Below, in pieces: positions 1 to 64,000 of a stretch of 64,000 bases of DNA (position 1 is the stretch's first letter; the number at the start of each line of letters is the position of its first letter). The notes under the pieces are model-generated. The model saw nothing but the letters and a program-made list of their open reading frames with translations. It was not told the origin of the DNA and searched no databases. Both the position numbers and the translations under genes were made by a program. This DNA comes from an uncultured Arcobacteraceae bacterium (GTDB lineage Bacteria > Campylobacterota > Campylobacteria > Campylobacterales > Arcobacteraceae): the NCBI GenBank assembly GCA_965603755.1, contig CBFDEF010000001.1, positions 2,052 to 66,051 of the forward strand. The letters are read 5' to 3'.

Positions 1-531
1 GCTTTAGAGTTATATAAAACTAATCAACCTGATTTAATTATCACAGATATAAAAATGCCAAATATGGATGGAATTGAGTTAGTAAAACAAATAAGAAAAG
101 AAAATAAAGATATCTCAATAGTAATAATATCAGCACATACAGATGTTGAGTTTTTGCTATCTAGTATTCCTTTAAACCTAATTGAGTATGTTGTCAAACC
201 TCTAAATGAAGATAAATTAATTGATATATTTGATATATTTTTAGAAAATCAAATAGAAAAATATACATTAAGCTATATACTAAACAAAGATAAAAATCAA
301 ATAAGTATAGATAATAAAACTTTTGATTTAAGTTTAAAAGAGAGTCTGTTCTTAGATAAATTAATGTACTCAAATAGAATAATATCTTATGAAGAGATAG
401 AGTGTGATATATGGGAGGGTAAATCAATGAGTCAAAATGCATTACGACTTTTTATAAAAAATTTACGAAAAAAATTACCCAAAGATATTATAAAGAATAT
501 TCCAAACCAAGGTTATATACTAAACAAATAA
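1..531 (+). CDS. OmpR/PhoB-type response regulator, 5'-truncated by the window edge
   Basis: Frame 1 is open from base 1 (ALELYKTNQPDLIITDIKMPNMDG...), so the receiver domain starts upstream. Receiver motifs 'IITDIKMP' and 'VVKP' are present, with a winged-helix-like C-terminus 'NALRLFIKNLRKKL...GYIL'. Confidence 0.85.
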   Translation, partial: ALELYKTNQPDLIITDIKMPNMDGIELVKQIRKENKDISIVIISAHTDVEFLLSSIPLNLIEYVVKPLNEDKLIDIFDIFLENQIEKYTLSYILNKDKNQISIDNKTFDLSLKESLFLDKLMYSNRIISYEEIECDIWEGKSMSQNALRLFIKNLRKKLPKDIIKNIPNQGYILNK

Positions 532-608
532 ATTACATATTGCCATCTTTTTTCTAAAATTAAAATATTTATACTATACTTCAAAATAATTAAAAAAAGG
601 TATCTAAA

Positions 609-1958
609 ATGGCAAAGAAAAAATCATCTACATTTGAGTGTCAACATTGTGGAGAACAAAGTGCAAAATGGCTTGGTAAATGTCCAAGTTGTGGTGGTTG
701 GGATAGTTTTGTTGAGTTAACAAGTGAACAAAAAGAGGTTATAAAAAAAGTAGCGAAAGCTAGTGGCGAAACTTCAAAAGCAACACCAATAACACAAATC
801 AAACAAGATAATGTAACTAGGTTTTCAACATATAATGATGAGTTTGATTTAGTACTAGGTGGTGGTTTAGTACCTGGAAGTTTAACCCTTATTGGAGGAA
901 GTCCAGGGGTTGGAAAATCAACATTACTATTAAAAATTGCTGGTAACCTTGCAAAAAGTGGGAAAAAAGTACTTTATGTCTCAGGGGAAGAATCAGCAGG
1001 TCAAATTAAAATGAGAGCAACAAGACTTGATGCAAATGAGGATGATCTATTTCTTTTATCTGAAATTTCATTAGAAGCGATACAAGATGAACTTTTAAGA
1101 CAAGATTATGAAGTAGCTATCATAGATTCTATTCAAACAATTTACTCAGATAAACTAACATCAGCGCCTGGTAGTGTTTCACAAGTAAGAGAGATAACAT
1201 TTGAACTTATGAGAAAAGCAAAAGAATCAGAGATTGCTATGTTTATTATTGGACATATCACAAAAGATGGAAGTATTGCTGGTCCTAGAGTTTTAGAACA
1301 TATGGTTGATACAGTTTTATACTTTGAGGGTGAAAGTAGTAAAGAGATACGGATGTTAAGAGGTTTTAAAAATCGTTTTGGTTCAACTAGTGAAATAGGT
1401 ATCTTTGAGATGACACAGAAAGGTTTAGAGAGTGCAAAAGATATTAATAGAAGATTTTTTGATTCTACTAAAGCTCAAAGTGGTAGTTGTTTAACTGTTG
1501 CTGTTGAGGGTAGTCGTGCATTGATACTCGAAGTTCAAGCTTTAGTAACAGAATCTACCTATCCAAATCCAAAAAGAAGTGCTACTGGATTTGATACTAA
1601 TAGATTAAATATGTTATTAGCCTTGCTTGAGAAAAAACTTGACCTACCTTTAAATGCTTATGATGTTTTTATAAATATAAGTGGTGGTATAAAAGTAAAA
1701 GAGAGTTCATGTGACCTTGCGGTGGTTGCTGCTATTATTAGTAGTTTTAGAAATCGCCCTATATCAAAAGAATCAATTTTTATAGGTGAAGTTAGTTTAA
1801 CTGGAGAGATAAAAGATGTATACAGTATGGAGACCAGACTAAAAGAAGCTTCTTCTCAAGGTATCACAAAAGCGATAATTGCACAAAAGCCAACATTAAA
1901 AACTAATTTAAAGTGTTTTGAGGTAGATGAAGTTGTTAAGATGTTGGAGTTATTTTAA
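609..1958 (+). CDS. radA: DNA repair protein RadA/Sms
   Basis: N-terminal zinc ribbon CQHCG..CPSCG, Walker A GGSPGVGKST, RadA motif KNRFG and a Lon-protease-like C-terminal domain. 449 aa. Confidence 0.95.
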   Translation: MAKKKSSTFECQHCGEQSAKWLGKCPSCGGWDSFVELTSEQKEVIKKVAKASGETSKATPITQIKQDNVTRFSTYNDEFDLVLGGGLVPGSLTLIGGSPGVGKSTLLLKIAGNLAKSGKKVLYVSGEESAGQIKMRATRLDANEDDLFLLSEISLEAIQDELLRQDYEVAIIDSIQTIYSDKLTSAPGSVSQVREITFELMRKAKESEIAMFIIGHITKDGSIAGPRVLEHMVDTVLYFEGESSKEIRMLRGFKNRFGSTSEIGIFEMTQKGLESAKDINRRFFDSTKAQSGSCLTVAVEGSRALILEVQALVTESTYPNPKRSATGFDTNRLNMLLALLEKKLDLPLNAYDVFINISGGIKVKESSCDLAVVAAIISSFRNRPISKESIFIGEVSLTGEIKDVYSMETRLKEASSQGITKAIIAQKPTLKTNLKCFEVDEVVKMLELF

Positions 1959-3394
1959 GGCATATACAAAGGAAGTGTTATTATAAAACAAGCACCATCC
2001 TTGGTATTTTCAACACTTATTGTAGCTTCTCTTTTTTCTAAAAACATTTTTGACATATAAAGTCCCATCCCCGTACCTTTGTCATCACTTTTTGTTGTAA
2101 AGTTCACATCAAATATGTTTTTTATTATATTTTGTGGGATTCCACCTGCATTGTCGCATACTTTTAAGATTGCTTTATCTTTATTTATTAAAATATTAAA
2201 ATCTATATTTCTATTTTTAATATCATGTTCTACAAACGCATCTTTTGTATTTCCAATAAGATTAATTATTACATGCTTAAACTCTTCGGGTATAACACTT
2301 ACTTTTGCATTTAAATCACCTGTTATAGTAATAATTATATTGCTAAGTGAAATATCGTCTTTGATTAAAGTGTAACTTGATTCAATAATATCCTTTAATA
2401 GAACATTTGTAGTTATTTTATTGTCTCTAAAAAAACTTCTAAACTCATCTAATGTTTCAACTAAATGTTCAATTACTTTATCTATCTCTTGGGAAGATTT
2501 TAATATATCATCATTTGTAAGCTCTTGAATCTGTGATAATATTACCAGCTCATGAGATCTTGCTCTTATTACCCCTAGAGGCTGTTTCCATTGATGAGCA
2601 ACAATATCTATAATATCACCCAAAGAGGCTCTTAAAGCTTGTTTTTCAAGTATTATATCTTTATCTTTACTATTTTGAACCTCTAGTTCAACCTTATCTT
2701 CTAAATCTTTATTTAAATAATATAGTTTTTCATATGCATCTTCAATTGCTTTTGAAAGGTATCCAAATTCATCTTTTTTAACATGGTCTATATTTAATCT
2801 TTCATTTTCCTTTGTCGTCTTGAGCTTATTAATTATTTTATTTATAGGTCTTACTATTATATATGACAGAATATAAGATACAACAAATATAATCAATAAA
2901 GATATTGCTAATCTAAAAATAACCTGCTTTTGTAAATCTTCTTTATCTTTATTAAATAACTCAATATTATTTTTAATTATCAAATATCCAAGTTCTTTAG
3001 TTCCTAAGCTAATATCTTTATAAAAAATATTTGATTTATTAATTGAATGGTTTTTTAAATCATTAAAACCTTCATATTGTTTAAATTGTATCTTATCCAT
3101 ATCTCTTTGTGCAAAGATATAACCTTTTTTATTTAATATGAATATATCATCAATATATTCATTATCAAAACTACTAAGAGTATCTTTTATTTTAGTATAA
3201 TTTAAATTGTAAAGATCACTGTTAGTATTTCTTTCTATAAGCTTTGCCGTGCTTTTATTTAAATTAGACAAATATTTTACATGCTGCTTATTATTTTCAT
3301 ATATATCAAAATAAGAATCGATACCTACAAATATTGAAAATATAATTGATATTAAGTAAAATAACTTAAACTTTACACTATAGAATCTACTCAC
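1955..3394 (-). CDS. Membrane sensor histidine kinase
   Basis: Two TM segments flank a ~150-aa periplasmic region. H-box 'VAHQWKQPL'; HATPase motifs 'DNAGGIP' and 'GTGMGLYMSK'. GTG start overlaps the stop of the upstream SBP gene by 1 nt. Confidence 0.85.
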   Translation of the reverse strand: MSRFYSVKFKLFYLISIIFSIFVGIDSYFDIYENNKQHVKYLSNLNKSTAKLIERNTNSDLYNLNYTKIKDTLSSFDNEYIDDIFILNKKGYIFAQRDMDKIQFKQYEGFNDLKNHSINKSNIFYKDISLGTKELGYLIIKNNIELFNKDKEDLQKQVIFRLAISLLIIFVVSYILSYIIVRPINKIINKLKTTKENERLNIDHVKKDEFGYLSKAIEDAYEKLYYLNKDLEDKVELEVQNSKDKDIILEKQALRASLGDIIDIVAHQWKQPLGVIRARSHELVILSQIQELTNDDILKSSQEIDKVIEHLVETLDEFRSFFRDNKITTNVLLKDIIESSYTLIKDDISLSNIIITITGDLNAKVSVIPEEFKHVIINLIGNTKDAFVEHDIKNRNIDFNILINKDKAILKVCDNAGGIPQNIIKNIFDVNFTTKSDDKGTGMGLYMSKMFLEKREATISVENTKDGACFIITLPLYMP

Positions 3395-4218
3395 TATAGA
3401 CCTTTAACTATTTTATTATCTTCTATTGTTATAGGTGAAAACTTTTTTGTCTTTGAGAATTTTTTTAATACTTCAATACCCTCTTTTTCTTTGTCCATAT
3501 CATATAAGATATTTAAAATATAAGTTTTTAAATCTTCGTTTATATTTTTTGAAAATGATACAAGATGTCTAGGGATAAGTTGCGATTTGTATATCACTTT
3601 AAAAAGATTTTGATCAAGAGATTTAAAAGATTTATCATCCAAAACTGCAGCATCTGCTTTTCCAAACATCACCCATGCTACACTATTTTGTTCGCTCTTT
3701 GAAAATATAAAGTTTACACTGTCACTTTTCCAATATTCTGATAAAATCAATCCTTCATTTAAGATTGCCTTTTTAGGAATATAATATCCTGATGTTGAAT
3801 ATTTATCTTCAAAAACTATAGTTTTACCTTTTAAGTCACTTATTTTTTCTATATCGCTATCTTTTTTTGTAAAAATAAAACTTTTATAACCCTCTTTACC
3901 TTTTTTCCATCTTTTACATGCAGTAGTCATATCTGTATCTTTTTGGACAAGAAGTGTGGGATAAACACTATCTATGTATATATCCATTTTTTTTCTATTT
4001 ATAAGTTGAACTGCTGTACTTATATCTTTTGCAATCTCTACATTTACTTTTGTATTTTTTTTCATTAGTTTTTTCTGCAGATAATCAGCTAATATTTGAA
4101 ATTTATATATCTTCTCTTTTGGTTCACTATCTATTGTTCCTATCGTGATTTGATTGTTTCCGTATATATTTGAAAACAGTATAGTAGCAAGTATTATTAA
4201 TCTCATAAAAATCTCCAT
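3394..4218 (-). CDS. Periplasmic solute-binding protein, PhnD-like (phosphonate/phosphite-type ABC SBP fold)
   Basis: Signal peptide MRLIILATILFSNIYG. Type-2 SBP-like pattern ('IYIDSVYP', 'STSGYYIPK', 'AAVLDD'). No ABC permease or ATPase gene is adjacent. The true start may be Met5 (4206). Confidence 0.6.
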   Translation of the reverse strand: MEIFMRLIILATILFSNIYGNNQITIGTIDSEPKEKIYKFQILADYLQKKLMKKNTKVNVEIAKDISTAVQLINRKKMDIYIDSVYPTLLVQKDTDMTTACKRWKKGKEGYKSFIFTKKDSDIEKISDLKGKTIVFEDKYSTSGYYIPKKAILNEGLILSEYWKSDSVNFIFSKSEQNSVAWVMFGKADAAVLDDKSFKSLDQNLFKVIYKSQLIPRHLVSFSKNINEDLKTYILNILYDMDKEKEGIEVLKKFSKTKKFSPITIEDNKIVKGL

Positions 4219-4309
4219 TAATATTATTTCAAAATTTTATTACACTAGCTTTAAGTGTATTAAATAATATTTAGTATTCTACAAGAAAGATGTTTAATAA
4301 TAGGCTTAT

Positions 4310-5323
4310 TTAAATTTTCTTGAGTGCAATCTTCAAACTATTTATACTCTTTTCACTTTTAACTGCAACTCGTATAAAGCTATCATCTAAAAAGTCAAAG
4401 TTAGAACAATCTCTTATCATAATATTGTAAGGGCTTAGTAACTCTTGAAACTGATTTGCTTTTATATCTTTTAGTTGTACTAAAACATAGTTTGCACTAG
4501 ATGGTAAGATATGAGAGATATATTTACTTCCATTTAAAACTTTAGTTAATAACTCTTTATTTCTAATATTTATAGCTTTTGATATTTTTATAAAGTTTTT
4601 ATCTTTAATAGCACTTTTTATATACTCTTGATCAAACTGTGATATTTTCCACATAGGTTCAAACTCTTTTAGTTTTTCAATATTATTTTTCGAAGAGATT
4701 ATTGTCCCTACTCTTATCCCAGCACTACTGTAAAACTTTGTCATTGATTTTAATATATATAGTTTATCATAAGTTTCAAGGTATTTTATAATAGATTGAA
4801 ATGATGTAAAATCTAAAAATGACTCATCTATTAAAATAGTACAGTTTTTATCAATCCACATTCTCATAAGATTATCAATATCATAAAAAGTACCATCAGG
4901 TGTTGAAGGGTTTACAAATACTACAAGAGAGTTTGGTAATATCTCTTTATCAAGCTCTATAAATCTATTTATATAATCTATTGTATAGTCAAACTTTATT
5001 GCTGCCTTTTTATACTCTAAATATGCAGGAGAGTATATATAACAATGTTTAGTATCAAAAGTTCTAAACAAAGAAAATATTGCACTACTTCCACCATTAA
5101 ATAGTTCTATCTGATTTGGCTCTACATTATAGAGTTCAGCAATACTAGAATATAAATCTTCATAAGATGGATAAGCAGATATATCAAGATTATTAAAATC
5201 AACATCTATATCTGGTTTTATAAAGTTTATATTTGATGATAAATCAATAACCTCTTCTATAGTACAATTTTGATCTTTTGCAAATAATTTTACATCGCCG
5301 CCATGTGAAAAACTAATCTCCAT
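4310..5323 (-). CDS. Class I/II PLP enzyme, CobD-like L-threonine-O-3-phosphate decarboxylase
   Basis: N-terminal 'SHGGDV...VIDLSSNINFIKP' is characteristic of CobD. PLP-lysine context 'SMTKFYSSAGIRVG'. 337 aa. Confidence 0.7.
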   Translation of the reverse strand: MEISFSHGGDVKLFAKDQNCTIEEVIDLSSNINFIKPDIDVDFNNLDISAYPSYEDLYSSIAELYNVEPNQIELFNGGSSAIFSLFRTFDTKHCYIYSPAYLEYKKAAIKFDYTIDYINRFIELDKEILPNSLVVFVNPSTPDGTFYDIDNLMRMWIDKNCTILIDESFLDFTSFQSIIKYLETYDKLYILKSMTKFYSSAGIRVGTIISSKNNIEKLKEFEPMWKISQFDQEYIKSAIKDKNFIKISKAINIRNKELLTKVLNGSKYISHILPSSANYVLVQLKDIKANQFQELLSPYNIMIRDCSNFDFLDDSFIRVAVKSEKSINSLKIALKKI

Positions 5324-6125
5324 ACCAATCCTTTTCGCTACTTTTTATACTTTCTAATTTATTAATTAGTTCATCGCTATTATAACTATTTATATATCTT
5401 GTAGTTGCATAATATATTAAGGCATATTTCATATACTCTATAAACTCTATTTTTTCTATATCTATACAATAAGTATCTAACAAAATATCTAATTTTTCAT
5501 TATTAAGTACCTCTTCATCAAAGCACCAAGATATTGCAACAACAGCTAAATCAAATAAAAAATCACCCTCACAAGCTTCATTATAATCATAAACACCCAT
5601 AATCTTATTATCTTTAAACTTTACATTATCAGTAAACATATCTCCATGTATAATACCGTCATTTTTCAACTCTATTTTTATATCTAAAAAATATTCTAAA
5701 AGTTTATTATTTTTTGATAATTTAATTAACTCTTTAACTCTTTTATATTTATATAGTTTTGTATTTGATGATTTCTCATTTTTGGTTATACAATGCTGTT
5801 TCTTTAAAAATGTCCCTATTTGTTTGATATCTTCTATATCAGGATTTTTTATACTATTACCAATAATTTGAGTATATACTATTGCGTACTTACCATCAAT
5901 TGTAAATATATCAACAACTCTAGGTACTATTAAATTTTCTAATTTATTTAATAAATTTTGTTCATTTAGAATTTGTTGTTTTTTTTGATTTTCAAATACT
6001 TTTAAAACATAAATATTGTCAAGTAGATATACACTGTCAGTTATGCCATCTATTGTTTCTATTAAGTTATATTTTTGATATCTCTTTGGTAGTTGTTTTT
6101 TTGATATTCTTGTTTTTATACCCAT
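5313..6125 (-). CDS. APH-fold small-molecule kinase (homoserine kinase type II / COG2334-like)
   Basis: 'GITDSVYLLDNIYVLKVFE' N-lobe, catalytic 'IIHGDMFTDNVKF' and 'GVYDYNEACEGDFLFDLAV'. Overlaps the downstream CobD-like gene by 11 nt. Confidence 0.65.
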   Translation of the reverse strand: MGIKTRISKKQLPKRYQKYNLIETIDGITDSVYLLDNIYVLKVFENQKKQQILNEQNLLNKLENLIVPRVVDIFTIDGKYAIVYTQIIGNSIKNPDIEDIKQIGTFLKKQHCITKNEKSSNTKLYKYKRVKELIKLSKNNKLLEYFLDIKIELKNDGIIHGDMFTDNVKFKDNKIMGVYDYNEACEGDFLFDLAVVAISWCFDEEVLNNEKLDILLDTYCIDIEKIEFIEYMKYALIYYATTRYINSYNSDELINKLESIKSSEKDWYGD

Positions 6126-6153
6126 AAGGTAAAGATGCTAATACTTGAGAAGT

Positions 6154-7086
6154 TTATGCAAAACTTCCAAGTGACATAAGTCTGTCATATCTTTTTTGAT
6201 CTCTTTCATCTTTACTTAAAGATTCTAACTCTTTTATACTATCTAAAAAGTAATCTCCAAGTGCTTTTATTGCATTCTCTTTATCTCTATGTGCACCTAT
6301 TAATGGTTCATTTATAACATCATCAATTAAATCTGCCTCTTTAAGATCAAAAGAAGTAATTTTTAGTGCATTAGTTGCAGTTTCTACCATTGCTTGGTCT
6401 TTCCATAGAATTGAAGCACAACCCTCAGGTGAAATAACAGAATAAACACTATATCTCATCATAGCAAGTTTATCACCTATTGAGATTGCCAAAGCACCAC
6501 CTGAGCCACCTTCACCAATAACAACAGAGATAATATTTGTATCTAAATCACTTAGTTCAAAAAGGTTTCTTGCTATTGCTTCACTTTGAGATCTCTCTTC
6601 TGCCCCAATACCTGGATAAGCACCTGGAGTATCAACTAAAAATAAAATAGGTAGATTAAACTTCTCTGCTAATTTTGCTGCTCTTAAAGCTTTTCTATAA
6701 CCTTCAGGATTTGGCATACCAAAATTTCTTTTGATTTTATTTTTAACACCTCTACCTTTTTGCTCACCTATAACTACACACTTTTGATCACCTATATTAC
6801 CAAGATAACAAACAATTGCTTGATCATCTGCTAGATGTCTATCTCCATGTATCTCATAAGCATCGCTCATTAAACCACGAATATAGTCAAGTGCATAAGG
6901 TCTATCAGCATGTCTTGCTAACTTTAACTTTTGGAAATCAGTAAGATTTGAATATGTCTTTTCAACTTCTGATTCTAATTTTTTTTCTAAAATTGATACA
7001 GCATATTCATCTGCTTTTGTTTTTGCAACAATAATATCATCTTCAATTTTTTTTAAACCCTCTTCAAAATCTAAATATGTTGCCAT
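6154..7086 (-). CDS. accA: Acetyl-CoA carboxylase carboxyltransferase alpha subunit
   Basis: Full-length AccA-like sequence ('[13 protein letters not shown]', '[22 protein letters not shown]', '[10 protein letters not shown]'). Confidence 0.95.
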
Positions 7087-7095
7087 CTTTATTTC

Positions 7096-8349
7096 CTACT
7101 TCTCGAACTTTTTCATAATCACAACACCGTTAGTTCCACCGAAACCAAATGAGTTAGACATTACAACATTTAAATCAGCTTTTCTAGAAGAGTTTGGAAC
7201 ATAATCTAAATCACAATTTTCATCAGATTCTATTTGATTAATTGTTGGAGGAATAATACCATCTTCCATAGCTTTAATAGCAATAATAGCTTCAATCGCA
7301 CCAGCAGCACCTAAACAGTGTCCAATTTGACCTTTTGTAGATGTTACAGGAGGACAATTTTGGGCTCCTCCAAATAACTCTTTCAATGCAGCAGTTTCAT
7401 TTTTATCATTAACTGGTGTAGATGTACCATGTGCATTTACGTAATCAACTTTTAACTCTCCACCATTATTTTTCTTTGCCATATTATATGCAGCTTTCAT
7501 AGCTCTTAATGGACCATCCATAGTTGGAGTTGTAATATGATTTGCATCACCACTTTCTCCAAATCCTATAACTTCAGCATAAATTTTAGCACCTCTATTT
7601 TGAGCAGATTCTAAAGTCTCAACTACTAATGCACCAGCACCCTCACCCATAATAAAACCATCTCTATTTTTATCAAATGGTCTTGAAGCAGTTTTAGGGT
7701 CTTCGTTTCTAGTTGATAATGCTTTCATTGAAGCAAATCCACCAACACCAGCACCACATACAGCAGACTCAGCACCAATAACAAGCATTTTATCTGCTCC
7801 ACCTAAAACAATAGTTTTATAAGCTTCACCAATTGCATGTGTACCTGCAGCACAAGCAGTTACAACAGAGATATTTGGACCTTTTAGATTATGTTGAATA
7901 GATACAAATCCACCAAGCATATTTACTAAAGATGAAGGGATAAAAAATGGAGAAATTTTACCAGGACCTCTAGTATCACATATCACAGAATTTTTTTGAA
8001 TATTTGGTAATCCACCAATACCAGATGCAGAAACAATACCAAAACTATCTGCCACTTCATCACTTACTTTATTGTCAACTATAATTCCAGCATCTTCCAT
8101 AGCTTCTTGTGAAGCATGGATACCTAATTGAATAAATCTATCAGCTTTTTTAGCCTCTTTTTTACCTAAAATAGCAGCAGGATCAAAATCTTTTACCTCA
8201 CCTGCAATTTGTGCAGAAAAAGTAGATGCATCAAATAAGCTAATTGTATCAATTCCTGTTTGACCATCAGCAATCGCTTTAAAAGATTCTTCAACATTAT
8301 GTCCAAGTGAATTTATCATACCTATACCAGTTATTACAACTCTTTGCAT
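7096..8349 (-). CDS. fabF: 3-oxoacyl-ACP synthase II
   Basis: KAS II pattern: active-site 'VTACAAGTHAIG', 'NAHGTSTP', 'GHCLGAAG', C-terminal 'NSFGFGGTN'. Confidence 0.95.
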   Translation of the reverse strand: MQRVVITGIGMINSLGHNVEESFKAIADGQTGIDTISLFDASTFSAQIAGEVKDFDPAAILGKKEAKKADRFIQLGIHASQEAMEDAGIIVDNKVSDEVADSFGIVSASGIGGLPNIQKNSVICDTRGPGKISPFFIPSSLVNMLGGFVSIQHNLKGPNISVVTACAAGTHAIGEAYKTIVLGGADKMLVIGAESAVCGAGVGGFASMKALSTRNEDPKTASRPFDKNRDGFIMGEGAGALVVETLESAQNRGAKIYAEVIGFGESGDANHITTPTMDGPLRAMKAAYNMAKKNNGGELKVDYVNAHGTSTPVNDKNETAALKELFGGAQNCPPVTSTKGQIGHCLGAAGAIEAIIAIKAMEDGIIPPTINQIESDENCDLDYVPNSSRKADLNVVMSNSFGFGGTNGVVIMKKFEK

Positions 8350-8478
8350 ATTATTATCTCTCCATATTATTATATATTTATATTATAAACTAAACAAAAA
8401 CTAAATCTATATTTAAATTTTGTTTAATCTAGTAAATTTAAAAAGGATGAAAACATCATCCTCTCTAAGAATCAAAGA

Positions 8479-8703
8479 CTATTTATGGTCTTCGATATAT
8501 TTTAGTGCATCAGCAACTGTTAAAATACCTTCAGCATCTTCATCTGGGATTTCAATATCAAATTCTTCTTCTAAAGCCATTACTAACTCTACTACATCTA
8601 GTGAATCTGCACCTAAATCTTCTATAAACTTTGAATCTTCTTTTACTTCTTCAGCATTACAATCTAATTGCTCTACTACAACTGCTTTTACTTTTTCTAA
8701 CAT
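8479..8703 (-). CDS. acpP: Acyl carrier protein
   Basis: 74 aa with phosphopantetheine site '[20 protein letters not shown]'. Lies between fabG and fabF. Confidence 0.95.
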
Positions 8704-8769
8704 TTGTCTTCCTTTTATTAAATTTCACATCATTATATCATAGTTTATTTAAAAATTTTCTTTTTAAAT

Positions 8770-9513
8770 TTATACGTATAATCCACCATTAACTTTTAAA
8801 ATTTCACCTGTAATATATGTTGAGTGGTCACTTAAAAGAAATGCAACTGCATCAGCTACCTCTTTTGCTTCACCAAATCTTTTAAGTGGTATATTTTTTG
8901 TGTATTCATCTTTTACCTCTTGCTTTAATTCATCAGTCATATCAGTTCTAATAAAACCAGGAGTTACAGCATTAAATCTAATCGCTCTAGCACTTCCCTC
9001 TTTGGCAAATGCTTTAGTCATTGTATTTACTCCACCCTTAGAAGCAGAATAGTTTGTTTGACCTGGATTTCCCATCTCACCAACAATTGAAGAGATATTT
9101 ACAACTGCCCCAAACTTCTTTTTACTCATTGTTTTTAAAGCATCTCTACACCCAATAAATGTTGACTTTAGATTTGCATTTATAACATCATCAAAATCAT
9201 CCACAGACATTCTTATTGCAAGCTTATCTTTAGTAATACCAGCATTATTTACCAAATATGATAAAGCTCCATCACTATCAACAATTACTTTAATCATATC
9301 TGCCCAATCAGATTCAACAGACACGTCACCTTTAATTACAGCAGCTTCTCCACCATTTGCTTTGATCTCATCCATAACAGCGTCAGCCAACTCTGGTTTA
9401 CTTCTATAATTAATCCAAACTTTTAAACCATAAGTTGCTAATTCTTTTGCAACTTGGGCTCCAATACCTTTACTTGCACCTGTAACTAAAACATTTGTTC
9501 CTGTAAACTTCAT
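8770..9513 (-). CDS. fabG: 3-oxoacyl-ACP reductase
   Basis: SDR with 'VTGASKGIG', 'NNAGIT', 'YSASKGG'. fabG-acpP-fabF-accA context. Confidence 0.95.
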   Translation of the reverse strand: MKFTGTNVLVTGASKGIGAQVAKELATYGLKVWINYRSKPELADAVMDEIKANGGEAAVIKGDVSVESDWADMIKVIVDSDGALSYLVNNAGITKDKLAIRMSVDDFDDVINANLKSTFIGCRDALKTMSKKKFGAVVNISSIVGEMGNPGQTNYSASKGGVNTMTKAFAKEGSARAIRFNAVTPGFIRTDMTDELKQEVKDEYTKNIPLKRFGEAKEVADAVAFLLSDHSTYITGEILKVNGGLYV

Positions 9514-9569
9514 ATATCACTCCTTATTTGTATTATTTTAACATTTATTAAATTAAATTTTATTCACTA

Positions 9570-10547
9570 CTAATTTTTGACTAAAAATCTCTCTTTAAAT
9601 ATTGATTTTAAACTATCATTTAATCCGTTGGAATTAAACATTATAAGCTCTCTATATAATCTTTGAAAAATAGAACAGCTAAGTATTGACTTACCACCAT
9701 TTAAAACCATAGCGGTAGTTACTATATCTTGTACTGTTAAAAAAAGTTCAATTCATAAGTTATCTAATTCTTCCAAATCATTTGAACCCATAAACATATC
9801 TTTTATTTGTTCAAGTTTTTTAAAAGCACCCTTTTTAAACTGTTCATCTTCAATATTTTTTATAGCATTTATTCCTATACCATAAATACAAAAATGGACT
9901 GTTTTTGAAGCAGATTTAACTTTTGTATAATTACCCATAACTTGAGATGAGACAATATCTTCATCTTTTACAAAATAGTTTTTCAATTCTATATTTACTG
10001 TATTTAAGCCATTTCCAACAAATGTTTTATCTGCTTGTCCTATAGAAAAATTATCACTATTTCTAAATAATGCCATAGCTTCAAGTTCATAACCATCAAA
10101 ATGAAAACCAATAAGTAAAGTATCAAATATCTTATATCCACTTGCCCAAGTTAATAATCCATTTAATAAGTAACCACCATCACACTTTTCCCCTGATACT
10201 ACAGTAACTGGCGCTCTTAAGTGATTGATAGCAATTCCACATTTTTTTTCAATATAGATATCTTTTTTACTATAATCATTTTTACCCATTATATTATTTG
10301 CTGCAAGTATTTGGATAACTAAAAAAGCCAATGTCCCGGATATTTGAGTAAGAGTTTTAAATAAAAGTAATTTATACTCATCTTGTATCTCTTTTTGCAA
10401 AGTTATTATATTTAGTGTACCACTTTTATAAACTATATCAAATAATTTTTCTAATACCTCGTACTCTTCATCTGCATTTAAATAACAATATTCTTCTGCT
10501 TCTTTTGATAATAGAAATAATTTGTTATTATATTCTTGTAAATTCAT
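9570..10547 (-). pseudogene. Acyl-CoA-dehydrogenase-fold protein interrupted by an in-frame TGA (264 codons, TGA, then 60 open codons); pseudogene or recoded gene
   Basis: ORF 9753..10547 ends at TGA (9753-9755). The same frame stays open for 60 more codons (IELFLTVQDIVTTAMVLNGGKSILSCSIFQRLYRELIMFNSNGLNDSLKSIFKERFLVKN) to TAG at 9570-9572. 'LLNGLLTWASG' and 'QRLYRE' resemble the ACAD middle and C-terminal domains. Confidence 0.5.
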
Positions 10548-10548
10548 T

Positions 10549-11424
10549 TTAGTCTATATACCTTTTTGTAATCTCTTCATAGTTTTCAATTCTTCTATCT
10601 CTTAAAAATGGCCACCATCTTCTAACATTTTCATTTCGTTGTAAATCAATATTAGCATACAGTATCTCCTCTTTATCATTGGATGCTTGTGCTAAATACT
10701 CACCTTGCGCACCAAAAACAAAAGAGTTACCCCAAAATTGTGTACCTTCTAATACTCCACTATCATCTGCTTCAAAACCAACTCTATTAACTGTAACAAC
10801 TGGCAATCCATTTGCTACGGCATGTCCTCTTTGAACTGCAATCCAAGCATCAAGCTGTCTTTTCTTTTCATCTTCATCATCTGAGTCAAACCAACCTATT
10901 GCAGTAGGATATATAAGTATATCAGCACCTTTTAAAGCCATCAATCTTGCAGCTTCTGGGTACCACTGATCCCAACATATCAAAACACCAAGTTTTCCAA
11001 TACTTGTAGTTATTGGCTCAAAACCAAGGTCACCAGGTGTAAAATAAAATTTTTCATAAAACCCTGGATCATCAGGTATATGCATCTTTCTATACATACC
11101 TGCAATACTACCATCAATATCAAATACTACTGCTGTATTATGATAAAGACCTGCTGCTCTTTTTTCAAATAAAGAAGTTACTAAAACAATACTATTTTCT
11201 TTTGCTACACTTGACCAAAACTTTTTATCATCTTCATAATTATTTGCTAAATCAAAACTATCAACATTTTCATTTTGGCAGAAATAATGTGTTTGATGTA
11301 ACTCTTGAAGTATCACAAGTTTAGTTCCATTTTTAGCGGCTTCATTTATTTGCAAAACTGTAGAGTTTATTGTTTCAGATTTAGAGTTATTATATTCTTG
11401 TTGTATTAGTGCAATTTTATACAA
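10549..11424 (-). CDS. aguB: N-carbamoylputrescine amidase (carbon-nitrogen hydrolase family)
   Basis: Nitrilase-superfamily triad context ('LQELH', 'YRKMHIPD', 'ICWDQWYPEAAR') and 'LIYPTAIGW', typical of AguB. 291 aa. Confidence 0.8.
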   Translation of the reverse strand: MYKIALIQQEYNNSKSETINSTVLQINEAAKNGTKLVILQELHQTHYFCQNENVDSFDLANNYEDDKKFWSSVAKENSIVLVTSLFEKRAAGLYHNTAVVFDIDGSIAGMYRKMHIPDDPGFYEKFYFTPGDLGFEPITTSIGKLGVLICWDQWYPEAARLMALKGADILIYPTAIGWFDSDDEDEKKRQLDAWIAVQRGHAVANGLPVVTVNRVGFEADDSGVLEGTQFWGNSFVFGAQGEYLAQASNDKEEILYANIDLQRNENVRRWWPFLRDRRIENYEEITKRYID

Positions 11425-11450
11425 GCTGTTCCTTTGGTAAATATGTTATT

Positions 11451-13229
11451 TTACTTTTCATTATTTATTGGTAATTCTATAAAAAACTTTGCACCAATGT
11501 TAGTATTTTCTACATATAGTTTACCACCTAAACTTTCAGTTATTATTTTATAACTCATATGTAAGCCTAAACCTGTACCTTGAGTTTGATGCTTTGTTGT
11601 AAAATATGGATCAAATATTTTTGGTATTATTTCAGATGGAATTCCTCCACCATTATCTTCTATTGTAATTACTGCAACATCTTCTTCTACTGTACACCCT
11701 ATTTTAATATATGGATCATCAATCTTTTTATCAACCAATACATCTTTTGCATTATTTATAATATTAATAATTACTTGTGACAATTCACCAAGAGTCATTT
11801 TTATTTTTATCTTTTTACTATGATTAATATTATTAACAAGTTTTATAAAATTATTATTTAAGGAGCTTGATATAATGTTTAATGCCCCATCAATTCTATC
11901 TTGAAGGACAACCTCTTTTAACTCTTTTTTTTCTTTTATAAAATCTCTAAAAGTATCAATAGTTTCAGATAGGAAATTTGCACTTCTAAGTATCGAATCA
12001 CAATAATCATTAAACTTATCATCATCTAATATATCGAACTCTTTCTGTATTTTCATTCCACTAGCAGATGTACTAATTAAACTTAATGGCTGTCTCCACT
12101 GATGTGCAATATTTCCAATCATCTCACCCATTTGTACCATTTTTGCAGAATCATATATTTGCTTATCTTTTTTTCTATTTAGCTCTTCTCTATTTTTAAT
12201 CTTCTCATCCATAATTAAAAAATTTGAAGCTAATAAAGCAAGTTCACTATAGTTTACATTTTCAATTTTTTTTATCTCTTTTCCATGTGCTATATCATCC
12301 ATATTTTGACTCATAATATTCAACGGTTTTAAAATTGATTTTGATAATCTTAATGAAAAATAGATAGATATAACCATCAATGCGACTATAAATAATATAA
12401 TAAAGAATATAAGTGTATTAAAACTATCAAATAAAAAATCATATCTCTCTCTTACAATAACAGTCCAGTTTAATTTTTCTGTAGTTCCATATATACCAAT
12501 ATTCTTTTCACCAGTTATACCATCAAATATGATCTGTTTATTTTTAAAATCTTTAGATAAGAATCTTTTTTGGATATCTGAACCATTTATAGTTTTTCTT
12601 TGTGATACTGTTTCTGGTTTATCAGGATTTGCTATAAAAATACCATTTTTATCAAGCACTCGAATCATTGATGATTTATCTAAACTATTAAATTTTTTAG
12701 CAAAATCATTTAAAATACTAAGATCAACAACCAAAATAGCTATAGTATTTTTATCTATTCGTAAAGAATATGCAATAGAAGGCAAACTTGTAGCATGAGA
12801 TAAAAACACCTCAGTCCAATAACTCTGATTTCCACCTTCTATAGCTTTAAAATATTTCATATTTGAATAATCATACCCTTTATATAATCTAGTTTTAATT
12901 GATGATCCAAAATCTTTTAGTATTCCATTGTTATCTAAAATTAAAATAGTTTTTATATTTTTTTGTACTCTTGTAAGTCCTTTAAGTAATGCATTCTTTT
13001 TAATTGGATATCTATCTTTTACATATTCACCCAAATATTCAATATTTTTAATTATATTATCTGATTCAATTATAACATGATTTAATATTTGTTGATGTTT
13101 ATAATATAAAGACTCCTCTTTTGATTTGTACATCTGATATAATACAAATGAAGTACCTACAACTAAAGGGATAGTTGTAAATAGAATTAAATATAATAAT
13201 ATATTAGATTTTAAACTTTTGAATTTCAT
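11451..13229 (-). CDS. Membrane sensor histidine kinase with a large Cache-like periplasmic domain
   Basis: A ~250-aa extracytoplasmic region lies between TM1 (ILLYLILFTTIPLVVG) and TM2 (LIFFIILFIVALMVISIYF). H-box 'IAHQWRQPL'; 'DNGGGIP', 'GTGLGLHMSY'. Confidence 0.85.
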   Translation of the reverse strand: MKFKSLKSNILLYLILFTTIPLVVGTSFVLYQMYKSKEESLYYKHQQILNHVIIESDNIIKNIEYLGEYVKDRYPIKKNALLKGLTRVQKNIKTILILDNNGILKDFGSSIKTRLYKGYDYSNMKYFKAIEGGNQSYWTEVFLSHATSLPSIAYSLRIDKNTIAILVVDLSILNDFAKKFNSLDKSSMIRVLDKNGIFIANPDKPETVSQRKTINGSDIQKRFLSKDFKNKQIIFDGITGEKNIGIYGTTEKLNWTVIVRERYDFLFDSFNTLIFFIILFIVALMVISIYFSLRLSKSILKPLNIMSQNMDDIAHGKEIKKIENVNYSELALLASNFLIMDEKIKNREELNRKKDKQIYDSAKMVQMGEMIGNIAHQWRQPLSLISTSASGMKIQKEFDILDDDKFNDYCDSILRSANFLSETIDTFRDFIKEKKELKEVVLQDRIDGALNIISSSLNNNFIKLVNNINHSKKIKIKMTLGELSQVIINIINNAKDVLVDKKIDDPYIKIGCTVEEDVAVITIEDNGGGIPSEIIPKIFDPYFTTKHQTQGTGLGLHMSYKIITESLGGKLYVENTNIGAKFFIELPINNEK

Positions 13230-13232
13230 ATA

Positions 13233-14342
13233 TTACTGATTTATTTTTACAAATTTTTTATTTTTTACTTCCATCATAAAAAACTCTCTCATAACATCTC
13301 CATATTTATCAAAGACTATATCACCTTGTAATCCATCATATTTGTTGATAGAAAGAATTCTTTCTTTTAATGTTGATAGATCTGAAGATTTTTTAAGATT
13401 TTTTATTAATATCTGTGCAAGTTCATACCCTTGTGTTGCAAATACAGATGGTAATGTGTTATATCTTTTTTTATATTTTTTTGAAAAACTCAAATAGTTT
13501 TTATGTTGTGACCCATCATCATACCCCTCGCTAAATAAAACACCCTCAACGAACGCTCCACCATTTGTAATAAAATCATTAGTTTTTGCCCAACCTGAGC
13601 CTAAAATTTTTGTATTTATTTTATTAATTCTTAAATATTGTATTATATTTGCACTATCTACAGCATTACCTACAATTAAAATAAGATCATGTTTAGTTGT
13701 TTTAATTTTTTTTAAAATACCTTCATAAGGTTCATTTAAATCAACTTTAGCCACATATTTATTACCACCTTGCTTAATTATAACATCTTCTAAAGTGATA
13801 CCATAATCATCTGAATATGTTTGATTTTTAGCATCATAAATAAAAAAAATATTTTTATATTTATTTTGAAGTAATATTTTAGCTAATGATTTATATCTCT
13901 TAGGTGAGTTATCAACTTGAACTCTAATAAAGTTATCATCTTTTCCTGAAAATGCACTACTACTTGCAGTAGCAGATATCATTAAACTATCTTTTTGTTT
14001 TGCAATTAGAGGAAGAGATATCTTTGTCATTGAACTAGTTGTATTTCCAATAATTAGTTTAATATCATTTTTAATGAAAAATTCTATTGCTTTTTTTGCT
14101 TCATTTTCATCTTGTTTGTCATCTTTTTGAATTATTTTAACTTTTTTATTATTTATCTTATAGTCAATCTCTTCAAAAGCCAAGGTAAAGCCATCTCTTA
14201 CACTTATACCTAAACTAGAATATTTTCCACTAAGACCAGCTATAAAACCAATTTTTATCTCTTCTTCTTTTTTATCACTACATCCAATAAAAAATATTGA
14301 TATAAATAAAACTAAAAATATACTTTTGAATATTCGTTTCAT
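13233..14342 (-). CDS. Lipoprotein solute-binding protein, LivK/type-1 (branched-chain amino-acid-binding-like) fold
   Basis: Lipobox 'FFIGCSD'. 'IKIGFIAGLSGKYSSLG' is typical of the Leu/Ile/Val-binding family. Sits 3 nt upstream of the kinase gene, with no permease genes nearby. Confidence 0.75.
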   Translation of the reverse strand: MKRIFKSIFLVLFISIFFIGCSDKKEEEIKIGFIAGLSGKYSSLGISVRDGFTLAFEEIDYKINNKKVKIIQKDDKQDENEAKKAIEFFIKNDIKLIIGNTTSSMTKISLPLIAKQKDSLMISATASSSAFSGKDDNFIRVQVDNSPKRYKSLAKILLQNKYKNIFFIYDAKNQTYSDDYGITLEDVIIKQGGNKYVAKVDLNEPYEGILKKIKTTKHDLILIVGNAVDSANIIQYLRINKINTKILGSGWAKTNDFITNGGAFVEGVLFSEGYDDGSQHKNYLSFSKKYKKRYNTLPSVFATQGYELAQILIKNLKKSSDLSTLKERILSINKYDGLQGDIVFDKYGDVMREFFMMEVKNKKFVKINQ

Positions 14343-14372
14343 AACTTTCCCTTTTTTATATATTATTATATC

Positions 14373-15197
14373 CTAGTCAAACTTCATTGAAAAATCTAGC
14401 CAAGTAGCTTGATGTATAATTGAACCACTACTAATAGCATCAATTCCACTTTTTAGATATGATTGAATTGTATCTTGTGTTATATTTCCACTAGCTTCTA
14501 ATAAAATATGTGGATATTTTTCATCTCTAAAATCAGCTACTTCTCTAATTTGAGAAGGGGTCATATTATCACACATAATAATATCTGCACCTGCATCCAT
14601 TGCTTCTTGAACCTGCTCAAAAGTTTCACATTCAATCTCAATTTTAGTTACCCAAGATATTCTTTTTCTAGCTTTTTTTACAAACTCTTTTAAATTGTCT
14701 ATAGTTTTTAGATGTGTATCTTTTAACATTAAACAATCATCAAGCCCAAGCCTATGATTAATTGCTCCACCAACTCTTGATGCATATTTTTCAAAGTTTC
14801 TTAACTGTGGTCTTGTTTTTCTTGTATCTAAAAGTACAACTTCACTGCCCTCTAGAAGTTTAGCGTAACTATTTGCACTAGTTGCAATTCCTGACGCATG
14901 TTGAAGTAAGTTTAAAAAAGTTCTTTCACTACTTAAAAGAATTGAAGCTTTACCCTCTAATTCGGCAATTATATCACCTTTATTTACTTTTTCTCCATCT
15001 TTGATTAAAAATTTACAATCAAATTTTTCAGCTCTTGCTAAAACCTTTGCATATTTAACACCAGCTAATATACCATCATCTTTTGCAATAACTCTAGCTG
15101 AAAATCTACCTTTTGGTGCTATATCAAAAAACAGATCACCTCTACCATTATCTTCAACAATTGCATTTTTTACAAATTTTCTAATATTTATACCCAT
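14373..15197 (-). CDS. nadC: Nicotinate-nucleotide pyrophosphorylase (quinolinate phosphoribosyltransferase)
   Basis: NadC-like throughout ('ERTFLNLLQHASGIAT', 'LLDTRKTRPQLR', 'GGAINHRLGL', 'IMCDNM'). Adjacent to nadA. Confidence 0.9.
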   Translation of the reverse strand: MGINIRKFVKNAIVEDNGRGDLFFDIAPKGRFSARVIAKDDGILAGVKYAKVLARAEKFDCKFLIKDGEKVNKGDIIAELEGKASILLSSERTFLNLLQHASGIATSANSYAKLLEGSEVVLLDTRKTRPQLRNFEKYASRVGGAINHRLGLDDCLMLKDTHLKTIDNLKEFVKKARKRISWVTKIEIECETFEQVQEAMDAGADIIMCDNMTPSQIREVADFRDEKYPHILLEASGNITQDTIQSYLKSGIDAISSGSIIHQATWLDFSMKFD

Positions 15198-15200
15198 AAC

Positions 15201-16193
15201 CTACACCTCTAACATTCGCATTAAAGCAATTTTTGCATATTTTTCTACATCTTCACTTATTGTAATTTCATTATCATATGTACCATTTTTTATTGACACT
15301 AATGTATTATATAAATCTTCAAGTGTCGTTTCATTCATTGTTGGACATTCTGGTTTTGTAGAACTTAAAATATATGTATTTTTATCTCTAAGTCTATTTA
15401 CCATATTAAACTCAGTTCCTACAACTACTTTTTGATCTTCTGATATATCTTGTGTGATATATTTAATCAGTTGAGAAGTACTTCCTACAAAATCAGCTTT
15501 ATCACAAACAGCAGGGTCACACTCAGGATGGACTGCTACTAAAATATCCGGATATTTTTCTTTATAAAAATCAACATCTTCAGGTGTAAATAGCTGATGT
15601 ACTGAACAAAAACCATTAAAACATATAATATCTGCGTTCTTTACATCTTCAATATCGTCTATACCTACTACAGCAGATTTAAGACCTATTTGTTTTGCAA
15701 AGTTTTGCCCAAGACATCTATCTGGTACAAAAAATATTTTTTTACCACTTTCTAGACCTCTATTTATAATTTTAAAGGCATTAGAACTTGTACAAACATA
15801 TCCACCCATTTTTCCAACTTCAGCTTTTACCTCTGCAGATGAGTTTATATATGTGATTGGAAGTATATCTTCGTTTGCAATACCAGCTTCATTAAGTATT
15901 TTTAAATTCATATTGTAATAATCAACATCAATCATCTTAGCCATTGCACAACATGCAATTTTTGGCATCATCACTCTTTTTTGAGGTGCTAGTACTTTTA
16001 CACTTTGACCCATAAATCCAACACCACAAAAAATGATATTTTCAGATTCACATTCCATTGCTCTTTTTGCTAATTCTAAACTATCACCAACAATATCACC
16101 CATCTCAAAAACTTCATCTTTTTGATAAAAGTGAGCAACAATAGTTACATCTAACTCTTTTTTTAATCTTACTATCTCTTCTTTATAATTCAT
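15201..16193 (-). CDS. nadA: Quinolinate synthase
   Basis: NadA pattern ('IVAHFYQ', 'DSLELA', 'YINSSAEVKA', 'HPEC', 'CPTMN'). Confidence 0.9.
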   Translation of the reverse strand: MNYKEEIVRLKKELDVTIVAHFYQKDEVFEMGDIVGDSLELAKRAMECESENIIFCGVGFMGQSVKVLAPQKRVMMPKIACCAMAKMIDVDYYNMNLKILNEAGIANEDILPITYINSSAEVKAEVGKMGGYVCTSSNAFKIINRGLESGKKIFFVPDRCLGQNFAKQIGLKSAVVGIDDIEDVKNADIICFNGFCSVHQLFTPEDVDFYKEKYPDILVAVHPECDPAVCDKADFVGSTSQLIKYITQDISEDQKVVVGTEFNMVNRLRDKNTYILSSTKPECPTMNETTLEDLYNTLVSIKNGTYDNEITISEDVEKYAKIALMRMLEV

Positions 16194-16352
16194 TACTTTT
16201 AAGTACCTTATTTATTATATATTTATAGTAGATTTTAACAATTGTAGACTTAAGAAAGAGTTATTTTTTTTGATAATATTTGTGAAATATTTATTTGATT
16301 ATATTTGAAACTCTTTTATATAAAGAGTATAGAGGTGGTTAATAAGTGATTA

Positions 16353-17312
16353 TTAACCGTTAAACTTAACGATAGCAGAACCCCATGTAAGTCCACCACC
16401 AAATGCATCTAATAATATTGTTTGACCATTAGATAATCTTCCGCTTTCATAGCAGTCATTAATTGCCATAGGGATAGAAGCAGATGAAGTATTTCCATAC
16501 TTATCAACTGTTAAAACCTTTTGCTTATCTTCAAATTTCAAGGCATCACCAACTGCTTTTATAATTCTATAGTTTGCTTGATGAGGAACAAAAAGATCAA
16601 TATCTTCATTTTTATATCCATTTTTTGCCATAATTTTTTGAACATCAGATGTAAGTGTTCTAACTGCAATTTTGAAAGTTTCATTCCCTTTCATCTGCAT
16701 AAATGTAGCTTCACCACTTTGTATACCTGGTGTTAAAAGAAGATCTTTTTGACTTCCATCAGAACTACAGTTCACATCAACTATAGCTTCTTCTTTATTT
16801 TGCGTAAGACTTATAACAGCAGCTCCAGCACCATCTCCAAAAAGCATACATGTAGTTCTATCTGTATAATCAACTATATTACTTAATTTTTCTGCACCAA
16901 TTATAAGTACATTTTTTTTCATACCAGACTCTATAAATGCTTTAGCAACACTAAGTGCATAGATAAATCCAGTACAAGCAGCACTAATATCAAGTGCCAT
17001 AATATCTTTTATACCTAATTTTTCAGAGATTAAACATGCAGTTGAAGGCATACACATATAATCTGGACTAATAGTCGCACAAATAATTAAGTCAATATCT
17101 TCATTCTTTAAACCAGCTCGATCAATTGCAACTTGACCAGCTTTTGCCCCTAAATCACTTGTATTTTCTTCTTCAGAAGCTATTCGTCTTTGTTTTATAC
17201 CTGTTCTTTTTGTAATCCACTCATCTGTAGTATCCATTCTATCAATAAACCATTGGTTTGAACGAATCTCATCAGGTATATAAGCACCAATAGATCTAAA
17301 AGTTGCATACAT
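16353..17312 (-). CDS. fabH: 3-oxoacyl-ACP synthase III
   Basis: KAS III: '[16 protein letters not shown]', active-site '[10 protein letters not shown]', 'HQANYRI', 'GNTSSASIP'. Confidence 0.95.
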
Positions 17313-17315
17313 TGG

Positions 17316-18305
17316 CTAGTCCTTGAATTCTTTTAGTTTTTCTTCAATATGAAGATTTAAATTAGAGTCAGCAGCAGCTATAGCTTGAAAAATTGCATTT
17401 GTCATAGCCTTTGCATTTGATTTTCCATGTGCAATAATAACAGGCGCTTTTACACCAATTAATGGTGCTCCACCATACTCTGCATAATCAACTTTAAGTT
17501 TAAGTTTTTTAAAAACTTTTCTCATTAAAACTGCACCTGTAATAGAAACTAATGATCTTCGCAAATTATTTTTTATAATTTTACCAATAGTATCTGCTAC
17601 ACCCTCTGCTGTTTTTAGCATAATGTTTCCAATAAATCCATCACATACTACAACATCAACAGTTCCATTAAAAATATCACTACCTTCAACATTACCAACA
17701 TAATTAGGAAGTGGTTCTAAAAGTTTAAAAGCAGCTTTTGTCACTTCATTACCTTTTGATTCCTCTTCTCCATTACTTAATAATCCTGTTAAAGGGTTAT
17801 CAATTCCAAGTACATCCTCTGCATAAACTTGCCCCATGATACCAAACTCTTTTAAGTTATTTGGATCACAATCAACATTTGCACCAACATCTAGAACTAA
17901 AGTTGTCCCATTTACTGTTGGCATTAATGTAGCAATTGCAGGTCTGCTTACACCTTTAATTCTTCCTATTCTAAGTGTTGCTAAACTCATTGAAGCACCA
18001 CTGTGTCCTGCACTAACATAAGCATCTGCTTCGCCGTTTCGCACAAGTTCTATAGCTATATATGCACTACTATCTTTTCTTTTTAAAGCATCAGTAGCAT
18101 GATCATGCATATCTATTACATCATTACAATCATGAATAATAACACGACTATCAAATTTTTGAGGAATTAAAGGTAAAAGCTCATCTTTTCTACCAACCAT
18201 TACAGCTGTAAAATGTCTGTCTTTTTTTAGTGCTGATATTACACCTTCTACAATAGGAGCAGGACCGAAGTCTCCACCCATTGCATCAATTGCTATTTTA
18301 AGCAT
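17316..18305 (-). CDS. plsX: Phosphate acyltransferase PlsX
   Basis: '[13 protein letters not shown]', 'SAGHSGA', 'GFIGN'. I place the start at ATG 18305 (MLKIAID...), which overlaps the rpmF stop (ATGCTTAA). The track's start at 18323 would lie inside rpmF. Confidence 0.9.
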
Positions 18306-18459
18306 CTTTATTGTTATACTCACCTGTTGTAGGGTTTACGTTATGAGGCATTTTCCATGTCCCATCTGTATCTTTAACTGGTCTTTTTAATGTAATTTTA
18401 TAGTGAGTTCTTCTTTTTGCACTTCTTGAGTGTGAAACTCGTCTCTTTGGTACTGCCAT
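18298..18459 (-). CDS. rpmF: 50S ribosomal protein L32 (not in the ORF track; 53 aa)
   Basis: Hand translation gives [53 protein letters not shown]. This is the canonical L32 N-terminus 'MAVPKRR.S..R' in the classical yceD-rpmF-plsX-fabH position. Confidence 0.9.
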
Positions 18460-18468
18460 TTTATATCC

Positions 18469-18855
18469 TTAATATTCTATTTCTACAAATTTATCATCGT
18501 TTTTACAAGTATCACATAGATAATACTCGCTATTTAATGATTCAATTTCACTGTGTAATATCTCGTCAAAATCAACTATGTGATTTTCAACTTCTATTAC
18601 GATTGCTTCTTCATCATCCCTACTATCTGGTGTATAAATACCATCACTAACTAAAAAATTAATCTTTTCATTTAGTTCAATATTTAGTGTAGCCCCACAT
18701 TTACAGCAGTCTACATCACAATTACCAAGTAAAGTTGTATCTACTTTTGCTAGATTTGATGTAATTTTACTAAAAGTACCTAAAAACTTTACTGAATTTG
18801 ATGATATTTCAAATTCAGTAGGTTCTATAGGCAGTTTTCTAAATTCAATTTTCAC
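18469..18855 (-). CDS. yceD: YceD/DUF177 family protein (23S rRNA accumulation protein)
   Basis: 128 aa, acidic, with Cys pairs 'CCKCG' and 'CDTC'. Lies immediately upstream (9 nt) of rpmF, as in most bacteria. Confidence 0.75.
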   Translation of the reverse strand: MKIEFRKLPIEPTEFEISSNSVKFLGTFSKITSNLAKVDTTLLGNCDVDCCKCGATLNIELNEKINFLVSDGIYTPDSRDDEEAIVIEVENHIVDFDEILHSEIESLNSEYYLCDTCKNDDKFVEIEY

Positions 18856-18887
18856 TGATTTTTACTTACTTTTTTAATAAATTATAA

Positions 18888-19301
18888 TTAACAAATATCT
18901 TTTTGTGCAAAAAAGAAATTAATTTCGTTTGTTGCATTTTCAACAGAATCAGATCCGTGTACTGCATTTGCATCAATTGATTCAGCAAAATCAGCTCTGA
19001 TTGTTCCAGCAGCTGCTTCTTTAGGGTTAGTAGCACCCATTAAATCTCTGTTTGTTGCCATTGCATTGTCACCTTCAAGAACTGTTACTACAACTGGTCC
19101 TGAAATCATAAATTCAACTAATTCACCAAAGAAAGGTCTCTCTGCATGTACTGCATAAAATGCTTCTGCATCTGCTTGACTTAATTGGATTTTTTTTGTT
19201 GCAGCAATTCTTAATCCTGCATCTTCAAATCTTGATAATATCTTACCAACTACATTTTTTGCTACTGCGTCTGGTTTGATGATTGATAATGTTTGTTCCA
19301 T
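18888..19301 (-). CDS. ndk: Nucleoside diphosphate kinase
   Basis: '[10 protein letters not shown]', 'NAVHGSDS' active-site His context. 137 aa. Confidence 0.95.
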
Positions 19302-19434
19302 TATATCTCCTGTTTTTATTTTTATTTACCGTTACTCATAAATCATATAAAAAATAGATTTTTAAATGATTTATCTCAACGTTGTGGTAAAAACCACATT
19401 AAAAGTTGCGCATTATATCTTAAAAATAAAAAAA

Positions 19435-19460
19435 AGGCAAGAGAAATTAATCTCCTACCT
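19435..19460 (-). terminator. Probable terminator downstream of the ferredoxin gene
   Basis: Imperfect 10-bp stem (8/10 paired) aggcaagaga/tctcctacct with a 6-nt loop, followed on the minus strand by a long U-run. Confidence 0.5.
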
Positions 19461-19488
19461 TTTTTAAGAATATTTTAAATAGTTTAGA

Positions 19489-19749
19489 CTATTCTTCGAT
19501 ACAAGCCTCACCAGCAACTGCACCATCTGTTGTAGGATTTTCTCCCCAAACGATACAAGCTTCTGTAGGACAAGCTTCAGCACATGCTGGAGCTGTTCCT
19601 GCTTCTGCACACTCATCACAAGTTTCTGGATTTACATAGTAAATATCCTCACCTGTTGGGTTTTCATCGTTATCAACGATAGATTCAGTTGGACACTCAT
19701 CTAAACAAGCATCACATGAAATACATGTATCTGTAATAATTACTGCCAT
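19489..19749 (-). CDS. 4Fe-4S ferredoxin
   Basis: 86 aa, very acidic, with Cys clusters 'CISCDACLDECP' and 'CDEC..(8)..CAEACP'. Confidence 0.85.
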   Translation of the reverse strand: MAVIITDTCISCDACLDECPTESIVDNDENPTGEDIYYVNPETCDECAEAGTAPACAEACPTEACIVWGENPTTDGAVAGEACIEE

Positions 19750-19842
19750 TTTAATTCTCCTAAAATTTATTTGAATAACTTTATCATATAAAAAATAAAA
19801 TTACCTTTAAAATTTTATATATAATATATTTTATTTAAATAT

Positions 19843-21075
19843 TTACCTTATTTGCCCATTTCCATAAATTTTAAATTTGTATGTTGTTAATTCATTTATC
19901 CCCATTGGTCCTCTTGCATGTAACTTATTGGTACTTATTCCAACCTCTGCTCCAAATCCAAACTCTCCACCATCTGTAAATTGTGTACTTGCATTTACAT
20001 ATACACAAGCTGAATCTATACCATTTAAAAACTCTTCGGCATTAGTATAATTCTCAGTAATAATTGCATCAGAATGTCCTGATCCATATATCCCTATATG
20101 ACCAATTGCTTGGCTTACGTTATCTACAATTTTTATTGATAGAATATTATCTAAATATTCTGTAGCAAAGTCTTCAGTTGTAGCAAGATTAACATCAATT
20201 ATTCTTTGCGTTTTTTCACACCCTCTTAACTCAGTATCAAACTCTTTAAATTTTGCTTCAAATAATGGTAAAATTTCATTAGCAATATCTTTATGTATTA
20301 GTAAAGTTTCCATTGCTCCACAAATTCCAACTCTTCTACACTTTGCATTTAAAGAAACATCTAATGCTTTTTGAATATTTGCATCACTATCTATATATGT
20401 ATGACATAAACCTTTATCATGTTTTACAACAGGAACGCTAGCATTTGAACTAACAAATTTGATTAAAGCTTCTCCACCTCTTGGAATAATTAAATCTACG
20501 TACTTATCTTGTTTAATTAAATTGGCAACTCCCTCTCTTGAACTATCTGGTAAAAGAGATATTGCAGATGTTGGTAAGTCATTTTCTTTTAAAACTTTTT
20601 GTAAGATTTTAGCAATAGCAGCATTACTATATTGTGCCTCTTTTCCACCTTTTAATATACATATATTTCCACTTTTAAAACAAAGTGCAGCAGTATCACT
20701 AGTAACATTTGGACGACTTTCATAAATTATACCAATTACCCCAATAGGTACAGAAGTTTTTTGAATATTCAATCCATTATCAACAACCCAACCATCAAGT
20801 ATTCTCCCAACTGGATCTTTTAAGTTTGCAATCTCTTTTATTGCTGTAGCCATACCATTTATTCTATCTTCATTTAATAATAATCTATCCATAAGTGCAG
20901 AGCTTAAGTTATTTTGCTCTCCATCACTTATATCTTTTTTATTTTCCTCTTCAATATATCTTATATTTTCTATTAAAGCATCAGCCATCTTATTTAAGAC
21001 TTTATTTTTTATCTCACCACTTAAAGTAGCTATTATTTTACTTGCATTTGCTGCATCTTTTAAAAATTGTTCCAT
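19843..21075 (-). CDS. proA: Gamma-glutamyl phosphate reductase
   Basis: ProA pattern ('IYESRPNVT', 'ILKGGKEA', 'IPRGG', catalytic 'CGAMETLLIH', 'GHSDAI'). Confidence 0.95.
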   Translation of the reverse strand: MEQFLKDAANASKIIATLSGEIKNKVLNKMADALIENIRYIEEENKKDISDGEQNNLSSALMDRLLLNEDRINGMATAIKEIANLKDPVGRILDGWVVDNGLNIQKTSVPIGVIGIIYESRPNVTSDTAALCFKSGNICILKGGKEAQYSNAAIAKILQKVLKENDLPTSAISLLPDSSREGVANLIKQDKYVDLIIPRGGEALIKFVSSNASVPVVKHDKGLCHTYIDSDANIQKALDVSLNAKCRRVGICGAMETLLIHKDIANEILPLFEAKFKEFDTELRGCEKTQRIIDVNLATTEDFATEYLDNILSIKIVDNVSQAIGHIGIYGSGHSDAIITENYTNAEEFLNGIDSACVYVNASTQFTDGGEFGFGAEVGISTNKLHARGPMGINELTTYKFKIYGNGQIR

Positions 21076-21084
21076 CTTTTTCCC

Positions 21085-21843
21085 TTACTTTTGAGTAACT
21101 TGAAATGCAGCTTCAACTGCTTTAATACATCCGTTTCTTACACCATTTTCTTCTAAAGCGCTATATCCAGCGGCAGTAGTTCCACCTGGACTCATAACAC
21201 CATCTTTTAAAATTGCAGGATGAATAGTAGGTATGAGTTTCCCAAATCCGCCAAATAGACCATTTGTAACTTCAATTGCATCTGCTCTTTTCATCCCTTG
21301 TTTTACTGCACCATCACATAATGCCTCATGTATTAAAGCTAAGTAAGCAGGACCGCTACCTGCAACTGCAGTAGCAATATCAACCTCTTTTTCAGTACTT
21401 AACCAAACTGTTTTACCTATAGCTTTAAAAAGCTCTTGTGCTTCTATTTTTAGTTTCGTATCGCCTGTCATTGTTGTCATAGATTCACCAACGCTTGCAG
21501 CTAAATTTGGCATAACTCTAACAGTAGAATTTGATTTAATATTCTCTTTTAATATTGATACAGTTGTCCCTGCCAATACAGAATAAAGCTCTTTTGCAGT
21601 TCCTATTAATCTTGCACCAACCTCTTGAATGTTGTTTGGTTTAACACACAGAATAACTTTTTTATTACTCATATCAAATGATTCATAACTAAACTTTTGA
21701 ATTTTTACACCTAAGCTATTTTCAAATTTATCAAGTTTTGCACTATCTCTACCTACAACCTCAATGTTAAATGTCTCTTTTAAACCTTGAGCAATTGATA
21801 ATGCCATATTACCATTACCGATAAATGTTATTGTTTCTTTCAT
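21085..21843 (-). CDS. proC: Pyrroline-5-carboxylate reductase
   Basis: 'ITFIGNGNMA' Rossmann motif, 'VRVMPN', 'SGSGPAY', 'SPGGTT'. Confidence 0.9.
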   Translation of the reverse strand: MKETITFIGNGNMALSIAQGLKETFNIEVVGRDSAKLDKFENSLGVKIQKFSYESFDMSNKKVILCVKPNNIQEVGARLIGTAKELYSVLAGTTVSILKENIKSNSTVRVMPNLAASVGESMTTMTGDTKLKIEAQELFKAIGKTVWLSTEKEVDIATAVAGSGPAYLALIHEALCDGAVKQGMKRADAIEVTNGLFGGFGKLIPTIHPAILKDGVMSPGGTTAAGYSALEENGVRNGCIKAVEAAFQVTQK

Positions 21844-21865
21844 TATTATTCCTATTTTGTTAATT
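21838..21865. repeat. Direct repeat copy A (27/28 identical to 22613..22640), spanning the proC RBS and start codon
   Basis: tttcattattattcctattttgtTaatt. On the coding strand this is AATTAACAAAATAGGAATAATAATGAAA. Confidence 0.85.
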
Positions 21866-22070
21866 TATCAAGTCGTTCTTTTAGTTCACCTTTTTCAAAA
21901 GGGTCATCCATTGTTATTGTTCCATCAGGTAATTGAAAATATATTACACCATTTTTACTATATGAATTTGGGATACCATTTTCTAAACTTTTCTTTTGGG
22001 CTTCTCTAACAGCATTATTACCTATTGTTTGTATCATCTCATCACTTATGTTCATATTTTCTAATTGCAT
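21852..22070 (-). CDS. Small hypothetical protein (72 aa), candidate partner or antitoxin of the upstream zeta-like kinase
   Basis: Overlaps the stop of the P-loop kinase gene by 10 nt. No family recognised. Its stop codon lies inside direct-repeat copy A. Confidence 0.5.
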   Translation of the reverse strand: MQLENMNISDEMIQTIGNNAVREAQKKSLENGIPNSYSKNGVIYFQLPDGTITMDDPFEKGELKERLDKLTK

Positions 22071-22618
22071 TCTATATCCTTTATAAATTCATTATATTTC
22101 ACATCATCAAATATTTCTTTATTATTTGCTATTTTTTCAAATATCTCATCAGAGTTATAATACAAACTCCAATTATCAACCATATCTTTATAAATATTAT
22201 AAAATAAATTTTTACTTCTATAATATCTTCGTATTATATCATCTTTTGGAATATGATGTCCACCATTTAAAACTCTATTTTTAACTCTGCTTATATTTGA
22301 ATTTGGATTTTCTAAAAATAGATAGATAAGAGATACTTTATAATCTAAAGTTTTTGCTTTTGCTATATAGTTTATAAGATACTTACCAGATAAAGTTGTT
22401 TCAATCACAAATGAAATATTAAGTGATAATCTATTTTTAAATTCACTAAAAAATATCTTTCCTGCTTTTATCTTATATTTTGTTATATTATCTTTATCTA
22501 ACTCTTTTGCTATCTCATCTGCATTTATAAAATAAAGATCATTAATAGAAGAAAAAGATTTAGCAAAAGTAGTTTTACCACTTCCATTTGCTCCTGATAT
22601 TATGTATAGGGTTTTCAT
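22061..22618 (-). CDS. Zeta-toxin-like P-loop kinase (COG4185-type 'AAA/zeta toxin' family)
   Basis: N-terminal Walker A 'ISGANGSGKTT' with 'FINADEIA' right after it, 'ETTLSG' and 'VLNGGHHIP'. About 185 aa, the typical size and layout of zeta/PezT-like kinases. Confidence 0.7.
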   Translation of the reverse strand: MKTLYIISGANGSGKTTFAKSFSSINDLYFINADEIAKELDKDNITKYKIKAGKIFFSEFKNRLSLNISFVIETTLSGKYLINYIAKAKTLDYKVSLIYLFLENPNSNISRVKNRVLNGGHHIPKDDIIRRYYRSKNLFYNIYKDMVDNWSLYYNSDEIFEKIANNKEIFDDVKYNEFIKDIECN

Positions 22619-22640
22619 TATTATTCCTATTTTGTCAATT
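22613..22640. repeat. Direct repeat copy B, spanning the zeta-like gene RBS and start codon
   Basis: tttcattattattcctattttgtCaatt. Contains a 23-nt perfect match to copy A and lies 775 bp away. Confidence 0.85.
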
Positions 22641-22645
22641 AATAT

Positions 22646-22675
22646 AAAAAAAGGACAACCATAAAAGTTGTCCTT
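22646..22675 (-). terminator. Rho-independent terminator downstream of carA
   Basis: 9-bp stem aaggacaac/gttgtcctt (22651-22659 / 22667-22675), 7-nt loop, followed on the minus strand by a U-run. Confidence 0.7.
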
Positions 22676-22683
22676 GAGATTTT

Positions 22684-23811
22684 CTACTTTATAGAGTCAG
22701 CAAACTCTTTAAATATATATTTACTCTCATGTGGACCAGGAGATGCTTCTGGATGATGTTGTACTGAGAAGATTGGTTTATTTTTGTATTTTACACCCTC
22801 TATTGTATTATCAAATAGATTTATATGTGTAAGTTCTGCAATATCTTCAATAGAATCAGGAACATTATAGTTATGATTTTGTGCTGTTATTTCAACTGCA
22901 TTTTTTGTATTTTTAACAGGATGATTTCCACCATGTTGACCAAATTTTAGTTTATATGTATCATGACCATGTGCAATACTTAACATTTGATGACCTAAAC
23001 AAATAGCAAACATAGGTATATCTTGATTAATTAGCTTTTGAACTTCTGCTTTCTCTTTTGTTAAAGTTAAAGGATCACCTGGACCATTACTTAGAAAAAT
23101 TCCACCAATTTTACCATCTTTATATTGTGCTATTAATTCATCTGCATTAAAATCACTTGGAATTACTTCAACTTCAAGTCCAGACTCAACAAGCTCATTT
23201 AAGATGTTTCTTTTTACACCAAAGTCAATAACTACAACTTTTTTATCAGACATAAGAGCTTTGTTATACGCCATTGTTGACATATTCCAAGCACCATTTT
23301 TATGAATATAACTTTGTTTTGCAGAAACTTGTTCAATATAGTTTATATCTTCGATTCGAGGAGATGATTCAAGTTGTTTTTTTAACTCATCAATATCTGA
23401 AATTTCTGTAGATGCTATCATCATCATAGCACCATTATCTCTTAGCATTTTTGTTAAATATCTTGTATCAATATCACAAATACCTAATGTACCATTCTCT
23501 TTTAAAAGTGTTGCAAGAGATTTTTCACCTCTAAAGTTTGAGTACTCATCGTTATAAGCTCTTACAAATACACCTTTACAATGTGCTTTATTACTCTCTG
23601 CATCATTATCATTTACACCAACATTACCAATTTCTGGTGAAGTAAATGTAACAAATTGTCCAGCATAACTTGGATCTGTAATAATCTCTTGGTAACCTGA
23701 CATAGATGTATTAAATACAATCTCCCCAACTTGTGTACCAGATGACCCAAATGATTTAGCCGTTAGATATGTTCCGTTTTCTAAATATATATAAATATTT
23801 TCCATTGCCAT
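22684..23811 (-). CDS. carA: Carbamoyl-phosphate synthase small (glutaminase) subunit
   Basis: CarA pattern with 'LSNGPGDP', catalytic 'ICLGHQ' and 'QHHPE'. Confidence 0.95.
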   Translation of the reverse strand: MAMENIYIYLENGTYLTAKSFGSSGTQVGEIVFNTSMSGYQEIITDPSYAGQFVTFTSPEIGNVGVNDNDAESNKAHCKGVFVRAYNDEYSNFRGEKSLATLLKENGTLGICDIDTRYLTKMLRDNGAMMMIASTEISDIDELKKQLESSPRIEDINYIEQVSAKQSYIHKNGAWNMSTMAYNKALMSDKKVVVIDFGVKRNILNELVESGLEVEVIPSDFNADELIAQYKDGKIGGIFLSNGPGDPLTLTKEKAEVQKLINQDIPMFAICLGHQMLSIAHGHDTYKLKFGQHGGNHPVKNTKNAVEITAQNHNYNVPDSIEDIAELTHINLFDNTIEGVKYKNKPIFSVQHHPEASPGPHESKYIFKEFADSIK

Positions 23812-23816
23812 CCCTT

Positions 23817-24368
23817 TTATATTAAGCCTTTTTTTATTAATTCTTCTTCATACAATCTATTAAATACCGCATCGTAATCTTCAGTTCCAGGTATCAATTT
23901 TCTTTTATATGTTTTTATTTTTTCATATGCTAATGTATCTGCTTCATCATAACCTTTAATAAAGTCACTTATTGAAGTTGATATTAGATTTTTAACTTGA
24001 TTATCATTTACTATGAAATGAATATAATCCTCTTCATATAATAGATCCATAATATTATGTGCAATATTTGAAAATCTATCTTCAAAGTTCAGGTTTACCC
24101 CAAACTCATTTGCCATTCTTTTTTTAGTCATCCAAAATAGTTGTCTATAATCTGCTTTATAATACTCTATCTCTGACTCTTGATCTTCAAGAAGTTCATC
24201 AACTGCAATATCTAGTTCTATCTCTTTTTGAATATCTTCATTTAAAATTCTTTCACACTCTTGAGTTATTAAAGATTTCTCTTTTCTAACCTCTACAAAA
24301 TCTGCATTTATTAAATCTTTTGTAATTTTTCTTGCTATATAACTACTATGTTGTTTTTTTAATTTCAT
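23817..24368 (-). CDS. DUF507-family protein
   Basis: 183 aa, helical and acidic, starting 'KQHSSYIARKITKDL'. Position between purA and carA matches the Campylobacter DUF507 genes as I remember them. Confidence 0.55.
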   Translation of the reverse strand: MKLKKQHSSYIARKITKDLINADFVEVRKEKSLITQECERILNEDIQKEIELDIAVDELLEDQESEIEYYKADYRQLFWMTKKRMANEFGVNLNFEDRFSNIAHNIMDLLYEEDYIHFIVNDNQVKNLISTSISDFIKGYDEADTLAYEKIKTYKRKLIPGTEDYDAVFNRLYEEELIKKGLI

Positions 24369-24406
24369 AAAATATTATCCTTTTTATATCTTAATCCCTT
24401 CCGTGG

Positions 24407-24435
24407 TGTATAAATACACATCACTTCAGGCTCAA
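24407..24435 (-). promoter_or_regulatory. Possible sigma70-type promoter for the DUF507 gene
   Basis: On the minus strand: TTGAGC-N17-TATACA, about 30 nt upstream of the ATG. An imperfect inverted repeat GTGATGTGTAT/ATACACCAC overlaps the -10. Such matches are easy to find in AT-rich DNA. Confidence 0.25.
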
Positions 24436-24441
24436 ACCCTA

Positions 24442-24465
24442 AAAGAGTGAAACTAGTCACTCTTT
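24442..24465 (-). terminator. Hairpin terminator downstream of purA
   Basis: Stem aaagagtga/tcactcttt with a 6-nt loop directly after the purA stop. The U-tract partly lies within the stem. Confidence 0.5.
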
Positions 24466-24466
24466 C

Positions 24467-25717
24467 TTAACGGATTATCGTATCTTCTCTCTCCGGAGAA
24501 GTAGATATGATACCAACTTTTGTTTTTGTTAACTCTTCAATTCTTTCAATATACTGCTTTGCAGTTGTTGGTAGTTCATCATATACTCTACAACCTTCAA
24601 CTTTACCCCATCCTGCTATATCTTCATATATTGGTGTAATATTGTCCATATTTGATGGTACATAATTGATTGTTTCCCCATCCACTTCATAAGCAACACA
24701 GATTTTAATTGTTTCAAAACCATCTAAAACATCAAGTTTCATTAAAGATAATTGGTCACAACCATTTAATCTACTTGCATGTCTAACTGCAACAGCATCA
24801 AACCAACCACATCTTCTACCACGACCAGTAGTTGTTCCAACCTCTTTTCCTACATCTGCCATAGTTTCACCAGCATCTGTAAAATCTTCTGTTGGGAAAG
24901 GTCCATTACCAACTCTTGTAGTATATGCTTTAACTATACCAGTAACCACACCAATATCACTTGGAGCAATTCCAAGACCAGTACAAGCACCAGCACTAAC
25001 TGTTGCACTAGAAGTTACATAAGGGTAAGTACCATGGTCAATATCAAGCATTGTACCTTGAGCACCCTCTAACAGGATTTTTTTATCAGCATCAATAGCG
25101 TCCCAAACAAGATTAGTTGTATTTGTTATAAACTTACCTATTTTTTCATTATAGTCAGTTAGTTCTGCTAATAGTTCAGTTTCATTTGGAGTAACAACAT
25201 CAAGTGCATCAAAGATAACTCTATTTTGTTCAAAATAACTCATAATATTTTTACATAATTGTTCTGGATTTAATAATTCACCAGCTCTTTGACCAATTCT
25301 ATTTATTTTATCAGAATATGCAGGTCCAATCCCTTTTCCAGTAGTACCAATAGCATCATCACCTTTAAGTTTTTCTCTAGCTTGGTCTATTAAACTGTGG
25401 TATGGAAGATTTAAATGTGCTTTATCAGAGATAAAAATTCTACCCTCTAGGTTTTCAAATTGTTCCATCTCTTTAATAATTGAAGCAGGATTTAATACAA
25501 CACCGTTACCTATAACATTTACAGCTTTAGGGTTTAGAATACCAGAAGGTACAAGATGAAGTGCATATCTTACACCATCTACCCAGATAGTGTGACCTGC
25601 ATTGTGTCCCCCTTGGCTTCTACATACCATATCATACTCTTGGGCAAGTTTATCAACTATCTTACCTTTACCCTCGTCACCCCATTGTATTCCAACTATC
25701 ACATCACATTTGCTCAT
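24467..25717 (-). CDS. purA: Adenylosuccinate synthase
   Basis: '[14 protein letters not shown]', 'GHNAGHT', 'GTTGKGIGP', '[10 protein letters not shown]'. Confidence 0.95.
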
Positions 25718-25723
25718 ATTATG

Positions 25724-26569
25724 TTATCCTTCCATTACTTTTAATAAATTGTCTGTATATAAAGCAAACCCTAAAGAGTCAACCCCATTACTTTTGTATC
25801 CGCCACCTTTGGCTATTGTTGTTTTATCATTTAATACTCTATAAAATATATTATCATAGTATTTCATTGCACTATAATATATTGGAGATATTGTTACATT
25901 TTTATAATCTACACCATCTCCAATATTTATAAGTTTTTCACACTCTTCTTTTAAACAAGCTGGAATTATATCCATAATATCTTCTAACTGTTTTGTATTT
26001 GTAACTTTTATTAACGATGTTAACCAATCTAAATTTAAGTCAAAAAGAGAACCTATCTCACCATTTTTAAATAAGTTTATATCTATGTTATACTCTTTTG
26101 AGATTATCATAGGTATATTTATATTTGCTATTTGCACAAAAGCATCTACCTTTAACTCAGCTAATAGATTACAATTTAAGTTTATCATATCACTAATATT
26201 GTCATATCCAATCCACTCAGCACCTATTTGGTAAGTTTCATTTGCAGGATACGTAAACACCGGTTGAATATAAAACCATTTTTTATGCTCTGTAGAACGA
26301 CCTAATCTTTTAGTAATAATTCTTACAACATCAAGTGTACTATCTGCACGAAGTGCTAAGATATTGTTTGACTCATCACTTAAAGTTATAAGCTCTTTAT
26401 CATCATCTATACTTTGATGCTGAGAGTATGAAAAGTTTGGTGTCACTATCTCTTCAAAACCATTAGCTTGTAGATAAGAACTAGCTTTATATTCTAAATC
26501 TCTTTTAGCTTTAGCTGTAGTACCAAAATATAATCTACTTCCGTTTGGAATTTCATGTTCAAAAATCAC
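25724..26569 (-). CDS. hisZ: ATP phosphoribosyltransferase regulatory subunit (HisZ-like, class II aaRS-like fold)
   Basis: 281 aa. 'EIVTPNFSY' and 'ALRADST' resemble HisRS/HisZ motifs, and the position next to purA matches other Campylobacterota. Assigned from memory of the family. Confidence 0.55.
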   Translation of the reverse strand: MIFEHEIPNGSRLYFGTTAKAKRDLEYKASSYLQANGFEEIVTPNFSYSQHQSIDDDKELITLSDESNNILALRADSTLDVVRIITKRLGRSTEHKKWFYIQPVFTYPANETYQIGAEWIGYDNISDMINLNCNLLAELKVDAFVQIANINIPMIISKEYNIDINLFKNGEIGSLFDLNLDWLTSLIKVTNTKQLEDIMDIIPACLKEECEKLINIGDGVDYKNVTISPIYYSAMKYYDNIFYRVLNDKTTIAKGGGYKSNGVDSLGFALYTDNLLKVMEG

Positions 26570-26596
26570 TTTGTAACTCCTTGAGTTATAAATATA

Positions 26597-27700
26597 TTAA
26601 TTAGCAAAAGTAGTTTCCATAAAAACTTTGTTAGCAGTACCATCAAATGTTCTAATACCTAAGTCATCAAGAGCTTTTTCAACTGCATTTACAGCCCAAA
26701 CAGCTTCATAATCAGCAACAAGTCCCATATGATTGATTCTAAAGATTTTACCTTTTAGATGATCTTGTCCACCAGCAATATTTAAATCAAACTTCTCTTT
26801 AAGAACTTTACGAACTGCATTTGACTCTTCACAATAGATTGTAGTCATAGCATTTGCAGGAGTTGTAGGATAAACCTCAAGACCAATTGCATTTAGTGCA
26901 TCTCTTGTAGACTTTGCTCTTAATGCAGTTTTAGCATAAAGATTTTCAAACCCATCCTCTTTTAGTCTCTTTAAAATAGAACCTAATCCAATGATAAGTG
27001 TAGTTGCAGCCGTATAAGCAGTTGTATTAGTTTTTTGTTTTTTAATCTCTGAAGCTAAATTAAAATAATAACCAGCAGATTTTAACTCAATTTTAGCAAC
27101 TGCTTCATTACTAAAACCAATCATAGAAAGACCAGGAGGAAGCATAAGTGCTTTTTGACTGCCAGTAATTAGTGCATCAATGTTTGTAGTATCAATTTTT
27201 TCAACACCAACAGCAGTGATACCATCAGCTACTATAGTAATATCAGCATTAATATCTTTTACAGCTTTTGCAATAGCTTCAACAGGATGTCTTAATCCAC
27301 CTGCACTTTCACAAACTTGTATAAAAATAGCATCAATATCACTATCAGTCTTTATAGCTTCAACTATCTCTTCTACAGATGCAGCAGTATTCCACTCATG
27401 TTTAATCTCAACGCTAGGGATATTATGAGCAGCACAAATTTTTCCAAATCTGTCTCCAAATTTTCCACTATTTACAGTCAATGCTTTCTTATGTGTAAGA
27501 TTAGTGATACAAGCTTCCATAGCCCCAGTACCGCTTGATGCTAACATAACGCACTCAGGCATATCAAAAAGTTCTAATAATAATTCTCTAGTATTTTTAA
27601 ATATATTTTCAAATTCAGGTGTTCTATGGTGTAATGTTTCACCAGCCATATCAGTTCTAACAAACTCAGGAACGGCTGTAGGGCCAGGAGTCAAAAGCAT
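26597..27700 (-). CDS. Class V aminotransferase (serine-glyoxylate / alanine-glyoxylate family)
   Basis: 'LLTPGPT..P', 'HHRTPEF', 'SGTGAMEA', PLP-Lys context 'TGSQKALMLPPGLS'. Confidence 0.8.
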   Translation of the reverse strand: MLLTPGPTAVPEFVRTDMAGETLHHRTPEFENIFKNTRELLLELFDMPECVMLASSGTGAMEACITNLTHKKALTVNSGKFGDRFGKICAAHNIPSVEIKHEWNTAASVEEIVEAIKTDSDIDAIFIQVCESAGGLRHPVEAIAKAVKDINADITIVADGITAVGVEKIDTTNIDALITGSQKALMLPPGLSMIGFSNEAVAKIELKSAGYYFNLASEIKKQKTNTTAYTAATTLIIGLGSILKRLKEDGFENLYAKTALRAKSTRDALNAIGLEVYPTTPANAMTTIYCEESNAVRKVLKEKFDLNIAGGQDHLKGKIFRINHMGLVADYEAVWAVNAVEKALDDLGIRTFDGTANKVFMETTFAN

Positions 27701-27860
27701 AATAATCCTTTAAAAAAATTCAGTAATTGTCAATAAGTATATCTAAAATTGTATAAAAAAATACTTTAAAAAAATTTAGATTGGGTTTGAATTATATTAA
27801 AATATAATAGAGTTTAAAAGTTTAAAAAAAATTTAAATCCTATTTGCTATCATACTTACT

Positions 27861-29261
27861 ATGAATGACTTTAAAAATAAAAACATCTACTTTTCAGGTC
27901 GAGGTGAAAAGATAGATAAAGATGAACTTATAAAATATTTTTTACAACATGAAGCTATGATGGTTGAAGATGTTAATGATGCAAATATTATTATCGAAGG
28001 ATATATGAGTCCTGTTTACCTTGAAGATAAGTTTTATGAACTATCTTTTAATGGAGTTAAAGTTATAAAGATAGAGGATATTGAAAAAGAGTTTAGTAAA
28101 AAGCTTAATATTGATAATATTATTATGGCTATTAAAATATCAAAAGATAAAGATAGATTGATAAAACTTTTAAACAATAGATATTTTAGTGATGATATAT
28201 TTGTAACACTACTTAAGTATTATAATTGGGGAGATGAAGGTCTTTATGAAAGTAACGAAAATCGTGATATATCAACTGCAATTGTAAGTAGATTTTGTTC
28301 TTTTGTTGAATCCAATCACAATATTCAGCACTCATCTATTGGTATATATTATACAGCTTTGGAAACAACAAACAGTAAACTTTTAGAGATTATATTTAAT
28401 ATGCCAACGTTTAAAATAAGTGATAAAAATGCTTTACAAGACCAACCACTTACTTTAAGAGATGTCGTAGCTTTAAATCCTAACACTCCAAAAGTAGTAA
28501 TGATGCAGATACTAAAAGATAATAATTATGAAGAGCTAAAGTTTTTATCATCGAATCAGTCTATAAATAACCTCATCGTAAATAAACTTTTTAAATTAAA
28601 TGATACAAATATAACAATAAATTTAATCAAATCAAACAATTTAGAACTTTCTAAGATAAAAATAATGTTAGATGATACGATATTAAAAGTAGTTGTATTA
28701 AAAAATAGTCATTTAAGTGATGAACTTTTTGATATACTGATAAACTCAAATTTGACTGATGTAGAACTTATCTATCTATCTTCAAACAATTCATTAATCA
28801 GTACTCAAATAGATAAAATTTTCACATATGATATTGATAATGCAAATATTAACTTACTAAAAAATACTGAATGCTCAAAAAATAAAATAAAAGAGTTTTT
28901 ACAAAAAGATGATTTAGTTTACAATATAGCAATAGCACATAATATTAGCTTGGATAATGAAATATTTGAACAATTAAATTTAATGGATGATATAAATATA
29001 GAGTTAACTCTTTGCTATAATGTAACAACACCAAAAGATATTTTGAAATATTTATTTGAGAAACAAAAAGATGTGTTAAATGAGGCATTAAGTCAAAATG
29101 TAAATACACCTATAAATATATTGATGCAACTGCAAGTTGACAACCGATACACCACAAATGTAGCAAACAATGAAACTTATAGAGAGTTTTCGAGAAATAG
29201 CCTAGGGATTATACAAGATGATAGCAATAGATTTAAAAGAAACATTAGTAGCGTTAATTGA
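27861..29261 (+). CDS. BRCT-like N-terminal domain plus a leucine-rich-variant (LRV)-type repeat protein, function unknown
   Basis: 'IYFSGRGEKIDKDELIKYF..ANIIIEG' is BRCT-like. About 9 degenerate ~25-aa repeats follow, e.g. 'ALNPNTPKVVMMQIL', 'YNVTTPKDILKYL', 'SQNVNTPINILMQL'. Confidence 0.6.
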   Translation: MNDFKNKNIYFSGRGEKIDKDELIKYFLQHEAMMVEDVNDANIIIEGYMSPVYLEDKFYELSFNGVKVIKIEDIEKEFSKKLNIDNIIMAIKISKDKDRLIKLLNNRYFSDDIFVTLLKYYNWGDEGLYESNENRDISTAIVSRFCSFVESNHNIQHSSIGIYYTALETTNSKLLEIIFNMPTFKISDKNALQDQPLTLRDVVALNPNTPKVVMMQILKDNNYEELKFLSSNQSINNLIVNKLFKLNDTNITINLIKSNNLELSKIKIMLDDTILKVVVLKNSHLSDELFDILINSNLTDVELIYLSSNNSLISTQIDKIFTYDIDNANINLLKNTECSKNKIKEFLQKDDLVYNIAIAHNISLDNEIFEQLNLMDDINIELTLCYNVTTPKDILKYLFEKQKDVLNEALSQNVNTPINILMQLQVDNRYTTNVANNETYREFSRNSLGIIQDDSNRFKRNISSVN

Positions 29262-30222
29262 TTCACAAATACCTGTATTTGTATGGGGGAATCCAGGGGT
29301 TGGTAAATCTTCACTTGTAGCACAAATTTCACAAGAAAAAAAGATGAAGTTTATAGATTTACGACTTTCTCTTCTTGATCCTACTGACTTAAGAGGTATA
29401 CCATTTTTTAACTCTGATGAGAAAAAAGCAGTTTGGGCAAAACCTGAGTTTTTACCAGATGAGACAAGCCAAGAGTTTGGGATACTTTTTTTAGATGAGA
29501 TAAACTCTGCACCACCTACAATTCAAGCTGCTGCTTACCAACTAATACTTGATAGAAAAATAGGTGAATATACTTTACCAAAAAACTATTCTATTATTGC
29601 AGCTGGAAACTATGAAAGTGATAGAGGGGTAACTTATCGTATGCCTACACCTTTAGCGAATAGATTTGTTCACTTAAACTTTGATATAGATTTTGAGAGT
29701 TGGAAGCTTTGGGCATATAAAGCAAACATAGATAAAAGAATCATCTCTTATCTTAGTTATAAACAAACTGATCTTTTTATGTTTGACCCTAAAAGTGGAA
29801 ATAAATCATTTGCCACTCCTAGAAGCTGGAAGTTTGTAGATGACATTTTAAAATCTAAACTTGATATTAAACTTTTACAAAGTGTTATAAGTGGTGCCAT
29901 TGGTTATGATATTTCAAATGAGTTTATTAACTATTGCAAGGTTATAGATGAGCTACCAAATATCAATAATATTATAGATGGTATAGAAGTAGAAGTTCCA
30001 TCAAAGAACTCTGCACTTTTTGCTATGTGTATTGGGATAGTTTATGCACTAAAAAATAATCTATCTACTCAAAACCTAACAAATGTATTAAACTTCTCAT
30101 TAACTTTAAACGGTGAGTTTGCAGTGATGTTAATAAGAGATATGCAAAAAAATAGTATAGATGTAGAGAGTTCGCCTGCTTGGAGCCGATGGGTAGATGC
30201 ACATAGATTTTTAATAGGATAG
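29218..30222 (+). CDS. MoxR-class AAA+ ATPase (AAA_5-like)
   Basis: Walker A 'GNPGVGKSS', Walker B 'ILFLDEIN', 'IIAAGN', 'ANRF'. Start overlaps the upstream ORF by 44 nt. Confidence 0.8.
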   Translation: MIAIDLKETLVALIDSQIPVFVWGNPGVGKSSLVAQISQEKKMKFIDLRLSLLDPTDLRGIPFFNSDEKKAVWAKPEFLPDETSQEFGILFLDEINSAPPTIQAAAYQLILDRKIGEYTLPKNYSIIAAGNYESDRGVTYRMPTPLANRFVHLNFDIDFESWKLWAYKANIDKRIISYLSYKQTDLFMFDPKSGNKSFATPRSWKFVDDILKSKLDIKLLQSVISGAIGYDISNEFINYCKVIDELPNINNIIDGIEVEVPSKNSALFAMCIGIVYALKNNLSTQNLTNVLNFSLTLNGEFAVMLIRDMQKNSIDVESSPAWSRWVDAHRFLIG

Positions 30223-30234
30223 ATAAATTTCAAA

Positions 30235-31593
30235 ATGAGAAAAAATGAGCTATTAACTAAAGATATTAAAATACTTATAAAACAAATAGCAATACCATCT
30301 AGTATTGGTATGTTTTTTAATACTATGTATAATGTAGTAGATACATTTTATGTAGGGATGATATCTACTGTTGCTATTACAGCTTTATCTTATAGTTTTG
30401 TAGTTTTTTTTATGTTGCTTTCTATTAGTTTTGGTTTCTCATCTGCTATTACTGCTCATGTGGGAAACTCACTAGGGAAACATAAATATTTTTTAGCAAA
30501 GATATTTGTAAGCAATGGTCTAACTTTTATAGCTATAGTCTCAACTATACTATGTAGTTTTGGTTTTATCTTTTTAGAAGATATATTTTCATTGATGGGG
30601 GCAAGTGGAGAATCCCTTGAGTTAGCCTTACAATATACCTATGTGATTTTAATAGGTGTGATACCTATGCTTCTAGGACTTGGAGCAAATGCAGTTTTAA
30701 TATCTTTAGGTGATACTAAAAGCTATAGAAATACACTGGTATTCGGTTTTTTTCTAAATCTTATTTTAGACCCTTTATTTATTTATGGATATGGTTTTGT
30801 ACCTGCTTTTGGATTTAAAGGGGTTGCTTATGCTACTATTTTTATACAGTTTATCACCTTTTCATATATACTTTATAAACTAAACAAAACTAAACTTTTT
30901 AATTTTGAAATGCCAAAACTTTTTTTACCAGATATAAGAATATATAAAAAACTATTAAGACAAGCGCTACCTATGAGTATCAATATGTTTACAATGTCAC
31001 TTGGTACCATGGTGATTATGTATTTTATTTCACACTATGGATATAAAGCAGTTGCTGCTTTTGGGATAGGATATAGAGTTGAGCAGATTATACTTTTGCC
31101 AATGTTAGGATTAAATACTGCAGTTAGTTCAATAGTCGCAAATAACTATGGGGCTAAAAACTATGATAGAATCTTTGAGGTTATTAGTAAATCTTTAAAA
31201 TATGGATATATTATGAGTGCACTTGGGGTAGTACTACTTAGTATATTTGGAAAATATATAATTATGTTGTTTGACAATGACCCTCAAGTTATTAGTATGG
31301 CATATGAGTATGTGATAGTTGAGAGTATCATATTTTTTGCATTTATCACTATTTTTATATCAAATTCTACTCTTCAAGGTATAAAAGAACCATTTATCAT
31401 TCCATATGTAAGCTTATATAGACAACTACTTATGCCTACAATATTTTTATATATCTTAGTAAATATTTTTAATGTTGAGATATTATATGTATGGATATGT
31501 ATGGCAATTATTATCTATAGTGCAGCTATTTGGATCTATATTTATACTCAAAGAAAACTCGTACTTTTATCAAAAAGGACAAAAGGTATATAA
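30235..31593 (+). CDS. MATE-family efflux transporter
   Basis: 452 aa with ~12 predicted TM helices. N-terminal 'PSSIGMFFNTMYNVVDTFYVG' is typical of MatE, and the internal duplication is evident. Confidence 0.9.
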   Translation: MRKNELLTKDIKILIKQIAIPSSIGMFFNTMYNVVDTFYVGMISTVAITALSYSFVVFFMLLSISFGFSSAITAHVGNSLGKHKYFLAKIFVSNGLTFIAIVSTILCSFGFIFLEDIFSLMGASGESLELALQYTYVILIGVIPMLLGLGANAVLISLGDTKSYRNTLVFGFFLNLILDPLFIYGYGFVPAFGFKGVAYATIFIQFITFSYILYKLNKTKLFNFEMPKLFLPDIRIYKKLLRQALPMSINMFTMSLGTMVIMYFISHYGYKAVAAFGIGYRVEQIILLPMLGLNTAVSSIVANNYGAKNYDRIFEVISKSLKYGYIMSALGVVLLSIFGKYIIMLFDNDPQVISMAYEYVIVESIIFFAFITIFISNSTLQGIKEPFIIPYVSLYRQLLMPTIFLYILVNIFNVEILYVWICMAIIIYSAAIWIYIYTQRKLVLLSKRTKGI

Positions 31594-31596
31594 CTT

Positions 31597-32691
31597 ATGA
31601 TAAATATCAAAAAAAGAATAGAACAGGCAAAAGCTCTACTTTTAATAGAGCAGCCCTATTTTGGTTCAATTGCCTCTGCTCAAAAATCCAAACTAAATGA
31701 AGATATTCAAACTTTTACAAGTGACCCTGAGTTTTTCCAATACAACGATGATTATATTGATTGTTTAGGTGATGATGAGTTAAAGTTTATACTTACAAAC
31801 TCTGCAATGCATCAAGCTTTAGGATATGAAAATAGACAAGATGGAAGGATGTCATGGCTTTGGACTATGGCACAAGATTATGCAATAAATTCACTTTTAG
31901 TAAATAACGGTCTTGAACTTCCCGATGCTCTTTTATATGATGATAAATTTGATGAAATGAGCTGTGAAGCTATTTATAAAATTCTTGAAGATGAGATAGA
32001 TGATGATAAGCATACACCCAAAGAGGTAGAAAATATAAGATATGAAAAGATGCCTGATACAAATGAATACGATGAAGACCCCGCAGAAATCACAGATATG
32101 AATCAGCAACTTCTAAACAAAGCTAAACTACAAGGTGATCTTCCTCTTGGAATTGAGATACTAGTTCCTAGACTAAATAAAAGTGAAATATCTTGGAGAG
32201 ATGAACTTTATACAGTTATTGAAAACTCTGTAAAATTTGACTATACTCTATCTCCTCCAAATAAAAGATACTTATGGCAAGGTATCGCACTACCAGCACT
32301 AAGTGGAACAAAAGTAAAAATAGTAATTGCAATAGATAGTTCAGGTTCAATTGATACTAAGCTTTTATCAATATTTTTAAGTGAAACCGAGTCTATATTA
32401 AACCAGTTTGAAAACTTTGAGATAGACCTTCTTATTGCTGATGCCAAAGTACATGAGCATCATATCATATATCCAGGTGACAGTATAGAGTACAATATAA
32501 AAGGTGGAGGTGGTACAAATTTTGAGGAGACATTTAAATATATTGATGAAAATATAAACGATATTACATTGATGTTATATTTTACAGATGGATTAGGTAA
32601 GTTTCCCGAAGATGAGCCATTTTATGATGTTGTATGGGTTATGCCCAAAGAAAGACAAACTCTCCCTTTTGGAAGAGTTATAAATCTCTAA
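31597..32691 (+). CDS. DUF2201-type protein: peptidase-like N-domain (degenerate HExxH) plus vWA domain
   Basis: 'LLIEQPYFGSIA' and 'NSAMHQALG' sit where the family carries HExxH. vWA MIDAS 'AIDSSGSID' and 'YFTDG'. Start is 3 nt after the MATE stop. Confidence 0.75.
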   Translation: MINIKKRIEQAKALLLIEQPYFGSIASAQKSKLNEDIQTFTSDPEFFQYNDDYIDCLGDDELKFILTNSAMHQALGYENRQDGRMSWLWTMAQDYAINSLLVNNGLELPDALLYDDKFDEMSCEAIYKILEDEIDDDKHTPKEVENIRYEKMPDTNEYDEDPAEITDMNQQLLNKAKLQGDLPLGIEILVPRLNKSEISWRDELYTVIENSVKFDYTLSPPNKRYLWQGIALPALSGTKVKIVIAIDSSGSIDTKLLSIFLSETESILNQFENFEIDLLIADAKVHEHHIIYPGDSIEYNIKGGGGTNFEETFKYIDENINDITLMLYFTDGLGKFPEDEPFYDVVWVMPKERQTLPFGRVINL

Positions 32692-32699
32692 AAATATAG

Positions 32700-33383
32700 T
32701 TACTCTTGCATCTCTTTATCTAGAACTTCTATACCTTCATTTACAAGTTTATCTATCTCTATAAATACATCATTTGATGTATTTAAAATAGAATCAAACT
32801 CTTTTACATCTTCAACTAGTTCGTTAAATGAACTAACTGTTTCTAAAGCTATAATTAAATTATTCCCTTTTAATATTGAACCCTCTAAATATTGTAAGTT
32901 TTTCTCTATTTTAGTAATATTATTAGCCATCTTTATAGCTTTGCCTTTGCTGTACTCTTTCATTCTAGTTTTAAGTTTTTCATCATTTTTAATCTTATCA
33001 AGATTAGTGTCTAGATTATCTACAAAATTTTCTGTTTCATCTTTATATACAACAAATTTTTCTCTTAAAACCACAACTTCTCGTTCAGCATTTTTCCATT
33101 TTCTTATAAAGTTTTTTGTATTTTCATTCTTAAATACATACTTAACCTCTTTAGCTTTTGATTGTGCATCTAATGCTTCTTTATAGCTATTTTTAACTGT
33201 ATCTTTTTGTTCAGAAAACTCCTCTATTGCTTCTTTAAACTGTACAAGATATTTTGGGCTATCTTTATATATATAATTTTCTTCAACATATGGCCAAACA
33301 AAAAAGTATCCAATTATGGCTATTAAAATTATTTGAAAAGTTGAAATTCCTGATTTCATATTATTTAATTTATTACTGTGCAT
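32700..33383 (-). CDS. Single-pass membrane-anchored coiled-coil protein, unknown function
   Basis: TM 'FQIILIAIIGYFFVW' followed by ~190 aa of charged helical sequence. Last gene of the sensor operon. Confidence 0.5.
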   Translation of the reverse strand: MHSNKLNNMKSGISTFQIILIAIIGYFFVWPYVEENYIYKDSPKYLVQFKEAIEEFSEQKDTVKNSYKEALDAQSKAKEVKYVFKNENTKNFIRKWKNAEREVVVLREKFVVYKDETENFVDNLDTNLDKIKNDEKLKTRMKEYSKGKAIKMANNITKIEKNLQYLEGSILKGNNLIIALETVSSFNELVEDVKEFDSILNTSNDVFIEIDKLVNEGIEVLDKEMQE

Positions 33384-33445
33384 CTATATCCTTTATTTTA
33401 AAAATTTATTGTATCAAAAGAAGTATTAGGTAATGATTCTAAAAT

Positions 33446-34408
33446 CTATACTTCAAACTGTAGTGTTAATATAAACTCTGTACCTTCTGCTGATGTATTA
33501 ACATCTACTGTTCCGTTTAAATGTTTTTCCATACTCTCTCTTACCATATATAATCCAAGCCCTACGCCTTGACTTTGATGTTTTGTTGTAAAATATGGAT
33601 TAAAGATTTTTGGTAATATATCTTGTTCAATACCATTTGCATTATCTTTTATAATTATTTTTAAATTATTATCATCTGTATACATCTCTACTATAATCTC
33701 TTTTTCTTGCTCTTGCTCAACTTTTACAAGGGCGTCTTGAGAATTTTTTATTATATTTAAAACTACTTGGGATAAACTTCCCTCATTAATATAAAACTCA
33801 ATCTCATCATCTGGAAATTTTGTTGATATTTGCAAATCATCATTTTTTAATGAAGAGGAGATAACATCAATTGTTGTTTTTAATAAGTTTTGAACTATCA
33901 CTTCATTTTTTTCATTTTTTTGATTTACAAAATCTCTAAAGTTGTTAATAATGGAAGATAATTCTTGTGTAGTATCTGCAATATTTTTAATTGCTTTATT
34001 TTCTTCCTCTTCATCAGATAGACCCATATCTCGCATCACTTGCATTCCCGTTGCTGAACTACTTATTGCATTGAGAGGTTGTCTCCACTGATGAGCAATA
34101 TTACTTATTAATTCACCTAGTTGTGCAAATCTTGCTTGATCATTAAGTTGTTTATCTTTAATTCTATTTGATTCTACCTCTTCTTTTACTCTTTGTTCAA
34201 GGTTTTTATTTAAGTCTCTTAACTCTTTTGTTTTTTCATCAACTTTTAACTCTAAATAATTTTTATATTGATCAAGCTCTTCGTTCAGTTTAATCATCTC
34301 AAACTGCTGTCTATCACTTTGTTTAATTATTTTATCAAGTCGTCTGCTTTTTCTTTCATTGTCTTTTAATAATGCAGCAGTATCTATATTTTTTTCTTTT
34401 TCTGACAT
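33446..34408 (-). CDS. Soluble histidine kinase with no recognisable input domain
   Basis: N-terminal coiled coil, H-box 'IAHQWRQPL', 'DNANGIE', 'GVGLGLYMVR'. No TM segment. Start is 3 nt after the giant sensor gene. Confidence 0.8.
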   Translation of the reverse strand: MSEKEKNIDTAALLKDNERKSRRLDKIIKQSDRQQFEMIKLNEELDQYKNYLELKVDEKTKELRDLNKNLEQRVKEEVESNRIKDKQLNDQARFAQLGELISNIAHQWRQPLNAISSSATGMQVMRDMGLSDEEEENKAIKNIADTTQELSSIINNFRDFVNQKNEKNEVIVQNLLKTTIDVISSSLKNDDLQISTKFPDDEIEFYINEGSLSQVVLNIIKNSQDALVKVEQEQEKEIIVEMYTDDNNLKIIIKDNANGIEQDILPKIFNPYFTTKHQSQGVGLGLYMVRESMEKHLNGTVDVNTSAEGTEFILTLQFEV

Positions 34409-34411
34409 GTT

Positions 34412-37400
34412 TTATACCTTTGTTTTTTCTTTTTTACGAGCAACCACAACTGCACTAAACTCAAAAGAGAATTTCTCTTTATTTATAGCTTTAAAATTAT
34501 ATTCTATACTTTGTGCAAATTTTGCAATCTCATAAAATCCAATTCCACCACCATGTTCATGTGTATTTTCTCCAGATCTTCGAAGTTCTCTATATCTTTT
34601 TTTAACACCATCTTGATCAAGTGCTTGTATCTCTAGAAGTTTTGGTTCTATTTTATCTTTATCTTCAATTGATATAATATTTTTACTTCTTAGATAGTAT
34701 TTATCATCATCTGTTTTTTCTACATATATTAAACCTGCTGGTCTTATATCTCTACATACAGTATCTTTTGACTTTGAATATTTCATCATATTTTGTGTAA
34801 GTTCTATTGCCATTGTTGAGATATTTCCCAATATACCTATATTTGATATATTATGTTCTAAAATATCCATACAATGAGTAATAATACCTTGTGTTAATAC
34901 TCCATCATACTCTAAAATTATATCAGGCGATGTTGATGGTTCTTTTATCTCAAATGATATTACAGTCATATCATCATTTCTATCATTATTTACAATCATA
35001 TTTTCATATCTATTCATCTCATATAAAAATATTTCTTCCTGCTCAAACATAGAGTAAGTATGATAATCTTTAATAATATTTCCAAATCTTTTTTTACCAA
35101 AGGGAAAATCTTTCTCTCCACCATTTTGATCTAAGTATCCATCTGTTGTACAATAAAATTTCATACCCTCTTTTACTTCAATAATTGTTTCTTTATACTC
35201 ATAATCCATATCACACTTTTTATAACCTACTGAGTATCTATTCCCTTTTATTGTATTAAAAGTTCCATCTGTATCAATATAAAATAGTGGTGTTTCTGCT
35301 CCTGCAAATTTAAGTATCTGTTGTTTTCTATTATAGTAGATAATTCCACCATCCCAACCTACATTTGAAAGGCTATTTTTTGTCTCTTGTTTTAGAAGTA
35401 TTTTCATTGTTCGATTAAAATATCTCATTATCCAAGCGGGACTCACTTCCATATCTTTATTATTTTTAATTATTGATACTATCTCTCTCTCAACTGCTTT
35501 TACAAGCATAGTTACAAAAGCCCCTGGCACTCCATGACCAGTACAATCAATATACATCAATAAACATTCATCATCATTTCTTAATTCATTAAATAGATAT
35601 ATATCTCCGCCAACTGTATCTTTTGGATGCCAAATTACAAAATAATCTTTAAAATAGTTTCCTAGTAAATTATTATCAGGAATTAAAGCACCTTGAATTA
35701 AAGCTGCATATTCTATAGAATCTCTTGTTTGTTTATGTACTGTTCTAACTTCATTTTCTATTATCTTTTGTTTTGAAATATCTGTAACCATACCAATATA
35801 TGAATCTACATCATGATATGTAATAGGTGTTACAGATAACAATGCTGTAAACTCTTTTCCATTTGATTTTTTAAATGTCTGTTCTAAGTTTTCAACAAAT
35901 CCTTTTTTTTCTATCTCTTCAATTATATATTGCTGTTGATTTTCTACTGTATATACATCGTCAATACTTCTACCAATTATTTTGTTTAATGGCATCTCGT
36001 ATTGTCTTTGTGCATATTTATTTGCATACAATACTTTTCTATTTTCTTTTGAAGTGATAAGAACAGGAAGTAAAATATTTGATAATATTTGTTCTGTCTC
36101 ATACTGTGCCTTTTCTATCACTTCAAACTGTTCTTTTAAATCTTTTGTTTGCTCTTCAACTTTCTTTTCAAGATTTATTTTTAGCTCTTCAACCTCTTTT
36201 TTATTTGTAATATCAACTCTTAAAGCACTATACCCTATATGATTATTTTTATTATCGTATATTGGTTCGAACTTAGATTCTAGCCAATAGTATGAACCAT
36301 CTTTTTTTAAGTTTTTAATATCTGTTTTAAAACAAGATTGTTTTTGAAGTAAGTCCCATAGCTCAATAAAAACTTCATTTGGCATATCTGGGTGTCTTAA
36401 CATACTATGAGGTTTACCTAAAAGCTCATCCTTACTATATCCAGATATTTCACAAAATGCTTCACTTACATGTGTAATGATTCCATTTAAATCAGTATGA
36501 GAAAAGATAACATTTTTTTCAAATGAAGCTACTAAATTTTCCAATTCATTTTTTTGATTCTCTATATCAGCTGTTTTCTTTTCAACCGTTGTTTTTAATT
36601 TATAGTTACTCAATAAAACAACTACTAAACCTAGAAATATAATACCTGATACTTGTCCAACTAATAGCCAGTCAGTCTCTTTTTGAATTGTTACTTCAGT
36701 CCATTTATAATAAATATCACTTAGCTCTTTTTCACTTATATCAGATATTGCTTTATCTAATATTGAGATAATCTCTGTAGGCATATTTTTTTGTATTGCA
36801 ATTTTTATATCAAAATTAAAGTCAATCTTTGTTGCAATTCTTATATCAGTATAACCCTTTCTTTTTATAAAATATTGTGCCGTTGAAGCGTTAACAACAA
36901 ATATATCAATTTTTTTATCATTTAAACTATCAAATCCCTCTTTTGTTGAATTTAGTATTTGCAAGTTAAGCATAGGATATGTTGTTCTTATATAGTTTTC
37001 TAATGCATTTCCCTTTACTATTGCTACTCTTTTATTTTCTAGAGCATTTTTGATGTCTATATATACTGTATCATCATCTACTCTAGTTACTAATACTGCT
37101 GGAGTTGAATATATTTTTTTTGTAGTAAATTGAGCATATTTTTTTCTCTCTTCATTTTCTACAACTGCACTATACATATTCACTTCATTATTTTCCATTT
37201 TTCTTACAGATTCTTTCCATGATTTTGTACTTATAGGGATAAATTCTATATTAGTTTTTGATGATATTAGACTAAGTACATCAGGTATTATTCCGCTGTG
37301 TTTACCTAGTTCATTTGTCCATTCAAATGGTGCCCAATCTGGATTATAAACATAAGTTAGTGATTGTTTTCTATCCAATAATTTTTGTTCTTCTTCAGTA

Positions 37401-39718
37401 AAATTAATAGTTGTTTTATTTACAATGCTCATCCATCGTGATGCAATTTCTCTTTTTTGTTGTCTAGTTATATTATTTAACGCTTTTGTTAAAATATTGG
37501 CTAATATTTTATATTCTTTTTTTGTAGCCATATAAATTTTTGCTGTATTTCTACTATTTACTGTATTATTTATTTTAATATTTGTTAATAGATTATTTTC
37601 AATAACAAATGTTGTTGAAGGATTATCCCCAATAAACACATCACTCTCTTTTGATTCAACTGATTTTAAACAATCCAAAATTGTAGGTTTTACTATTATT
37701 TTTACTTCTGGATGATTTTCTTTTATCCAATCAATTATTGCATAACCTTTTGCAGCTGCGACTATTTTTCCTTTTAAATCTTTCATATGATTTATCTCAG
37801 GACTATCAACTCTAGTAAAAAAATATTCAGGAAGACTTAAATAAGAAGTTGTGAAATTTGCATATTTCTTTCTATCCTCATTTATATATAAGGCAGGGAG
37901 CATATCAATTTCGCCATTTTTTAAGGCATCAATTAATTCTGTCCAATTTTTACCAATATCATATTTAAATTTCAATCCCGTCAAATTTGTAATTACTTCA
38001 AAATAATCTTTTGCTAGTCCAGTATATGCACCTGACTCATCAACAAAATCAAATGGAGCCCAATCCATCTCACCTCCAACAGTAATAATAGGATGATTTT
38101 TTATCCAACTGATCTCTTCTTTTGTTAGGTTTAGAGAGGTCTCTTTTTTTGAATAATCTTTATCTCTAAATAGTGCTATCTTTTCTTTTGGTATTACACT
38201 ATAAGCTTTATTTATGATTGAGGTAAGCTCATTATATTTTTTATTTATCCCTAGTGATACTTCACTATATTTATTGTATATTGTTTCTACAACTTTTAAA
38301 TTATACTTATCAAGTTTAGCTTGATTTATATTATATAAAATCATTGCAACAGCTTCATTGGTAGTTGATAATTTTTTGTACATATCTTCTTCTGTTAATA
38401 GATCAATTACTTTTGTTGTTTTTGATACATCTTCAATGATTTTATGAGTTATTGACTTTGTTTTAAGATATATTGTATTCTCTTTTAAATCAGATAAAGA
38501 GTGAATATCTTTATTCTCTTTTTTTACAATTAAATAGTGTGGTGTAAAATTATAAGCTTTTGTATAATTGAAATATTTTTTTTCTCTCTCCTTGCTCCAG
38601 CTTAAATTCATAATACCGTGAATATCTTTTCCAACACTTGCAGAAGAAAATCCATCTTTCCATGCATCATACCGTACCGGCATAATATTTAAATTTGAAT
38701 ATTTATTAATTAATTTTAAAATATCAGTATGAATACTGTTACCATCATCGTCTGCAACCCAATAATTCATAACAGCAATTTTAACCATTGGATTATTTTT
38801 CATCCATTTTTTTTCTTCTTTAGTTAGAGTTATAAGTGAATTAGAATTAATTTTATCTACTATCAACATAATATCTTCAAATATTTTATTTTCTATTGTT
38901 TGAATCAGTTCAATTTTTTTTCCGATACTTTTAGACCAATCTTTTGAATTAGCAAAAACTTTATCACCAGATAATATTTTTAATGCTAATTTCTCAAATT
39001 CTTCAACTTTTTCTAATGTTATATCATCCATAGTTTTAAAATATAAATTTTTCATTTTAGTATCTGCATTATGTAAAAAACTTTTCAAGTAAATTTTTTC
39101 TGTTGTATCCGCTGTAAAATAATACTCAAATATATTTTTTGAAAAATTTACATTTGAAAATAATGAACATAATGCAGCCCTTTTTTGACTAAGACTCTCT
39201 TTATTCATATGTATAATAGAGTAAAGATATAATTTATTATTTAACTCTTCATTTTCAAACATATCAGTAATATTTGAAATATTCATTAACATAAATGATA
39301 TTGTTTGAGTATATTTAGAATATGATTTTGTAAAATCTGACTTTAAAATCTTTACTTCATCTCTAGTCTTATATAACTGATCAAATGTATTAAATAAAGC
39401 TTTACTTTGTTCTTTTGAAAAATATTTTTCAAAGATATTTTGATTATTGTTTATAATACTATTTAATATCTTTATTTTTTTGTCACTTTTTCTTATAATA
39501 GATTTAAGTTTTTTATCAAATTTCTTACCATTTGAGCTTATATATACACATGAGGCTCCTCTTTCTTCTTGTAAGGAGTTAATTGTGTCACTCATTGATG
39601 AGATTAATGAAATCACTATATCAAGATGAGTTTGATTTTGTTTGTAATTGTCATTGGCATTAACAAATGTAGTAGTGATATAAAAAAATAATATTAATAA
39701 ATTTACTCTATAATTCAT
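34412..39718 (-). CDS. 1768-aa multidomain sensor: NIT-like, 3x family-3 SBP modules, TM, 2x PAS, SpoIIE/PP2C phosphatase, RsbW/SiaB-like GHKL domain
   Basis: NIT-like 'LQEERGASCVYISS'. Three PBPb modules are each preceded by 'LTKEE..W(M/I)K' ('MDWAPFDF', 'PDWAPFEW'). TM 'WLLVGQVSGIIFLGLVVVLL'. PAS 'HTDLNGIITHVSEAFCEISGY'. PP2C 'GGDIY', 'IDCTGHGVPGA', 'TDGYLDQ', 'DDMTVISF'. GHKL 'ELTQNMMKYS', 'HGGGIGFYE'. Confidence 0.85.
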   Translation of the reverse strand: MNYRVNLLILFFYITTTFVNANDNYKQNQTHLDIVISLISSMSDTINSLQEERGASCVYISSNGKKFDKKLKSIIRKSDKKIKILNSIINNNQNIFEKYFSKEQSKALFNTFDQLYKTRDEVKILKSDFTKSYSKYTQTISFMLMNISNITDMFENEELNNKLYLYSIIHMNKESLSQKRAALCSLFSNVNFSKNIFEYYFTADTTEKIYLKSFLHNADTKMKNLYFKTMDDITLEKVEEFEKLALKILSGDKVFANSKDWSKSIGKKIELIQTIENKIFEDIMLIVDKINSNSLITLTKEEKKWMKNNPMVKIAVMNYWVADDDGNSIHTDILKLINKYSNLNIMPVRYDAWKDGFSSASVGKDIHGIMNLSWSKEREKKYFNYTKAYNFTPHYLIVKKENKDIHSLSDLKENTIYLKTKSITHKIIEDVSKTTKVIDLLTEEDMYKKLSTTNEAVAMILYNINQAKLDKYNLKVVETIYNKYSEVSLGINKKYNELTSIINKAYSVIPKEKIALFRDKDYSKKETSLNLTKEEISWIKNHPIITVGGEMDWAPFDFVDESGAYTGLAKDYFEVITNLTGLKFKYDIGKNWTELIDALKNGEIDMLPALYINEDRKKYANFTTSYLSLPEYFFTRVDSPEINHMKDLKGKIVAAAKGYAIIDWIKENHPEVKIIVKPTILDCLKSVESKESDVFIGDNPSTTFVIENNLLTNIKINNTVNSRNTAKIYMATKKEYKILANILTKALNNITRQQKREIASRWMSIVNKTTINFTEEEQKLLDRKQSLTYVYNPDWAPFEWTNELGKHSGIIPDVLSLISSKTNIEFIPISTKSWKESVRKMENNEVNMYSAVVENEERKKYAQFTTKKIYSTPAVLVTRVDDDTVYIDIKNALENKRVAIVKGNALENYIRTTYPMLNLQILNSTKEGFDSLNDKKIDIFVVNASTAQYFIKRKGYTDIRIATKIDFNFDIKIAIQKNMPTEIISILDKAISDISEKELSDIYYKWTEVTIQKETDWLLVGQVSGIIFLGLVVVLLSNYKLKTTVEKKTADIENQKNELENLVASFEKNVIFSHTDLNGIITHVSEAFCEISGYSKDELLGKPHSMLRHPDMPNEVFIELWDLLQKQSCFKTDIKNLKKDGSYYWLESKFEPIYDNKNNHIGYSALRVDITNKKEVEELKINLEKKVEEQTKDLKEQFEVIEKAQYETEQILSNILLPVLITSKENRKVLYANKYAQRQYEMPLNKIIGRSIDDVYTVENQQQYIIEEIEKKGFVENLEQTFKKSNGKEFTALLSVTPITYHDVDSYIGMVTDISKQKIIENEVRTVHKQTRDSIEYAALIQGALIPDNNLLGNYFKDYFVIWHPKDTVGGDIYLFNELRNDDECLLMYIDCTGHGVPGAFVTMLVKAVEREIVSIIKNNKDMEVSPAWIMRYFNRTMKILLKQETKNSLSNVGWDGGIIYYNRKQQILKFAGAETPLFYIDTDGTFNTIKGNRYSVGYKKCDMDYEYKETIIEVKEGMKFYCTTDGYLDQNGGEKDFPFGKKRFGNIIKDYHTYSMFEQEEIFLYEMNRYENMIVNNDRNDDMTVISFEIKEPSTSPDIILEYDGVLTQGIITHCMDILEHNISNIGILGNISTMAIELTQNMMKYSKSKDTVCRDIRPAGLIYVEKTDDDKYYLRSKNIISIEDKDKIEPKLLEIQALDQDGVKKRYRELRRSGENTHEHGGGIGFYEIAKFAQSIEYNFKAINKEKFSFEFSAVVVARKKEKTKV

Positions 39719-39776
39719 GATTAACCTTAATATCTATAAATTACTACTATTATATCGAGTATTATATAAATTTTAT

Positions 39777-40241
39777 TTAGATATTTAGAAATTTAATCTC
39801 TGTCTCGTTATATACAGTTATATTATTATTTGCAAGTTGTTTTGTTGTTACACCAAGAGATTCTATTTTAGTCGAAGTAAATGTTCCATCATATATAAAG
39901 TTATTTGAACATGATGGAGAATTAGCTTTCAGTAAAGCTATTTTAATACCCTCTTTTTTACAAAGTTCTAATGTTTTATTTGCACCATTTATAAACTCTA
40001 TAGTTTTATCTTCATTATTTTTATTGATTATTTTTAAAGGCTTTTGTGAGATTAATTCACATGGAATTCTAGGAGTTGGTAAGCCACCTGCTACCTCTGG
40101 ACAAAAAGAAAAAAGCTCATATTTTTCTTTTAATTTTTCTATTATAAGTTTGTCTAAAGAATTATTTGTTCCATCGTATTTCACATTTTCACCCAACAAA
40201 CAACTACTAATTAAAAGTTTTTCTTTCAAAATTATCTCCAC
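39777..40241 (-). CDS. DUF523-family protein (TudS/YbbK-like)
   Basis: 'LLISSCLLGENVKYDG' is the DUF523 signature N-terminus. The track start is GTG at 40241; a TTG at 40229 preceded by GGAG is an alternative. Confidence 0.7.
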   Translation of the reverse strand: MEIILKEKLLISSCLLGENVKYDGTNNSLDKLIIEKLKEKYELFSFCPEVAGGLPTPRIPCELISQKPLKIINKNNEDKTIEFINGANKTLELCKKEGIKIALLKANSPSCSNNFIYDGTFTSTKIESLGVTTKQLANNNITVYNETEIKFLNI

Positions 40242-40256
40242 AAATTTGGCATAAAA

Positions 40257-40284
40257 AAACCCTCACAGAAATTTGCAAGGGTTT
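40257..40284 (-). terminator. Rho-independent terminator or attenuator hairpin between porB and the DUF523 gene
   Basis: Stem aaaccct/agggttt with a 14-nt loop, followed on the minus strand by UUUUUUU. Ends about 10 nt before the DUF523 start. Confidence 0.6.
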
Positions 40285-40305
40285 AAGTTTTTGTCGTAAA
40301 CCAAG

Positions 40306-40337
40306 AGTAAACTCTTTTCTTACGAAAGGAGTTTACT
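40306..40337 (-). other. Stable hairpin in the porB-DUF523 spacer
   Basis: Perfect 9-bp stem agtaaactc/gagtttact, extendable by 3 A-U pairs after one mismatch. Confidence 0.6.
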
Positions 40338-40392
40338 ATCAGTAAATGACTGAAGTAAAAAAGTGTTTAATCGCCGTGTTTATGACAAAAAA

Positions 40393-41382
40393 TTAAACTC
40401 TTGATTCTTCACGACGCTGTAGGTAGTCCCAATCTTTGTCTACTCTTTTTTGCCACTCATCAATTAAGTATTCATACTCAGGTTTAAATAAATGTTTAAA
40501 TCTTGGTTGTACACCTAAGTAATCTCTTACTGGTACAATATTTTTTGGTCTATATGTGATATTTAATTCTCTACCATCAATAATTTCATATAATGGGAAT
40601 ACTAATGAATCAGTAGCCATATCAGAAACTTCAATTGTTTGGTGAATAGGGAATTTCCACTCTGTTGTACAAGCTGACATTGCATTAATATATACAGGTC
40701 CGTTTGCATCAAATCCTTTTTGGATTTTCTTAACCATATCTTTCCATTTATTTGGAGCAATTTGAGCAACATAAGGAGCACCATGTGCAGCCATGATTTG
40801 CATCATATCTTTCTTATGTTGTTTTTCACCATAAGATGTAGATCCAGCAGGTGTTGTTGTAGCACTTGCTCCAATAGGTGTAGAAGATGATCTCTGACCA
40901 CCTGTATTTGCATAAACTTCATTGTCTAAACAAACATACATCATATTATGACCTCTTTCAAAACATCCTGAGATCCATTGAAAACCGATATCGTAAGTAG
41001 CACCATCTCCACCGAAAGCCACAAACTTAGGCTCAGGAGTATCAGCAGAAATTCTACCTTTTGCTCTTAATGCTTTATTTGCAGCTTCAGCTCCAGCAAT
41101 AGCAGTAGAACCATTCTCAAATCCAATATGAATCCAAGAACAATCCCATGATGTATGAGGATAAATAGCTGTACAAACTTCAAGACAACCTGTAGATGCA
41201 CCAACAACTAAATTGTCATTTGTAGCATTTAAAATCTCTCTTACAATAATAGAGTGAGCACACCCTGGACATAAAACATGAGCACCTTCAAATCTTTCAG
41301 CAGCAGTTGAGAAAGATTTTAAGTTTTTAATCTCTTTATTTCCTTGTGGTGGAGTACATCCACCAATTAAACTACAACCCAT
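40393..41382 (-). CDS. porB: Pyruvate (2-oxoacid):ferredoxin/flavodoxin oxidoreductase, beta (TPP-binding) subunit
   Basis: 'CPGCAH', 'GGDGATYDIGF' TPP motif, 'LDNEVYANTGGQ'. Last gene of a gamma-delta-alpha-beta operon. Confidence 0.9.
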   Translation of the reverse strand: MGCSLIGGCTPPQGNKEIKNLKSFSTAAERFEGAHVLCPGCAHSIIVREILNATNDNLVVGASTGCLEVCTAIYPHTSWDCSWIHIGFENGSTAIAGAEAANKALRAKGRISADTPEPKFVAFGGDGATYDIGFQWISGCFERGHNMMYVCLDNEVYANTGGQRSSSTPIGASATTTPAGSTSYGEKQHKKDMMQIMAAHGAPYVAQIAPNKWKDMVKKIQKGFDANGPVYINAMSACTTEWKFPIHQTIEVSDMATDSLVFPLYEIIDGRELNITYRPKNIVPVRDYLGVQPRFKHLFKPEYEYLIDEWQKRVDKDWDYLQRREESRV

Positions 41383-41383
41383 T

Positions 41384-42637
41384 TTATTTTCCTTCTACAT
41401 TAAAGTATTTAAGTTCTGGTCCTCTAACTCCAACCCATCTTTGGATTGTACCGTTTAGTTTACCATTATTAACTTCTTCTTGAGCTGTTTCATAAATCTC
41501 TTCAAGCTCAATAACTGTCATATCTCTACCACCTAGTCCATAAATAACATCACTCATAAGAGGACGAGCAGGAGTATTAATAAGTGAAGATGAAATATCA
41601 TGAAATAATAATCCTAGTTGACCACCAGGTGCAGCTCTATCCATACATACAATAGCTTTTGCATTTTTTAACTTTTGGGCTAACATTTCAACTCTAGTTG
41701 GTCTAAATACACGAGGCATAATAATACCAGCTTTGATACCTTTTGCTCTCATATTATCAGCAGCAATTTGAGCTGTTTCAAAAGTTGTACCTAAACATGC
41801 GATAACAACATCAGCATCTTCAAGTTTATACTCTTCAATCATATTGTATTTTCTACCAGAAATCTTTTCAAAATCTGCGAAAACTTCTTCAATAACTTTT
41901 GGAGATTTCATCATAGCATCATTTTGTTTTGCTTTATGCTCCATATGCCAATCAGACTCTGTTTGTACACCATGTGTTACAGGCTTGTCAAAGTTTAACA
42001 TAGAGTTAATTTCTAAGTAAGGCCCAACGAATTCACCTACAACTTCATCTGTAAGTGTTCTTACATTTTGAGCCGTATGTGATGTCATAAATCCATCTTG
42101 ATTTGCAACTACTGGAAGTCTTACATCTTTATGCTCACCAATTCTAAATGCACAGATAGTCATATCATAAGCTTCTTGAGGATTACAAGAATCAAGTGAA
42201 ATCCAACCAGATTGATTCATCATATACATATCACTATGGTCACCATTTACATTAAGTGGTGCTGCTAATGCTCTATTAATTAAACATAAAACAATTGGCA
42301 TTCTCATACCAGATGCTTGATATAATGTTTCAATCATAAGTGCAAGACCTTGAGATGCAGTTGCTGTTGCAGCTCTAGCACCAGAAGCAGCAGCTCCAAT
42401 ACATCCAGACATAGCAGCATGTTCTGACTCAACCATCATGATCTCACCATCTACATATCCATTTGCATGAAAACCTGCATAACCTTCAACTGTACCTGTT
42501 GATGGTGTAATAGGATAAGCAGACATAACATCAACACCAGCTTGTCTTAAAGCTTGGGCATTAGATGTATTTCCATCCCATACTTCAACAGTATTTAATT
42601 CCATTATTTTTCTATTTTGTGCCATTTGGTTATTCAC
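41384..42637 (-). CDS. porA: Pyruvate (2-oxoacid):ferredoxin oxidoreductase, alpha subunit
   Basis: 'SAYPITPST', 'ESEHAAMS', 'ATASQGLALM'. 417 aa. Confidence 0.9.
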   Translation of the reverse strand: MNNQMAQNRKIMELNTVEVWDGNTSNAQALRQAGVDVMSAYPITPSTGTVEGYAGFHANGYVDGEIMMVESEHAAMSGCIGAAASGARAATATASQGLALMIETLYQASGMRMPIVLCLINRALAAPLNVNGDHSDMYMMNQSGWISLDSCNPQEAYDMTICAFRIGEHKDVRLPVVANQDGFMTSHTAQNVRTLTDEVVGEFVGPYLEINSMLNFDKPVTHGVQTESDWHMEHKAKQNDAMMKSPKVIEEVFADFEKISGRKYNMIEEYKLEDADVVIACLGTTFETAQIAADNMRAKGIKAGIIMPRVFRPTRVEMLAQKLKNAKAIVCMDRAAPGGQLGLLFHDISSSLINTPARPLMSDVIYGLGGRDMTVIELEEIYETAQEEVNNGKLNGTIQRWVGVRGPELKYFNVEGK

Positions 42638-43097
42638 CTTTCTTTTTCGATTCTTTTTCTGGCCATTGACCTAAAGCATCTTCATTTTTTAAATTTTCAT
42701 CAAACATTATAAGTGATTTTGGATTTGTAGGACAAACTTCCACACAGATTCCACAACCTTTACAGTGATCATAATCAATACCAACCATCTCTTTATCTCT
42801 TGAGATAATTGATGAATCTGGACAATATAACCAACAGTTTTGACAATCAATACATAAATCAACATTCCAAACTGGCTTAACTACTCTCCAGTCACCTACA
42901 TATTTATTCATAGAGTTTGTTTCAGCTACATTTCTATCTTCTGGATTAACATTAACTACTGTATGGTCAATATCTCCTTCAAAAGAATAAACTGCTGCTC
43001 CAGGAACTACTTGATCCCAACCCATATCCCAAATTGAATTTTCAAACTGGTCTTTACTTTTATATAATTTTGTTGTTACATCACTATGTTGTGCCAT
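42630..43097 (-). CDS. porD: Pyruvate:ferredoxin oxidoreductase, delta (2x[4Fe-4S]) subunit
   Basis: 'CIDCQNCWLYCP' and 'CKGCGICVEVCP'. Confidence 0.9.
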   Translation of the reverse strand: MAQHSDVTTKLYKSKDQFENSIWDMGWDQVVPGAAVYSFEGDIDHTVVNVNPEDRNVAETNSMNKYVGDWRVVKPVWNVDLCIDCQNCWLYCPDSSIISRDKEMVGIDYDHCKGCGICVEVCPTNPKSLIMFDENLKNEDALGQWPEKESKKKGE

Positions 43098-43106
43098 ATT
43101 CTACTC

Positions 43107-43670
43107 CTATTTAACTTCGTCGTATGCTCGTTGGATAGCCAACATATTTGCATCAACAATTTTTTGAGGTAATTTTGCAAGAACTGATTTCATAGCATTT
43201 TTAAAATCTTCAATTGGGAACATACCACTAATTTTCATAAATGCACCAAGAACTGGTGTATTTGGAATTGGTCTACCAATAGTCTCTTGAGCAATTTTTA
43301 AACAATCAACAACAAATACTCTATCTTCTATACCTTGAATAGCTGGGATTAAAGATACTAATTCATCTTTTGATAGATGAGAAGTAATAATATATTGAGT
43401 TGTATCCTTAGCATACTGTGTAATATCATCAGTAAAAGCTAAACCTGGATCGATTACAAAAACATAATCTGGATGCATATATTTTTCATGATTTAAAATC
43501 TGAGTATCATCAATTCTGTTATAAGCAGTCATTGATGCCCCTCTTTTTGCAGAACCATAAAAAGCAAAAGCTTGTACTTCTTTACCAGTTTCAGCAACTA
43601 CTGAACCTAAACCTTTAGCACCTGTAACAGCACCTTGACCAGCACGACTGTGCCATCTAATCTCTAGCAT
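43107..43670 (-). CDS. porC: Pyruvate:ferredoxin oxidoreductase, gamma subunit
   Basis: 'IRWHSRAGQGAVTGAK' gamma-subunit N-terminus. First gene of the operon, as in Helicobacter porCDAB. Confidence 0.9.
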   Translation of the reverse strand: MLEIRWHSRAGQGAVTGAKGLGSVVAETGKEVQAFAFYGSAKRGASMTAYNRIDDTQILNHEKYMHPDYVFVIDPGLAFTDDITQYAKDTTQYIITSHLSKDELVSLIPAIQGIEDRVFVVDCLKIAQETIGRPIPNTPVLGAFMKISGMFPIEDFKNAMKSVLAKLPQKIVDANMLAIQRAYDEVK

Positions 43671-43749
43671 ATTGTCTCCTAAATTTTTAAATATTAACTA
43701 TTTATAATTATATGAGTCAATTTTAAACAATTACAACTTATAATTTGCT

Positions 43750-44445
43750 TTAGAAATACTTATTTTGTATCAATTTTACAGCTTCTAAAGAATCTGTAAC
43801 AATATTGGATGTATATTGAATTAAATCATCTTTTTTACCATATCCACATAACACCGCAACACTACTTATATTTGCTTCATTTGCAGCTATTATATCTAGT
43901 TTTGTATCACCTATCATAAAAATATTTTCATGTGCTATTAAATTCATATTTTCAAGTGCTTTTAAGACTGGTTCAGGGTGTGGTTTTGGATTTTCTACCT
44001 CTTGTCTGCCAATAATAGTTTCAAAGTATTTAATTATCCCGAAATTTTCTAATAATGGTATCGTATATGCAGTTGTTTTTGTTGTTACGATGCCTAGTCT
44101 AGCAAAACTAGAAGCTAACTCAACAGTTTTTAATGCATTTTCTAAAAGATATGTTTGCTCTTGTGATATTTTTCTATACTCTTTTTTATAACTATCAACA
44201 AAATCCCACACTTTACTTTTATCTACTCCAAGGTTACCATACATAATATCAAGTGGATACCCTATCTCATTTTTAATATCATCAACAACCCCAATAAAAT
44301 CAAAATCTAATTCTTTAAATGAGTGATAAAAACACCCAACAATTGCATCTGTACTATCTATAAGTGTCCCATCAAGATCAAATAAGATTATTATCTCTTT
44401 ATTTTTATTTTCTACTATTTCTTTTTTACTCATTCTTTTATCCAA
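43750..44445 (-). CDS. HAD-superfamily phosphatase (phosphoglycolate phosphatase-like)
   Basis: Motif I 'FDLDGTLIDS', motif II 'GIVTTK', motif III/IV 'KPHPEP' and 'MIGDTKLDI'. Overlaps the upstream SBP gene by 16 nt. Confidence 0.8.
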   Translation of the reverse strand: MDKRMSKKEIVENKNKEIIILFDLDGTLIDSTDAIVGCFYHSFKELDFDFIGVVDDIKNEIGYPLDIMYGNLGVDKSKVWDFVDSYKKEYRKISQEQTYLLENALKTVELASSFARLGIVTTKTTAYTIPLLENFGIIKYFETIIGRQEVENPKPHPEPVLKALENMNLIAHENIFMIGDTKLDIIAANEANISSVAVLCGYGKKDDLIQYTSNIVTDSLEAVKLIQNKYF

Positions 44446-45935
44446 TCCTCTTGATTATGCATTAATCCAGTTAATGCTGGTGTTACATTTTTTATATTTT
44501 TATTGACTGATGTTATACTATTTGGAATATATAAAAAAAGATAAGGTATATCATCACTAATTTTTTTAAATATATTTTTGTATATTTTACTTAACTCTTT
44601 TTTATCTATAGTGATTTCACCTTGTTCTATTAGCTTATCAACTTCAATATTTTTATATCCAACCATATTAAATCCACCAGTTTTATCACTGCTGCTGTGC
44701 CAAATTGATTTTGCATCTGGCATCAATGACAATCCCCAACCTAATATAATAGCATCAAATTTTCTAGGATGAACAATTGTATTTAAAAAAGCTTGCCACT
44801 CCATAACTCTAATTTTCATATCTATCCCTGAAAATGACAATTGATATTGCAAAATCTCAGCTGCATTTACCCTTGTAGAGTTATTTGCATTCGTGATAAC
44901 TTCAAATGAAAATCTATTGTTTTCATCAAAACCAGCCTCTTTTAAAATTCTTTTTGCTTTTTTTATATTTTGTATTGGAGTTTTAATATCTTCATTAAAA
45001 GCAAAAGTACCTGGTAAAAAAGGTCCATTACAAACTTTTGCATGACCAAAAAATAGTATTTTTGATAGTTCATCCCTATTTATAGATAAACTTATAGCTT
45101 CTCTAATTCTTTTATCTTTAAATTTTTCACTTTTTAGATTAAAACCCAGATAAGTATAACCAAAACTTGGTTTTTCAAATATATTGAAATCATTTTTAAA
45201 CTCTTTATCTATTTGCCTATCAACTTGAATTGGAGTTAATCCTCCCATATCAAGTTGCTTTTGTTTTAACATATAAAATGATGTAGTTGGATCTGGGACA
45301 AATTTATAGTGGATTTTTTTAATCTTTGGTATTTTTCCAAAGTACTCTTTATTTACATTTAGAATTATATCTTGAGATATTTTTAACTCTTTTAATTTAT
45401 ATGAACCTGTTCCAATTGGATGTTTATTAAATTTACTTGTCATTAAATCTTTTTCATCTTTTAAAATATGATAAGGTAAAATCCCAACCATCCAAATCTC
45501 TAATGCTTTAAAATACGGTTCTTTATATTTTATCTCTATACTATATTTATTTATAACTTTTACTGACTTTACTTTTGTAAAGCTTGTTGTTGTAGGTGTA
45601 TATATTTTTGGATTATTTATCATATTATATGTAAACAAAATATCATTTGCTGTTAGATTTACCCCATCATGCCATTTTATATTTTCTTTTAGATTTACTA
45701 TTAATGTTTGATTATCTTTAAATTTATATGATGAAGCTAAATCAACAACTACGTTTCCATCTTTATCATATTTAAAAAGTCCATTAAATATCCAATTAGA
45801 TATTTCACTACTTGCACTATCTGTTGATAAAATTGGATTAATTCTACTTGGGTTTGATGAAATTGATAAATTAAGTGTACTTGAGTTAAGTGTTGTTATA
45901 AATATTAAGAATATAAGTATTGATTTTTTATGCAT
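44430..45935 (-). CDS. Family-5 (peptide/nickel, OppA/DppA-like) ABC solute-binding protein, orphan
   Basis: Start reassigned to ATG 45935 (MHKKSILIFLIFITTLNSS signal peptide). 'WHDG' and 'Y.L.E' family-5 features. No permease or ATPase genes nearby. Confidence 0.8.
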   Translation of the reverse strand: MHKKSILIFLIFITTLNSSTLNLSISSNPSRINPILSTDSASSEISNWIFNGLFKYDKDGNVVVDLASSYKFKDNQTLIVNLKENIKWHDGVNLTANDILFTYNMINNPKIYTPTTTSFTKVKSVKVINKYSIEIKYKEPYFKALEIWMVGILPYHILKDEKDLMTSKFNKHPIGTGSYKLKELKISQDIILNVNKEYFGKIPKIKKIHYKFVPDPTTSFYMLKQKQLDMGGLTPIQVDRQIDKEFKNDFNIFEKPSFGYTYLGFNLKSEKFKDKRIREAISLSINRDELSKILFFGHAKVCNGPFLPGTFAFNEDIKTPIQNIKKAKRILKEAGFDENNRFSFEVITNANNSTRVNAAEILQYQLSFSGIDMKIRVMEWQAFLNTIVHPRKFDAIILGWGLSLMPDAKSIWHSSSDKTGGFNMVGYKNIEVDKLIEQGEITIDKKELSKIYKNIFKKISDDIPYLFLYIPNSITSVNKNIKNVTPALTGLMHNQEDWIKE

Positions 45936-45955
45936 TTTGAATTGTACATAAAAAA

Positions 45956-45981
45956 AGCTAAAAAGAAAAATCTTTTTAGCT
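45956..45981 (-). terminator. Rho-independent terminator downstream of rpsI
   Basis: Perfect 10-bp stem agctaaaaag/ctttttagct with a 6-nt loop, flanked by A- and T-runs. Confidence 0.75.
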
Positions 45982-46029
45982 TTTTTGTAAACCAAGATTT
46001 TAAACCTTGGAAATAATAAAGTGTATCTA

Positions 46030-46419
46030 TTATCTTTTTGAGAACTGCGGAGATCTTCTCGCTTTTCTTCTTCCTGGCTTCTTTCTTTCAACAACTCTCG
46101 CGTCTCTAGTAAGTAAACCATGAGGCTTAAGTATAGTTCTGAATTGCTCATCATAAGCAACTAGAGCTCTACTAATACCATGTCTTAAAGCATCAGCTTG
46201 TGCAGAGTAACCACCACCTAAAGTTTTAGCTACAATGTTTACAGATTCTAATTGTTTAGAAACTTCTAATGGTTGTCTAACTCTTTTTTTAAGAGCTTCA
46301 TGACCACCAAGCCATACATTTAAAGGTTGACCATTTACTGTAATCTCACCTTTTCCAACTTCTAGCCATACTTTAGCTATAGCTCTTTTTCTTCTTCCCG
46401 TTGCATATACTTTTGCCAT
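46030..46419 (-). CDS. rpsI: 30S ribosomal protein S9
   Basis: 'YATGRRK.AIA', C-terminal '[16 protein letters not shown]'. Confidence 0.95.
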
Positions 46420-46423
46420 CTAA

Positions 46424-46843
46424 TTATCCTTGTACTTGTGCTGTATGAGGGTGTTCTGCACCTTCATAAACTCTTAAGTTTTTAAGTTGTTTAGCACCTA
46501 ATTTTGTTTTTGGTAACATTCCTCTAGCAGATAGTTTAAATAACTTTTCTGGGCTATTTTCTAACATATCAGCCATTTTGTGAGTCTTAGTAGAACCAAA
46601 GTATCCTGAGTGTGTAAAGTATTTTTTATCTGCAAGTTTAGCACCTGTAAATTTTACTTTAGTAGCATTAATAATAACAACATTATCTCCACAATCAATA
46701 TTTGGTGTGAATGAAGGTTTATTTTTCCCTCTTAAAATTGTTGCAACTTCTGTCATAAGTCTACCAAAGATTTTATCTGTAGCATCTATTACAATCCAGT
46801 CTTTTTTAACATCAACTTGATGTAAGCTTTGTGTAAATTTCAT
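46424..46843 (-). CDS. rplM: 50S ribosomal protein L13
   Basis: 'WIVIDA..K.FGRL', 'GDNVVIINA', 'GMLPK'. rplM-rpsI pair. Confidence 0.95.
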   Translation of the reverse strand: MKFTQSLHQVDVKKDWIVIDATDKIFGRLMTEVATILRGKNKPSFTPNIDCGDNVVIINATKVKFTGAKLADKKYFTHSGYFGSTKTHKMADMLENSPEKLFKLSARGMLPKTKLGAKQLKNLRVYEGAEHPHTAQVQG

Positions 46844-46995
46844 TTGAAATATATCCTTTCTTAAAAATAAGTTTGGAATAATAGCAAGATTTACTTAATA
46901 GAAGCTTAAATTAAGTTTCATAAAAGTTTTATCTATTTTTTCATTATATATTCTTATATAATAAGAGATTTATACATATTTATATATAATAGAAT

Positions 46996-48192
46996 ATGTT
47001 TGATAAAGAATTTTTAAAAACCCTTACAATAATGTATGTAGAAGATGATGAAAGTATTCGTGGTTCACTTAGTGGAATATTTAAAAAAATATTTGGTGAA
47101 GTTGTAATATGTAATGATGGTAACGATGGTGTAAATCAATTTAAATACTACACTCAAGAGAGAAAATCTAAAATCGATGCTATAGTTAGTGATATTAACA
47201 TGCCAAATTTAAATGGTATTGATATGGTTAAAGAGATAAGAACCATCGATGAAGATATACCTGTTATATTTACTACTGCTCATGGAGAATCAAGTTTTTT
47301 AATGGAAGCAATTAAACTTAAAATTGCTTATTATGCATTGAAACCAATAAATACTACTGAACTATTACAAAATATATCAAAGTTTTGTATGATAGAGCAC
47401 AATAAATTAATGGTTCAAAAAAAAGAGAAAGAGATTTCTCAATATATGGATATTATGAATAATATTGCTTCAATTTTTAGTATTAACAATGAAGGTAATA
47501 TAGTAGAAGCAAATGAAAAATTATCTGAAATATCAGAATATTCAAATGAAGAATTATTGAGTATTAATATTAGTGATTTATTACACTCTGATGCTATAAT
47601 TACAAATTATAATGATATTGTAAAGTTAGTAGAAAATAGTGATACATATAATGGTAAAATTAAATTTAAATCAAAGTCACAAAATGCTTTTTATCTAAAT
47701 ATGACTATTATTCAATCACTAAATAACTCTACGGGTAAACAAGAAGGTTATATCTGTATAGGTCTTGACCAAACTGGTACTGAATTAGAGAAGCAACAAA
47801 CAATGCAAAGAGTTAGAAAAAACATTATAGAACAAAGATCAAAAGAATCTGATCTTTCTAGACAGATTAAAATATTAGAAACTCAAAATAGTAAATTAGC
47901 TCAAGATGCTGTTAATAATAAAGATGCAGATTTTATAATCTCTGCTTTAAATAAAGAGAAACAAAAAGTATTATCTTTAAATGCACAAGTTAGCCACTAT
48001 GAAAAAGAGGTTTCAAACTTAACAAGACAAAAAGATATGATTGTAAGTGATGAAAAAGCAAAAAAAGCTGAAATAATGCAAAAAAGTAAAGAACTTTCAA
48101 AAGAGAATCACACTTTACAAACTAAAGTTATTGAATTGCAAGCTGTTATAACACAACTACAAGAGAAACAAAGAGGAAAAACTGTAGGATGA
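46996..48192 (+). CDS. Response regulator: receiver, PAS, then a long coiled coil, with no recognisable output domain
   Basis: Receiver 'IMYVEDDE', 'IVSDINMPNLNG', 'ALKP'. PAS-like 'NNEGNIVEANEKLSEISEYSNEEL'. The last ~130 aa are heptad-rich and K/E/Q-rich. Confidence 0.8.
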   Translation: MFDKEFLKTLTIMYVEDDESIRGSLSGIFKKIFGEVVICNDGNDGVNQFKYYTQERKSKIDAIVSDINMPNLNGIDMVKEIRTIDEDIPVIFTTAHGESSFLMEAIKLKIAYYALKPINTTELLQNISKFCMIEHNKLMVQKKEKEISQYMDIMNNIASIFSINNEGNIVEANEKLSEISEYSNEELLSINISDLLHSDAIITNYNDIVKLVENSDTYNGKIKFKSKSQNAFYLNMTIIQSLNNSTGKQEGYICIGLDQTGTELEKQQTMQRVRKNIIEQRSKESDLSRQIKILETQNSKLAQDAVNNKDADFIISALNKEKQKVLSLNAQVSHYEKEVSNLTRQKDMIVSDEKAKKAEIMQKSKELSKENHTLQTKVIELQAVITQLQEKQRGKTVG

Positions 48193-48470
48193 CATTTATA
48201 GATTTTAAAAAGTCATTACTTGATGCAGATATTACATTACCAAAATTCGCTAACTTAATAAAAGTTAGCGATAAAAATATCCAATCTTATAAAAAGAAGG
48301 GTGAAGTACCTAATACTATTGCAGTTATTGCAAAATCATTTGCTCTTATGTCACAAAAAGATATTAATTATAAAGATCATATAAAAGAGTTAAATCTAAA
48401 ACAAAAGAAAAAACAGGGTTCTGGATTCTCTGTAAAAAAACAAGAAATTCCATCTGAAAAAGAAGTATAA
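48189..48470 (+). CDS. Small HTH (XRE-like) protein, translationally coupled to the regulator
   Basis: ATGA start/stop overlap with the upstream gene. 'TLPKFANLIKVSDKNIQSYKKKGEVP' looks like a helix-turn-helix. Basic tail. Confidence 0.5.
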   Translation: MTFIDFKKSLLDADITLPKFANLIKVSDKNIQSYKKKGEVPNTIAVIAKSFALMSQKDINYKDHIKELNLKQKKKQGSGFSVKKQEIPSEKEV

Positions 48471-48614
48471 TTAATTTCTAAATTTTCTAGTAATAAATTA
48501 TATACTTTTCACATATAAACTATAACTTTCCCATAAATACCTATCAATTTTTAAAGCGTAACCTAACATATATAATAATAAAATGCCCCATAATTTATAA
48601 AAAGGTTTATAATA

Positions 48615-50198
48615 ATGGATATTAAAACTATTAAAACAATGGAAAAAGTTACAACAAAAACACAAAGTGGTGGATTCTCAAGATTAGCTATTGCATTTGT
48701 ATTTATTGCGATTGTATTTGTATGGACATCTCTTACACATGGAGAGATTCAAAATAATACATTTTTAATCATAGGTGCAGTTTTTGGGGCTTACATGGCT
48801 ATGAATATTGGTGCGAACGATGTAGCAAACAATGTTGGTCCTGCTGTTGGAAGTGGTGCTTTAACCATGTTTTGGGCAATTGTAATTGCCGCAATTTTTG
48901 AAGGTGCTGGGGCATTAATTGCTGGTGGTGAAGTTGTAAAAACAATTAAGAAAGGGATTATTGATCCTGCAATGATTGCTAACCCTGAGATTTTTATCTG
49001 GGCTATGACTGCTGCTTTACTTAGTGCAGCAGTTTGGTTAAACTTTGCTACATATATTGGCGCTCCTGTTTCTACTACTCACTCTATTGTTGGTGGAGTT
49101 ATGGGTGCTGGTATTGCTGCAGCTGGATTTACTATTGTTTCATGGGGTACAATGGGTAAAATTGCGGCATCTTGGATAATATCACCAGTACTAGGTGGTA
49201 TTATTGCGGCATTATTTCTCTATTTAATTAAATCAAAAATTATACATCAAGAAAATATGTTAGAGAGTGCAAAAAAAGTTGTACCAATTTTAGTATCTAT
49301 TATGGCTATGGCATTTGCAACATATTTAATGCTAAAAGGTGTAAAAAAGATTGTAAAAGTTGATTTCTTAACAGCCTTAGCAATTGGAACTGCATTTGCT
49401 ATTGCTATATACTATGTAATAAAACCTATGATTTCAAAAGCAGCAGATAAATTAGAACATACTAGAGTTGGAGTTAATAGTTTATTTACTATCCCATTAA
49501 TCTTTGCAGCTGCACTTCTTAGTTTTGCCCATGGTGCAAATGATGTTGCAAATGCAATAGGACCATTAGCCGCTATAAATGATGCAATAATGAATGGTGG
49601 AATATCTAAAAAAGCTGAGATACCAATTTGGGTTATGTCTGTTGGTGCAATTGGTATAGCTATTGGACTTGCTTTATATGGACCAAAGCTTATTAAAACA
49701 GTTGGTAGTGAGATAACAGAACTAGATCAAATGAGAGCATTTTCTATAGCTATGGCAGCAGCCATTACAGTTATCATTGCATCACAATTAGGTCTTCCTG
49801 TATCTTCGACACATATTGCTGTTGGTGGTGTATTTGGTGTTGGATTTTTAAGAGAGTATCTTGATAGAGGTGAAAGTAAATTTCTTGAATCAGTTAGAGA
49901 AAAATTTAAAGCTGATAAAAAAGAGTTAGATAATTTACAATTAGAATTTAATAAACTTGAAAAGATTGAAGAAAAAACAAAATTAAACTATGAAAGAATA
50001 GTTGAACTTTATAAACTAATTGATGAAAAACAAGAGCTTGTTAAAGTTGAGAAAAAAGAGTTTAAATCTGCTAAAAATATAAAATATGTAAAAAGAGATG
50101 CGGTTAAAAAGATTATCGCTGCATGGATTATTACTGTACCTGCGGCTGCAACTTTAAGTGCAGGTGTATTCTTTATGATAAAAGGGATTATGAGTTAA
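48615..50198 (+). CDS. Inorganic phosphate transporter, PiT family
   Basis: Duplicated signature 'GANDVANNVGPAVG' and 'GANDVANAIGPLA', with a large charged central/C-proximal loop. Confidence 0.9.
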   Translation: MDIKTIKTMEKVTTKTQSGGFSRLAIAFVFIAIVFVWTSLTHGEIQNNTFLIIGAVFGAYMAMNIGANDVANNVGPAVGSGALTMFWAIVIAAIFEGAGALIAGGEVVKTIKKGIIDPAMIANPEIFIWAMTAALLSAAVWLNFATYIGAPVSTTHSIVGGVMGAGIAAAGFTIVSWGTMGKIAASWIISPVLGGIIAALFLYLIKSKIIHQENMLESAKKVVPILVSIMAMAFATYLMLKGVKKIVKVDFLTALAIGTAFAIAIYYVIKPMISKAADKLEHTRVGVNSLFTIPLIFAAALLSFAHGANDVANAIGPLAAINDAIMNGGISKKAEIPIWVMSVGAIGIAIGLALYGPKLIKTVGSEITELDQMRAFSIAMAAAITVIIASQLGLPVSSTHIAVGGVFGVGFLREYLDRGESKFLESVREKFKADKKELDNLQLEFNKLEKIEEKTKLNYERIVELYKLIDEKQELVKVEKKEFKSAKNIKYVKRDAVKKIIAAWIITVPAAATLSAGVFFMIKGIMS

Positions 50199-50200
50199 AA

Positions 50201-50222
50201 ATAGAAGATTTAAATCTTCTAT
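50201..50222. terminator. Bidirectional terminator between the convergent PiT and mnmG genes
   Basis: Perfect 22-nt palindrome atagaagattt/aaatcttctat flanked by AAAA and TTTTT. The mnmG stop codon (50219-50221) lies inside the hairpin. Confidence 0.7.
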
Positions 50223-52090
50223 TTTTTCTTTGCTTTTAAATCTATATTTAAATGTATAATATCTATAGCACTAGGTGTTACTCCACTAATTTGTGAAGCG
50301 TTAAATAGTGTTGGAGGGTTAAACTTTTTTAGTTTCTCAATAACTTCAGAAGATAATCCTGGCAACTCATCATAGATAAAATTTTCTGGTATTTTTAAAT
50401 CTAATAGTTTCTTCATCTTTTCTATTTGCTTTTTTTGTTTTGCAATATATCTATAATATTTTGCTTCTATAATTATCTGCTCTTTTAGATAATCTGGAGT
50501 ATCTTTTAAACTTGGCACTAACTTATCAAACTTATCTTTAGTAATTGTATTTCTACCTACTAAATCTATAAGTAAAATTTTATCAGATATTTTATCTTCC
50601 TCTAACTCTTCAAGTAGCGCAAGGTTTTCTTTTTTTGAAGTGAACCAAATCCCCTCCATAAACTCAACTGCATCATCTAAAGTTTTTTGTTTATGTTTCA
50701 TAATGTTAAAAGTATCTTGATCAATTAATCCAAAGTTATATCCATACTCCATAAGTCTTAAATCTGCTGATTCTTCTCTTAAAAGAAGTCTATACTCTGC
50801 CCTACTTGTAAACATTCTATATGGTTCATTTGTCCCTTTAGTAACTAAATCATCAATAAGTACACCAATATAACTCTCATCTCGTCTTAGAACAAATGGC
50901 TCTTTTTCATCTATAGATAAAGATGCATTTATACCTGCCATTAAACCTTGAGCAGCGGCCTCTTCATATCCAGTAGTTGCATTAATTTGACCAGCAAGAT
51001 AAAGGTTTTTAACTTTTTTTGTTTCAAGTGTATGTAAAAGTTCTGTGGGATCCACATAATCATACTCTATAGCATAAGCATATCTTACAATTTTTGCATT
51101 TTCTAAACCTTTTATAGAGTGTATTTTTTGTTTTTGTACATCTAAAGGTAAAGATGAAGAGAGTCCATTTATATAATACTCATTAGCATTTAAAGTTTGT
51201 GGCTCTAAAAATAGTTGATGCCTATCTCTTTCGGCAAATCTATTAACTTTATCCTCTATACTTGGACAATATCTTGGACCAGTTCCCTCGATTTGACCTG
51301 TAAAAAGTGGTGCTCTATCAAAGTTTGTTCTAATGATATCATGTGTATCAATGTTTGTATATGTGATATAACAAGGTAGTTGAGTTGGATTAAAAGTTTC
51401 TTTAGAAGTTCTAAAACTAAAAGGGTGTGGTTTCTCATCCCCACCGTGAGCTTCCATAACTGAAAAGTCTATTGAGTTTACATTTATCCTAGCTGGTGTT
51501 CCTGTTTTTAGTCTTCCTACATTTAAATTTAACTCTTTTAGTTGTGTTGATATTGTTGTAGCTGGTTGTTCCCATGCTCGTCCCGCTGGGTATTGAGCTT
51601 CACCTATATGGATAAGCCCTTTCATAAATGTACCAGTAGTTAAGATAACTTTTTTTGCTCCAAACACTTCACCAAGCTTTGTATTTACTCCTGATACAAC
51701 ATTATCATTAACTATAAGAGAAGATACTTCATCTTGATATACATCTAAGTTTGGTGTATTCAAACATATATTTCTCATATATATTCTATAAGCATCCATA
51801 TCTATTTGTGCACGACTTCCTTGAACAGCTGCCCCTTTACTTCCATTTAGTATTCTAAATTGAATACCTGTAGCATCAGTACATAAACCCATTTGTCCAC
51901 CAAGAGCATCAAGCTCTCTTACTAAGTGTCCTTTTGCAAGTCCACCAATAGCAGGATTACAACTAGCAGCGCCTATTTGTTCAACTAACATAGTTATTAG
52001 TAAAGTTTTTTTACCCATTCTCGCAGATGCTAAACAAGCTTCTATACCTGCATGTCCACCACCAACTACAATTACATCATATTTCGTCAT
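50219..52090 (-). CDS. mnmG: tRNA uridine-5-carboxymethylaminomethyl modification enzyme MnmG (GidA)
   Basis: '[15 protein letters not shown]', '[16 protein letters not shown]', 'GPRYCPSIE'. 623 aa. Confidence 0.95.
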
Positions 52091-52207
52091 ATTTTACCTT
52101 GATATTTATATTACTATTTATGTGCAATTATAGTGTATTATCAAATAATAAGCAATTAATTCTAATTTAAGTATAATCAAAGCAAAAAATATAAAAGAGG
52201 TAGAAAA

Positions 52208-53095
52208 TTGATAGATACTAAATGTGGATTTGTAGCAACTGTAGGTAGACCAAATGCTGGAAAAAGTTCACTATTAAACTGGCTAGTTGGAGAAAAAATC
52301 ACTATGGTTTCGCATAAAGCGAATGCTACAAGAAAAAGATCAAATGTTATTGTTATGAATGGCGATGATCAAATAGTATTTGTTGATACTCCTGGTATCC
52401 ATGAAAATGAAAAGCTTATAAATAAGTTTATGTTAGAAGAGGCTCTTAAAGCTATTGGTGATTGTGATCTGATTTTATTCTTAGCACCAGTTACTGATCA
52501 GCTTAAATATTACGAAGACTTCTTAACTAAAAATAAGAAAAATACAAAACATATTTTACTTCTTACTAAAACAGACTTTGTAACACAAGCAGAAGTTTTA
52601 GACAAAATTGAAGAGTATAGAAAATATGATGATAAGTATGAGTCTTTAATGAGTGTATCTATTAAAAAAGGGCATGATTATAAAGATATATTAAATGAGA
52701 TTGTTAAATATCTTCCAGTATCACCGCCACTTTTTGATACAGAGATTATGACAACTTCTCATTTAAGAGAACTTTATAAAGAGTTTATAAGAGAGTCTGT
52801 TTTTGATAATATTAGTGATGAGATACCTTATGAAGCAGATGTTATTATTGACAAAGTTGAAGAGAAAGATAATATTGATGTTATAAAAGCAACTATTGTT
52901 GTTGAAAAATCAACTCAAAAAGGGATGATTATAGGAAAAGGTGGTGTTGCTATTAAAAGAATAGGATACAGTGCCAGAAAAAAAATAGAAAGACTTACTC
53001 AAAAGAAAGTTTATCTTGAACTATTTGTATCAGTTAAAAAAGGTTGGACAAAAAACAAAAACTCACTTAGTGAGTTAGGTTATAACTTCGACTAA
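52208..53095 (+). CDS. era: GTPase Era
   Basis: G1 'GRPNAGKSSLLN', G3 'DTPG', G4 'TKTD', C-terminal KH domain 'IIGKGGVAIKRIG'. TTG start with AGAGG 8 nt upstream. Confidence 0.95.
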   Translation: MIDTKCGFVATVGRPNAGKSSLLNWLVGEKITMVSHKANATRKRSNVIVMNGDDQIVFVDTPGIHENEKLINKFMLEEALKAIGDCDLILFLAPVTDQLKYYEDFLTKNKKNTKHILLLTKTDFVTQAEVLDKIEEYRKYDDKYESLMSVSIKKGHDYKDILNEIVKYLPVSPPLFDTEIMTTSHLRELYKEFIRESVFDNISDEIPYEADVIIDKVEEKDNIDVIKATIVVEKSTQKGMIIGKGGVAIKRIGYSARKKIERLTQKKVYLELFVSVKKGWTKNKNSLSELGYNFD

Positions 53096-53097
53096 AT

Positions 53098-54030
53098 ATG
53101 AAAAAAAGGGATAATGTTAAAATAATAGATTCAAAAACTATTACAACATTATCTCAAAAAGTTACTCAACAAATAGATCCTAAACACTTATCAAAATTTA
53201 TAAAAACCACCATATTAAACAGTAATATAGCAACAAACAAAAATAGCTTTTATTATTATACTTTTATAGAGTCTTCTTTATCTTATGAGATTTTAATATT
53301 TAAAAATAAAGATTTAACAAATTTTATCTTGGAGCCATTCTTATTATTAAGTTATTACAATAGAAATGACAATAAAGAAAATGTAGATGTTTTTATTTTA
53401 GAAGATAGATTTATATTATTTAAAAATCAAAAGTTTAAAATGTTCAAAAATATTCAAAATGTCTCTTTAAATGATATAGAAATATATATAAATCAAACAT
53501 ATAATATAAAAGTAGATAATTTTATTAATATAAACAAAGAAGAACTTGAAAATTTAAAAGATGACTATTTAAAAAACAATTATAAAAAAGTACAATATAA
53601 GTTTGATAGTATAATTGAAGATAGAAGTTTTTCTGTGTTTCAAATATTTTTATTAATTTCTACAATGCTATTTCTCTATATTATGTATCAAAACATATCT
53701 AATTCAAACTCAGTAAAAGAAAAAGACTCAACTTCGGCTCAAACTGTATTAGCTCAAAACAGTTATAACAAGTTAGAAAGAATTTATAAAAAGAACAATA
53801 CTAAAACTATGCATAAAACAATAGAATTATTTAAATATTTAAAAGTTAATAAGATTACTATTGAGTCATTTGAATATAAAAATAATAAAATTTATGCAAA
53901 ACTTGTAGATACGAATAAAAAAACATTATTAGATTTTCTTACTATTTATACTGACAATATGGAAGTAAATGCAATACAATTTAATCAAAAAGATTCAAAA
54001 TTTAAAATGGATGTTACTCTAAAAATATAA
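53098..54030 (+). CDS. Bitopic membrane protein, possible GspL / PilM-PilN-like assembly-platform component
   Basis: ~185-aa cytoplasmic part, TM 'FSVFQIFLLISTMLFLYIMY', ~100-aa periplasmic part with an alternating beta/alpha pattern. Assignment rests on topology and context only. Confidence 0.4.
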   Translation: MKKRDNVKIIDSKTITTLSQKVTQQIDPKHLSKFIKTTILNSNIATNKNSFYYYTFIESSLSYEILIFKNKDLTNFILEPFLLLSYYNRNDNKENVDVFILEDRFILFKNQKFKMFKNIQNVSLNDIEIYINQTYNIKVDNFININKEELENLKDDYLKNNYKKVQYKFDSIIEDRSFSVFQIFLLISTMLFLYIMYQNISNSNSVKEKDSTSAQTVLAQNSYNKLERIYKKNNTKTMHKTIELFKYLKVNKITIESFEYKNNKIYAKLVDTNKKTLLDFLTIYTDNMEVNAIQFNQKDSKFKMDVTLKI

Positions 54031-54068
54031 TATTATATCAATTTAATCCTATAAATCCAAAATAAATT

Positions 54069-54788
54069 ATGTTACTGTTTTTTATGAATTTAAAAATAAA
54101 CTTCCTAAAATTATCACTAATTCAAAAGATTGAACTATATATAATAGTAGTAATATTTTATGTCTTGGCGATTTATATTTATAATGAATTTTTTATTCAC
54201 AACAATACTATTAAAACAACGTCAAAAATTAGTTCTTCATCTATAAATAAAGTTCAAAATTTAAAGTCTAAAGTAACACAAAAAAATAGCACCTACTTAT
54301 TTAAGTTAATAGAACAAAAAAGTGAAACACTTGACTGTTTTATATATGATATAAAAATCCAAGAACAAACTATGAAATTAAGTATTAAAGGGAAACTAAA
54401 CAATATAATAAATTTTTTGAATTATCTTCAAAATCATTTTATTATACAACAATTTGAACTAATATACGAAAAGAATACTCTGTTTTCAACTATAACATTA
54501 GATACTTTATATTTTTATAATCCACATAAAATATACAATAAGATAACTAATATTCCAAATCCATTTATTAATATTTCCAAAAACTACAATATAAAAATTG
54601 AAAAAATAGATGCAATATTAAAAATAGATGCAATAGTTGATTCTAATATTTTTATTAATAATAAATGGTACAAGCAAAATGATATTGTAGATGGAAAAAA
54701 AATACTTTTTGTAGAGTTAAATAGAGTAGAATTAATTGATATTAAAACCTCTAAAAAAACTTATATAAAGGTTTATAATGAAAATTGA
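54069..54788 (+). CDS. Bitopic membrane protein, possible GspM/PilO-like plus PilP/GspC-like beta domain
   Basis: N-terminal TM 'IELYIIVVIFYVLAIYIY'. The C-terminus 'INNKWYKQNDIVDGKKILFVELNRVELID' resembles PilP/GspC HR-type strands. Overlaps the ATPase gene by 11 nt. Confidence 0.4.
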   Translation: MLLFFMNLKINFLKLSLIQKIELYIIVVIFYVLAIYIYNEFFIHNNTIKTTSKISSSSINKVQNLKSKVTQKNSTYLFKLIEQKSETLDCFIYDIKIQEQTMKLSIKGKLNNIINFLNYLQNHFIIQQFELIYEKNTLFSTITLDTLYFYNPHKIYNKITNIPNPFINISKNYNIKIEKIDAILKIDAIVDSNIFINNKWYKQNDIVDGKKILFVELNRVELIDIKTSKKTYIKVYNEN

Positions 54789-56184
54789 TAATTTGTTAAA
54801 ATATGATATAGACTATTCACTACTAAATAATATCGATTTTGAATCAATTTTATCGCAATACTCCATAATGCCAATATCTAATGATATTTTATATTTAGTT
54901 GTTGCTACTTCAAATATTGATCAAGATATACAAAAACTAAATAATATTTTTAAACAACCAATAAAGCTAATATATATAGAACATAAATCATTGGAGTTTG
55001 AATGGAAATATTTAGATTTAAAAAGAGAGTTATATCAACTTGCAATTAACTCACTAAATGACAATAATTCCTTACAAGAGAACTCATTTATTTTAGACTT
55101 TATGGATAAAATATTTCAGTTTTCTTTGGAATCTGATGTAAGTGATATACATATAGAAGTTTTAGCTAACAGTGTAATAATAAGACTGCGAATAGATGGT
55201 GTATTAAATCAATTTTTTAGATTTCATAGTAATTTATACTTGCCAGTTAGTTCAATTGTAAAATATCTATCTTCTCTAGATATATCACAAAAAAGGTTAC
55301 CACTCAATGGCAGGTTTACTAGAGAAATAGATAATAAACAAATCGATTTTAGACTCTCTACTATACCTACTATATATGGTGAATCAATTGTTATAAGATT
55401 ACTTGATAATAATAATTTGAAAAATAACTTAGATGATATAAAGTTTGAAACAAATACATTAAACACAATTAAAAAGATGATAAACCTAACTCAAGGTATG
55501 ATTTTAGTTACAGGACCCACTGGAAGTGGAAAAACTACTACGCTGTACTCAATGTTAAACAACCTTAATCACAAAGAGAAAAAAATCATTACAATTGAAG
55601 ATCCAGTGGAATACAAACTAGATGGGATAATTCAAATTAACATTAATGAAGATATTGAATTAAACTATAATAGAATTTTAAAAAATATTTTAAGACAAGA
55701 TCCTGATATTTTGATGATAGGCGAAATAAGAGATAAAGAATCTTTAAAAATTGCTATGCAAGCATCTTTAACAGGACATTTAGTAATATCAACACTCCAC
55801 ACAAATAATGCAATAGAGACAATTACACGACTAATGGATTTAGATGCACCAAACTATTTAATAGCTACAACTATTAAAATGATTTTATCTCAAAGACTTC
55901 TACGAGTTTTATGTAAAGATTGTAAAAAGTTTGATGATACAACACAAAGTTATCAAAGTGTAGGATGTGTTTCATGTAATCTTACTGGATACCAAAATAG
56001 AGATGTGGTAACTGAAATTGTAGAATTTGATGCAGAGATAAAACATATGATATCTAATAACCATACTATTTTAGATATTCAAGAATATTTAAAAGAAAAT
56101 AATTTTAAGTCAATGAAAGATAATGGTAAGAAAATGGTAGATGAGGGATTAACATCCTTGGAGGAATATTTTGGAAAAATTTAA
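54778..56184 (+). CDS. GspE/PilB-family secretion ATPase (CtsE-like)
   Basis: Walker A 'GPTGSGKTT', Asp box 'ITIEDPVEY', Walker B 'ILMIGEIRD', His box 'GHLVISTLHTN', tetracysteine 'CKDC...CVSC'. Confidence 0.9.
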   Translation: MKIDNLLKYDIDYSLLNNIDFESILSQYSIMPISNDILYLVVATSNIDQDIQKLNNIFKQPIKLIYIEHKSLEFEWKYLDLKRELYQLAINSLNDNNSLQENSFILDFMDKIFQFSLESDVSDIHIEVLANSVIIRLRIDGVLNQFFRFHSNLYLPVSSIVKYLSSLDISQKRLPLNGRFTREIDNKQIDFRLSTIPTIYGESIVIRLLDNNNLKNNLDDIKFETNTLNTIKKMINLTQGMILVTGPTGSGKTTTLYSMLNNLNHKEKKIITIEDPVEYKLDGIIQININEDIELNYNRILKNILRQDPDILMIGEIRDKESLKIAMQASLTGHLVISTLHTNNAIETITRLMDLDAPNYLIATTIKMILSQRLLRVLCKDCKKFDDTTQSYQSVGCVSCNLTGYQNRDVVTEIVEFDAEIKHMISNNHTILDIQEYLKENNFKSMKDNGKKMVDEGLTSLEEYFGKI

Positions 56185-57361
56185 AATTACATATCAGAAT
56201 AACAATAAAATAGAAAATATAACTATTGAATCTAAAAATATTGATACATTAAAAAATGAACCTCTATATCCAAATAATATTATAAATATTAAAAGTAAAA
56301 AAAATTTAAATATAGATATACCAATATTTAAAAATAATAAGAAACTTGTATTTGAATTATTTACACAACTTAGCATTATGCTAAATGCAAACTTAACATT
56401 AAGCCAATCTATTGAACTTATTCTAAAATCAAAACAAGAAAAAGATATAAAAGAGATTTTAGTCTTAATTGAAGATTCTATAAATAGTGGAAAACCCATA
56501 GATAAAGTCTTAATGTATCATAAAAAGTTTTTAGGTAATAGTTCACTTCTATTTTTAAAACTAGGTATTGAAAATGGAAATATAAAAGAATCAATCGCTT
56601 CTCTTGTTGAACTATTAAATGAAGATAAAAAAAGTCGTGATAAACTAAATGATGTAATCCGTTATCCAATGATTTTAATTGTATCATTGTTTATCTCAAT
56701 AGCAATGATTTTTTTATATGTTATACCAAACTTTGAGTATATATTTAAAATGCTTGATGGAAATCTGCCACTTTCAACACAAATTTTACTTTCAATAAAA
56801 GATTTTTTAGAGAATTATATACTATTTGTATTTTTAATTATTATTGGAATTATAGTTTCTATATTTCTTTTATATTTGAAGTTTAAATATAATTTTGATA
56901 AATTTTTTATTAATAAAATACCAATATTAAGTAACCTGATTAAAAGTTATCTTTTTTTTAAACTTTTTTTATCAATATCAATAATTGTAAAATCTAAATA
57001 CCAATTTCAAGTAGCTATTGTACATAGTAAAAATATAATAAAAAATCTATATATTCAAAAATGTATGGAGGAGATATTTACAAATATTAAAAAAGGTAAC
57101 TCAATAGCCGCATCTTTTGAAAAGAGTTTATTATTTGATGATTTAACAATTAGATTACTTTACACTGCAGAACAAACAAATAATTATGAGATAATATTAA
57201 ATAACATTACACTCTATTATAAACAAAAATTTAATGAAAGTATAAAAAACTTTTCATCTATTTTAGAACCAATAATTATATTTATAATATCTCTAGTTGT
57301 ATTATGGTTAATATTAGCAGTTATGTTACCAATATGGAATTTAAGTAGTATTATTCAATAA
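56171..57361 (+). CDS. GspF/PilC-family inner-membrane platform protein (CtsF-like)
   Basis: Two repeated T2SF-type halves with 3 TM segments. 396 aa. Overlaps the ATPase gene by 14 nt. Confidence 0.85.
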   Translation: MEKFKITYQNNNKIENITIESKNIDTLKNEPLYPNNIINIKSKKNLNIDIPIFKNNKKLVFELFTQLSIMLNANLTLSQSIELILKSKQEKDIKEILVLIEDSINSGKPIDKVLMYHKKFLGNSSLLFLKLGIENGNIKESIASLVELLNEDKKSRDKLNDVIRYPMILIVSLFISIAMIFLYVIPNFEYIFKMLDGNLPLSTQILLSIKDFLENYILFVFLIIIGIIVSIFLLYLKFKYNFDKFFINKIPILSNLIKSYLFFKLFLSISIIVKSKYQFQVAIVHSKNIIKNLYIQKCMEEIFTNIKKGNSIAASFEKSLLFDDLTIRLLYTAEQTNNYEIILNNITLYYKQKFNESIKNFSSILEPIIIFIISLVVLWLILAVMLPIWNLSSIIQ

Positions 57362-57441
57362 AGTCTTTAATTATTTTTATTTTAATAATAAGTTAATAAT
57401 ATTACTAATATAATTTTATAATTTATTAAAAAAGGTTAAAG

Positions 57442-59622
57442 ATGTTAAAAAATATGTTAATAGAGACAAAACTAAAACTAAATGCTGCAATTGTTGTATT
57501 TGGGCTTATAATTCTAGGTTTGTTATCATATACTTCAATTCATAAGTTGGTTGAAAAATACAATGTTTCAAATCAAATTACACAAAAAGTTAATAGTTAT
57601 AAATCAATATTCATTGGTGGACTACTCGTAAGCTCTGGTTCATTTTCATATGCATTTGACCCGATTAATGAAAAACCAATAAAGTCAGCAAAATTAGGAT
57701 TAAATAAAGTAATAAAATTTAATAAAAATTTAAAAAGCAATGAATTAGTATCTTTAGAACAGTTTAAAAATGTCTCTAGTAAAATATTAGACGAAGCTAT
57801 TGTAAATCAGTATATAGTTCCAGATGATGTAAAAAAACTAAAAAAATCTTGGCAACCTTTAAAAGTTGAAATTATGAGCACTCTAAATAAACTAAAAAAA
57901 CAACAAGTTGTGTTAGCAAAAGAGTTTAAAGAGGAGTTGACACACCTTTTTGTAAAGATTTTAATTGTTATTTTAATAATTACTGCATTTGTTATGGGTA
58001 TAAGCTTTTTAATATCAAAAGGTATTATCAAGTCATTAGGTATACTTGAAAACTCTATGAAAGATTTAGCAGATGGTAAAAATAGTAAAAATATTGATAT
58101 TATAAACAAAGATGAAACATCAATAATAGCTGAGTATTTTAATATATATATGGAAAATATGAAAAAAGGTATTGAGCAAGATACAAAAGTAATTTCAGAA
58201 GTAAAAAATGTTATTGAAAAAATAAACTCTGGTTTATTTAACACAATAGTACATGGTCATGCTTCATCGAAAGAGGTGGAAGAGTTAGTTCAAGAACTTA
58301 ACTATATGATAGAAACAACATCTTCAAATTTAAATGAATTAAATAAAATAGTTATAGCTTATGGAAATTCACAGTTTGATTATAAGGTAACTAAGCTAGA
58401 TGGTGTTACTGGACTTATAGCCTCTTTATTATTGGGGATAAGAGCTACAGGTAATACTGTATCAGAACTTTTAGCACTCATTGATAACTCTAATAAAAGA
58501 CTAATTTATGGTTCTAAAGACTTATCTAAATCATCGCAGAATTTAAGTCAATCATCAAATTCACAAGCAGCATCATTAGAGCAAACAGCGGCGGCAGTTG
58601 AAGAGGTAACAAGTACAATTGCAAATAGTACGCAAAATACTATAGAGATGAGTAATTATGCAAAAGAGGTAACCATATCAGTTGAAAATGGAAAAGATTT
58701 GGCAAATAAAACAGCTAACTCTATGGATGAAATAACAAAAGAGGTTAGCTTAATTAGTGATGCCATATCGATAATAGATCAAATAGCATTTCAAACAAAT
58801 ATATTATCTCTAAATGCAGCAGTAGAGGCAGCCACTGCAGGAGAAGCTGGAAAAGGATTTGCTGTAGTGGCACAAGAGGTAAGAAACTTGGCTTCTAGAA
58901 GTGCGGAAGCTGCAAATGATATAAAAGCCTTAGTTGAGTCAGCAAATATGAAAGCAATAGAGGGTAAAACAATTTCATCAGATATGATAAATGGATATTC
59001 TAAACTTAATGATAATATTGTAAATACTATGGAACTTATTGATAAAGTAACAGTTGCAAGTAAAGAGCAACAAGAAGCTATGATACAAATCAATGATGCG
59101 ATTTCTTTATTAGATCGAGCAACACAACAAAATGCACAAGAAGCTTCATCTATTAATCAGATGGCAGTTAATAATGAAGAGCTAGCAGCCAACTTACAAA
59201 TTGCTATAGATAGAACATCATTTAAAAAAGAGTGTAAAAAAAGGGTGTGTGATATAAACATGATATTTGATACTGCAAAATTAAAACTGAATCACTTAAC
59301 ATTTAAAGATGATGCTTTTAATAAGTCAGGTGATGGAGTTAAGTTTACAGTAAAAGATCACCACTCTTGTGCATTAGGGGATTGGATTGATAAACATGAA
59401 GGTGAAGAGTTTGCAAAAAGTGAATCATGGAAAAATCTAAAAGAGGCTCATGAAAATGTTCATACAATGACACAAAATGTTGTCAATCTACATGTTGATG
59501 GTTCTAATAATGATCAAATTTTTGCAGCTGCTAGTAAGGTAGAGGATAATATAGATATTGTATTTAATAAGTTAAATACAATTCGTGAAGTAAATTGTGA
59601 TAGTAGATTTAAAAATAGATAA
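57442..59622 (+). CDS. Transmembrane methyl-accepting chemotaxis protein with a C-terminal CZB (chemoreceptor zinc-binding) domain
   Basis: Two TM segments and the highly conserved signalling hairpin '[37 protein letters not shown]'. C-terminal 'HLTF-x21-CALGDW-x21-HENVH'. Confidence 0.9.
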
Positions 59623-59649
59623 AGCATTTTTAGTATAGAGATAAAAAAA

Positions 59650-59672
59650 GGGGACTTCAATATGAAGTCCCC
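59650..59672. terminator. Bidirectional terminator between the MCP gene (+) and rpsR (-)
   Basis: 9-bp GC-rich stem ggggacttc/gaagtcccc with a 5-nt loop, flanked by A7 and T5. Confidence 0.85.
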
Positions 59673-59705
59673 TTTTTACTTATATATTTCTATATAGTGA
59701 TAAAA

Positions 59706-59966
59706 CTATCTTCTTGCGTATGCAGAATCTGTTAAATCGTGAGTGTTAACGATATATGGTACAAGTGCCATATGTCTTGCTCTTTTAATTGATTGCTCAA
59801 CTTGCTCTTGGAATCTTTTAGATGTACCAGTAAGTCTTCTAGGCATAATTTTACCTCTTTCAGACATAGAGATTTTTAATAATTCTCCATTTTTGTAATC
59901 TATATTTTCTAATTTCATTGCACTATATTTACAATATTTTTTTGCGAATTTTCTTCTTTCAGCCAT
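59706..59966 (-). CDS. rpsR: 30S ribosomal protein S18
   Basis: 'KKYCKY', '[10 protein letters not shown]', '[12 protein letters not shown]'. Confidence 0.95.
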
Positions 59967-59993
59967 GATGTTTCCTTTTTATATTTCTATAGT

Positions 59994-60548
59994 CTAAAAC
60001 GGTATTTCGTCGTTATCTATATCAATTGTAGGTATGTTTTGCTCATATGTATTTTGAGCTGGTTTTTGTTGCATACCGCCATTCTGTGGTTGGTTATAAC
60101 TATTTTGTTGTGGTTGTTGGTTATATTGTTGTTGTGGTGCTTGATTATAAGCTGGTTGTTGTTGCTGTTGTTGCGGAGCATTATATCCCCCACCTTGAGC
60201 AGAACCACCAACTGAATCAGCTTTTGAATCTAAAAATTTAAAGTTCTCTACTCTTAAAGTATGTCTACTTCTTTTAGCTCCGCTAGCTTGGTCATTCCAT
60301 TGCTCTAAAATCAGTCTACCCTCAAGCATAACCTTAGAACCTTTTCGTACATACTGATTTAATACTTCACCTTGCTTACCAAATACTGAGAATTCAAGGA
60401 AACAAACTTCTTCTTTTTGTTCACCATTTTGCATCTTGTATTTATGACTTGTAGCTATCGCACCATTTGCAATAGCACTACCACTTGGAAGATATTTTAA
60501 TTCAATATCTCTTGTAAGGTTTCCTATCATTATCACTTTATTGTACAT
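59994..60548 (-). CDS. ssb: Single-stranded DNA-binding protein
   Basis: OB-fold 'MYNKVIMIGNLTRDIELKY', a Gln/Pro-rich linker and the acidic tip 'DIDNDEIPF'. Confidence 0.95.
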   Translation of the reverse strand: MYNKVIMIGNLTRDIELKYLPSGSAIANGAIATSHKYKMQNGEQKEEVCFLEFSVFGKQGEVLNQYVRKGSKVMLEGRLILEQWNDQASGAKRSRHTLRVENFKFLDSKADSVGGSAQGGGYNAPQQQQQQPAYNQAPQQQYNQQPQQNSYNQPQNGGMQQKPAQNTYEQNIPTIDIDNDEIPF

Positions 60549-60588
60549 AAAAAGTTCCTTTCATCAATATAACCTTTCGGCACTATAA

Positions 60589-60945
60589 TTATTTTGCAGC
60601 TCTTTTAGCAGCTTCTTCTGACATTGCTGTCCATTGTTTAATTTCTGTTTTACTTTCAGATTTGATGAATATAAATCTAATGATATCTTCATTTACTCTG
60701 TAATTTCTTTCAAGCTCTTTGATAGACTCTGATGGTGCAGTAAAGTAAATTACATAGTAGTAACCTCTTTTGTGCTTTTGAATTTCATAAGCTAATTGTC
60801 TTGTTCCCATATCGTCACAAGATACAACTTCTCCACCATTTTTTTCAATGTTAGATTTAACTAAAGCAATTTGTGCTTGAGTCTCTTCTTCTGTAAGTGT
60901 TGGTTTAACTATAAACATAGTTTCGTAATGTCTAATTCTAGCCAT
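60589..60945 (-). CDS. rpsF: 30S ribosomal protein S6
   Basis: Start reassigned to ATG 60945 (MARIRHYETMFIVKP...), preceded by AAAGGAGAA. The 21-aa N-terminal extension in the track has no S6 counterpart. Confidence 0.9.
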   Translation of the reverse strand: MARIRHYETMFIVKPTLTEEETQAQIALVKSNIEKNGGEVVSCDDMGTRQLAYEIQKHKRGYYYVIYFTAPSESIKELERNYRVNEDIIRFIFIKSESKTEIKQWTAMSEEAAKRAAK

Positions 60946-61042
60946 TTTGTTTTCTCCTTTTGGTTTTAAGCCGGTATATTGGAATATATCAGCAAGGTTA
61001 AGGGTCAAATACTTTCGTATAAGTCCACTTTGAACGGCGATT

Positions 61043-62023
61043 TTATCTTAAACTAGCTGAAAAGTTTCTAAATTGAGCTTGAGTATAACTATTTACATCT
61101 AAAGTATTCTTTGTTTTTAGCTCTAACTCAAGTGTTGAAAAGAAGTTAAACATATCTGAAAAATCTTCTGTTTTAAATCTCATAGCAATGGATGCTCTGG
61201 AATTTGCTATATTTTGAGGTAATTTGTATCCCCATATCTCAATAACATTTAATTGACCATACAATTTTAGATATGTATTTATATTAAAAAGTTGTTGTAT
61301 AAATGTTGATGTTTGATTGATAAGATTTATCTCATTCATCCCCTCTTCTAAAATCATATATAAGTCTCTATTTATACTTTTACCTGTAAAAAGTTTATTA
61401 AAAAATTCATCTATATTAACCGCGCCCATTCCAAAACATTGTGAATTTACAACATTTATACTTATTGGCTCATCTAAAATACTTAATTTATTTAAATCAT
61501 TTACACATAAACTTAAATCTTTTTGATGCATATTATATAGGTACTGCAACTCCCCAAAACCACATTGAAGCTCTCTTTTTTGAACCTCTTTACTTAAAAC
61601 TTGTAATGCTTCTTGATCAGATGGAGCAAAAAATCTAACCTCTACACTTGAAGTTTTTTTTGTAAAACTTTTTGCCATAGTTTTAAAATCAGTTTCACCA
61701 ATACAGCTAAAAACTACAAAACTATCTGGATTTGTGTTACAAATTGAGATAAGTTCATCAAGCTCTTTTTTTGGTATCTTTTTAGTTGTTTTAATCAATA
61801 AAACATTATTTGAAGCAAATAGTGATGATTGAGACAAGTAGTTTACACAATCTTTAAAATTGTACTCATCAAAATAGATTTTAAATATATCATCACCATT
61901 TGCTAACTTTTTTGATACTACATCACTGTAATCTTGAACTAAATAATCACTCTGTCCGTAAAACAGATAAGCATTGTAGGTAATATTTGAAGAAAATTCT
62001 TTATCGAATACATTTTTATACAT
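61043..62023 (-). CDS. holA: DNA polymerase III delta subunit
   Basis: 'AYLFYGQSDYL' N-terminus, ~326 aa, helical C-terminus. Position upstream of rpsF-ssb-rpsR. Confidence 0.75.
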   Translation of the reverse strand: MYKNVFDKEFSSNITYNAYLFYGQSDYLVQDYSDVVSKKLANGDDIFKIYFDEYNFKDCVNYLSQSSLFASNNVLLIKTTKKIPKKELDELISICNTNPDSFVVFSCIGETDFKTMAKSFTKKTSSVEVRFFAPSDQEALQVLSKEVQKRELQCGFGELQYLYNMHQKDLSLCVNDLNKLSILDEPISINVVNSQCFGMGAVNIDEFFNKLFTGKSINRDLYMILEEGMNEINLINQTSTFIQQLFNINTYLKLYGQLNVIEIWGYKLPQNIANSRASIAMRFKTEDFSDMFNFFSTLELELKTKNTLDVNSYTQAQFRNFSASLR

Positions 62024-62116
62024 GTTTGCATTATAACTATAATTTCTTTACTAACCATTTAAGAGTAAATCATATAATTTTTGGTTATACTTTTTTATAT
62101 AAAAAAGGAGTAACAA

Positions 62117-62806
62117 ATGAAAACAAACTTTACAAAAGCAGCCCTTATATTTAGTATAAGTGTTAGTACATTAATGGGAAATGGATTAAATCTTAAGAAG
62201 GAAGGTGTTTCTATATCATTTGAAGATGAAAATGGTGATAAAGCAACAACAGTAATCAAAAGAATACATAATGATAAATGTAAAAAAGTAAATGGTATGG
62301 ATCCTAATGTAATTTGGGGTGGAGATTATGCAAGAGCTGATGTTCCAGCAGATTGTAAAAAAACTTATGTAACAACAGTAGGTAAAATTTCACCTATTAA
62401 AATAGCAGATGGTATTGAAACTTATGGTGAACTAGAAGTTATAGAGTATATGAAAAAAGCACAAACAGATGAAAATTTACTTTTAGTTGATGCAAGAATG
62501 GCACAATGGTATGCTCAAAGAACAATCCCATCATCTATAAATATGCCTTTTAAAAGTTTTAACCCTAAAAATGCAGATTTTGAAATTGTTTTAGATACTT
62601 CAGGTGTTGAGTTTGAAGATGGTGTATATGACTTTTCTGGTGCTAAAACATTATTACTTTATTGTAATGGTACATGGTGTCCACAATCTGTATGGGCTAT
62701 TGAGAACCTTTTAAAAATTGGATACCCAAAAGATAAACTTCTATGGTATAGAGGTGGTATGAATAGTTGGACTAGTTTAAATCTTACTACTATAATTCCA
62801 CAATAA
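62117..62806 (+). CDS. Exported rhodanese-domain protein
   Basis: Signal peptide 'AALIFSISVSTLMG'. Rhodanese 'LLVDAR....Y....IPSSINMP' with an active-site loop 'YCNGTWCPQS'. Confidence 0.7.
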   Translation: MKTNFTKAALIFSISVSTLMGNGLNLKKEGVSISFEDENGDKATTVIKRIHNDKCKKVNGMDPNVIWGGDYARADVPADCKKTYVTTVGKISPIKIADGIETYGELEVIEYMKKAQTDENLLLVDARMAQWYAQRTIPSSINMPFKSFNPKNADFEIVLDTSGVEFEDGVYDFSGAKTLLLYCNGTWCPQSVWAIENLLKIGYPKDKLLWYRGGMNSWTSLNLTTIIPQ

Positions 62807-62819
62807 AAAAGGATATATT

Positions 62820-64000
62820 ATGCTTAGTAAGCTAATACTATTAGTTGTATTAATATCAGCAGTTAATGCTGATATTAAATACATTGATACAAAACAATTA
62901 GTTGAATTATTAAAGAAGAATCCAAACACTCAAATAATTGATGTAAGAACTAAAGCTGATATTTTAAAACAAGGTGGCTTTATAAAAGCAAATAGAGTTA
63001 TAAATATCCCTCGTGGTATTTTAGAGTTTAAAATTGAAGAAGAAGTAAAAAAAGATGAGCCTTTAGTGGTTCATTGTTTTACTGGGAATAGAAGTGGACT
63101 AGCTGCTAAAACACTAGAAACTTTAGGATATAAAAATATCTATTACTATAAAAATAGTTTCAAAGCTTGGAAAGAAGCAAAACTTCCTACAAGTTCTTTA
63201 GATAAATATCCAGAATCTATGTTGTACTCAAAAGTTCAAAAGGTTGGAGATGGTGTATATACATCTATAGGTCAAACTTCACCTGGAACATATGAAAACT
63301 CAAACCATAATAATAACCTTGGATTTGTAGTAGGTAATAAATCAGTTTTAGTATGGAATGCAGCTGGTAATTATCTCTTGGCTAAAGCTTTACACGAAGA
63401 GATAAAAAAAATCACAAATCTTCCAGTTAAATATGTGGTGATAGAAAACTCTCAAAGTCATGCAATGTTGGGTTCTAGTTATTGGAAAGAGCAAGGTGCA
63501 ATTATCGTATCTCAAGAGATTGCAAAAAAAGAGATTATTACAAAAGGTCAAAGTATTTTAGATAGAAAAGTAAGAACTTTAAAAGATAAAATGCTTGGAA
63601 CTAAAATTGTTATTCCTGATGTTACATTTACAGATAAAAAAGTATTTGATCTTGGTGGAAGAGTTGTTGAAGCTTTATACTTTGGATATGCACATGAGCA
63701 TAGTGATATATCTATCTGGTTACCAAAAGAGAAAATATTATTTGCGGGCGACCTAGCTTTTAATCAAAGAGTTTTACCAATATTTAAAATAACAGAAACA
63801 TTAAAATGGCTTGAATCTTGGGAAAAGTTAGCTGCATTAAATGCAAAAATAGTAATACCTGGGCACGGTGATGTTACAGATATGCCAACAGTAACAAAAT
63901 ACACTAAAGATTATATAGTATATTTAAGAACCCAAATTGCCAAAATTCTTGAAGATGACGGTGGACTAAATGAAGCATATGAGATTGATTTATCTGCATA
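62820..64000 (+). CDS. Exported rhodanese plus metallo-beta-lactamase-fold fusion protein, 3'-truncated by the window edge
   Basis: Hand translation: MLSKLILLVVLISAVNA signal peptide, rhodanese 'IIDVRT...VVHCFTGNRSG', then an MBL-like region 'YVVIENSQSHAM', 'GYAHEHSD', 'FAGDLAF', 'IPGHGD'. The frame is open to base 64000. Confidence 0.7.
   Translation, partial: MLSKLILLVVLISAVNADIKYIDTKQLVELLKKNPNTQIIDVRTKADILKQGGFIKANRVINIPRGILEFKIEEEVKKDEPLVVHCFTGNRSGLAAKTLETLGYKNIYYYKNSFKAWKEAKLPTSSLDKYPESMLYSKVQKVGDGVYTSIGQTSPGTYENSNHNNNLGFVVGNKSVLVWNAAGNYLLAKALHEEIKKITNLPVKYVVIENSQSHAMLGSSYWKEQGAIIVSQEIAKKEIITKGQSILDRKVRTLKDKMLGTKIVIPDVTFTDKKVFDLGGRVVEALYFGYAHEHSDISIWLPKEKILFAGDLAFNQRVLPIFKITETLKWLESWEKLAALNAKIVIPGHGDVTDMPTVTKYTKDYIVYLRTQIAKILEDDGGLNEAYEIDLSA

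Follow-up and report, generated by a model that had tools for sequence, protein, structure and literature searches.

A probable three-component MoxR-type AAA+/vWA system of Campylobacterota, with relatives in phage N4 and a MATE exporter gene as passenger

The window, a 64,000-nucleotide stretch of a contig from an uncultured Arcobacteraceae bacterium, contains four closely packed genes, three of which (ORF1, ORF2, and ORF4, here called the triad) are best explained as a three-component MoxR-type AAA+/vWA system, with the MATE exporter gene ORF3 as an unrelated passenger. We favor this explanation as a whole with some reservation, which is a compromise between its two parts. We are quite confident that, taken together, the triad is real, the MATE gene is a passenger, the peptidase domain of ORF4 is dead, and the ATPase/vWA pair belongs to the phage N4 gp24/gp25 family; the mechanistic model, in which the triad would act as an ATP-driven remodeling system, was drawn up by analogy and is tentative.

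27701-27860, no strand: intergenic region that separates ORF1 from the divergent aminotransferase gene, presumed to carry the promoter of the cluster
27861-29261, plus strand: ORF1, 466 aa, with a BRCT-like domain, a conserved helical linker, and about 10 LRV-type two-helix repeats
29218-30222, plus strand: ORF2, 334 aa, single-domain AAA+ ATPase of MoxR type, in the subfamily of phage N4 gp24
30235-31593, plus strand: ORF3, 452 aa, MATE efflux transporter
31597-32691, plus strand: ORF4, 364 aa, inactivated minimal-zincin domain followed by a vWA domain, phage N4 gp25 family

When rechecked, the coordinates, strand, packing, motifs, and domains of the four ORFs were all as the first-pass annotation had given them. 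ORF1 and ORF2 overlap by 44 nt, gaps of 12 nt and 3 nt follow between ORF2 and ORF3 and between ORF3 and ORF4, and the aminotransferase gene (26597-27700, minus strand) is divergent from the cluster. No terminator-like site was found on the plus strand within the cluster, and promoter-like matches at the locus occurred at chance level, with no promoter assigned in 27701-27860. A single transcript covering ORF1 to ORF4 is therefore plausible.

Synteny was counted over 64 species-representative Campylobacterota loci. The ATPase gene lay upstream of the vWA gene in 56 of them, and in 52 of these 56 loci ORF1 was also present upstream of the ATPase gene, adjacent to or overlapping it in 43. As eight loci had a vWA gene without an ATPase gene inside about 10 kb, and one genome had ORF1 about 33 kb away from the pair, co-location is not obligatory. 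Even between families with just about 40% identity, the three ORFs were intact and of full length. Their neighbors in the loci inspected were housekeeping genes, and identities followed taxonomy. Unbiased clustering of neighbor genes gave no further module-wide gene family. Judged by gene neighborhoods, ORF1, ORF2, and ORF4 thus appear as a conserved three-component system that is chromosomal in Campylobacterota. The earlier idea that the repeat protein is the third component of the ATPase/vWA pair is supported by this phylum-wide synteny and with the recurrence of an LRV partner outside the phylum (see below).

The same neighborhood comparison, proposed with an order of repeat protein, AAA protein, optional MATE exporter, and vWA protein in mind, confirmed ORF1, ATPase, and vWA protein but not the exporter, which the first-pass annotation had counted as a member of the module. 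ORF3 matched MatE at 4e-49 and TIGR00797 with 222.9 bits. A MATE gene was absent from all 84 loci of the first comparison set, including L005 with 83% ORF4 identity, and also from L085, which shares 89% ORF4 identity and the same flanking genes but whose vWA gene starts just 13 nt after the ATPase stop. Solely two relatives that are about 90% identical, L086 and L087, have it in the junction, arranged as in the window. In other genomes, orthologues of ORF3 (66-80% identical) are conserved as genes that stand alone in unrelated settings, and one genome has its orthologue 0.95 Mb away from the triad. Nor is a gene between the ATPase and its vWA partner unusual in this family: among viral contigs the junction is interrupted in 59 of 68, among Campylobacterota loci in 22 of 56, and in other lineages it holds at least 10 further unrelated cargo types, including PglB, MCP, SIR2, ferritin, UDG, R-M systems, HepT, and a histidine kinase. 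A functional module of four genes, in which the exporter works with the triad, for instance in product export or as a protein matured by it, would account for the tight, co-oriented packing without an internal terminator and for the arrangement kept in L086 and L087; against the missing gene in the other loci, the stand-alone orthologues, and the varied cargo, however, it is highly improbable. The MATE gene is, by its distribution, an apparently ordinary transporter gene that was recently relocated into the junction and lies outside the system.

The two nucleotide-binding motifs of the ATPase, both conserved in 64 sequences, are located as follows.

29287-29310, plus strand: Walker A of ORF2, G24-N-P-G-V-G-K-S31 (GNPGVGKSS, residues 24-32)
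29485-29505, plus strand: Walker B of ORF2, L90-F-L-D-E-I-N96 (ILFLDEIN, residues 89-96)

The description of ORF2 as a compact single-AAA protein with these Walker motifs held, with Pfam AAA_3 (35.7 bits, cutoff 27) and AAA_5 (26.3 bits, cutoff 22) both above their cutoffs. The AAGN, PLANRF, and PRSW motifs were likewise kept among the 64 ORF2-family sequences, and midasin was the sole match in a PDB sequence search. An assignment to the CbbQ/NorQ, CobS, or GvpN clades was rejected, as none of the respective Pfam and NCBIfam models matched ORF2 and phrog_1297 (1e-99) was far ahead of the CobS-like phrog_249 (just 6e-9).

ORF2 is 31% identical to gp24 of phage N4 (4e-47) and ORF4 is 25% identical to gp25 (7e-23), with 853 and 505 matching phage records, respectively, and ORF4 matched phrog_1314 at 2e-71. 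By sequence, we assign the pair to the gp24/gp25 family and to PHROG families 1297 and 1314. This kinship had been missed by the first-pass annotation. As in the window, the N4 ATPase gene lies upstream of the vWA gene on one strand, and gp25 shares with ORF4 the zincin and vWA two-domain architecture and the MIDAS residues. In contrast to the N4 pair, the window pair is chromosomal, amid housekeeping genes. No LRV partner was found at phage loci (0 of 80 viral contigs, with tblastn also without a match); instead, 58 of the 80 contigs encode a "middle" protein of about 300 aa. The core gene set of N4-like phages, 14 genes in all, includes gp24 and gp25, which are expressed as middle genes (PMC4193335).

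RavA-ViaA, CbbQ-CbbO, NorQ-NorD, CoxD-CoxE, BchI-BchD, and midasin/Rea1 also combine a MoxR-class AAA+ protein with a MIDAS-bearing vWA protein. However, the triad matched no family-specific model of the characterized pairs, and it differs from them by its LRV/BRCT third protein and by the N-terminal minimal-zincin domain of ORF4. As enzyme maturation or cofactor insertion is the most often documented role of MoxR/vWA pairs (PMC7159879), the triad could in principle be a maturation chaperone like CoxD/CoxE, NorQ/NorD, CbbQ/CbbO, or BchI/BchD, with ORF1 as the client adaptor, in line with the intact ATPase and MIDAS motifs and with a ferritin gene in the junction of several Sulfurimonas loci. 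Yet clustering gave no conserved client gene adjoining the triad in any lineage, the models of the assigned clades were unmatched, and a pair that is core to N4-like phages is ill-suited to a host-enzyme-specific role, so that we consider this reading unlikely.

In ORF4, two sites have had opposite fates.

31798-31812, plus strand: degenerate zincin motif, N68-S-A-M-H72 replacing HExxH
32335-32349, plus strand: MIDAS, D247-S-S-G-S251, completed by T307 (32515-32517) and D331 (32587-32589)

ORF4 matched Pfam DUF2201_N (2e-23) and DUF2201 (6e-21), and its structure model (pLDDT 72, moderate confidence) retrieved selecase and vWA structures, including MDN1-MIDAS, in Foldseek. The MIDAS residues D-S-S-T-D were kept in all 79 Campylobacterota homologues, in 70 of 71 metagenome homologues, and in 5 of 5 phage homologues, whereas an intact HExxH was found in none of the 79, in 69 of the 71, and in 5 of 5; phage gp25 homologues keep HExxH...H. 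With the zinc ligand and the catalytic glutamate lost and the MIDAS retained, the peptidase domain of the Campylobacterota proteins is predicted to be catalytically dead. Hence, the peptidase-like N-domain and the vWA domain with MIDAS DSSGS were correctly recognized in the first-pass annotation, but the inactivation was overlooked. As the substitution in Campylobacterota is uniformly N-[G/S/A]-x-x-H, it points to a single ancient change that has since been maintained, as opposed to random decay. This speaks against a decaying prophage or plasmid remnant without present function, which would otherwise agree with the phage and plasmid relatives of the pair, the lost peptidase motif, and the gene order eroded in some genomes. 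As the three ORFs also remain intact with invariant catalytic ATPase and MIDAS residues, and as neither phage structural nor integrase genes were found near the triad in the window and in the inspected loci of close relatives, such a remnant is scarcely credible.

ORF1 has three parts.

27861-28100, plus strand: BRCT-like domain, residues 1-80, beta-alpha-beta-alpha-beta-alpha topology in the model
28146-28325, plus strand: best-conserved stretch, residues ~96-155, from 54 sequences spanning the phylum
28455-29201, plus strand: LRV-type repeat array, residues ~199-447, helix pairs in the model, 1LRV as top PDB match

Pfam and NCBIfam searches with the ORF1 of the window gave no match, BRCT and LRV included. 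In its AlphaFold model (pLDDT 89.4), an alpha/beta domain at the N-terminus precedes about 10 two-helix repeats. The best PDB matches in Foldseek were 1LRV and the RFC1 BRCT domain (2ebu), and Foldseek also matched phage "Leucine rich repeat variant" proteins. The proposed BRCT-like N-terminus is backed by the fold match to 2ebu (probability 1.0, rmsd 1.9 A over 72 columns, 21% identity) and by the distant orthologue P0246, which reached 27 bits against Pfam BRCT (cutoff 21.3). In this domain, G13 alone is conserved family-wide, and the phosphate-binding pocket is not kept. The degenerate LRV-type repeats were confirmed as well: all three peptides quoted for them were found, the model has about 10 instead of the claimed 9 or so, and an ORF1 profile retrieved strong LRV/LRV_2 proteins that matched solely across the repeat-array region. 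The best-conserved stretch, with R99, N106, F114, N134-R135-D136, R144-F145, and H153-N154-I155, is a candidate interface with the ATPase or the vWA protein.

Outside the phylum, plasmid pTHEOS01 of Thermus oshimai JL-2 encodes an LRV protein (Pfam LRV, 43.6 bits), a MoxR ATPase, and a vWA protein in overlapping genes. The three-gene order is that of the triad, with 39% identity for the ATPase and 29% for the vWA protein, and the annotation says nothing more than hypothetical, MoxR family ATPase, and VWA-like. Unlike in the triad, the LRV protein, annotated at 296 aa and so shorter than ORF1, has no Pfam BRCT, the vWA protein keeps HExxH, and the locus is plasmid-borne, beside RecQ- and UvrD-type helicases and XerD. 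In five metagenome loci (L104, L108, L112, L119, and L133; GC 0.59-0.73), a gene for an LRV protein likewise immediately precedes that for an ATPase of this subfamily, and the LRV proteins match Pfam LRV or LRV_2 with E-values of 7e-12 to 1.5e-79. These plasmid and high-GC loci indicate that the LRV partner of the ATPase/vWA pair recurs across phyla.

The suggested affiliation with the vWA-MoxR ternary conflict systems, of which VMAP, iSTAND, FtsH, and beta-propeller types have been described (Kaur et al., 2020; PMC7159879), stood in part. An ATPase/vWA core with a third component that varies by clade is common to both, the third component in the wider family of the triad being an LRV protein, the ~300-aa middle protein, or a ~354-aa protein, but the triad belongs to none of the four published types, and ORF2 scored 12.4 bits against bpMoxR, below the cutoff of 27. 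In addition, ORF4 is without the C-terminal effector domains of the ternary vWA proteins, the distribution differs, being in unicellular Campylobacterota and in phages, and the window pair clusters with N4 gp24/gp25, whereas the ternary systems have been proposed to derive from CoxD/CoxE (PMC7159879). An anti-phage or conflict system, in which a domesticated phage ATPase/vWA pair would be a threshold switch and the LRV array would sense the invader, is a minority reading that we consider unlikely. In its favor are the close phage relatives of the pair, the ORF1 repeats, whose divergence far outpaces that of ORF2 or ORF4, a divergent WYL-WCX regulator alongside the pair in one metagenome clade, the R-M, HepT, SIR2, and RhuM genes in the junction of some genomes, and the published ternary concept itself. 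It is, however, at odds with the lack of an effector domain, as the zincin, the sole enzymatic candidate, is inactivated in 79 of 79, with PADLOC, which gave no match past generic AAA similarity, and with the housekeeping neighbors and taxonomy-following identities.

Our preferred explanation, the three-component remodeling system, draws on the general mechanism of MoxR/vWA pairs, which is capture by the MIDAS followed by ATP-driven remodeling (PMC7159879). By analogy with the characterized pairs and midasin, the ATPase ORF2 would form a ring, and ORF4 would be the adaptor whose MIDAS site holds a client by an acidic residue; ATP hydrolysis would then remodel or release this client. The LRV solenoid of ORF1 may be the scaffold or specificity factor, and the role of its BRCT domain may be to anchor the complex on DNA ends or on a phosphorylated partner. 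The link to DNA is weak, however, with adjacent helicase genes found only in a single sub-clade and in a few mobile elements. Because the ORF4 peptidase is apparently dead in this lineage, the Campylobacterota system would remodel its client without cleaving it.

The four ORFs of the cluster form a plus-strand island amid long runs of minus-strand genes and are divergent from the aminotransferase gene:

27861-29261, plus strand: ORF1, BRCT/LRV-repeat protein, 466 aa
29218-30222, plus strand: ORF2, MoxR-type ATPase, 334 aa
30235-31593, plus strand: ORF3, MATE exporter, 452 aa
31597-32691, plus strand: ORF4, zincin and vWA protein, 364 aa

ORF1 and ORF2 overlap by 44 nt, whereas gaps of 12 nt and 3 nt separate ORF2 from ORF3 and ORF3 from ORF4, respectively; these coordinates and distances agree with the four packed ORFs of the first-pass annotation. 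That annotation also took the cluster to be very likely one transcript. The plus strand within the four ORFs is free of terminator-like sites, and the promoter-like matches at the cluster were at the chance level in AT-rich DNA; a single transcript over ORF1-ORF4 is therefore no more than plausible. Profile searches bore out the domain calls for three of the four ORFs, namely ORF2 (AAA_3/AAA_5), ORF3 (MatE/TIGR00797), and ORF4 (DUF2201_N/DUF2201).

Beyond the cluster, a convergent ORF of 227 aa without a Pfam match (32700-33383, minus strand) lies 8 nt from the ORF4 stop, and its predicted product is K/E-rich with a coiled-coil-like look. An ORF of 219-226 aa, again without a Pfam match, is found at the equivalent position in the comparison loci L085-L087. 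The region 33446-39718 (minus strand) encodes a multi-domain sensor of 1768 aa next to a histidine kinase of 320 aa; L086 and L087 have a 1772-aa protein with NIT, SBP_bac_3, PAS, and SpoIIE domains at the position of the sensor, and the block is missing from L085.

For the comparative analysis, we searched with the four window proteins and used 80 species-representative loci encoding ORF4 relatives, which belong to Campylobacterota or to MAGs with Campylobacterota-like loci (Arcobacteraceae, Sulfurimonadaceae, Sulfurovaceae, and Hydrogenimonas). Synteny was counted in the 64 loci in which at least 2.6 kb of sequence precedes the vWA gene. In 56 of these 64 loci, the vWA gene is preceded on its own strand by the ATPase gene, and in 52 of the 64, ORF1 was found upstream of the ATPase gene as well. 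ORF1 and the ATPase gene were adjacent or overlapping in 43 loci and overlapping in 22. As unbiased clustering of all ORFs in the comparison loci gave no further module-wide family, ORF1, ORF2, and ORF4 constitute a conserved triad, in agreement with the earlier suggestion that the repeat protein is a third component of the ATPase/vWA pair.

The link between ORF1 and the ATPase is the tightest in the triad, and the vWA gene is loosely linked. In eight loci, the vWA gene stood beside housekeeping genes with no ATPase within ~10 kb, and in one complete genome, ORF1 was ~33 kb away from the ATPase/vWA pair. We considered that the loci with the vWA gene alone might be large islands, but their upstream genes were housekeeping genes (FtsH, Nuo, Dxs/FliFG, RNR), which points to rearrangements. 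Three loci with ORF4 identities of 38-63% (L026, L027, and L050) are Arcobacteraceae- or Campylobacterales-like and belong to MAGs labelled Helicobacter sp., Desulfosporosinus sp., and Amylibacter sp.; L026 and L027 are full triads, L050 (1.6 kb) has the vWA gene only, and the labels are probably binning or labelling errors.

Two recurrent neighbors were considered as components and rejected. A PIF1-like SF1B helicase gene is located directly 3' of the vWA gene on the same strand in L037, L039, and L043 (1-9 nt past the vWA stop) and nearby in 27 Sulfurimonadaceae-type loci, in Sulfurimonas one convergent REC-GGDEF gene farther off. This helicase is missing from the window and the Arcobacteraceae loci, was found at only 1 of 80 metagenome loci, and is only marginally similar to the helicase beside the ORF4 homologue (gp25) of phage EK8; we treat it as clade-level synteny. 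The REC-GGDEF neighbor (35 loci) is convergent and confined to Sulfurimonas-type loci. In EK8, the unrelated-looking SF1 helicase follows 18 nt after the gp25 homologue, and UvrD- and RecQ-type helicases are encoded near the homologous genes of a Thermus plasmid.

The MATE gene behaved differently from the triad. ORF3 itself is a clear family member (MatE, 166.9 bits in two stretches; TIGR00797, 222.9 bits with a cutoff of 147.4). However, a MATE homologue was found in none of the first 84 comparison loci, including L005, in which ORF4 is 83% identical. Among the close relatives that share the purA-hisZ-aminotransferase flank, L086 and L087 (ORF4 90% identical) carry the MATE gene, whereas L085 (ORF4 89% identical) lacks it and has 13 nt from the ATPase stop to the vWA start. 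The MATE protein has 1230 homologues, with identities of 75-80% in other Arcobacteraceae and ~66% in Sulfurimonas, and its orthologues are stand-alone genes in unrelated neighborhoods, one of them 0.95 Mb from the triad of the same genome. The GC3 of the MATE gene equals that of its neighbors. The first-pass annotation had proposed a four-gene module including the exporter. Its triad stands, supported by the conserved synteny, but the four-gene module does not: the exporter is a passenger that is missing from the 84 loci and from L085, stands alone elsewhere, and among the close relatives is placed within the triad in L086 and L087. It is a conserved transporter gene of an ordinary kind, whose move into the ATPase/vWA junction is limited to one narrow lineage.

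This junction is split in 22 of the 56 Campylobacterota loci, one of which is a frameshift artefact. There are at least 10 cargo types across Campylobacterota, mostly co-oriented, which include PglB/STT3, a Cache-MCP chemoreceptor, ferritin, UDG, a hybrid histidine kinase, unknown proteins, and defence-type cargo, i.e., SIR2 (L006), RhuM with a type III R-M system (L055), an Eco57I-type methylase with T5orf172 (L064), and HepT (L070). The cargo-bearing loci are L006, L008-L014, L016, L019, L053, L055, L056, L059, L061, L062, L064, L070, L073, and L079, besides the window (30223-31596). Site-specific insertion was considered but is not supported, as the search for direct or inverted repeats flanking the cargo gave only AT-rich chance matches and the MATE gene does not differ from its neighbors in GC3.

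ORF2 matched AAA_3 (35.7 bits, cutoff 27) and AAA_5 (26.3 bits, cutoff 22) in Pfam, and its homologues in Thermus and phage CRP-7 carry the label 'MoxR family ATPase'. Across 64 sequences, conservation extends to the motifs GxPGxGKS, LFLDEIN, AAGN, PLANRF, and PRSW. Candidates for the arginine finger and sensor 2 were assigned by position only. A vWA/MIDAS gene, the cognate partner of MoxR-class ATPases, is nearby, with the ATPase gene upstream of it in the 56 syntenic Campylobacterota loci, and in the PDB sequence search, midasin was the sole match. The best-fitting phage profile, phrog_1297, covered residues 6-328 (1.1e-99), as compared to just 5.7e-9 for the CobS-like phrog_249. It had been left open that the ATPase clusters with CbbQ/NorQ, CobS, or GvpN. 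No NCBIfam model at all reached its curated cutoff with ORF2, models of these clades were not among the listed sub-threshold matches, Pfam detected no CbbQ_C, and the triad does not share the defining features of these clades, so an assignment to one of them does not hold.

The window ORF1 gave no match in Pfam, NCBIfam, or PADLOC, and its description therefore needed a structure model and other evidence. The AlphaFold model, built on 56 homologues (pLDDT 89.4), has an alpha/beta domain (residues 1-80), a helical linker, and ~10 two-helix repeats. The top PDB matches in Foldseek were 1LRV, the original leucine-rich repeat variant structure, and the RFC1 BRCT domain (2ebu), which aligned with the N-terminus with prob 1.0 and an rmsd of 1.9 A over 72 columns. 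In a viral structure library, the top matches were phage 'Leucine rich repeat variant' proteins and a DNA-ligase-like phage BRCT domain (rmsd 2.4 A). Although window ORF1 itself is without a Pfam match, the distant orthologue P0246 scored 27 bits with Pfam BRCT (cutoff 21.3). The ORF1 profile, searched against 1.84 billion representatives, found ~70 full-length orthologue clusters, and by the repeat region only, it also retrieved thousands of long proteins with strong Pfam LRV or LRV_2 matches (LRV down to 3e-126). Orthologues have weak LRV_2 or LRV matches, and the window ORF1 taken by itself falls below Pfam detection. The C-terminal two-thirds of ORF1 consist of repeated two-helix units of ~26 residues with the N-x-x-T-P...L..L signature, like 1LRV and Pfam LRV. 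From the model, the Foldseek matches, the BRCT match of P0246, and the LRV retrieval, we conclude that the original description was right at the fold and profile level for the LRV repeats and probably so for the BRCT domain. With regard to the BRCT phosphate pocket (S/T-G after strand 1, K in helix 2), the window protein has S12-G13, but over 54 ORF1 sequences only G13 is kept and there is no conserved Lys. The best-conserved segment of ORF1 is residues ~96-155, which includes N134-R135-D136. One of the long LRV proteins, P0283, has an N-terminal WGR domain followed by LRV repeats, a layout that resembles that of ORF1 with its small N-terminal domain and LRV solenoid.

ORF4 matched DUF2201_N (84.1 bits, cutoff 23.2) and DUF2201 (75.3 bits, cutoff 26.4), and phrog_1314 covered residues 3-363 (2e-71); the PDB sequence search gave nothing meaningful. 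In the structure model (pLDDT 72), the N-terminal domain resembles the minimal gluzincin selecase, and the C-terminal domain resembles vWA structures including MDN1-MIDAS. In an alignment of 155 ORF4 homologues, the zincin motif HExxH was intact in none of the 79 Campylobacterota proteins, as opposed to 69 of 71 metagenome and 5 of 5 phage homologues. The Campylobacterota proteins uniformly have N-[G/S/A]-x-x-H instead (N68-S-A-M-H72 in the window). The MIDAS residues (DxSxS...T...D; D247, S249, S251, T307, and D331) are present in every group, with one sequence gapped at the last two positions. ORF4 is thus by homology a DUF2201_N/DUF2201 member, yet a predicted pseudo-enzyme. The uniform substitution and the retained fold indicate a single ancient inactivation in Campylobacterota that has been maintained. 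That the locus is a decaying remnant, as a dead peptidase might suggest, is argued against by the sequence conservation of the triad.

Both proteins belong, as judged from homology, to a pair of the phage N4 gp24/gp25 type: ORF2 and ORF4 match PHROG profiles 1297 and 1314, respectively, over their full length, and BLASTP matched them to N4 gp24 and gp25. With tblastn, 853 phage records were found with ORF2 and 505 with ORF4, including N4-like and jumbo phages, while ORF1 gave no match to phage genomes. N4-like phages have 14 core genes, two of which are the middle genes gp24 and gp25, with the entries 'Unknown' and 'vWFA domain' (PMC4193335), and in the literature on DUF2201, COG3864, and the N4-like vWA/ATPase pair we found no function assignment. 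A role as a cofactor-insertion chaperone is argued against by this core status in phages and by the lack of a conserved client. In PHROGs and RefSeq phage records, gp25-type proteins are also labelled 'HNH endonuclease' or 'homing endonuclease'. N4 gp25 (L095 2165-3307; PHROG 1314) is a zincin and vWA protein with Pfam DUF2201_N and DUF2201 and with folds similar to selecase and vWA; there is no HNH signal in the gp25-type protein, and the 'HNH endonuclease' label is probably a propagated mis-annotation.

The phage loci also put the split junction into perspective. ATPase and vWA genes were found in one locus in 68 of 80 viral contigs (IMG/VR), but were adjacent in just 9 of these 68, and in four annotated phages, 2-7 small genes intervene. 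In the gp24/gp25 family, an interposed gene is therefore the rule and not an oddity.

The third component differs between clades. The plasmid pTHEOS01 of Thermus oshimai carries a Pfam LRV gene that extends over the start of a MoxR gene. The MoxR product is 39% identical to ORF2, and its gene in turn overlaps a DUF2201 vWA gene. The hhalign comparison of the ORF1 profile with the plasmid neighbor proteins was not significant; it exposed the LRV motif in the Thermus protein, which was then confirmed by Pfam. In the metagenome sample, for which the search was led by the Thermus protein, LRV genes are located directly upstream of the ATPase gene in L104, L108, L112, L119, and L133 (Pfam LRV or LRV_2, 7e-12 to 1.5e-79), and in L116 and L141, genes of HEAT/LRV_2-type or LRV-like proteins lie 3' of the vWA gene. 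With a GC content of 0.59-0.73 as compared to ~0.28 for the window, the LRV-bearing metagenome contigs stem from other phyla. An LRV protein was found in none of the 80 viral contigs. Instead, a conserved protein of ~300-330 aa without a Pfam match is found beside the pair in 58 of these 80 contigs (L179-L258) and in 17 metagenome or plasmid loci, Burkholderiales plasmids included. Where the loci were examined, this gene mostly lies between the pair, immediately 5' of the vWA gene. Coordinates of the gene in three loci are:

L181, 6013-6996: gene of the ~300-aa protein
L097, 6104-6994: gene of the ~300-aa protein
L171, 5123-6034: gene of the ~300-aa protein

This protein, missing from all Campylobacterota loci, is apparently a third component of another kind. 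In still other clades, the LRV protein is replaced by a divergent WYL-WCX regulator or by an upstream protein of ~354 aa. The WYL-WCX transcription-factor gene is located directly upstream of the ATPase gene in a low-GC metagenome clade (L115, L118, L122, L123, L125, L129, and L131), and in L111, a REC-LuxR regulator has this position. The family thus combines a constant ATPase/vWA core with clade-specific third components, of which the LRV type would be the cellular or plasmid form, with the BRCT domain added in Campylobacterota.

By homology, the triad is a member of the DUF2201 or N4 gp24-gp25 family and of the MoxR class, and it differs from the known vWA-MoxR ternary systems. Their third component is VMAP, iSTAND, an FtsH-type AAA+ protein, or a beta-propeller fused to vWA (PMC7159879), whereas the third component in the window has a BRCT-like domain and an LRV solenoid. 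Furthermore, they carry variable effector domains C-terminal to vWA, whereas ORF4 ends with its vWA domain (DUF2201 spans residues 242-364 of 364), and the bpMoxR model gave only 12.4 bits with the window ATPase (cutoff 27). A function of the triad in conflict or defence is argued against by the complete lack of an effector, by housekeeping neighbors in the loci inspected, and by the lack of PADLOC matches: ORF3 and ORF4 had none, and ORF2 showed generic AAA similarity only (DolB, 3.4e-7, 27.9 bits). In open-access papers, we found no description of an LRV-ATPase-vWA triad, the BRCT fusion, or a lineage-wide zincin loss.

In analogy to characterised MoxR/vWA pairs and midasin, the ATPase ring could use ATP to remodel or release a protein held by the vWA MIDAS site. 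The ORF1 solenoid may serve as a scaffold or supply specificity, with residues ~96-155 as a candidate interface and D136 as a candidate MIDAS ligand. The BRCT domain may aim the complex at DNA ends or a phosphoprotein, although there is little evidence for a role at DNA. Where the zincin is active, the same complex may function as a targeted protease gated by ATP. We tentatively propose, as a possibility that we ourselves consider doubtful, that the LRV protein, the gp24-type AAA+ ATPase, and the gp25-type zincin-vWA protein form an undescribed cross-phylum ternary system that is the cellular counterpart of N4 core genes. Its ancestral form would have been an ATP-gated, MIDAS-targeted protease, and the Campylobacterota, by fixing a pseudo-protease and fusing BRCT to the LRV partner, would have converted this protease to a remodeller that no longer cleaves and is recruited to DNA ends or a phosphoprotein. 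A further, separate possibility is that the ATPase/vWA junction serves unrelated genes as a recurrent landing site, in phages and bacteria alike.

The analysis corrects the attractive but wrong idea that an efflux pump belongs to the triad system, and the recurrence of LRV partners across phyla gives the functionally obscure LRV repeats a concrete molecular context. gp24 and gp25 have been listed as conserved core genes without an assigned function since the N4-like group was defined, with homologues in hundreds of phage genomes. The conserved chromosomal version in free-living Campylobacterota, whose hosts include cultured Poseidonibacter, Arcobacter, and Sulfurimonas strains, is a non-phage setting for studying this pair, useful for its identifiable partner (BRCT and LRV) and its naturally inactivated peptidase. 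The active zincin of phages and most bacteria and the dead zincin of Campylobacterota separate the ATPase/MIDAS function from proteolysis. The triad, which follows the familiar scheme of MoxR/vWA systems, connects a decades-old question of N4 biology with a cellular counterpart that is tractable.
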